Below, one piece after another: positions 1 to 31,938 of a DNA stretch of 31,938 bases. A program made the translations under genes and the position numbers. Location: positions 1-31,938 of the forward strand of contig JBBRJC010000001.1 in the NCBI GenBank assembly GCA_038220135.1, in the 5' to 3' direction. Position 1 is the first letter of the stretch. Each line of letters begins with the position of its first letter. Source of the stretch: Bryobacterales bacterium. Lineage in GTDB: Bacteria; Acidobacteriota; Terriglobia; Bryobacterales; Bryobacteraceae. Under the pieces are notes generated by a model, which was given only the letters and a program-made list of their open reading frames with translations, was not told the DNA's origin and did not search any database.

Positions 1-165
1 CGCGGGTGGATTTACTACAACGAATTCTCCATCTGGGCAATGCTGTTCATGACGCTCAGCGGGCTTTATTTATGGCTGGCTAGCAGGCCTGGGTGGCACT
101 GGGCACAAGCCGCATTTGCCGGAGGGCTGGCGCTGTTTGGCGGGCTCTATTGGATGGTGCGATGA
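1..165 (+). CDS. C-terminal fragment of a PepSY-associated TM-helix membrane protein (5' truncated by window edge)
   Basis: Frame 1 is open from base 1: RGWIYYNEFSIWAMLFMTLSGLYLWLASRPGWHWAQAAFAGGLALFGGLYWMVR*. The 'SGLYLW' helix is typical of PepSY-TM proteins. TGA 163-165 overlaps the next ATG (ATGA). Confidence 0.65.
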   Translation, partial: RGWIYYNEFSIWAMLFMTLSGLYLWLASRPGWHWAQAAFAGGLALFGGLYWMVR

Positions 166-725
166 CACTGCGCAACATTCATTTACTACTTGGGTTGTTT
201 GTGAGCAGCTTCGTGTTGATGTATGCGTTGAGTTCCATGCAGATGTCTCACAATTCCTGGTTTTCTGTGAAGCCCGCTGTGGAAGAATCGCAGTTTATGG
301 TGACGACGGGTCTGGAGGCACGGGCAGTCGCACGGCTGCTGATGGAGCAGGGGCTGCGCGGAGAGATTGCGCAAGTTCAGCCATCGAAGGCACCGGTGAA
401 GTTTCGGATGCAACGGCCAGGAACAGTCTATGAGGTGGTCTACGATGCCCAATCAGGCGAAACGAAGGTGAAAACCAGCACAGCGGGTTTTGCAGGCATG
501 CTCAACCGGCTGCATCACATCAGCGGGTTTTGGCATGAGTATGGATTGATCAACTGGTGGGCCGGAGCGCTGCTGTTTACGTCAATGGCACTCATGGCGC
601 TGGCGCTAACGGGCATCTACTTGTGGTTCAGAATTTATAAAGAGCGTATGGTTGGAGCAATTCTGTTGGCACTTAGTTTGGGATACGGACTGGGTTTGAT
701 TGTGATGATGCGGAGTGCCGGATAA
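162..725 (+). CDS. PepSY-associated TM-helix domain protein
   Basis: ATG at 162 is coupled to the upstream stop, so it is preferred over the ORF-track start at 93. Motifs: 'IHLLLGL', 'LNRLHH', 'ALTGIYLW', plus several hydrophobic helices. Confidence 0.7.
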   Translation: MTLRNIHLLLGLFVSSFVLMYALSSMQMSHNSWFSVKPAVEESQFMVTTGLEARAVARLLMEQGLRGEIAQVQPSKAPVKFRMQRPGTVYEVVYDAQSGETKVKTSTAGFAGMLNRLHHISGFWHEYGLINWWAGALLFTSMALMALALTGIYLWFRIYKERMVGAILLALSLGYGLGLIVMMRSAG

Positions 726-1253
726 CGGGATTTGACACCCACTCAAATGCTGCCGTCGGCACTGCTCTGACAATATTTCCATTCGCATGGCTTGCACCAA
801 TATCGCCGATTGGGAGACCGGCCCCAACGGTAATTGTGTGAAGCAGTTCTTCGAGCCGGCGCGGCGGAGGCGATCTTTGAAAATTCGCCATCCAAATTTA
901 TTTCGATATCTTCTGATACTTTTGCCGGAACCTTCGCAACAATTGCGTTTCCTGATAGCGCACGCCGTTATATCGTTGCACAGCACCGGATCTGGAGGTC
1001 GCTGACCCAAACCGTGTGACTGGCCGTCATACTGGCGCTGCGTTTGGGTAGCGGGCTTGGTTGGGATGATACAAGTCCCGGATGGAGGCGTGAGCAACGT
1101 TTCATGATAAGGTGGCACGCCGTTATATCGTTGCACCGTGCCCAGACCCGCATTGTATGCTGCCAAAGCTTTGTGCACCTGAGCAGTGCGTCACTGACAG
1201 AAAACCATGTGGCAGCGCCGTCATGTTGGCAATTCCCGAAATGGAGGCGTGTG

Positions 1254-1395
1254 CTACTTTGATAGCTTCTGATACTTGGCCAGAATCTTTTCAACGTACA
1301 GTTGCGTTTCATGATACGATGGCACGCCGTTATATCGTTGCACAGCGCTCAGACCCGCATTGTATGCTGCCAAAGCTTTGCGCCCCGGATCAGGA
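1254..1395 (-). pseudogene. Detached copy C of the transglycosylase 3' end, reading frame intact
   Basis: Encodes [42 protein letters not shown]. It has 10 substitutions and no indel relative to 1882-2023. Confidence 0.85.
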
Positions 1396-1494
1396 GGCCG
1401 CTGACAAAAACCGTGTGGCAGGGCCGTCATATTGGCGCTGCGTGTGGGTATCGGGCTTGGTTGGGATGATATTAGTCCCGGATGGAGGCGTGTG

Positions 1495-1635
1495 CTACTT
1501 CGATATCTTCTGATACTTCGCCAGAATCTTTTCAACGTACAATTGCGTTTCAAGATACGGTGGCACGCCGTTATATCTTGCACGGCGCCCAGACCCACCT
1601 TGTATGCTGCCAAGGCTTTGCGCACCTGATCAGGA
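1495..1635 (-). pseudogene. Detached copy D of the transglycosylase 3' end, with a 1-nt deletion
   Basis: 7 substitutions plus one deleted base (TATATC-TTG vs TATACCGTTG) relative to 1882-2023. Confidence 0.85.
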
Positions 1636-1881
1636 AGTCGTAGACAAAACCGTGAATTGGGCTTGGTTCGAATGATACAAGTCCCGGATCTTCGGCGCTC
1701 GCGAGAAATTATTCGGTTATGCTCACGAGAAACGACCCACCAGCCCGGCGTGGCCGGGGATGATAACGTCTTGCCCACCTATGCCTTACTGGCCAAGGGG
1801 CGCCTCCTGGGCTGGTCAACTCTAATTGAGCACAAGTGGTCAAGTTTTGGTGAGCGCCGAGGTCCCGGATGGAGGCGTGAG

Positions 1882-2535
1882 CTACTTCGATAGCTTCTGA
1901 TACTTCGCCAGAATCTTTTCAACGTATAGTTGCGTTTCAAGATACGGTGGCACGCCGTTATACCGTTGCACAGCGCCCAGACCCGCATTGTATGCTGCCA
2001 AGGCTTTGCGCACCTGATCAGGATCGTCTTTGAAACGCACAAGCAGTTCAGTCAACATGCGCGTGCCAGCATCCACATTTTGCGATGGATCGTGTGGGTT
2101 CGCGCCCAAGCCTTTTGCCGTTGCCGGCATCAGTTGCATCAAACCAATTGCACCCTTGGGGGACAGCGCGTCTTCCTGATACGCCGATTCAGCTTGCACC
2201 ACCGAATGCAGGAAAGCCGCTGGAATGCCGTAACGATCTGCAGCCTGATCAATCAACTCGCGCGCGGTCGCCTTCGGCTTTGGAGCAGCTTCGGCTACAA
2301 CTGCAACCGGAGCAGGAAGTGCGGGGGCCGCTTCCTCCACCTCAAAGCCTACAATTTCAGAAGCAGGTAAAGTCATTCGCCCAGTGGCGGTTTCCAGTTG
2401 CACCACATCCCCTTCTAATTGATGGCCTAAGCAGCGGATGCGGAATCCATTTTTCAGCAATGCCTGCTCCGCCCCGCAAAGTGGAAGGCAACAAATACCA
2501 AGAAATATTAGGCAACGCAGCAGCACTACAATCAA
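1882..2535 (-). CDS. Soluble lytic transglycosylase (SLT domain), secreted
   Basis: Motifs: catalytic 'QAES', 'GAIGLMQLMP', 'ALAAYNAG', '[10 protein letters not shown]'; hydrophobic signal peptide. The start is probably TTG 2535 or GTG 2526; the ORF-track ATG at 2580 would leave only 14 bp to the divergent thrC. Confidence 0.92.
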   Translation of the reverse strand: MIVVLLRCLIFLGICCLPLCGAEQALLKNGFRIRCLGHQLEGDVVQLETATGRMTLPASEIVGFEVEEAAPALPAPVAVVAEAAPKPKATARELIDQAADRYGIPAAFLHSVVQAESAYQEDALSPKGAIGLMQLMPATAKGLGANPHDPSQNVDAGTRMLTELLVRFKDDPDQVRKALAAYNAGLGAVQRYNGVPPYLETQLYVEKILAKYQKLSK

Positions 2536-2594
2536 TGACGATAGTTTCGCACACTCCGTGCAGGCCGATTTCGCTATCATAATGGTTCGTTCCC

Positions 2595-3773
2595 ATGACT
2601 ACCATAACCCACTTGGAATGCTCGGTTACCGGCGAGAAGTACGAAGCAGGCAAACTGCACAATCTGTCGAAAGATGGCTGGCCCCTACTGGTCCGCTACG
2701 ACTTGAAAAAGGTGCGTGACAACTGGAACCGTGATTGGCTGGCCAACGGCCCGCGCAGCATGTGGCGCTATGCACCGGTACTGCCGGTGGCGAAAGCAAA
2801 CTCAATCATTTCGTTGGGTGAGGGCTGGACGCCGCTATTGAAGCTGAACCGTTTGGGACCGCAGTTGGGCATGACCGACCTGTGGTTGAAGGACGAAGGC
2901 ATTAACCCAACCGGTTCGTTCAAGGCACGCGGGCTATCGTGCTGCATTTCCATGTGTGTTGAGTTGGGCGTAAAAAAAGTGGCGATCCCATCGGCTGGGA
3001 ACGCGGCGAGCGCGATGGCGGCCTACGCTGCTGCGGCCGGACTTGAAGCACATATTTTTATGCCTCAAGATGTGCCGCAAGCTAATTTTATCGAGTGCAA
3101 AGCATTTGGTGCGAACGTAACGCTGGTGGACGGATTGATCAGTGATTGCGCAAAAATCGTTGGCGCACGGAAGGATGAAGAAGGCTGGTTCGATGTTTCT
3201 ACGCTAAAAGAGCCCTATCGAATTGAAGGCAAGAAAACTATGGGATATGAGTTGGCCGAACAAATGCGCTGGCAGTTACCTGATGTGATTTTCTATCCCA
3301 CCGGCGGCGGCGTCGGCATCATCGGCATGTGGAAAGCGTTTGATGAGTTGGAAGAGATTGGGTGGATCGGGCCAAAGCGTCCGAAGATGATTGCCGTACA
3401 GGTGGATGGATGCCAGCCAGTGGTGCGTGCCTTCCAAAAAGGCGCCGAGCGCAGTGAATTTTGGGACAATGCCGAAACTTGCGCGAGCGGCCTGCGTGTG
3501 CCCAAGCCATTGGGCGATTTCCTGATTCTGAAAGCAGTGCGTGATTCCGGCGGAACAGCAATTGCGGTGAGTGACGACGAACTACTGGATGCTGGCATTC
3601 GACTGGCTGCAATGGAGGGTCAATTCATTGCCCCCGAAGGCGCGGCTTGTATGGCGGCATTGGAAAAATTGCTGGCTAGTGGATTCCTGAAGCCTACTGA
3701 AAAAATGGTGATTTACAACACAGGTGCTGGTTTGAAGTATTTGGAAGCATATTCCACGCGGTTTCCGCGTTAG
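2595..3773 (+). CDS. thrC: Threonine synthase (PLP fold type II)
   Basis: Motifs: 'SMWRY', 'SLGEGWTPL', 'KDEGINPTGSFKARG' (PLP lysine), 'SAGNA', 'YPTGGG', 'PEGAA'. Confidence 0.9.
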   Translation: MTTITHLECSVTGEKYEAGKLHNLSKDGWPLLVRYDLKKVRDNWNRDWLANGPRSMWRYAPVLPVAKANSIISLGEGWTPLLKLNRLGPQLGMTDLWLKDEGINPTGSFKARGLSCCISMCVELGVKKVAIPSAGNAASAMAAYAAAAGLEAHIFMPQDVPQANFIECKAFGANVTLVDGLISDCAKIVGARKDEEGWFDVSTLKEPYRIEGKKTMGYELAEQMRWQLPDVIFYPTGGGVGIIGMWKAFDELEEIGWIGPKRPKMIAVQVDGCQPVVRAFQKGAERSEFWDNAETCASGLRVPKPLGDFLILKAVRDSGGTAIAVSDDELLDAGIRLAAMEGQFIAPEGAACMAALEKLLASGFLKPTEKMVIYNTGAGLKYLEAYSTRFPR

Positions 3774-4726
3774 GAATCTTCCACAAGATCCAGCACGCCT
3801 TCAATCGTACCCGGCGCGTTTCCCTCCAGGCGATTGTTGACGAACAGATAAGTCTTTTGCCGCTGCGTAAGGGCTCGTTTAACCAGCCCAGCGACGGCTT
3901 CTCGCGCCGCAGGATTCGGTTCCTGCACAGCTTGGTATGGGGCAAACTTTTCGACAGCCTCTTCGTAGGGGCGGTTGCGCTTCAGCAGTGCTCGGGCTAC
4001 TGTAAAATCGGTCGTAAACGCGCCGGGCATGGCGATTTGCGTGCTTAGTTCCGGCATCCGCGTCCAGGCATTGAATACGTGCGCAACGCCGTGGTTTTTG
4101 AGACATTCAAAATACGGCAGGCCGAGAAATTCGGGGTTGCGAATCTCCACCCCATAACGGAATCCTTGCGGCAGGCAAGCCAGAAAGGCATCAAGCAGGT
4201 CGATGAATTGATCAGCGCCCTCCATGGCAGCTTTCGGGAAAGTGCCGAATTCAAACATTACCACCGCCGTGCGGTCGCGGTATTGCTCGAGCGGTGCCAG
4301 AAACATCTCACGCAACAGTTCAGCATTGAGAAACTGATCGTTGGCAAGACCTGCCCGGGGGCCGTATCGCGCATGCGTGGGAAACTGTTTCACCGTAATC
4401 TCTTCAGGCACTTTGAATGCGAACTGCAATTTCTGGGGTGCGGAACTGAATAGCTTTTGCCAAAACACCGGACTAGGGAATTGATAGAAGGAAAAATCGC
4501 CGCAGACAATGGGAAAGGTGTCGGCATATTCGGCAAGGCAGGTTTCCTCAAATTTCTTCTGCGAAAACTTGCCCCGAGTCAGGTAATTTTCCTCGTGATA
4601 GATCCTCCCCATCCAGCCCGGGTATTTCCAGGAACTGGTTCCCATAAGCACATTCTGACGGGCGAGGGCTTCGAGCGCGGTGGCAAGACGCGAAGGAGGT
4701 TCAGCAAACAGGGATAGCGTTGACAT
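3770..4726 (-). CDS. DUF72 (YecE-like TIM-barrel) protein
   Basis: Motifs: 'MGTSSWKYPGW', 'SFYQFP', 'FAFKVP', 'EFG', 'VEIRN', 'VNNRLEGNAP'. ATG 4726 is chosen because the longer ORF overlaps lexA. Confidence 0.88.
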   Translation of the reverse strand: MSTLSLFAEPPSRLATALEALARQNVLMGTSSWKYPGWMGRIYHEENYLTRGKFSQKKFEETCLAEYADTFPIVCGDFSFYQFPSPVFWQKLFSSAPQKLQFAFKVPEEITVKQFPTHARYGPRAGLANDQFLNAELLREMFLAPLEQYRDRTAVVMFEFGTFPKAAMEGADQFIDLLDAFLACLPQGFRYGVEIRNPEFLGLPYFECLKNHGVAHVFNAWTRMPELSTQIAMPGAFTTDFTVARALLKRNRPYEEAVEKFAPYQAVQEPNPAAREAVAGLVKRALTQRQKTYLFVNNRLEGNAPGTIEGVLDLVEDS

Positions 4727-4738
4727 AGTGGTGCGATC

Positions 4739-4756
4739 AGTGTAAGAGTTTATACT
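4739..4756. promoter_or_regulatory. Imperfect palindrome AGTGTAA-N4-TTATACT, candidate LexA operator in the 33-bp DUF72/lexA divergent region
   Basis: 6 of 7 positions pair across a 4-nt spacer. It ends 3 nt before the lexA ATG. Operator function is inferred from the known autoregulation of lexA. Confidence 0.5.
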
Positions 4757-4759
4757 AGT

Positions 4760-5365
4760 ATGCTTACCGAGCGTCAGCAAGCCTTCTACGACTTTATCGT
4801 GGATTTCCGCCGCGAGCACGGATGTTCACCATCCATTCCGGAAATGCAAAAGAAGTTCTCCATTGCCAGCCCTAACGGGGTTACTGGGCATTTACAAGCT
4901 CTTGAAGCGAAGGGTTTCATCAGGCGGGCGCAACGAGGCTCGCGACAAATCGACTTAACCAGCGCCACGGCGCAGCCCCTATCGTTGCCATTATACGGTC
5001 AAATCCCGGCCGGTCCGCCGCAACATTACGCCGCCTCGAGACCCGAAAGCTGGATGAGTATTGACGAGCAAACACTGGGATTTAAGCCTAAGGTAGGCTG
5101 TTTTGCCCTTACCGTGCGCGGGGATTCGATGAAAGATGCGGGTATCCTAAATGGCGATACCGTGATTATTGAGCCGAACCCTTCGCCCGATCCCGGGCGC
5201 ATTGTTGTCGCCCTGATCGACGGGGAAAGCACGTTGAAACGTTTGGTGCAGGTTAAAGGAAAGTGGTTCTTGAAATCCGAAAATACTGCGTACCCTGAGT
5301 TGATTCCGCGTTCAGAACTGGTGATTCAGGGTGTCGCCCGCACGGTGATTCGACGACTGGATTAA
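4760..5365 (+). CDS. lexA: LexA SOS repressor (wHTH + S24 peptidase)
   Basis: N-terminal 'LTERQ...SPS..E...SPNGVTGHLQALEAKGFI'. Ala-Gly cleavage site in 'GQIPAGPP'. Catalytic Ser in 'GDSM' and Lys in 'TLKR'. Confidence 0.95.
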   Translation: MLTERQQAFYDFIVDFRREHGCSPSIPEMQKKFSIASPNGVTGHLQALEAKGFIRRAQRGSRQIDLTSATAQPLSLPLYGQIPAGPPQHYAASRPESWMSIDEQTLGFKPKVGCFALTVRGDSMKDAGILNGDTVIIEPNPSPDPGRIVVALIDGESTLKRLVQVKGKWFLKSENTAYPELIPRSELVIQGVARTVIRRLD

Positions 5366-5369
5366 ATTA

Positions 5370-5623
5370 GAGCTTGTCCCATTTGCCGGTATTTTCAAGA
5401 AACTATTCCGCGCGAAAATTATCGCGTTTAAAACGAAGTTGGTCCAAGTTGCCGCCTCTTGGCCTGGACTGGGAGAACCTCGCCTAATGGTTTAAGTTCA
5501 TGAAATGAAACATCAAAATGAGGCGTTTGGGCCATTTTGGGGCAATAAGGCCATCTATGATGGAGTCGGAAATTGCTTTGAAACCCTGTGTTTATTGGCG
5601 ATTTTTAGCTATGGGACAAGCTC
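5370..5623. mobile_element. 254-bp non-autonomous MITE-like element with 13-bp perfect terminal inverted repeats and TA target duplication
   Basis: GAGCTTGTCCCAT (5370-5382) and ATGGGACAAGCTC (5611-5623) are exact reverse complements. Both ends are flanked by TA (5368-69, 5624-25). No transposase ORF lies inside. Confidence 0.75.
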
Positions 5624-6009
5624 TAGCTAGCCGGGCTTAGTATCTTTGTGACCATCTCAGAGAGTACGCGGGGAACGAACGGCTTTTGCAGAAACCAAAC
5701 GTTAGCCTGCAATCCTGGCGCCAGCGTCTCCACAGCGAATGGATATCCGCTGTAGAGCAGTACCGGAAAACCAAAACCATCCTGGCGCAATTTTCCCAGT
5801 AAATCGACTCCTGTCATCCCATCGGACAAGTTCAGATCGATAATTGCCAAATCTACGACTGGTGCACTTACAACCGGAACGGTCAAAAGCTCCAAGGCAT
5901 ATTCCGCACTTGGAGCAAGTTTGACAGCGTATCCGGATCGGGTAAGGTATCGATCCAGCAAATCAAGCAGTGACTGCTCGTTTTCTACTAACAGTAGACG
6001 ATTCGCCAT
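5623..6009 (-). CDS. Single-domain response regulator (CheY-like receiver)
   Basis: Motifs: 'LLLVENE', phospho-acceptor in 'LAIIDLNLSDG', 'LLYSG', 'FLQKPF'. No output domain. Confidence 0.88.
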   Translation of the reverse strand: MANRLLLVENEQSLLDLLDRYLTRSGYAVKLAPSAEYALELLTVPVVSAPVVDLAIIDLNLSDGMTGVDLLGKLRQDGFGFPVLLYSGYPFAVETLAPGLQANVWFLQKPFVPRVLSEMVTKILSPAS

Positions 6010-6012
6010 GAC

Positions 6013-7362
6013 CTACCACAGAGAGAGCGGAATGGAACCGGGGCTAAAACCAACTCCGAAGGATAAACGGAAACCATCGCGGTTTAGCGCAGTCAAGTCA
6101 CCCTGTTCAAAATGGCGGTGATCAGCGCGAACAAAGGCGTGAGCGTGCAGGAAATTCAATTGGCGGGTTACCCCACCACCAAGCAGAAGCGACTTGTATG
6201 TCTGCAAACTACGAGTCAGACTGCCGTATTGCGTATAACCAACGTTCACACCAAAATTCCAAACGCGTTCGGCAGTATGGCTGACCGTGACGGATCCTGT
6301 GGATTGACGGCTCGTCAGGAAGATTCCGTTTCCAGGACTGACACCCTGAGAAGCCCCGACGACGACAAAGGTCTGCCTGTGTCTATATTCCAGTGACCCG
6401 GAATAGCCTGGAATATAGTTGACGCGGTAGAAAGCTTCGGTACCAGAGGAGCGACCCAAAAGCAGGGCAATCAGTGGATCAAGTTGAACACGGACACTGC
6501 CCAAACTCTCCAGACGATAAGCGGAAACGCCGAACTTTGCGGTCCAGTCGCGAGTTAATCTTCGGGAAACGTTAACGGAAGCGCTATGAATGTCAGTGGC
6601 GCCGAATGTTCCCCGGAACTGAAAATGATTGAATTGGTAACCGCCGCCAATACTGGTCGATTTATTGATCAGATAGCTGACACTGCCGTCTCCAGTAAAA
6701 CCATTTAATTCAGCCAGTCCACGATTGGCGCGACGTGTCACAAGGCCCGAACCACCGAATCTGGCGGAAAGACGCTGAGATTTCATGTAGGACAAGTGCC
6801 CGGAAACTTCGCCGTAATTCGCTCTCGAATTGAGCACTTCGTTATTAGGAACGTTCAGGAAGTTCGTATCGAAAGGGACGTAGGACTGCAGCGCGCCAAG
6901 TACGCGATTGGTTGTTCCGGCCGCGATTTCACTACTGAAGTACCAGGAACGATTGAATTGATGATTGGCTGCCAGCGAAAGTGCCACATTTGACCCGTTT
7001 ATAGCCCCATTCGATGCATAGTTGACGTAATCCCCACGCAAATTCACGCCGATGGAATCGCGCTTCCAGACCTTGGTGCCATAAACACCAAATGCGCCTT
7101 CAACACCGTAGGAAGGCTTGGTTTCGTACACACCTGCGCTGTTCACCCTCGACACTGCGTTGCTATCGTAGGCGGAGCTAATACTGGCAAACGGGCGAAT
7201 TCCTTGAGCACCACGCCCAATCCTGTCTCCACTTCCGCCACCACCCATCGTTGCACCGGAACCAAAACCAGAGAATTGCGCCCAACTCATCGGAGCCGCT
7301 ATTAACATCATCCATCCAATCAGTAGTCGCAAAGGTCCTCCAAAAATCCGCTCTCTATGCAT
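6013..7362 (-). CDS. Outer-membrane beta-barrel protein, probably polysaccharide-export associated
   Basis: Signal peptide ending in SWA|QF, many amphipathic beta-strands, C-terminal 'FRLSFGVGFSPG...LW', and location in the cluster with OPX/PCP/BY-kinase genes. Start at 7362 or 7383. Confidence 0.7.
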   Translation of the reverse strand: MHRERIFGGPLRLLIGWMMLIAAPMSWAQFSGFGSGATMGGGGSGDRIGRGAQGIRPFASISSAYDSNAVSRVNSAGVYETKPSYGVEGAFGVYGTKVWKRDSIGVNLRGDYVNYASNGAINGSNVALSLAANHQFNRSWYFSSEIAAGTTNRVLGALQSYVPFDTNFLNVPNNEVLNSRANYGEVSGHLSYMKSQRLSARFGGSGLVTRRANRGLAELNGFTGDGSVSYLINKSTSIGGGYQFNHFQFRGTFGATDIHSASVNVSRRLTRDWTAKFGVSAYRLESLGSVRVQLDPLIALLLGRSSGTEAFYRVNYIPGYSGSLEYRHRQTFVVVGASQGVSPGNGIFLTSRQSTGSVTVSHTAERVWNFGVNVGYTQYGSLTRSLQTYKSLLLGGGVTRQLNFLHAHAFVRADHRHFEQGDLTALNRDGFRLSFGVGFSPGSIPLSLW

Positions 7363-7535
7363 ATCGGCATCTGCTGCCTGCAACTTTAAGGCAAACTACG
7401 TATTACTATGAACAGATTTCATATGACGGAAATCTTCTTCCGGCCATAAGAAAACTGGACATACTTCAGTTAGTCTACCAGAGGTACTGAGCGGACTATA
7501 ACTGTTTCTATTTGGTAGTAGTACGCAGCAAACGA

Positions 7536-8579
7536 TCAAAAGCCGCTCGGAACAATCCAGAAGCTTTCCCGCCAATCCCCGTTGGCCGGAATACTCTGCA
7601 TATTGCGATATTTTCCCGCAGCAGCCAGATTGAAGCCATTGGTGATCATCGTCATCGGTTCAAAGCAGATAAATTCGCGGCCCTTATCAAGTGGTGCATA
7701 AATCACCGAAACCGGAAATTTTTCCCCGTAAAGTACTGTGACCTTCTGCTTCACTCCTTCTACGGAAAATGAAGCTTTGCCTTGTTGGTCCCGCTCCAGA
7801 CCAGTAAATACGTCGTCGAGCATCGTCTTTCCCAATTCCATCGGGTTCGGAAACTTGTTGGGAGTCACCGCCCCGGTGGGGGTCAGTTTCTCGTTCAACG
7901 TAACGTGCTGACGCGCCGAAGAAGTGAGCTTCCACTTGTCGCGAGGCGCGTCATGCACCTGATAATAGGCATGGAAACTAATGGAGACCGGCATCGGTTC
8001 CACCGAGTGGTTCACGATGTAGGTTTCGCATTCCACCTTTCCATCGACCAGGCGGTAGGTCATCTCAATGGTGTGGGCAAACGGGAATTGCGCCATCCAC
8101 TTCGGGTACTTATAGAATTCAAGGCGACTGGTCACTCGCGCACCCTTGGCGTCAGCTTCCACTTTGATCACTTCCCATTCCGAGGCGAACACCAACAAAC
8201 CATGAATAGGCTGGCCAAATACATCGTTGCGGTAATTCTTTAAATCCGGGTTCAGGTGATATTTCGCACCATTGACAAAGTAAAAATTCTGATCGATACG
8301 GTTCGCCCAAGGTGCCAGAAACGGATTGCCCACCTGAGTTGGCTTGGCCTTCAATTCGGCAAGCGTTTTGTATGGAGACCAAAACACGTCTTTGCCGTTC
8401 ACCTGTAGCGAATAGGCATTGTTTCCAATTGAAGGAACCACGGAAAGCACCGTGTTCTTTTCACTATCGGTAAGACGCACCACTTCAATCGCGTCGACAG
8501 TTACTTTTTGCGCACTATAGCGCGAAGCAGCATTGCTCATAAGGGGTAAAAGGAGAAGAAGAAAAAGTAAGAGTTTCAA
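7536..8579 (-). CDS. Secreted aldose 1-epimerase (galactose mutarotase-like) family protein
   Basis: Motifs: 'GNPFLAPWANRI', 'PIHGL', 'FPFAH', 'SISFHAYY', 'LDDVF', 'FICFEP'. TTG 8579 overlaps the upstream TGA and begins a signal peptide (MKLLLFLLLLLPLMSNAA). Confidence 0.85.
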   Translation of the reverse strand: MKLLLFLLLLLPLMSNAASRYSAQKVTVDAIEVVRLTDSEKNTVLSVVPSIGNNAYSLQVNGKDVFWSPYKTLAELKAKPTQVGNPFLAPWANRIDQNFYFVNGAKYHLNPDLKNYRNDVFGQPIHGLLVFASEWEVIKVEADAKGARVTSRLEFYKYPKWMAQFPFAHTIEMTYRLVDGKVECETYIVNHSVEPMPVSISFHAYYQVHDAPRDKWKLTSSARQHVTLNEKLTPTGAVTPNKFPNPMELGKTMLDDVFTGLERDQQGKASFSVEGVKQKVTVLYGEKFPVSVIYAPLDKGREFICFEPMTMITNGFNLAAAGKYRNMQSIPANGDWRESFWIVPSGF

Positions 8580-8995
8580 TTGTCGTACCGGTCCCTGAGA
8601 TCGAGTTCGGTATCTTCCTGACAGCACCAACAAGAGCCAGGAGTATAAGTGCGAATAAAGCAGATGTCGCACCAATAAGTGACAAACAGCTTCTGCCCGC
8701 CCTTGTGGACATACATCGCTCTAGTGTGGATTGGGCCCACCTCAAATGCACCCATTGAAGTCGGTGTGCCGATCAGTTCAAAGTCCATGTCTCGGACTCG
8801 CGGGTCGAGCAAAACACCCATCGTGGATTCATCGCCGCGAAGGGGGATCAATTCAGCCGCCGAAACGGCTAGCATTGGCTTGCCAGGCGCTGCAAGTTTC
8901 AAGCGGCCGCGAATGGACTCGGTTTTCCCTTCCCCAAACAGCGGCACCAATGTCGCGAAATAAGCCAGGACTGACCGTCTATGCACTAGACCCAT
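8576..8995 (-). CDS. Hypothetical exported protein with C-terminal CxxC...CxCC metal-binding motif
   Basis: N-terminal 'HRRSVLAYFATLVPLFG' signal-like segment and 'YWCDICFIRTYTPGSCWCCQED'. Coupled to the next gene by TTGA. Confidence 0.7.
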   Translation of the reverse strand: MGLVHRRSVLAYFATLVPLFGEGKTESIRGRLKLAAPGKPMLAVSAAELIPLRGDESTMGVLLDPRVRDMDFELIGTPTSMGAFEVGPIHTRAMYVHKGGQKLFVTYWCDICFIRTYTPGSCWCCQEDTELDLRDRYDN

Positions 8996-9015
8996 TATAG
9001 CGCCGAAAGCGGCTA

Positions 9016-10077
9016 TTATTTTTCTTCCGCCTCGCCCGCTTCCAGTTCACCCTCAACCTCTGCCGGGGTGGCGTAATAGTAGGAGTGGTAGTAAGTGTAC
9101 TTGGAGTAAAGTTCGCCACGGCGGGCACCATTTACTGCAATACCCAGAACGTTGTTTTCACACAGCGACTGCAACGCCCGAGTGACGGAATCAATCGTGG
9201 TAGTGCCGATGCGGACAACCAGCAAAGTGCCGTGACACATGGTGGACAGCAGGTTCGCGTCGGCAGCAAACAACAGCGGCGGGCTGTCGAGAACGATCCA
9301 GTTGAACACTTCCGGCAATTTGTCGAGAAGTGTTTTCACATCCTGCAAGTTGAGCAGTTCGAGAGGATTAAGGACAGCTTCTCCCGCAGGCATCAGAAAG
9401 AGGTTGGTGCCCGCAACTTTTTTGATGATCTGATGCAATTCTGCGCGACCAAGCAAGTAATCGGTGAGCCCAGGGCTACGATCAATCTGGAAAAGTGAAT
9501 GGACGATTGGACGGCGGAAATCGAAATCGGCAAGCAACGTGTTGTTGCCAGCCAGGTGCGATTCAGCGAGTGCCAGATTGACGGCTGTAAAGGATTTGCC
9601 TTCAGCCGGTGAAGGGCTTGTAACAACGCAGGTGTGCGTGGGTTGCAAACTTTGCAAGTGGTTCAAACGGGTGCGCAGTGTGCGGAATTCTTCGCTCGGC
9701 GGATCGTGCGGCTTTGTGGCATCGATCAGGTGCGAATCGGCCAGAGGTTGAAACGGGACTTCCTCAATCCGGTCCAGCAAATCAGTCAAATCGACCGTAT
9801 GCATCGCCGGCAATGCCTGGAAGCGCAATTGAGGACGGGAAATCACTGGCGGCTCTTGCTGATAGTTCCCTACAAAATCATTGCTGACGGCAGCGGCGCT
9901 ATCGTATTGTCTGGGTTCCAGATTCTGTGGACGGGCCATGGGAGGAGCGGCAGGTGGTGGATAAGCGGCCATCACTTGCGCCAGTTGCGGCGATTTCGGC
10001 GCTGAAGGGGGACGCGCAGGCGGCGGCTGAAAACCAGTCTGCTCAGCGCGTTTCAATGCATCATGTACTCGGCTCAT
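9016..10077 (-). CDS. BY-kinase (CpsD/CapB, Wzc cytoplasmic domain) tyrosine autokinase
   Basis: Motifs: 'SEEFRTLRT', Walker A 'SPSPAEGKS', A' 'LADFDFRRP', B 'IVLDSPP', and tyrosine cluster 'YSKYTYYHSYYY'. Confidence 0.92.
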   Translation of the reverse strand: MSRVHDALKRAEQTGFQPPPARPPSAPKSPQLAQVMAAYPPPAAPPMARPQNLEPRQYDSAAAVSNDFVGNYQQEPPVISRPQLRFQALPAMHTVDLTDLLDRIEEVPFQPLADSHLIDATKPHDPPSEEFRTLRTRLNHLQSLQPTHTCVVTSPSPAEGKSFTAVNLALAESHLAGNNTLLADFDFRRPIVHSLFQIDRSPGLTDYLLGRAELHQIIKKVAGTNLFLMPAGEAVLNPLELLNLQDVKTLLDKLPEVFNWIVLDSPPLLFAADANLLSTMCHGTLLVVRIGTTTIDSVTRALQSLCENNVLGIAVNGARRGELYSKYTYYHSYYYATPAEVEGELEAGEAEEK

Positions 10078-10149
10078 TCCAAATGCCTTCCTTAAGAACT
10101 ACAGTCAATTATGATAAGTGGACCACGGTTTCAACAAACATCGAAACGC

Positions 10150-11838
10150 TTACAATCTGGTCGAGAAATAATAAAATACAGAACCGGCCATAACCACAAC
10201 TCCAAGAATTGTAGCCGTGGACCAGGCAAGCCATGTTAACCTTCTACGCCTGCGAACCACCAAATCGTTCTCAAGAAGCGGTACACAACCCAAAATTGTC
10301 AACTGCGTATACGCCCTAACGTCTTTCAGATTCTTCAACGCAGTGTCCTTCATTTCGCGGCCACCGGCCAGGAACAAACCAAGCAACAAACCAGCCGCTG
10401 TACCGGCACCAATGATCATGTAACGATTCGGGTCACTGGGTGTCAAAGGCAATGAGGCAGGATCGAGCATTTCGAGCGTTTCACCTTGCTTGCGGCCAGT
10501 GATGATTGTGGCGCGCTCAGAAATAGTTTTCTTCTCGCTCATGTCCTGATAATTGCGCTTCGCTTGCTCGTAGTCGCGGCTCAATTCCTGAAACTTCTGA
10601 TCGGAAACCGGAGTAGCATCCAATCGGGATTGGAACGACTTTGCCTGTTCGTTCAAGCGCTTCACTTCTTTGGTGTATTCTTCCTGTTCGGTTTCTTTCG
10701 CCTTCATCGCAGCGATAATCTGAATATCGGTAGCCTCAAGACCTCTTGCTTCACGCGACATGGGAACAGTCTTTTTCGGGCCTTCCTTAGGTACAGCGCT
10801 GGCTTCGAGCAACTTTGCTGCCGCGTCGTCCTTGAGAATGGCATCACGTTGGCGCTTGGCAACTGCCAGCATGCCTTCGTAACGCTTCACATCCGGGTGA
10901 ACATCGGTGTAATGTTCACGAGCCTGAATCAGATTATTTTCCAATTGCTGTACTTCGCGCTCTTTCTCCAACAGTTTGTCGTTACGCTTTTCAACAGCAG
11001 CTGCCATTTGTGGCGTTTCCTGCGGGTTCTTCGCCGTGGTGAGTTGGTCACGTACCAGACGCTGCTGCGTTTCAAGCATCAGCTTTTCCTGATTCACGCG
11101 GCTCATCGCAGCATTCAAAGATTGCATGCGTGTCTCGATTGATTGCAACGTGCTCAAGTTGGATTGGCGGTCTTCGGGAGTGCGGCCAGAGTAGGCAATC
11201 TTAAATGCGGTCCAGTTCGATTCGATCGATTCCAATTTCTTGCGCGCCGTTTCCTGCTCTTCCTTCAAGAAGTTAGTTGCATTTTCGTTCTGGCTCAGAG
11301 ACTCCCGCGAGTTTTCTGACAAAAAGCGGCCAACCAGATCCTGACAAACTTTCTGGGCAATGTAGCGGTTCTCATAGGAGAAGCTCAGCGAAAAAGCACC
11401 ATAAGCCTTCTTCTCACCAGCAGCTGAGGCAATTGCCATCGTGCGCACGTCGCCAATCTTGATCGCCTTGCTGCGCATTTCTTCGATGATGTCTTCAATC
11501 GGCAAGCGCTTAATGTCGCGCGGATAAAGACCGTAGGTTTGAATGATGTTGGTAAGGGTTGCGCGGCTCAAGATGTTCTGTGCCATCGAATTGATGCGCT
11601 GTGCCATGTCTGTGTTGACATTAGATCTCACCAAATTTTCAGAAATCTGTGGCGGGGTAACACGCACCGCAGCAGCGGAAATAAATGTATCAGGCCACAA
11701 AAACGCGGCCACAACCGAGATTACCAGGCCGGCAAACATCGGTCCAAAAATCCAAGCTTTGTGGCGTCGCGCCGCATCAATGTAGTCATCAACATCCATC
11801 GCCCGGCGACTTACCGGTATATAGTCAGAACCTTGCAT
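10150..11838 (-). CDS. Polysaccharide co-polymerase / chain-length determinant (Wzz/GumC, Wzc membrane part)
   Basis: N-terminal TM, long coiled-coil periplasmic region with 'YTDVHPDV', 'LDPASLPLTPSDPNR', and C-terminal TMs. Confidence 0.9.
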   Translation of the reverse strand: MQGSDYIPVSRRAMDVDDYIDAARRHKAWIFGPMFAGLVISVVAAFLWPDTFISAAAVRVTPPQISENLVRSNVNTDMAQRINSMAQNILSRATLTNIIQTYGLYPRDIKRLPIEDIIEEMRSKAIKIGDVRTMAIASAAGEKKAYGAFSLSFSYENRYIAQKVCQDLVGRFLSENSRESLSQNENATNFLKEEQETARKKLESIESNWTAFKIAYSGRTPEDRQSNLSTLQSIETRMQSLNAAMSRVNQEKLMLETQQRLVRDQLTTAKNPQETPQMAAAVEKRNDKLLEKEREVQQLENNLIQAREHYTDVHPDVKRYEGMLAVAKRQRDAILKDDAAAKLLEASAVPKEGPKKTVPMSREARGLEATDIQIIAAMKAKETEQEEYTKEVKRLNEQAKSFQSRLDATPVSDQKFQELSRDYEQAKRNYQDMSEKKTISERATIITGRKQGETLEMLDPASLPLTPSDPNRYMIIGAGTAAGLLLGLFLAGGREMKDTALKNLKDVRAYTQLTILGCVPLLENDLVVRRRRRLTWLAWSTATILGVVVMAGSVFYYFSTRL

Positions 11839-11938
11839 CTTGCTTCTCCGATTTGCTCTAAAAAAACTATAGCCTTCCAGCAGCTATTAACAGGTCTATC
11901 AACAGACCCAATCTACGACTGTTCCTACGGAACTGCCG

Positions 11939-12607
11939 CTATTGAACCACCACGTGATCGCCATTTTCGAGTAGAATGTTTTGTTCCATTTTCTTGCCCT
12001 TGATCACGTCCTGGTAGTTGAACAAGATTCTCTTGCCCTTGCGAACAACCCAGATTTTCTTCCGATTGGCGAATTCACGAAATCCACCTGAACCATCGAG
12101 AGCCTCAAGCAATGTCGTTGGCACGATCAAAGGATAGACACCCGGGCGCAATACTTCCCCTACAAGGTAGTATTTCTTGCTGCCGATCTGGCGCAATCCA
12201 ACCATCACTTCAGGACGTTGTACAAATTTCGAATACCCTTTGATGATCTCGTCTTTCAAATCATTGGGAGTCTTATTGGACGCATCCAACTCACCAGCCA
12301 GAGGCAAAGTGATTCGTCCGTCAGGACGCACTACAAACACGCCAGACAATTCAGGTTCACGCCAAACCTTGATTTCAATTACATCTTCAGGGCCAATTTT
12401 ATAAGAGTTGGGATCAACCGGAGCCATCGCCCCTACAATTGTGGTTGTGCCGTCCTGCTTGATTGCACTTGCTTCTCTTTCCGGTGTCTTCTGTTCCTGC
12501 TGCTTATCTTCCCGATTTTTCTTTGCAGCCGTAGGATCAGGTGCCTGGGCCACCAAAGCAGCCGCTGTCAGCAGGGACAAAAAAAGATGAGTCGTGATCT
12601 TCGCCAT
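11939..12607 (-). CDS. Short OPX polysaccharide export protein (Poly_export + one SLBB domain)
   Basis: Motifs: 'YKIGPEDVI', 'VRPDGRITLPLAGE', 'GEVLRPG', ending 'ILLENGDHVVVQ'. No lipobox Cys and no C-terminal membrane helix. Confidence 0.9.
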   Translation of the reverse strand: MAKITTHLFLSLLTAAALVAQAPDPTAAKKNREDKQQEQKTPEREASAIKQDGTTTIVGAMAPVDPNSYKIGPEDVIEIKVWREPELSGVFVVRPDGRITLPLAGELDASNKTPNDLKDEIIKGYSKFVQRPEVMVGLRQIGSKKYYLVGEVLRPGVYPLIVPTTLLEALDGSGGFREFANRKKIWVVRKGKRILFNYQDVIKGKKMEQNILLENGDHVVVQ

Positions 12608-12815
12608 CGTTCAATCTCTCGCATTTTCCGCGCCGCAAGTCGAGCTGCGACAACAGATATTTTTCATCTTCTCATATGTTAAGTGCATTTTTTCCACACT
12701 TGCTCTCAACTAAGAACTCGTCCACCATTGTATAACAAGAAGCCCGTTAGCTCAGTTCCCAATTAGTACTACGACTGACCGGGATACATTACATCATAAA
12801 GTACTCGGAGATAAA

Positions 12816-13226
12816 ATGCAATACTTCCTAGCCAAGACCGATCCCGACACTTATCACATCGACCAGTTTGAGAAAGATAAGAGAACTTGTTGGGATGGCG
12901 TGCGAAATCCCCAGGCCATCCAGGCGATTAAGGCGATGAAACCGGGTGATACTATCTTCATCTATCACAGTATGGGTATGGCCGCCATCGTTGGATTTGC
13001 CCAGGCCACCTCTCTTCCCCGCCCTTCACCAACGGATGTAAAAAGTTGGGTGATCGATTTGGAATTCAAAGGCCGCCTGGAGCCCTCCACAACTTTACGC
13101 GAAATTAAGGAATCAGGGCTGTTCGCCGATTGGGCGCTGGTACGGCAAAGCCGTTTATCTACAATGTCTGCGCCGGAAAACTTCGTGGCCTGGATGAAAC
13201 AGAAATACCCTAAAGCAAAACTTTAG
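12816..13226 (+). CDS. EVE (PUA-like) domain protein
   Basis: Motifs: 'YFLAKTDPDTY', 'WDGVRNPQA', 'MKPGD..FIYHS', 'LVRQSRLS'. GGAG RBS upstream. Confidence 0.9.
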   Translation: MQYFLAKTDPDTYHIDQFEKDKRTCWDGVRNPQAIQAIKAMKPGDTIFIYHSMGMAAIVGFAQATSLPRPSPTDVKSWVIDLEFKGRLEPSTTLREIKESGLFADWALVRQSRLSTMSAPENFVAWMKQKYPKAKL

Positions 13227-13285
13227 TATTGAAACAAGGGGGCGGATCAGGCTGTCCCCCACGGGAAAGCTAAGTGCTTTGCGGA

Positions 13286-13762
13286 CTACATATCCATATA
13301 AGGCATTGCTGGAGCTTTGCCCAATAGACGCGAGTACACGGTCAGCGCCCCGCGATGGTGCGCCGTGTGTTCGTTGATTGCACCAAAAATTACATACCGC
13401 GGTTGCGTGCCCATAATTGGACCCTCCGGCAACAGAGCGCTCCAATCGGAATCGGAATGCGCTTCAATTATCGTGGCAGCTTCGTTAAAAGCCTCTTCCA
13501 ACCAGGTGCGGGCCGCCGTTAATGAAGTGATGCCACGCACTTCGGCATCCATGGTTTCATGATCCATGTCAAATCCGTTCGGTGAAAATGCACCTTCCAT
13601 AAACCACTCAATCGTTTGGGCTGTGTGCGCAACCTGCGCGGCAACAGTGAACATGCCTTCACTAGGGGCAAAATTGGAATCCGCTTCTTCAAGGACTCTA
13701 GTGGAGCGGTCAAAAAACTCTTTCATTGCGTCAAGCTGGCTCTGCAGTTTTTGTTTATTCAT
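13286..13762 (-). CDS. DinB/YfiT-like family protein
   Basis: Conserved His motifs 'QVAHTA' and 'EHTAHHRGALTVYSRLLG..P'. ATG 13762 has an AGGA RBS and overlaps the upstream pseudogene's TGA. Confidence 0.85.
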   Translation of the reverse strand: MNKQKLQSQLDAMKEFFDRSTRVLEEADSNFAPSEGMFTVAAQVAHTAQTIEWFMEGAFSPNGFDMDHETMDAEVRGITSLTAARTWLEEAFNEAATIIEAHSDSDWSALLPEGPIMGTQPRYVIFGAINEHTAHHRGALTVYSRLLGKAPAMPYMDM

Positions 13763-14030
13763 CTTACTTTCCTGTTTCTTAGGATATTCCATTTGGACCC
13801 GTGAATGGTCTGCAAGCATAACTCCGGTGAATGATCGGCCTAAATAATTTTACGCGCTTCTTCCAAAGTTGGCTTGTTCACAATGCCGATTCCCCCCACA
13901 GGACCATTGTCCACCATCGGGCCAGCCAGAAAGTATTTTCCTGACTCAACTTTCAGCCAAAGTATGCCAGATGCTTCTCGGCCAGCTTAATCCCCTTCGC
14001 AAATGTCTTTGAACTGAGCAAGTAATTCCG
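13759..14030 (-). pseudogene. YciI-like (YCII-related) pseudogene
   Basis: 'GIKLAEKHLAYF', then a frameshift near 13958 into 'LKVESGKYFLAGPMVDNGPVGGIGIVNKPTLEEARKII', an in-frame TAG at 13840-42, then 'ADHSPELCLQTIHGSKWNILRNRKVR' ending in TGA (13759-61) that overlaps the DinB ATG. Confidence 0.6.
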
Positions 14031-14045
14031 GAGCCCTCAAAACGC

Positions 14046-14084
14046 AAAAAGCCCGAACCTGCACAGTAGCAGATCCGGGCTTTT
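14046..14084 (-). terminator. Intrinsic terminator of the TonB-dependent receptor gene
   Basis: Minus strand AAAAGCCCGGATCTGC-TACTGT-GCAGGTTCGGGCTTTTT pairs fully when G-U pairs are allowed. It lies 11 nt past the stop codon. Confidence 0.8.
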
Positions 14085-14095
14085 AGCTTATTACA

Positions 14096-17000
14096 CTACC
14101 AGGTAATTTTCAACGACAATTGCCAGGACCGCGGAGTGTCCTGACCCGTGATTGTTCCCCATGCCGCACTGGTTGGATCGGTATTAGGATCATACAGATT
14201 GGGATGGTTCAAGGCGTTAAATGTTTCCGCACGGAACTGAGTGGTTACCCGTTCAGTAATGCGGAAATTTTTGATCAGCGAAAAGTCCCAACGATCCTGA
14301 TTTGGACCGCGGACCGAACTGAACCGAAGCGAGAACTGGCGTAAATTCGAAGCCAGCTGTCTTACACCGTTGGTTTCAAAACCAGCTAATGCCGCCGGTG
14401 TAAACCAAGCGTCAACATTACGTTTGTCTTTCGGTTGTACGATGTTCTTCAGATCGCCATTGAAAATACGGTTTCCAAAGCCAAGAGGTGCCCCACTTTG
14501 GTGTTGGTACAATCCACCAACCTGCCATCCGCCAGCTACGAAATCAACGGCACGATGCCATTGTGAACCCCATTTGCGCTTTTGGCCAAACGGCAGTTCC
14601 CAAATCCCGGACCCTGTCAGGCGATGCGTACGATCAAGTCCAGCCAGACTTTCATAAGGTCTGGAATCTGCCGAATTGAGAAATTCAGTAGCCTCCATCG
14701 CTTTCGCCCAGGTATAAGACGCCTGAACGGTCCAGGCATTGGCAAAGCGCCGTTCAATACGCGACTGCAGCGAGTGATACCAGGAATAGCCAGCTGGATC
14801 GCCAACCAATTGAACGCTGGAAAACTCACTGTAATTGCGCAGCAAGCTGGCACGGGAAATGACGGTTCCAAAAATCGGGTTCAGGCCGCTGTAAGGGTTA
14901 GGGTAGGTCTTGCCCAGGAAGTCGATGGTCGCTTGATCGCGAACCGGCGAAGTGCTCAGGTATTGTGCAGGAGTGTAGCTCAACTCACGGTTGATGTTCA
15001 GGCGCGTATTGCGGTTGCCAACGTAGCTCACTTCCACCATAAACTTCAAGGGGAACATCTGTTGCAATCCCAAACTCCAGCGCTGTGAATAAGGATGGCT
15101 TCGTCTGTCAGGAAAGAACGTAACGCCCTGGCCAATGTTGGTGAGCAATCCAGCAGTGTTGCCGGCTGGTTTGATCAACCCTGTTGGGAATGGATTGGCG
15201 TTAGTAGCGATATAGGTGATGCCGTTATCCAGTGAAGCCTGGATCGGAGTTGCCTGCGAATAGCCGGTAAGGTTCGTATTCGAGTAGTTCACACCTATCG
15301 AGGCAGTGAAAATGCCAAATCCGCCCCGGATAATCGTTTCCGGACGAAGCTGGTAAGCAAAGCCAATGCGAGGCTGGAAGTTCGTCTTTTCAGGCTGCCA
15401 GTAGTTGCGGCCGTTCGGACTGACGCCTGCATAAGTTAAACCGCCGAAAGCCTGAAATTGAGCGGCAGGCAGTTCTGGGATCGGGTTGGCCGCATATTTT
15501 GCCTTAGCGGCAGTATTTAATGGATTAGCAGTCGTACCCGCAAAGTGGATGGCGGAACGATTGAAGCGCTCGGTTATCGGCGTTTCGTATTCATAGCGCA
15601 ATCCCAAATTAACGGTAAGTTTGCGAGACACCTTCCAATCGTCGTGAACGTATAATGCCCAATACTTGTCCTGTTCCACATAGCTATCAACAAGGCTCAT
15701 GCTGCCCGCGGGTATGCCGAAAAGCATTGCCGCCAACTCGCCACCAGCGGTGGGACTAGCTGCAGTGTCATTTGCCTTGGTGAAATTGGCGCTGTAGGAA
15801 TATTGTGGAGAAAGCGCTGCGCCGTAGCGATTGCGGCTTTCACGGTAGACGCGGAATTCCGGTCCGAAGCGAACCGTGTGGTTGCCTTTGAGCTTGGTAA
15901 AATTGCCCACAAACGAATTTGTGGTGGCTGCGGTGTAGCCGTCCTGTGATTCCCAGGCAGCGATCGGGGTAAACTGACCCGCAGCTACGTTAGGCAGGGT
16001 AGCCCTTTGTTTATCAGGCAGTTGCGAGAGCAAAGTGGAAGAAAGTCCTAGCTTTGAAAGATCAGCACCCTGAGAAGCGCGGCGCTCCGGGAAATCCTGG
16101 AAGGTGAATCCGTAGCGGAAGTTCAATAGAAAGCTAGGGCTGAAGACATAAACATCGTCTAAAGCTATACCTTTATTGTTGCGATTCAAGATAACGCCGC
16201 GAACGTCGTTGTTGAAGTCGCGATTCTTATCTTCCTGCCAATAATCACGATGCAAACGGAAGAAAACACGATGCTTGTCGCTAAAGGCATGGTCGAAACG
16301 AGCCAGCCAAACCCAATAATCCTCCAGCGCTTTCCCTGAACGATAGAAGTTGTTGCGGAAATCCTTCGTACCAGCTTGATTAGGAAGAGGATAAAGGTTA
16401 ATGAAGTTCAGGCCGACCTGATCCAAACGCGATGCAGGAATGATGTTGTTGGGAACTGGCGTCCGAACATAACGGCCATCGGTAAGCGTGGTGCTCTTGG
16501 GATCATAAAATTGATACCCAGCCCCAAGGCCCAGGAACTCTGAAAGATCGCCATTGTGCATCTTAGCCGTAGGAACGGTGCTGGTCGCATTGCCGCCCGA
16601 ATCAGGATTGCCAAACTTGTTGGCTTCATAAGCGAAGAACCAGAACGTCCTGTTCTTACCGTTATAGAGTTTGGGAAGAAAAACAGGTGCGCCTGCAGAA
16701 AATCCGTATCGATTATCCTGATAAATAGATATCGATTGACCTGACCGATTCTGAAAGATTGTCGGAGCATCCAGCGCAGAGTGACGAAACCATTCATGCA
16801 CTTCGCCATGAAGTACGTTTGTGCCCGACTTAGTGGAAACATTTACAGTACTGCCCATAGTGTGGCCAAGCGAGGCATCAAACGCTGCCGTCTGTACCTT
16901 GAATTCGCTGATCGCCGTCTGAGGAGGCGAAAAAGCTACCCGAGGCGCAGTGCCGTCACTAAAGGTGTTGGACACACCGTCAATTGAGAATTCATTCTGA

Positions 17001-17575
17001 TTGTTGCCGCCGCCGTCTGTTGAAAAGGAGGATGGGGCGGAATTGAATCCAGCTTTGCGCAAACGCAAGTTGGTCCCGTTCACGGTTCCAGGAGCAAGGT
17101 GAACCAAGTCCATCGCGTTACCGGCGAACTGAGGCAATTCCAGCACGCGGCGCTCATCGATAACCTGGCCAAGCGAGGCGTCAACAGTTGAAAGAAGTGG
17201 AGTGGTATCTTTTACTTCGATGGTTTCACTGGTGGCACCAACAGTCAGCTCAACGTTCACTTCAATGCTGTCCTGAATGCGGACTTGAACCCCAGGCCGG
17301 ACCCACTTTTTGAAACCCGACATCTCGCAGGTAATCGTATATTTACCGGCAAGAAGATAAGGAAGGACAAAATTTCCAGAGGTGTTGGTTCTGGCTGATG
17401 CTGATACGCCAGTATTATCGTTGAGGATTCGGATTTCAGCGTTGGCAATAACGGCACCGGTGCTATCGGATACACGACCTAAAACTGTGCCACGAGGATC
17501 CTGCGAAAATAGCGGAAAAGCGGCGAAAAGTAACGCCACGGCCACATGGCCTGGCGATCGACGGGAAAGTAACAT
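14096..17575 (-). CDS. TonB-dependent receptor with N-terminal carboxypeptidase-regulatory-like domain (Acidobacteria type), 1159 aa
   Basis: ATG 17575 with AGGAG upstream and a signal peptide. Motifs: 'GTVLGRVSDSTGAVI', plug 'NEFSIDG', 'AISEFKVQT', 'TKSGTN..HG', C-terminal 'FRAETFNALNHPN...PRSWQLSLKITW'. Confidence 0.93.
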   Translation of the reverse strand: MLLSRRSPGHVAVALLFAAFPLFSQDPRGTVLGRVSDSTGAVIANAEIRILNDNTGVSASARTNTSGNFVLPYLLAGKYTITCEMSGFKKWVRPGVQVRIQDSIEVNVELTVGATSETIEVKDTTPLLSTVDASLGQVIDERRVLELPQFAGNAMDLVHLAPGTVNGTNLRLRKAGFNSAPSSFSTDGGGNNQNEFSIDGVSNTFSDGTAPRVAFSPPQTAISEFKVQTAAFDASLGHTMGSTVNVSTKSGTNVLHGEVHEWFRHSALDAPTIFQNRSGQSISIYQDNRYGFSAGAPVFLPKLYNGKNRTFWFFAYEANKFGNPDSGGNATSTVPTAKMHNGDLSEFLGLGAGYQFYDPKSTTLTDGRYVRTPVPNNIIPASRLDQVGLNFINLYPLPNQAGTKDFRNNFYRSGKALEDYWVWLARFDHAFSDKHRVFFRLHRDYWQEDKNRDFNNDVRGVILNRNNKGIALDDVYVFSPSFLLNFRYGFTFQDFPERRASQGADLSKLGLSSTLLSQLPDKQRATLPNVAAGQFTPIAAWESQDGYTAATTNSFVGNFTKLKGNHTVRFGPEFRVYRESRNRYGAALSPQYSYSANFTKANDTAASPTAGGELAAMLFGIPAGSMSLVDSYVEQDKYWALYVHDDWKVSRKLTVNLGLRYEYETPITERFNRSAIHFAGTTANPLNTAAKAKYAANPIPELPAAQFQAFGGLTYAGVSPNGRNYWQPEKTNFQPRIGFAYQLRPETIIRGGFGIFTASIGVNYSNTNLTGYSQATPIQASLDNGITYIATNANPFPTGLIKPAGNTAGLLTNIGQGVTFFPDRRSHPYSQRWSLGLQQMFPLKFMVEVSYVGNRNTRLNINRELSYTPAQYLSTSPVRDQATIDFLGKTYPNPYSGLNPIFGTVISRASLLRNYSEFSSVQLVGDPAGYSWYHSLQSRIERRFANAWTVQASYTWAKAMEATEFLNSADSRPYESLAGLDRTHRLTGSGIWELPFGQKRKWGSQWHRAVDFVAGGWQVGGLYQHQSGAPLGFGNRIFNGDLKNIVQPKDKRNVDAWFTPAALAGFETNGVRQLASNLRQFSLRFSSVRGPNQDRWDFSLIKNFRITERVTTQFRAETFNALNHPNLYDPNTDPTSAAWGTITGQDTPRSWQLSLKITW

Positions 17576-17727
17576 CTCTATTAGACTCCTGCCACAGCTG
17601 CATGAAATGGGCAGCAAAGTGGGTGGTATAGCATCAGAATACGGTCTGCCAGAGCGTTCATACAAGTGAATTCGCTGAGAAATCGATGTGAAACATACTG
17701 TTCGGGTGGGATATACTCGCAAGTACG

Positions 17728-19032
17728 GTGGCAACGGGAACAAAATTCGGTCCGGAGCTTGTGCCTTCACAGGCAAATCACTCCATTGGGGAAGCTGATG
17801 AACGGCATGTGATTTTGCACAGAATTGCATCGAGTCCAGCTTTTCAGAAATCAAACCGGTTGCGCGACCTGCTCCTATATATAGGGGAACGCAGTTTGCG
17901 TGAACCGCACATGGCGATTCGGGAACAGGAAATTGGTGTTGAAGTCTTTGGCCGCCCGGTCGATTTCGACACCAGCCAGGATACCCTGGTTCGCGTGCAG
18001 GCTTCGCAGCTCCGCAAACGGCTGCAGCGTTACTTTGAAGAAAACATTGATGAAGCGGTAATTGTAGAAATCCCCAAAGGTGCCTACAGCCTGGTTTTCC
18101 GTCCCCGGGATTTGGAGATTCCCGAACCACCGGCGGTCGAGAAACAGGTTGCGGCACAAAAATTCTCGCGCCCGATGTTAGTGATCGGTGCGCTGATGGC
18201 CCTGCTATCGATTCTCTCAATTTCACTGGCGATTCAGAATCACGATTTGCGGCAGAAAGCTAACTTCGGGTTAGGCTACAAGCCAACTGTGGATAAGTTG
18301 TGGAAGCAGTTGTTTGGGAATAATCGGCATACTTACCTGGTTTTGGCGGACACGAACCTGCTGACATTTGAAGATACAATTCAGCACCAACTGTCGATTC
18401 CGGAATATCAGAACAAGAATTTCGAGCGGCTAGCCGAGCGCGTGGAAGATCCCAACATCCGACGCCTTCTGCTGGCTTATCTGAATAGGTCCGCCACAAC
18501 CATGGGTGATGCCAATATCGCCAAGAGAATGGGGCTGGTATTTGCAAGTAACCAGACCATTTTTGACGCGGTTCTGGCGCGCGATATGACGATTTCCCAG
18601 GTTGCGTCAGACAATACAATCCTCATCGGAAGCCGGCGGGCAAACCCCTGGGTGATGCTCTTCGAGGATAAGCTGAACTTCCAAACTGTTTTTACCGAGA
18701 GCCCCAGAGGTGTGGCGTTCATTAACACCGTGCCCAGCGCAGGAGAGTTGGCCAGGTACGCGGGCGATTGGAGCCGAAAAGGATACTGCCGCGTAGCGTT
18801 TCTGCAAAGCACGAAAGGTACAGGAAACGTGTTACTGATTTCTGGAACTGATGTGGCCTCCAGCGAAGCCGGCAGTGAATTTGTAACCAGCGAAGGGGCG
18901 ATCATGAAACTGCGAGATCAATTAGGAGTGGGTAGCTACGAAGCCCTCCCCCATTTCGAGGTCCTGCTGGAAACTCAGTTGGTGAACAACACGGTGTCTC
19001 AATATAAACTGGTTTCAGTGAGACGGAAATAA
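17728..19032 (+). CDS. Membrane-anchored transcription regulator-like protein (N-terminal winged-helix-like domain, single TM, periplasmic domain)
   Basis: 'SPAFQKSNRLRDLLLYI...EIGVEVFGR...DTLVRVQASQLRKRLQRYF...VEIPKGAY', then TM 'MLVIGALMALLSILSISLAI' and a ~265-aa C-terminal domain. GTG start. Confidence 0.7.
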   Translation: MATGTKFGPELVPSQANHSIGEADERHVILHRIASSPAFQKSNRLRDLLLYIGERSLREPHMAIREQEIGVEVFGRPVDFDTSQDTLVRVQASQLRKRLQRYFEENIDEAVIVEIPKGAYSLVFRPRDLEIPEPPAVEKQVAAQKFSRPMLVIGALMALLSILSISLAIQNHDLRQKANFGLGYKPTVDKLWKQLFGNNRHTYLVLADTNLLTFEDTIQHQLSIPEYQNKNFERLAERVEDPNIRRLLLAYLNRSATTMGDANIAKRMGLVFASNQTIFDAVLARDMTISQVASDNTILIGSRRANPWVMLFEDKLNFQTVFTESPRGVAFINTVPSAGELARYAGDWSRKGYCRVAFLQSTKGTGNVLLISGTDVASSEAGSEFVTSEGAIMKLRDQLGVGSYEALPHFEVLLETQLVNNTVSQYKLVSVRRK

Positions 19033-19218
19033 GGATTGGAAGGAGAAACGCGGTGGGAATCGAGATCCGCTGGCCGGCGCGAACAAAAGTCGCCACCTCC
19101 CCCGAGTTTAGCGCCCCCTGACCACACCAGCTCGCGGATATCTTTCTCTGTTGTATCAGTTGCAGGCGCGAACCGCTACTAAAAAAAGCACCTCTTGAGC
19201 AAGTTTTTATATACTATT

Positions 19219-19231
19219 AATCAACGACTTA
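19219..19231 (+). promoter_or_regulatory. IHF consensus site
   Basis: AATCAACGACTTA matches WATCAANNNNTTR exactly, with an upstream A/T tract (TTTTTATATACTATT). Confidence 0.45.
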
Positions 19232-19254
19232 GAAGGGTTGGCCTGTGCCAATCC

Positions 19255-19263
19255 TGTGGATAA
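19255..19263 (-). promoter_or_regulatory. Perfect DnaA box (TTATCCACA on minus strand)
   Basis: TGTGGATAA at 19255-19263, 6 nt before the nagA ATG. Function is not demonstrated. Confidence 0.35.
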
Positions 19264-19269
19264 ATCATA

Positions 19270-20424
19270 ATGGCTATTAAATGTGTTGGACGAAATGCTC
19301 TTTCCGGCGAAGCAATCGTGCTCGAAGCCGAGGCGGCGATCACGCACTGTGAACCGGTTTTAGGGAAAATCGAAGAGGATCTGCCCTACCTCGCACCCGG
19401 ATTCATTGATATTCAGGTTAACGGGTTTGCCGGAGTTGACTATAATTCCGCTCAAACGAGCATGGAGGAGATTGCCCGTTCGATTCATGTGATCTACTCA
19501 ACCGGCGTATCCCGGTTTTTCCCAACCGTTATCACTGGTGCGGCTGACGATATGCTGGGTGCCCTGCGCAATTTGGAAAAGGCCCGCGAAACACTACCTG
19601 AAGGCATCGCCATCGAAGGTTTCCACGTGGAAGGGCCACACATTTGCGCCGATGACGGCCCCCGTGGAGCTCACCCCAAGCATTGTGTGCGCAAGCCAGA
19701 CGTCTCAGAATATCAACGATGGCAAGAGGTTACACATGGAAATATAAAGTTAATCACGATAGCCCCGGAGTGGCCTGAAGCACCACATTACATTGAAGCG
19801 CTGGTGAACGACGGCGTTGTAGTATCAATCGGACATACAGGCGCAAATCGGGAACAAATTCAGGCGGCGGTATCGGCCGGAGCCACTTTGTCAACGCACT
19901 TGGGCAACGGGGCGCACGGGGTAATGGCACGTCATCCGAATTACATTTGGGAGCAGATGGCTGAGGACCGGCTAGCCGCCGATTTCATTGTGGACGGCAT
20001 ACACATCGGCGAGAGTTTTCTCAAGGTTGCTTTAAGAGCGAAAGGGCTGGAGCGATCTATTCTGGTAACCGATGCCAGCTCACCAGCAGGTGCCGCGCCA
20101 GGCCGCTACAAATTGGGCGAACAGGAAGTGGATCTGACGGAAGACAATCGAGTTGTGCTTGCTGGGCAGACACGCCTGGCGGGTTCGGCGTTACGCATGG
20201 ATCGGGGTGTGGAAAACCTGATGAAGATAGCGGGGCTTTCACTTGCGGATGCGATCACGATGGCGACGCGAAATCCGGCCAGGATCGGTCGTGTGGGTGG
20301 ACGAATTCGTGGGCTGGTGCCCGGTGACCGCGCGGATGTGGTTATGTTTACATTAGATTCCAAGGAAAAACGAATCAAAGTGTTGAAGAATTGGGTGTCT
20401 GGAAAGCTGGTTTACGAGGCGTAA
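19270..20424 (+). CDS. nagA: N-acetylglucosamine-6-phosphate deacetylase
   Basis: Motifs: 'PGFIDIQVNG', 'FHVEGP', 'GAH', 'SIGHT', 'THLGN', 'DGIH', 'VTDA', 'LAGSAL', 'NPAR'. Confidence 0.9.
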   Translation: MAIKCVGRNALSGEAIVLEAEAAITHCEPVLGKIEEDLPYLAPGFIDIQVNGFAGVDYNSAQTSMEEIARSIHVIYSTGVSRFFPTVITGAADDMLGALRNLEKARETLPEGIAIEGFHVEGPHICADDGPRGAHPKHCVRKPDVSEYQRWQEVTHGNIKLITIAPEWPEAPHYIEALVNDGVVVSIGHTGANREQIQAAVSAGATLSTHLGNGAHGVMARHPNYIWEQMAEDRLAADFIVDGIHIGESFLKVALRAKGLERSILVTDASSPAGAAPGRYKLGEQEVDLTEDNRVVLAGQTRLAGSALRMDRGVENLMKIAGLSLADAITMATRNPARIGRVGGRIRGLVPGDRADVVMFTLDSKEKRIKVLKNWVSGKLVYEA

Positions 20425-20527
20425 ACAATGTTCGGCTATGCGGAAAAAACGTTAACAAGTAGCATGGAGTGCTTCCGATGGCCAAGGGGCTCAATGCGGT
20501 TGCCTTGATTCAAGTCAAACGGTCTGT

Positions 20528-20932
20528 ATGAAAGGGAGATCTCATTTGAAACTCGCATTCTTAATGTTTTGTGCCATTGGTTGCACACAAATTGTTTGGG
20601 CTCAACCTGAAAGCACCGTTGTCCGGACTCTTGAAGGTGTGGCGAACCTCACAATTCAAAGATATGAGCCGCTAGCGAGGCAAGCCAGGTTGTCTGGAAA
20701 TTTTGCTGCCCGAGTTTTGATAGCAGCGAATGGCAGTGCTCAAGGATTGTTACTTGACATCGTTCGTCGGAGCATTGGCGAATCGTCATATCACCCTAAT
20801 TGCCGGAACACCACTATGGAAATTCTGTTTGACTTCAAGATCATTGGTGAGCCAACCAATGCAAGCCTTTCGTTCTCTTGCCCGAATCGCTTCACCTTTA
20901 CCGCGCAGCCGGATCTGCCCATTGCAGATTGA
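20528..20932 (+). CDS. Exported protein with a TonB C-terminal-like domain
   Basis: Signal peptide followed by 'YEPLARQARLSG...VLIAANG' and 'ILFDFKI'. The central segment looks shorter than in typical TonB_C domains. Confidence 0.45.
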   Translation: MKGRSHLKLAFLMFCAIGCTQIVWAQPESTVVRTLEGVANLTIQRYEPLARQARLSGNFAARVLIAANGSAQGLLLDIVRRSIGESSYHPNCRNTTMEILFDFKIIGEPTNASLSFSCPNRFTFTAQPDLPIAD

Positions 20933-21174
20933 AATTCACTATTCAGATTCCTTTATGATACCAAGGCGATGCTGGCGGGAAGAAGCTGGGAAGGGGTGTC
21001 ATCTCCGCAATTAACACCTGTAACGTTATCTCCTTCCGCCTCCTCTAGTACTTCCAGCCAGCCAGTACCAGCCAGAGCGATCACGCCCCAGTGCCTGATA
21101 TTTCTCGTTTCCTTCCCATAGCTTACAAACCCAGCCCCGCAGCACCCTCGAGCCCCCTGCTACTCTCGAAACCA

Positions 21175-21204
21175 GAAAAGGCAACCCATCATGGTTGTCT
21201 TTTC
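21175..21204 (+). other. 12-bp stem-loop upstream of the SEC-C gene
   Basis: GAAAAGGCAACC-CATCAT-GGTTGTCTTTTC, with one G-T pair. Confidence 0.55.
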
Positions 21205-21230
21205 CCATTTTCGAACCCAAGGAGCCCGCC

Positions 21231-21809
21231 ATGTCCACCGCCGCACAAATCACCGCCAACCAGCTCAACGCCCAATCCTCCACCGGCCCACGCACCGCTG
21301 AAGGCAAATCCGTCGTCTCCCAAAACGCCACAAAGCACGGCCTAACCGCCACCTACCCCGTCATCCGCACCCCGGAAGAACAAACCCAATTCGACGAAAT
21401 GTCTGTTGCTTTCCTAGAAGAACTCCGCCCCTACACTCCGTCAGAACAAACCCAATTCAAACAGCTAATCCTGGCCGCCTGGAATATCGACCGCTGTCAT
21501 CGCCTCGAAGCCGAACTAGCCGATGCAACCGGAACCGACCCACTTCTCGACGAAACCGCCTATAAAACCCTAGCCCGCATCGAAGCCTACCGCCTCCGAG
21601 CCGAACGCCTCTTCCACCGCAACCTCAAGGAATTAAAGACCATAGATAAGAATCGCTACATCCCGCAAATCAAACCCAATTTCCCAGCGCCCATCTACTC
21701 CGACGGCCCCCGCACCACTCCAAAAGTAGGCCGCAACGAGCCTTGCCCCTGCAAGTCCGGCAGAAAATTCAAATTCTGCTGCATCAACAGCCGCACCGGC
21801 AAAATGTGA
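21231..21809 (+). CDS. Hypothetical protein of the 'ANQLNAQSSTGPRT.EGK..SQNA.KHGL' type with C-terminal SEC-C zinc motif
   Basis: AAGGAG RBS at 21219-24 and ATG 21231. The C-terminus 'KVGRNEPCPCKSGRKFKFCC' is a SEC-C motif. Confidence 0.8.
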   Translation: MSTAAQITANQLNAQSSTGPRTAEGKSVVSQNATKHGLTATYPVIRTPEEQTQFDEMSVAFLEELRPYTPSEQTQFKQLILAAWNIDRCHRLEAELADATGTDPLLDETAYKTLARIEAYRLRAERLFHRNLKELKTIDKNRYIPQIKPNFPAPIYSDGPRTTPKVGRNEPCPCKSGRKFKFCCINSRTGKM

Positions 21810-22051
21810 AAAGGAGGATTTCGTATTCCTCGGCGGCCATCAAATGCATATTTCGAACTCATTAATTTCTTTCGCGGACGGTGGCTTTGAATCCGAGATG
21901 CGCAACGGACTTTGCGGCCATCATCGCCTCAAGACGAAGACGTTGAGACAATCTACTTGGGTCACAATTGGGCAGGATGTAACCACGAATCGCACGCTCA
22001 TCAGGCATATTTATTGACATCACAATGATGCACTTAACTTCCCAACCTAGA

Positions 22052-22066
22052 GGTACTATCAGTACC
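22052..22066. promoter_or_regulatory. Perfect palindrome GGTACT-ATC-AGTACC upstream of the adhesin-like gene
   Basis: Seen directly. Its reverse complement shares 10 nt (GGTACTGATA) with 25335-25344. Operator role is inferred. Confidence 0.4.
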
Positions 22067-22181
22067 CTTGTCTACAATTGGCCCTAGCATAGTACTAAAA
22101 GTTGATGTAAACTGTTAAGTATGCTGCGTCTTCGAAGCAGCTAGAGAAACTATATTCATGCTCAACGGAGGCAAACCGCTT

Positions 22182-25100
22182 ATGTCAAGGCCAACTCTCC
22201 CCCTGGTCCTTATGGCTGCCCTCACAGGTTACACTGTATTCGGTCAGGGTTTAACAACAACTGCAACTAAAGATGACTGGGAAGAAATCAACTTCGCATT
22301 CGATTCAGCTACGCTGGTCGACGGCTATCCCAGCCTACTTCGTTTGTCCGAACTTTTAGGTAAAAATCCTACCTACAAGGTTCGTTTGTCAGGTCACACA
22401 GACTGGCACGGTTCTAAGAAGTATAACCAAAAGCTGGGCGACGCCCGCGCTAAAATGGTGAAATCGTTCCTGGAAAAGTATGGCGCCCGGCCATCCCAAA
22501 TCGAACTCACATCAGTCGCTGACGAAAAGCCGAAATCTGCGGCCAAGAACGTCGACGCTGATTTTATGAACCGTCGTGTTGAAGTGACTGTGCTTGACGG
22601 AAACGGCAAGCCGGTTTCAGCCGGTGGCGTTGGCAGCGCGATCCAAAGTCTTGAGAACACCAAGACTATGGGTGAACAGTGCTGTAGCGAAGTGCTTAAG
22701 CGCCTGGACAAGCTTGACGATATTCTGGCTGCCCTAAGAGCATTGAAAACTGAAAACGAATCAATCAAACAACAGCTCGCCGCAATGGGCGATGGCATGA
22801 AGAAAGTGAATGGAGACGTTGCAAACATGAAGGATAAGATGGCAGCTCCATCAGCCCCTCCTGTCGCCCCCATGCCTCCTATGCCACCAGTTGATTCCAG
22901 CAAGAGCTCAAACTATTCCGCCAGCAATGGGTTTGGCAAGAAGTTTAGCTTGCTTGGCTTGAATGCTGGTCCAACCGCTGACGGCAAACTTACCTTTACT
23001 GGTAAGGGACGCTTCTTCAACCCGTTCAACGAAAACCTGGCCCTGCAGTCCGAAGCTGAGTACATGTACTTCCGCGACCGCAAAGAAGGCCAGTTCGACA
23101 TCGGTTTGGTTGACCGCTACAAAAACTTCCAGTTGGGACTTTTCTCCAGCTTCAAGCACGTCACCTTCAACCAGTTCCAAAGTGGTGGCACGATGGGTCA
23201 GGCAGCTTTCACGGCTGACTACATCTTTAAGCGCGGCAAACTTGGTCTGTTTGGTACCAAAGCATTTATGGATAACGCCATCGTGAATCATGCCGTAATC
23301 TCGCGCAATATCTTTGAGGACACATACCTCAAGGTTGTTGATCAGATCGGCGCACAAACCACGGTTGCACTCTATAAAGATTTCTATGCTGAAGCGAATC
23401 TTGCTTATCTCAAGAGCCGCTCTGGCAACGACAAACCGGGCGGCACGATTCGCCTTGTTAAGCCGATTAACCAACATGTGGCCGTGAGCGTGGAAGGTGG
23501 TTTCAACGAAACCCAACTAACCAAGAACGCGAACGGACGCGTGGCTTTCGGCGTCCTGTTTGGAAACTTCATCCGCCCCAGCGAATACGGCGACATGAAG
23601 GGACCAATCCCGGTTGACATTCCGCGCGTCCGCTACGAACTGCTGACCCGCCGCACACGCACTGGCAATGATCCGCCGGTGGCTGATGCTGGTCCCGATC
23701 AGATTGGTAACGACGCAGGCGCAGTCAGCCTTGATGGCTCCGGCTCCTACGATCCCGAAGGCGACCCAATCACTTACCAGTGGTTGCAAATTGCTGGTCC
23801 TGCAGTCACCCTCACCGGCGCCACTTCAGTGAAAGCCGGATTCACCTCCGCTGAATCACAGACCTACGGTTTCCGCCTGACGGTTAAAGACAGCTATGGT
23901 TCCATCGGCACCGCTCGTGTAAACATCACGACAAAGGCACCGCAGGCTGTTCGCATTCTGCGCTTTGCCGCAACCCCGGCAACGATCCGCTCAGGCGCAA
24001 CTTCAGTGATCAACTGGCAAGTCGAAAATGCCGACACGGTGGAAATCACCAACCTCGGTCGCGTCGATGCCCGCCAGGGATCTTCGCAGGTTTCACCTCC
24101 GGAAACCACAACCTATAAGTTGACAGCTAAGAACAAGTCGAGCGAAGCCAACGAAACGATCACCGTTACAGTGGAAAAGCCGGCAGTCCGGATTCTCAGC
24201 TTCTCGGCATCCCCGACCAACATCAACGCAGGCGATCGCTCCACACTTTCCTGGACCACGGAAAACGCCGATACCGTTGAATTACAGACGGTAGGAAACG
24301 TGAACCCGAACGGTTCGGCACAGGTTTCGCCAGTTGAGACCACAACCTATCGTTTGACCGCCCGTAACAAGTTTGGTGAAGTGTCATCCAGCACAACCAT
24401 AACTTTGAACAAGCCCGTTGTTGTTCCTCCCGGTGGCGATAAGCCACTGCCGCGGATCATCCGCTTCGATGCACTGCCACAGGAAATCACTCTTGGTCAG
24501 GCGTCGGGCTTGAACTGGGTAGTGGAAAACGCCGATACGGTAGTGATCAGCTCGCTTGGTACGGTCCCGCTAACCGGTACACGCCAAGTGGGTCCACAAA
24601 TCAACACAATCTACACGATCACGGCAACCAATGTTAACGGTCAGGTTTCTTCAACTGTTGGGATCAATGTTCTTCAGGTCCCAGTAGCACCGAAGCCTGT
24701 GCAGCTAACTTCTTGCTCAATCTCTCCTTCCCTCGTTGCAAAACCAGGTGATTCGGCCCAAATTAGCTTTACGGCGCTGAATGCTACAGCGGTGACGCTG
24801 AACGGGCTTGGAGTAACTAGCCCGGTAACAGTTAATCCGTCAGTGGATACCACCTACGTGCTGACAGCTTATGGTGACAAGCAATTGACCACCGCAAACT
24901 GCTCGGTATCTGTGAAAATTGCTTCGCTGCAACCGCAGCCAGTGCCAATCGCAAATGCTGGACCGGATGTTGAGACCATTTATCGCGAGCTCATTATCGA
25001 TGGTGGCCAGTCTTCGGATCCTAACGGATTGCCGCTGACCTACAGTTGGAAAGTTATCAACAAGTCAGCAGCTATTCTGGAACCAAATGCTGCCCGCACT

Positions 25101-25220
25101 CGGGTTCAACTGGGTTCAGATTTTGGGACCTATATTTTTGAGTTGACCGTAACTAATTCCAAGGGCCTTTCCTCGGCTACAACAGTTCGCGTCAATTTCG
25201 TATCAACCCGTCAATTGTAA
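22182..25220 (+). CDS. Large surface protein: OmpA-like peptidoglycan-binding domain, coiled coil, Pro linker, predicted beta-barrel, PKD-like domain, four Ig-like repeats, PKD-like domain
   Basis: GGAGG RBS before ATG 22182. OmpA motifs 'EINFAFDS', 'LSGHTD', 'NQKLGDARA..VK', 'NRRVEV'. PKD-like 'PPVADAGPDQ...LDGSGSYDPEG' and 'PIANAGPD'. Repeats of 'W..ENADTV...VSP.ETTTY.LTA.N'. Confidence 0.85.
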   Translation: MSRPTLPLVLMAALTGYTVFGQGLTTTATKDDWEEINFAFDSATLVDGYPSLLRLSELLGKNPTYKVRLSGHTDWHGSKKYNQKLGDARAKMVKSFLEKYGARPSQIELTSVADEKPKSAAKNVDADFMNRRVEVTVLDGNGKPVSAGGVGSAIQSLENTKTMGEQCCSEVLKRLDKLDDILAALRALKTENESIKQQLAAMGDGMKKVNGDVANMKDKMAAPSAPPVAPMPPMPPVDSSKSSNYSASNGFGKKFSLLGLNAGPTADGKLTFTGKGRFFNPFNENLALQSEAEYMYFRDRKEGQFDIGLVDRYKNFQLGLFSSFKHVTFNQFQSGGTMGQAAFTADYIFKRGKLGLFGTKAFMDNAIVNHAVISRNIFEDTYLKVVDQIGAQTTVALYKDFYAEANLAYLKSRSGNDKPGGTIRLVKPINQHVAVSVEGGFNETQLTKNANGRVAFGVLFGNFIRPSEYGDMKGPIPVDIPRVRYELLTRRTRTGNDPPVADAGPDQIGNDAGAVSLDGSGSYDPEGDPITYQWLQIAGPAVTLTGATSVKAGFTSAESQTYGFRLTVKDSYGSIGTARVNITTKAPQAVRILRFAATPATIRSGATSVINWQVENADTVEITNLGRVDARQGSSQVSPPETTTYKLTAKNKSSEANETITVTVEKPAVRILSFSASPTNINAGDRSTLSWTTENADTVELQTVGNVNPNGSAQVSPVETTTYRLTARNKFGEVSSSTTITLNKPVVVPPGGDKPLPRIIRFDALPQEITLGQASGLNWVVENADTVVISSLGTVPLTGTRQVGPQINTIYTITATNVNGQVSSTVGINVLQVPVAPKPVQLTSCSISPSLVAKPGDSAQISFTALNATAVTLNGLGVTSPVTVNPSVDTTYVLTAYGDKQLTTANCSVSVKIASLQPQPVPIANAGPDVETIYRELIIDGGQSSDPNGLPLTYSWKVINKSAAILEPNAARTRVQLGSDFGTYIFELTVTNSKGLSSATTVRVNFVSTRQL

Positions 25221-25239
25221 TCGAGAAAGCAGTCTAATT

Positions 25240-25277
25240 AAAAACAGGGAAAACTTTCGAGTCTTCCCTGTTTTTTT
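25240..25277 (+). terminator. Intrinsic terminator of the surface-protein gene
   Basis: AAAAACAGGGAAAACT-TTCG-AGTCTTCCCTGTTTTTTT. Confidence 0.85.
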
Positions 25278-25567
25278 GCTCAAAATTGGCCGTCTTATAA
25301 AAATAGTTGAAAAATATTTTTAACCCTCAGTCACGGTACTGATACTCTATATCACTCATCATCCAAGAAGATCAGATCCTCTTTGCAATTGATCTCCAAT
25401 CTCCGAATTTTCTCTAATTTCTGATAGTTTGCATATGTTTGACGCTTTGCGGCGCGGCCTTAGTACCGTACAGGACTACCTCATTTGGAACCGTCATCCA
25501 AAAGTTATTCACAGCCGAACCACATGTGTAGTAAGGGCTTTTCCTATCGACACCAGAATTTACCCAC

Positions 25568-25597
25568 TTGCAAGCAGATGTTCAGACGATGTAATAT
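25568..25597 (+). promoter_or_regulatory. Putative sigma70 promoter for the short peptide ORF
   Basis: TTGCAA (25568-73), 18-nt spacer, TAATAT (25592-97). Confidence 0.45.
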
Positions 25598-25675
25598 TCT
25601 TAGAGCGAAGACCCTAGTTCATTCTCGGGTGAACACCTGGGTTCTTATGCTACGGCTCGATCAAAGGAGAACAAC

Positions 25676-25726
25676 ATGAAGGTTCGTTCAAACGTAAAGG
25701 CTGGCTCCGCAGTTTGGGGTGAATAG
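25676..25726 (+). CDS. 16-aa small peptide MKVRSNVKAGSAVWGE (not in the ORF track)
   Basis: Strong RBS AAAGGAG at 25663-69, 6 nt before ATG 25676. TAG at 25724-26. Candidate promoter upstream and terminator downstream. Confidence 0.65.
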   Translation: MKVRSNVKAGSAVWGE

Positions 25727-25748
25727 TTAGATACGGCATTTATTGCTG

Positions 25749-25796
25749 AAAGAAAGCAGCTTGATTCACTTCGGTGAGCCGGCTGCTTTTCTTTTT
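25749..25796. terminator. Probably bidirectional intrinsic terminator with a C(UUCG)G loop
   Basis: AAAGAAAGCAGCTTGATTCAC-TTCG-GTGAGCCGGCTGCTTTTCTTTTT, located between the peptide ORF and the convergent GT9 gene. Confidence 0.8.
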
Positions 25797-25802
25797 ACAT
25801 TT

Positions 25803-27023
25803 CTATTTTAATTTGCAAAATAATCGATGACTAGCGCTCAGAACGCTTTCGACCAATTGTGATCCCAAACCGGGCGAAACCTGAATCACATCCCGAGGCC
25901 CCTCACCAGCAGGCTGCCATCGCCGAAACATGCGATCGTTAACCCAGCCTGAAAAGGCGACCACTAATGGCACACCCAATGCCCCGGCTGCGTGTTGGCC
26001 CACGGAATCGTATCCCACAAAAAGCCTGCTCACCTTGATTGCCTCGGCGAAGCAGGAAAAGCTGCCCCGAAAGGTCCGAGCGCCTGTGCTTGCTGCAATT
26101 GCCAAGGCCTGAGCTGATTCAGCAGGTGAGCCCCCTTCATCGATCAAGACACTGGCGCCCATCGCCATCAAACCGCGGACCACGTCAATTTCAAATTGCT
26201 CGCTGACTCGCTTGGCAGGATTTTCACCCGTGCCGAAGCTCACCGTGATATCGGCGTAGGGGATCGATGAACCGCATTGTGCATTGACCCAAGGCTTGGT
26301 TTCGGAGGCGCCCAAAGCCTTTTCGAGCCACACACCGGTCAAACGGCTGAGCGAACCCATACCCTCGCCACCTGCCGTTCGACTTTCAAAGAAACAGTAA
26401 TTCCGTTCGTCGCCGATGGGTTGCAACCCCAATTGAGTGAGGCGAGAATCAGGGTCGATGATTACGGCATTATACAAATTTAGAGACTGTTCAAGAGCTT
26501 TACCCGCGGCCAGACGTTCCCCCAGCAATCCAGTGCGGGCATAGGGTGCCGGATGAAGGAGGAAGCGGCTATCGCCCCCGAACAGCTCGAAGTTGCGTGG
26601 GTTGCCGACGAAGTAAATTTCCGCCTCGGGAAAGCGCTGGGCCGCTGCACTAAGGCATTGACTGGTGATGGCAATATCGGCACCCAGCGTTACCCTGCTT
26701 AGAACATAAACACGCTTCGGCTTGTGTGGATCAAAACGGTCGCCGATGCGCACACGCTGGTAACGCGCGCGCAACCCGTCCGCATTCTCGCCCGGAATTG
26801 TGCGGGCAATCACCTGCGAGAAAATATCGATGTAGTAGTCAGCCAGTCTCGGTTCAAAGCGGTCACCCAACGGCTCAATCAAGCCCTGGAATAGCGCGCG
26901 TGTTCCGGCTTCGGAGGCGCACTGTTCCAGCAGCAGTTCAAGCGTCTGGTGAGACCAGGGCTTGTCCGCAAGGCATTGATCCAGCAGTTGCCGGGCTAGC
27001 GCCTCAGGCGAAGTATTTGCCAA
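25803..27023 (-). CDS. Glycosyltransferase family 9 (heptosyltransferase-like) with an extra N-terminal helical region
   Basis: Motifs: '[10 protein letters not shown]', '[10 protein letters not shown]', '[11 protein letters not shown]', '[21 protein letters not shown]'. TTG start overlaps the mtnP end. Confidence 0.75.
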
Positions 27024-27864
27024 CGATCAACTCCAACTTTTTCTTCGTGGAATCAGGCACTTTAGCCTTATCAGTAATCAGGGCGTGCGCCAGTGCGGAG
27101 TGGCACTTGCACTCCATCTTTTCCGGGAAAGCGGCGACGAATGCGGCAACCAGTCTACAGGCGTTTTCTGCATTTTGGTTGAGCACCTTGATGATGTCGG
27201 TAACGGTGACGGAATCGTGCTCTTCATGCCAGCAATCATAGTCAGTAACCATAGCGACGGTGACGTAGCAGATTTCCGCTTCCCGAGCGAGCTTGGCTTC
27301 CTGCAGGTTAGTCATGCCAATCACATCCATACCCCAACTGCGGTACACGTTCGATTCTGCCTTGGTGGAAAACGCGGGCCCTTCCATGCACAGGTACGTT
27401 CCGCCGCGCTTGGCCGTAACGCCTACCGTGGCCGCGGCGTCTTGCGCGCGCTGGGCCATCTGAGCACAAATCGGGTCGCCAAAGCTGACGTGGCCAACTA
27501 AGCCGTCGCCGAAAAATGTGGAGATGCGGCCGCGCGTACGATCAAAAAATTGATCGGGAATGACGAAGTCCAGCGGCTTGTGCTCTTCCTTCAGCGAGCC
27601 AACGGCGGAAAGCGACAGGATGTGTTCCACGCCGAGCTTTTTCATGCCGTAAATGTTGGCGCGAAAGTTCAGCTCCGATGGTGTGATGGTGTGCCCACGG
27701 CCATGGCGGGTGAGAAAAGCAACGTCGCGTCCGGCCAGTTTTCCAACAATGTAAGCATCCGACGGCGGGCCGAAAGGAGTCTCAATAATGACCTCCTGCT
27801 GTGCCGTAAATCCCGGCATGCTATAAAGTCCACTGCCTCCAATAATTCCAATGAGCGGGTTCAA
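27004..27864 (-). CDS. mtnP: S-methyl-5'-thioadenosine phosphorylase
   Basis: Motifs: 'GIIGGSGLY', 'TPFGPPSD', 'RHGRGH', 'NFRANI', '[11 protein letters not shown]', 'IGMTN', 'TDYDCW'. Confidence 0.93.
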
Positions 27865-28271
27865 ATTTGAGTCTCCTCGATGAGTTCTAAGAGCACGCCG
27901 CCGGTTGAGCGGGGGTGCACGAAAATGTATTTATGGCCACCGGCACCGATGCGTGGTTCGTTGAGTACTCTGGCACCTTCGGCAGTCAATTTTGCTGCGG
28001 CTGCAGCAAGATCGGGCACGCGCAGGGCAATGTGGTGCAGGCCGCATCCAAACTTGGCGATGGGGGAATCTGCATCGGTTGCCTCAAGCAATTCCAGGCG
28101 TGATTCGCCAGCCGGAAGCATAGCCACATGGACGCGTTCGGCTTCCACTGTTTCGCGATGATCTACAGTCATCCCCAGCGTGTCGCAGTAAAAGTGCAAC
28201 GCTTCGTCGATCGACTTCACGGCTATGCCGAGGTGATCAATCGTAAATTTGGTCGAGCCATTCATTGACAA
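27861..28271 (-). CDS. mce: Methylmalonyl-CoA epimerase (VOC family)
   Basis: Motifs: 'IDHLGIAV', 'LELLE', 'GLHHIAL', '[14 protein letters not shown]'. Adjacent to meaB. Confidence 0.88.
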
Positions 28272-29169
28272 TCGAGTACGGATCCCTCTTTCTTGTAGCG
28301 ACTTCTTGCGCCCCTCGTTCCAGCCTGTCCAGGGGCAATCGTTGCAGCAAACGCGCTGTCAGCATTAAGCGCAACCGTGACGTCCAAAGAAGCGCGGCTC
28401 TCTGCTTACGATTTCCCTGAGATACAAAGGATCGCAAAGCAGACAGGGCCTGCGCAATTCCCTGCCCTTCGGTGGCCACGGCGCGAACGATGGGCGGCAC
28501 CCAATTATCGGGCCGGTGGGCAAGTGACAACATCATTTGAATCTCTTTTTCAAGGCGGTCAGCGCCGGGCAAGTCGCTCTTATTCACAACGAAGGTGTCA
28601 GCAATTTCCAACACCCCGGCTTTGATCGCCTGTATGTCGTCACCCATGCCGGGGACGATTACGACCGCAGTTGCCTCAGCTAAATTGGCTACTTCCACTT
28701 CGTCCTGGCCTACGCCGACTGTCTCGATTAGCACGGTATTGTAACCGGCAGCATCGAATAAAAGCGTTAGATCCATAGTGGCCGCAGCAAGGCCTCCCAA
28801 CTGCCCGCGGGTTGCCATCGAACGGATAAATACACCAGGATCGGAATGGTGCTGCTGCATCCGAATCCGGTCACCAAGGATCGCGCCACCAGAGAAAGGG
28901 CTGGTCGGATCTATAGCGATGACGGCTACAGTACGGCCTTCGCCACGCAATTGCTGAACCAATGCTGAGACAAACGTACTCTTACCGGCTCCAGGTGAAC
29001 CGGTTATGCCAAATATTTCAGCACGGCCAGTATGTGGCCATAAATCGCATAACAATGCCTCATAAGTGTAACTTTCATTTTCAATGAGAGTTGCCGCGCG
29101 CGCGATGGCTCGCAGTTGGCCACCGACAACTGCGGCGGCCAGGACGGATGTGGGAGTGGAGGTGCTCAA
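28237..29169 (-). CDS. meaB: MeaB/ArgK GTPase (methylmalonyl-CoA mutase metallochaperone)
   Basis: Motifs: 'ARAATLIEN', '[12 protein letters not shown]', '[19 protein letters not shown]', 'FIRSMATRG', '[10 protein letters not shown]', 'IQAIKAG', 'NKSD'. TTG 29169 overlaps the upstream TGA. Confidence 0.92.
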
Positions 29170-30308
29170 CTCTTCAATAGCTGCCGGGCGATCACAAGGC
29201 GTTGAATTTCGCTGGTGCCCTCTCCAATGGTACACAGCTTCACGTCGCGATAAAACTTCTCCACCGGATAATCTTTGATAAAGCCGTAGCCACCGTGAAT
29301 TTGTACCGCATCGTCGCAAATGCGCACGGCACGTTCAGAGGCGAACAGCTTCGCCATGGCCGATTCCTTGTTCACCGATTTGCCCTGATCCTTCAACCAT
29401 GCGGCGCGGTAAGTGAGCAGCCGAGAGGCTTCGATATCGGTCGCCATGTTGGCGAGCTTATGCTGAATCGCCTGGAATTCGGAAATGGAGCGGCCGAACT
29501 GCTTTCGCTGCTTCGAGTATTTGAGCGCCGCTTCATAAGCGCCTTGTGCCGTACCCAACGACAAAGCGGCGATAGAGATGCGGCCGCCATCAAGAATGCG
29601 GAGGCTATCGACGAAGCCTTCGCCAATCTTGCCGAGCAACTGCGATTCTCGAAGACGGCAATCAGTAAAAATAACTTCGCCGGTATCTGAGGCGCGCATA
29701 CCGAGCTTGTTTTCTTTCTTGCCGGGTGCAAAGCCGGGTGTGCCTTTTTCGATGGCGAAAGCAGAAATGCCGTGATGGGAATCCTTACGATCGGTGACGG
29801 CCATGGCGACGCAAACATCGGCGTAGTGGGCGTTGGTGGTAAACGTCTTGGCACCGTTAAGCGTCCACAAATTGTTTTCCAAAGTAGCGGTGGTGCGCGT
29901 GCCTGCGGCGTCGGAACCTGCTTCGGGCTCAGTGAGAGACCAGCAGCCGATCCATTCGCCGCTGGCTAATTTGGGAATGTAGCGCAGCCGCTGCTCGTCA
30001 TCACCGGCAAGGAAAATATGGTTCGAGCAAAGCGAAATATGCGCGGCAAGAATCAGGCCGACCGAAGGATCGACGCGCGAAAGTTCTTCGATGATGATGG
30101 CGTAGTCGACATAGCTGAGGCCCGCGCCGCCAAGATCTTCCGGAAAGATTGCACCAAGATAGCCGAGCTTGCCAAGCTGCTTGATTACTTCCAGAGGGAA
30201 GGTTTGCGCCTCGTCCCATTCCAGGACGTGCGGCTTGATTTCAGCTTCTGCAAACTCACGAACCTGTTTGCGAAGCTCTATTTGTTCCGTGCTATAAGAG
30301 AACTCCAT
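29166..30308 (-). CDS. Acyl-CoA dehydrogenase (short/branched-chain type)
   Basis: Motifs: '[12 protein letters not shown]', '[11 protein letters not shown]', 'KLGMRASDT', '[10 protein letters not shown]', 'RKQFG', 'QIHGGYG', '[10 protein letters not shown]'. Confidence 0.95.
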
Positions 30309-30952
30309 GGGGGAATTCCTTTTGTATGAGAATTAAACGATTTCTACTTTGTCCGCATCCCAGCGCATGATACGGACCGACGATAGCTTTACACCGCTAC
30401 GCTGTAGGCCGACAGTCGAACAGGCAATTGGTTTCCTTGCCACAGCGAATGCATGGTTACCTTATTACACTATTGTAGCGAACGCGCGGGAGGGGCGGCT
30501 GAGCCTGTTTCCGGTTCTAGGAGGAAATCAGGCTATTGCATAATTCGCCTCCAGCTAACTTTGACTTTGCGGTTGTGGTTTGGTTCATCGACATTGCAGG
30601 AATGAAGGTGCCGGAGGGGTTATTCTAACCCGTGCCAACATATTTACTTTAAATCCGACACGCATTAACCCTGATATCCAGTGATTTCCGCGAATTCCCC
30701 CAAAGAGATACATCCGTTACCTCCTAATACACTTAATGCTCGCGGCCTTCTCCATCAGTGGGAATCGATCAGTGGCCTTGACAGAACTGGATCAAGTTCT
30801 GCAACTGCCATCTGGGTTGGTTTGAGCTGTCAGCGGATACCCAAATGGAGAAGTGGGAATGGGGACGGTGAGTATTCGTGCCATCGCCGGGAGGTCTATT
30901 CACTCCATGTGGTTACTCCCGTAAACTCTCGTCAACAACATGCCAGCTAATC

Positions 30953-30982
30953 TTGACAAAGTTTAATACATTACCATATCCT
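30953..30982 (+). promoter_or_regulatory. Putative sigma70 promoter for the second TonB-dependent receptor
   Basis: TTGACA (30953-58), 18-nt spacer, TATCCT (30977-82). AGGAGG RBS at 31023-28. Confidence 0.55.
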
Positions 30983-31037
30983 AATGCTCAGACTATTCCA
31001 CACCTCACAAGAGGGAGTTTTCAGGAGGATTTTCACA

Positions 31038-31938
31038 ATGTATCCCCGTCTCATGCTCTGCACTCTGTCATGTGCCGCGCTAATCTTCGCTCAACAGGAT
31101 CGCGGTCTCATCACCGGAGCCGTCAAGGATTCCAGCGGCCTCATGATACCCGGCGCCACAGTCAGCGTAACCCGCAACGAAACCAACGCCGTCAACCGGG
31201 CGACGTCTTCCTCGTCGGGCGACTATACCTTCCCGTCGCTTGAAGTCGGCACCTACACGATTCGCGTCGAACGCGAAGGGTTCAAGAGCGCCGTCGCCAA
31301 GGACATCATCGTCAACGCATCCGGGGCCGTCCGCGCCGATATCACCCTGGAAGTGGGCGCGACGCAGCAGTCCATTGAAGTCCAGGCCGCAGCCGTTCAA
31401 GTGCAAACCGAAAACGCCCGCATCCAAACCGCGGTCGCCAACCGCCTCGTCGATCAGCTTCCGCTCGTCGTCGGCGGCCAGTTGCGCTCGCCGTTCGACC
31501 TCGCCCTGCTCGCCCCGGAAGTAAAGGCACCCAATGATGGCAACAACAATTTCGCCATCGGCGGCGGCCAGGCGGCAACCTATGGCGTCTCGCTTGACGG
31601 CGTGTCGTCCAATACGGGCCGCGCTCTGCAAACGCAGTGGGCCGCGATGAACACGCCCTCGCTTGATGCCATCAGCGAATTCACCGTGGAATCCAACGGC
31701 TTCAAGGCCGAATACGGACGCGCGCAAGGGGGCCAGATGAGCTTCGTGTCCAAATCCGGCACCAACACTTTCCACGGGAATCTGTTCGAATTTCTGCGCA
31801 ATGACGCCCTCGACGCGGCTTTCTATAACAAAGCCGCCAAGAAGCCCGTCTACAAGCAGCACGATTTCGGCGGAACCTTTGGCGGCCCGGTACTGATCCC
31901 CAAACTCTACAACGGCAAGAACAGGACGTTCTTCTTCG
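31038..31938 (+). CDS. TonB-dependent receptor, N-terminal 300 codons (3' truncated by window edge; absent from ORF track because it has no stop)
   Basis: Read by hand: MYPRLMLCTLSCAALIFAQQDRGLITGAVKDSSG...YGVSLDG...PSLDAISEFTVESNGFKAEYGR...SKSGTNTFHGNLFEFLRND...LYNGKNRTFFF. Open to the window end. Confidence 0.93.
   Translation, partial: MYPRLMLCTLSCAALIFAQQDRGLITGAVKDSSGLMIPGATVSVTRNETNAVNRATSSSSGDYTFPSLEVGTYTIRVEREGFKSAVAKDIIVNASGAVRADITLEVGATQQSIEVQAAAVQVQTENARIQTAVANRLVDQLPLVVGGQLRSPFDLALLAPEVKAPNDGNNNFAIGGGQAATYGVSLDGVSSNTGRALQTQWAAMNTPSLDAISEFTVESNGFKAEYGRAQGGQMSFVSKSGTNTFHGNLFEFLRNDALDAAFYNKAAKKPVYKQHDFGGTFGGPVLIPKLYNGKNRTFFF

Follow-up and report, generated by a model that had tools for sequence, protein, structure and literature searches.

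A decayed tandem duplication across the convergent stop codons of a PepSY_TM-like gene and a lytic transglycosylase gene is the probable source of an array of displaced gene tails in a Bryobacterales genome

Analyses of the window, which comprises an entire contig of 31,938 bp from a fragmented MAG (676 contigs, 71% complete, 4.2 Mb), indicated that the array of repeated 3' ends lying beside the lytic transglycosylase gene slt is, with a probability of roughly 0.86, a decayed five-unit tandem segmental duplication of ~240 bp that spans the convergent stop codons of slt and of its PepSY_TM-like neighbour. The array is ordinary in kind, being one of about 60 long-period duplications in the genome, and is most likely without function. 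This origin removes a tempting false lead, namely an integron- or CRISPR-like system of tail replacement, and it provides a rule of recognition: where repeated gene tails are separated by copies of the convergent neighbour's tail, and both parts occur in equal number, a tandem duplication across the convergent junction is indicated. The features of the region are given in Table 1.

Table 1. Features of the PepSY_TM-slt region (positions in the window).
Feature	Position	Strand	Description
PepSY_TM-like membrane protein gene	162..725	+	187 aa, convergent with slt; Pfam PF16357/PF03929
Stretch F	726..897	.	172 nt from the PepSY stop to copy A; unique in the genome
Copy A	898-~1000	-	Oldest displaced slt tail; TAA stop; several internal deletions; ~80%, gapped
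Spacer S4	1001..1097	+	Full-length PepSY-tail pseudo-copy plus 9-nt linker
Copy B	1098-1188	-	Terminal ~50 nt including the stop gone; ~91%
Spacer S3	1189..1253	+	PepSY-tail pseudo-copy with internal deletion of ~30-37 nt
Copy C	1254-1395	-	Open frame retained; 10 substitutions; ~92%
Spacer S2	1396..1494	+	Full-length PepSY-tail pseudo-copy; linker 1486-1494
Copy D	1495-1636	-	Youngest displaced slt tail; 7 substitutions plus 1-nt deletion (frameshift); ~94%
Spacer S1	1637..1881	+	PepSY-tail pseudo-copy with internal deletion, split by the MITE; linker reaching the slt stop
MITE	1690..1861	.	~172 bp; imperfect 11-bp inverted ends CTTCGGCGCTC / CCTCGGCGCTC
slt	1882..2580	-	Lytic transglycosylase, 232 aa; Pfam PF01464, E 5e-25

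Self-BLAST of the slt 3' region revealed the live tail, i.e. the last 142 nt of the gene (1882-2023), together with four displaced copies, the matches being located at 1475-1635 (94.4%, E 1e-69), 1234-1395 (92.0%, E 5e-63), 1098-1186 (91.0%, E 2e-31) and 899-984 (79.6%, 6 gaps, E 5e-13). The first-pass annotation, in which four additional slt 3' ends of ~142 bp with related spacers had been described, was thus confirmed, and the damage it had listed for each copy agreed with our alignments. Its statement that all copies start at the same point of the gene was also borne out, every copy abutting CCTGATCAGGA or variants of it. The four inner junctions are one and the same join of slt to PepSY, CCTGATCAGGA being followed by GG.CGCTGAC and variants, and the duplication junction in slt lies at ~2023-2025, with TGATCAGGA at 2015-2023. 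The C-terminus of the slt product is equal in length to that of its relatives. Spacing within the array is ~241 nt, and 387 nt at the gene-proximal spacer. The array escaped TRF when the window was scanned, its copies being too diverged or gapped, and a scan for promoters and terminators gave nothing better than shuffled sequences. The array also creates the spurious long ORFs 606-1178 (minus strand), 1254-1778 (minus) and 1112-1513 (plus), and gene callers may annotate such ORFs as SLT-like proteins.

The distances of the displaced tails to the live tail were 7/140 (5.0%) for copy D, 10/141 (7.1%) for copy C, 10/93 (10.8%) for copy B and 17/97 alignable columns (17.5%) for copy A. The polarity claimed earlier, with the oldest copy farthest from the gene, therefore stood as a ranking, but given these counts only copy A is clearly set apart from the others.

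Analyses of the nucleotide sequences of the spacers indicated that each very probably originated as a copy of the final ~85 nt of the convergent PepSY_TM gene and has since decayed. The real tail of that gene (639-725) forms the left half of unit 1, just as the live slt tail forms the right half of unit 5. Local alignment placed S2 and S4 on positions 639-723, with strand and order preserved, up to the last codons of PepSY. When read in frame, S2 yielded 27 residues that align to the real PepSY tail (KERMVGAILLALSLGYGLGLIVMMRSAG*), and an in-frame spacer match of 13 residues was found against AILLALSLGYGLG. The spacers moreover carry PepSY states of their own lineage (..S.G at the end) which are absent from the orthologues, these being present in five same-genus genomes with equal C-terminal length.

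The chance of such a match was estimated by scoring every 250-nt chunk of the genome on both strands (n=55,845). With a scoring scheme suited to ~70% identity, the score of S2 was reached by 0 of the 55,845 chunks and that of S4 by 3; with a second scheme the scores of S2 and S4 were reached by 7 and 11 chunks, respectively, while two schemes tuned to high identity discriminated the spacer-PepSY match more poorly. A tight nhmmer profile built from the four spacers and run genome-wide recovered the spacers themselves and missed the PepSY tail. Permissive Smith-Waterman searches returned a few gappy, higher-scoring G-rich loci (C463, C70 and C6), which were judged spurious on inspection. In view of the nhmmer miss and of these G-rich hits, the homology is argued from an identity of ~67-70% taken together with position and orientation, and it was accepted with high confidence when the chance test was taken together with where the spacers lie, how they are oriented and the fact that the match stops at the stop codon. 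An origin of the spacer in the body of slt was rejected, as it had one weak match with S2 only (p ~0.015), which S4 did not share.

In each unit a PepSY tail (~85-95 nt) is joined through a 9-nt linker to an slt tail (142 nt), and the counts of the parts balance, with five slt tails and five PepSY tails. No significant spacer or tail was detected beyond copy A. A spacer derived from the PepSY tail, together with outermost halves that are the live genes themselves, is the signature of a tandem duplication over the convergent junction; both ends of the unit are local, the right one being the live slt tail and the left one the live PepSY tail. Simple serial tandem duplication had been mentioned as an alternative in the first-pass annotation, and it is this alternative that the PepSY-derived spacer, the 5:5 balance and the mosaic variants described below support. 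The neighbour-gene origin of the spacer, the 172-bp MITE and the blindness of TRF to the array were points absent from that annotation.

We propose that the PepSY_TM and slt stop codons would initially have lain 8-9 nt apart, and that a single illegitimate exchange or template switch would have linked a point at about codon 186 of slt (TGATCAGGA) with one at about codon 157 of PepSY. The stretch between these points would thereby have been doubled with both genes unharmed, since the outermost half-units remain attached to their own genes. The units would afterwards have recombined with one another, by unequal homologous exchange and gene conversion, so that the copy number rose and the variants were shuffled. 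The inner copies have neither a promoter nor a 5' gene part, and their sequences show neutral decay through substitutions, a frameshift, truncations and the insertion of the MITE; the live outer tails stay under selection. The common breakpoint is explained by a single founding junction passed on to every unit. Any microhomology at that junction is unreadable owing to divergence.

The spacers are ~80-90% alike, and each differs by ~30% from the real PepSY tail. Since they are equally far from that tail but resemble one another, units 2-5 appear to derive from one slt-proximal unit, while unit 1, which holds the real PepSY tail and copy A, represents an older split; the same order of descent accounts for the decay gradient of the slt tails.

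Comparison of the variants among units showed mosaic sharing. For the spacer and linker, unit 5 grouped with unit 2 and unit 4 with unit 3, while for the 5' part of the tail unit 5 grouped with unit 4 and unit 3 with unit 2. Mosaics of this kind point to gene conversion among the units, or to their unequal exchange, and not to block-wise insertion at a boundary core. Of the changes that could be assigned to branches, those of the live lineage were three synonymous and one non-synonymous, while those of the displaced copies were 11 non-synonymous and six synonymous, in addition to a frameshift and truncations; the private changes of copy C were four non-synonymous and two synonymous. When compared with a random expectation of 75% non-synonymous changes, the displaced copies gave p=0.23, and judged from these counts their own changes look neutral.

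Codon 28 of the tail is CAG (Q) in copy A, CAT (H) in copies B and C, and CTT (L) in copy D and in the gene. Among recorded sequences the nearest relative is P0002, which is 84% identical overall; its tail departs from the live tail at codon 28 alone, where it has Q. The codon-28 series and the P0002 tail indicate that the copies preserve former states of the gene itself and are not foreign alleles, so that the displaced copies constitute a small natural time series with an ordered codon path Q, H, L.

The mosaic variants might also be expected if the displaced tails were silent cassettes, i.e. gene-conversion donors that vary the C-terminus of the slt product as in pilS/pilE, and copies D and A do have two states in common which are absent from both the gene and copy C. 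This explanation is nevertheless highly improbable, because a frameshift, truncations and deletions have damaged the copies, their own changes fit neutral decay, the single-residue difference of the P0002 tail gives no sign of diversification, and the units also hold a PepSY pseudo-tail, for which cassettes of this type would have no use. A periplasmic SLT of housekeeping type would, furthermore, be an unexpected target of variation.

The first-pass annotation had favoured the serial replacement of the slt tail by an integrating unit of ~240 bp, and a precedent for a process of this type exists in Streptococcus salivarius, in which gene-less microCIMEs of 130-220 bp form tandem series at the 3' ends of rpmG, rpsI, fda and rplL, the most decayed being farthest from the target gene (PMC7563491). 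Applied to slt, serial site-specific integrations at its 3' end would each have supplied a new tail and displaced the previous one outwards, and the elements would later have decayed into gene-less remnants of ~240 bp. The breakpoint common to all copies, the increase of decay with distance and the broken synteny downstream of slt are all in agreement with such accretion; the polarity, however, does not discriminate against tandem duplication. Several results made accretion very unlikely. The interior of the unit is the tail of the local neighbour gene and not element DNA, the tails are earlier states of the gene itself, and the mosaic runs within tails, whereas crossover at a boundary core moves whole blocks. 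The 5:5 balance of the parts likewise speaks against tail replacement. A repeated tail of 142 nt is long for an att identity segment. Two-copy structures of the same kind at unrelated convergent gene pairs, described below, need no element.

The domain searches of the contig agreed with the earlier remark that no recombinase is visible: it holds housekeeping-type genes only, with no recombinase, integrase, ICE or IME, and no PF00589 domain, the four tyrosine recombinases of the genome being located on other contigs. A search of the genome for the spacer beside an integrase had also been proposed; no second copy of the unit or of the spacer was found in the 71%-complete genome.

The 387-nt spacing at the gene-proximal spacer, in place of 241 nt, is due to the MITE that interrupts S1. 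This element is flanked by a 9-bp target duplication, GTCCCGGAT, at 1681-1689 and 1862-1870, and at least 14 copies with 92-99% identity were found on other contigs, each with its own target duplication of 8-9 bp. An Rfam hit to a snoRNA model inside the MITE was sub-threshold and was taken as chance.

Unit 1 contains stretch F at the place where units 2-5 have the 9-nt linker. Within stretch F, a GGAGGCG resembling the linker lies at 866-872 and is followed, at 873-890, by 18 nt that echo the end of the slt tail; the similarity of F to a spacer followed by a tail end was colinear and non-significant (p~0.06); judging from these traces, F may be what remains of a sixth unit.

The array is real DNA. 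Contigs of 151 nt from run X2 matched exactly at 778-928, 1044-1194 and 1559-1711, and contigs from run X3 matched 1163-1313 exactly and 950-1098 with one 1-nt insertion. Both are public runs from two other studies, and at most one of these runs can be the source sample of the MAG. The matched contigs span tail-to-spacer joins that are possible only in a tandem arrangement, including B-S3-C and D-S1-MITE; the independent cover excludes 1314-1558 (C-S2-D). Alternative joints or copy-number variants were not seen in four runs, in which the cover was sparse and contig-based.

These exact matches at the junctions refute the consensus artefact that had been raised as a second alternative in the first-pass annotation, and an assembly artefact in which strain variants of a single tail had been strung together is exceedingly unlikely. 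The MAG is fragmented, as many as 21 of the 60 long-period arrays either reach a contig end or have no ORF beside them, and the C-S2-D segment is without independent cover, all of which would suit such an artefact. Against it stand, besides the junction matches, the indels particular to each unit and the presence of a MITE in one of them. Repeats of this type also break short-read assemblies.

The named relatives of the neighbouring thrC belong to the Acidobacteriota, order Bryobacterales. A single slt tail was found in each of 22 relatives, including the 14 named relatives with the slt-thrC locus, so the full element or variable copy number that had been envisaged at the slt locus of relatives did not appear in this set. 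In the five same-genus genomes, slt has one tail and is followed downstream by a co-directional DHH-like gene, and PepSY is on another contig. The DHH-like gene of the present genome is located on C667, with no tail or spacer upstream of it, and synteny downstream of slt is thus broken. The single tails and the differing neighbours of the relatives indicate that the PepSY-slt junction and the array are lineage-specific. When the upstream region on C667 was compared with the DNA downstream of PepSY in relatives, which would bear on a reciprocal rearrangement, no shared sequence was found.

On the contig of P0002 a convergent gene ends 8 nt past the slt stop, in agreement with the 9-nt linker of the array. 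A word-index search with the PepSY C-terminus, aimed at identifying this convergent gene, gave no match, and an exhaustive search gave a 37-aa match (P0135) on a contig other than that of P0002. Scans of metagenome and genome contigs with SLT yielded no close relatives, and an exact-protein look-up was also empty.

Analysis of the whole 4.2-Mb genome with TRF revealed 60 long-period tandem loci at a cut-off of at least 80 nt. By crude, ORF-based position classes on this draft MAG, 13 of them lay between convergent ORFs, 14 between co-directional ORFs, one between divergent ORFs and 11 inside a single ORF, the other 21 being located at a contig end or without a flanking ORF. The ratio of convergent to divergent arrays was 13:1 (one-sided sign test ~0.001). 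The density was 14.3 arrays per Mb, compared with three arrays in samples of two same-genus genomes totalling 558 kb (Poisson p ~0.04).

At three loci that were checked, the architecture of the slt-PepSY junction was found in young two-copy form, with 156/157 identical positions in C239, 152/157 in C64 and 172/184 in C446. In all three the stop codons of both of two convergent, Pfam-supported genes are duplicated, the pairs being GH20 and an unknown gene in C239, DUF1508 and an unknown gene in C64, and PurK and DUF1501 in C446.

Scars of this kind would persist preferentially where the duplication covers only the 3' ends of genes. The structure of the array would be unchanged if its location reflected a mutational hotspot of this Bryobacterales lineage in place of a survival filter, converging transcription or replication-transcription conflict triggering template-switch duplications of 100-300 bp at tail-to-tail genes. 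The 13 convergent arrays against one divergent array, and a density roughly two- to three-fold above that of congeners, would fit a hotspot, which we nonetheless regard as doubtful: the 14 co-directional arrays also fit a simple filter, in which duplicates of 3' ends are harmless and those of promoters or 5' ends are not, and the ORF-based classes are crude and drawn from a draft MAG. If a hotspot did exist, the convergent bias and the density would reflect the formation of duplications and not their survival alone, and arrays such as that of slt-PepSY would provide a natural fossil record of gene 3' ends, set out in order. The genome-wide excess at convergent gene ends may merit a proper comparative study.

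Comparison with known systems excluded several types of array. An integron cassette array was rejected because the contig has no integrase, no inverted repeats were found in positions 1-4500, and the units are homologous to one another and not distinct cassettes. A CRISPR array was rejected because the spacers are homologous at ~80-90%, the repeats are 142 nt long and diverged, and no cas domains occur on the contig. A DGR was likewise rejected, as RT domains are absent from the contig, and the gene differs from copy D by changes that include C/T, T/G, T/C and C/A and are not restricted to A positions. A literature search for this exact architecture in bacteria returned no relevant match.

The microCIMEs and CIMEs of the ICESt3 family (S. 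salivarius, S. thermophilus) resemble the slt array in their tandem, gene-less units and in their polarity. They are, however, element-derived, and their limits are att sites of the integrase of a resident ICE or IME, while the slt array has a neighbour gene's tail as its interior and no integrase.

In mechanism, the array comes closest to the ordinary tandem duplication and amplification of bacteria, as in Acinetobacter baylyi, where the founding join is formed between sites of 0-5 bp identity (PMC9997567). The likeness consists of units repeated head to tail in the same phase, one novel junction common to all of them, intact outer genes and a unit content colinear with both flanks. On the contrary, laboratory amplicons are 12-290 kb in size, selected and unstable, while the slt-PepSY unit of ~240 bp is apparently unselected and old, its units being 5-30% diverged and carrying deletions and a MITE. 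The closest genomic pattern is that of the long-period tandem repeats in the non-coding regions of Ehrlichia ruminantium (PMC10710844). The Ehrlichia genome is a reduced intracellular one, whereas the host of the slt-PepSY array is a free-living member of the Acidobacteriota (Bryobacterales).

Comparison of window positions 1-2023 with contig C667 of the same MAG and with five same-genus relatives (L040-L044) showed that synteny is broken downstream of the lytic transglycosylase gene slt. The next gene downstream of slt in the five congeners is DHH-like and points the same way (MKVRVLYHDHCFDG...), while in the Bryobacterales MAG this gene is carried on contig C667 and PepSY adjoins slt instead. 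The PepSY_TM start codon (ATG at 162) overlaps the stop codon of an upstream ORF, and this ATGA overlap (162-165) points to a PepSY operon of two genes that the end of the contig has interrupted.

Three long open frames of 133-190 aa run through the array of displaced slt tails (copies A-D). They owe their length solely to the absence of stops from the repeated pseudo-tails, and annotation will probably mistake them for hypothetical or SLT-like proteins. Positions 866-890, directly before the stop of copy A, the copy farthest from slt, carry GGAGGCG, which resembles the linker, and after it 18 nt that echo the end of the slt tail (ATCTTTGAAAATTCGCCA); this may be the leftover of an additional, mostly deleted array unit. 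A 151-nt contig of the aquatic metagenome run X4, aligned to window 1894-2021, differed from the live tail of slt at 10 positions, with no match to any of copies A-D at these differences, and was probably derived from a related strain or species.

The MITE family represented in the window comprises at least 14 copies in the MAG, and since these share 92-99% identity the family has been recently active. No transposase partner of this family was identified.

Coordinates of the features described
Feature	Location	Remarks
MITE, ~172 bp	window 1690-1861	imperfect 11-bp inverted ends; 8-9-bp target duplications in family
Other MITE copies	C220, C56, C203 (two copies), C651, C458, C19, C72, C34, C151, C101, C283, C125	MAG contigs
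Open frame through array	606-1178 (-)	
Open frame through array	1254-1778 (-)	
Open frame through array	1112-1513 (+)	
Membrane-protein ORF	window 1-165	5'-truncated; upstream of PepSY_TM; stop TGA 163-165
Long-period repeats, examples	C239:2682-3022, C64:7659-7973, C446:736-1104, C5:17466-18311, C29:965-2042	MAG contigs

Analysis of the whole 4.2 Mb MAG revealed ~60 long-period tandem repeat loci (period of at least 80 nt; 14 per Mb). The classifiable intergenic loci lay between convergent (13), co-directional (14) or divergent (1) genes, and in three checked loci both stop codons of the convergent genes were duplicated. The density of these repeats looks 2-3 times above that in samples of two congeners.
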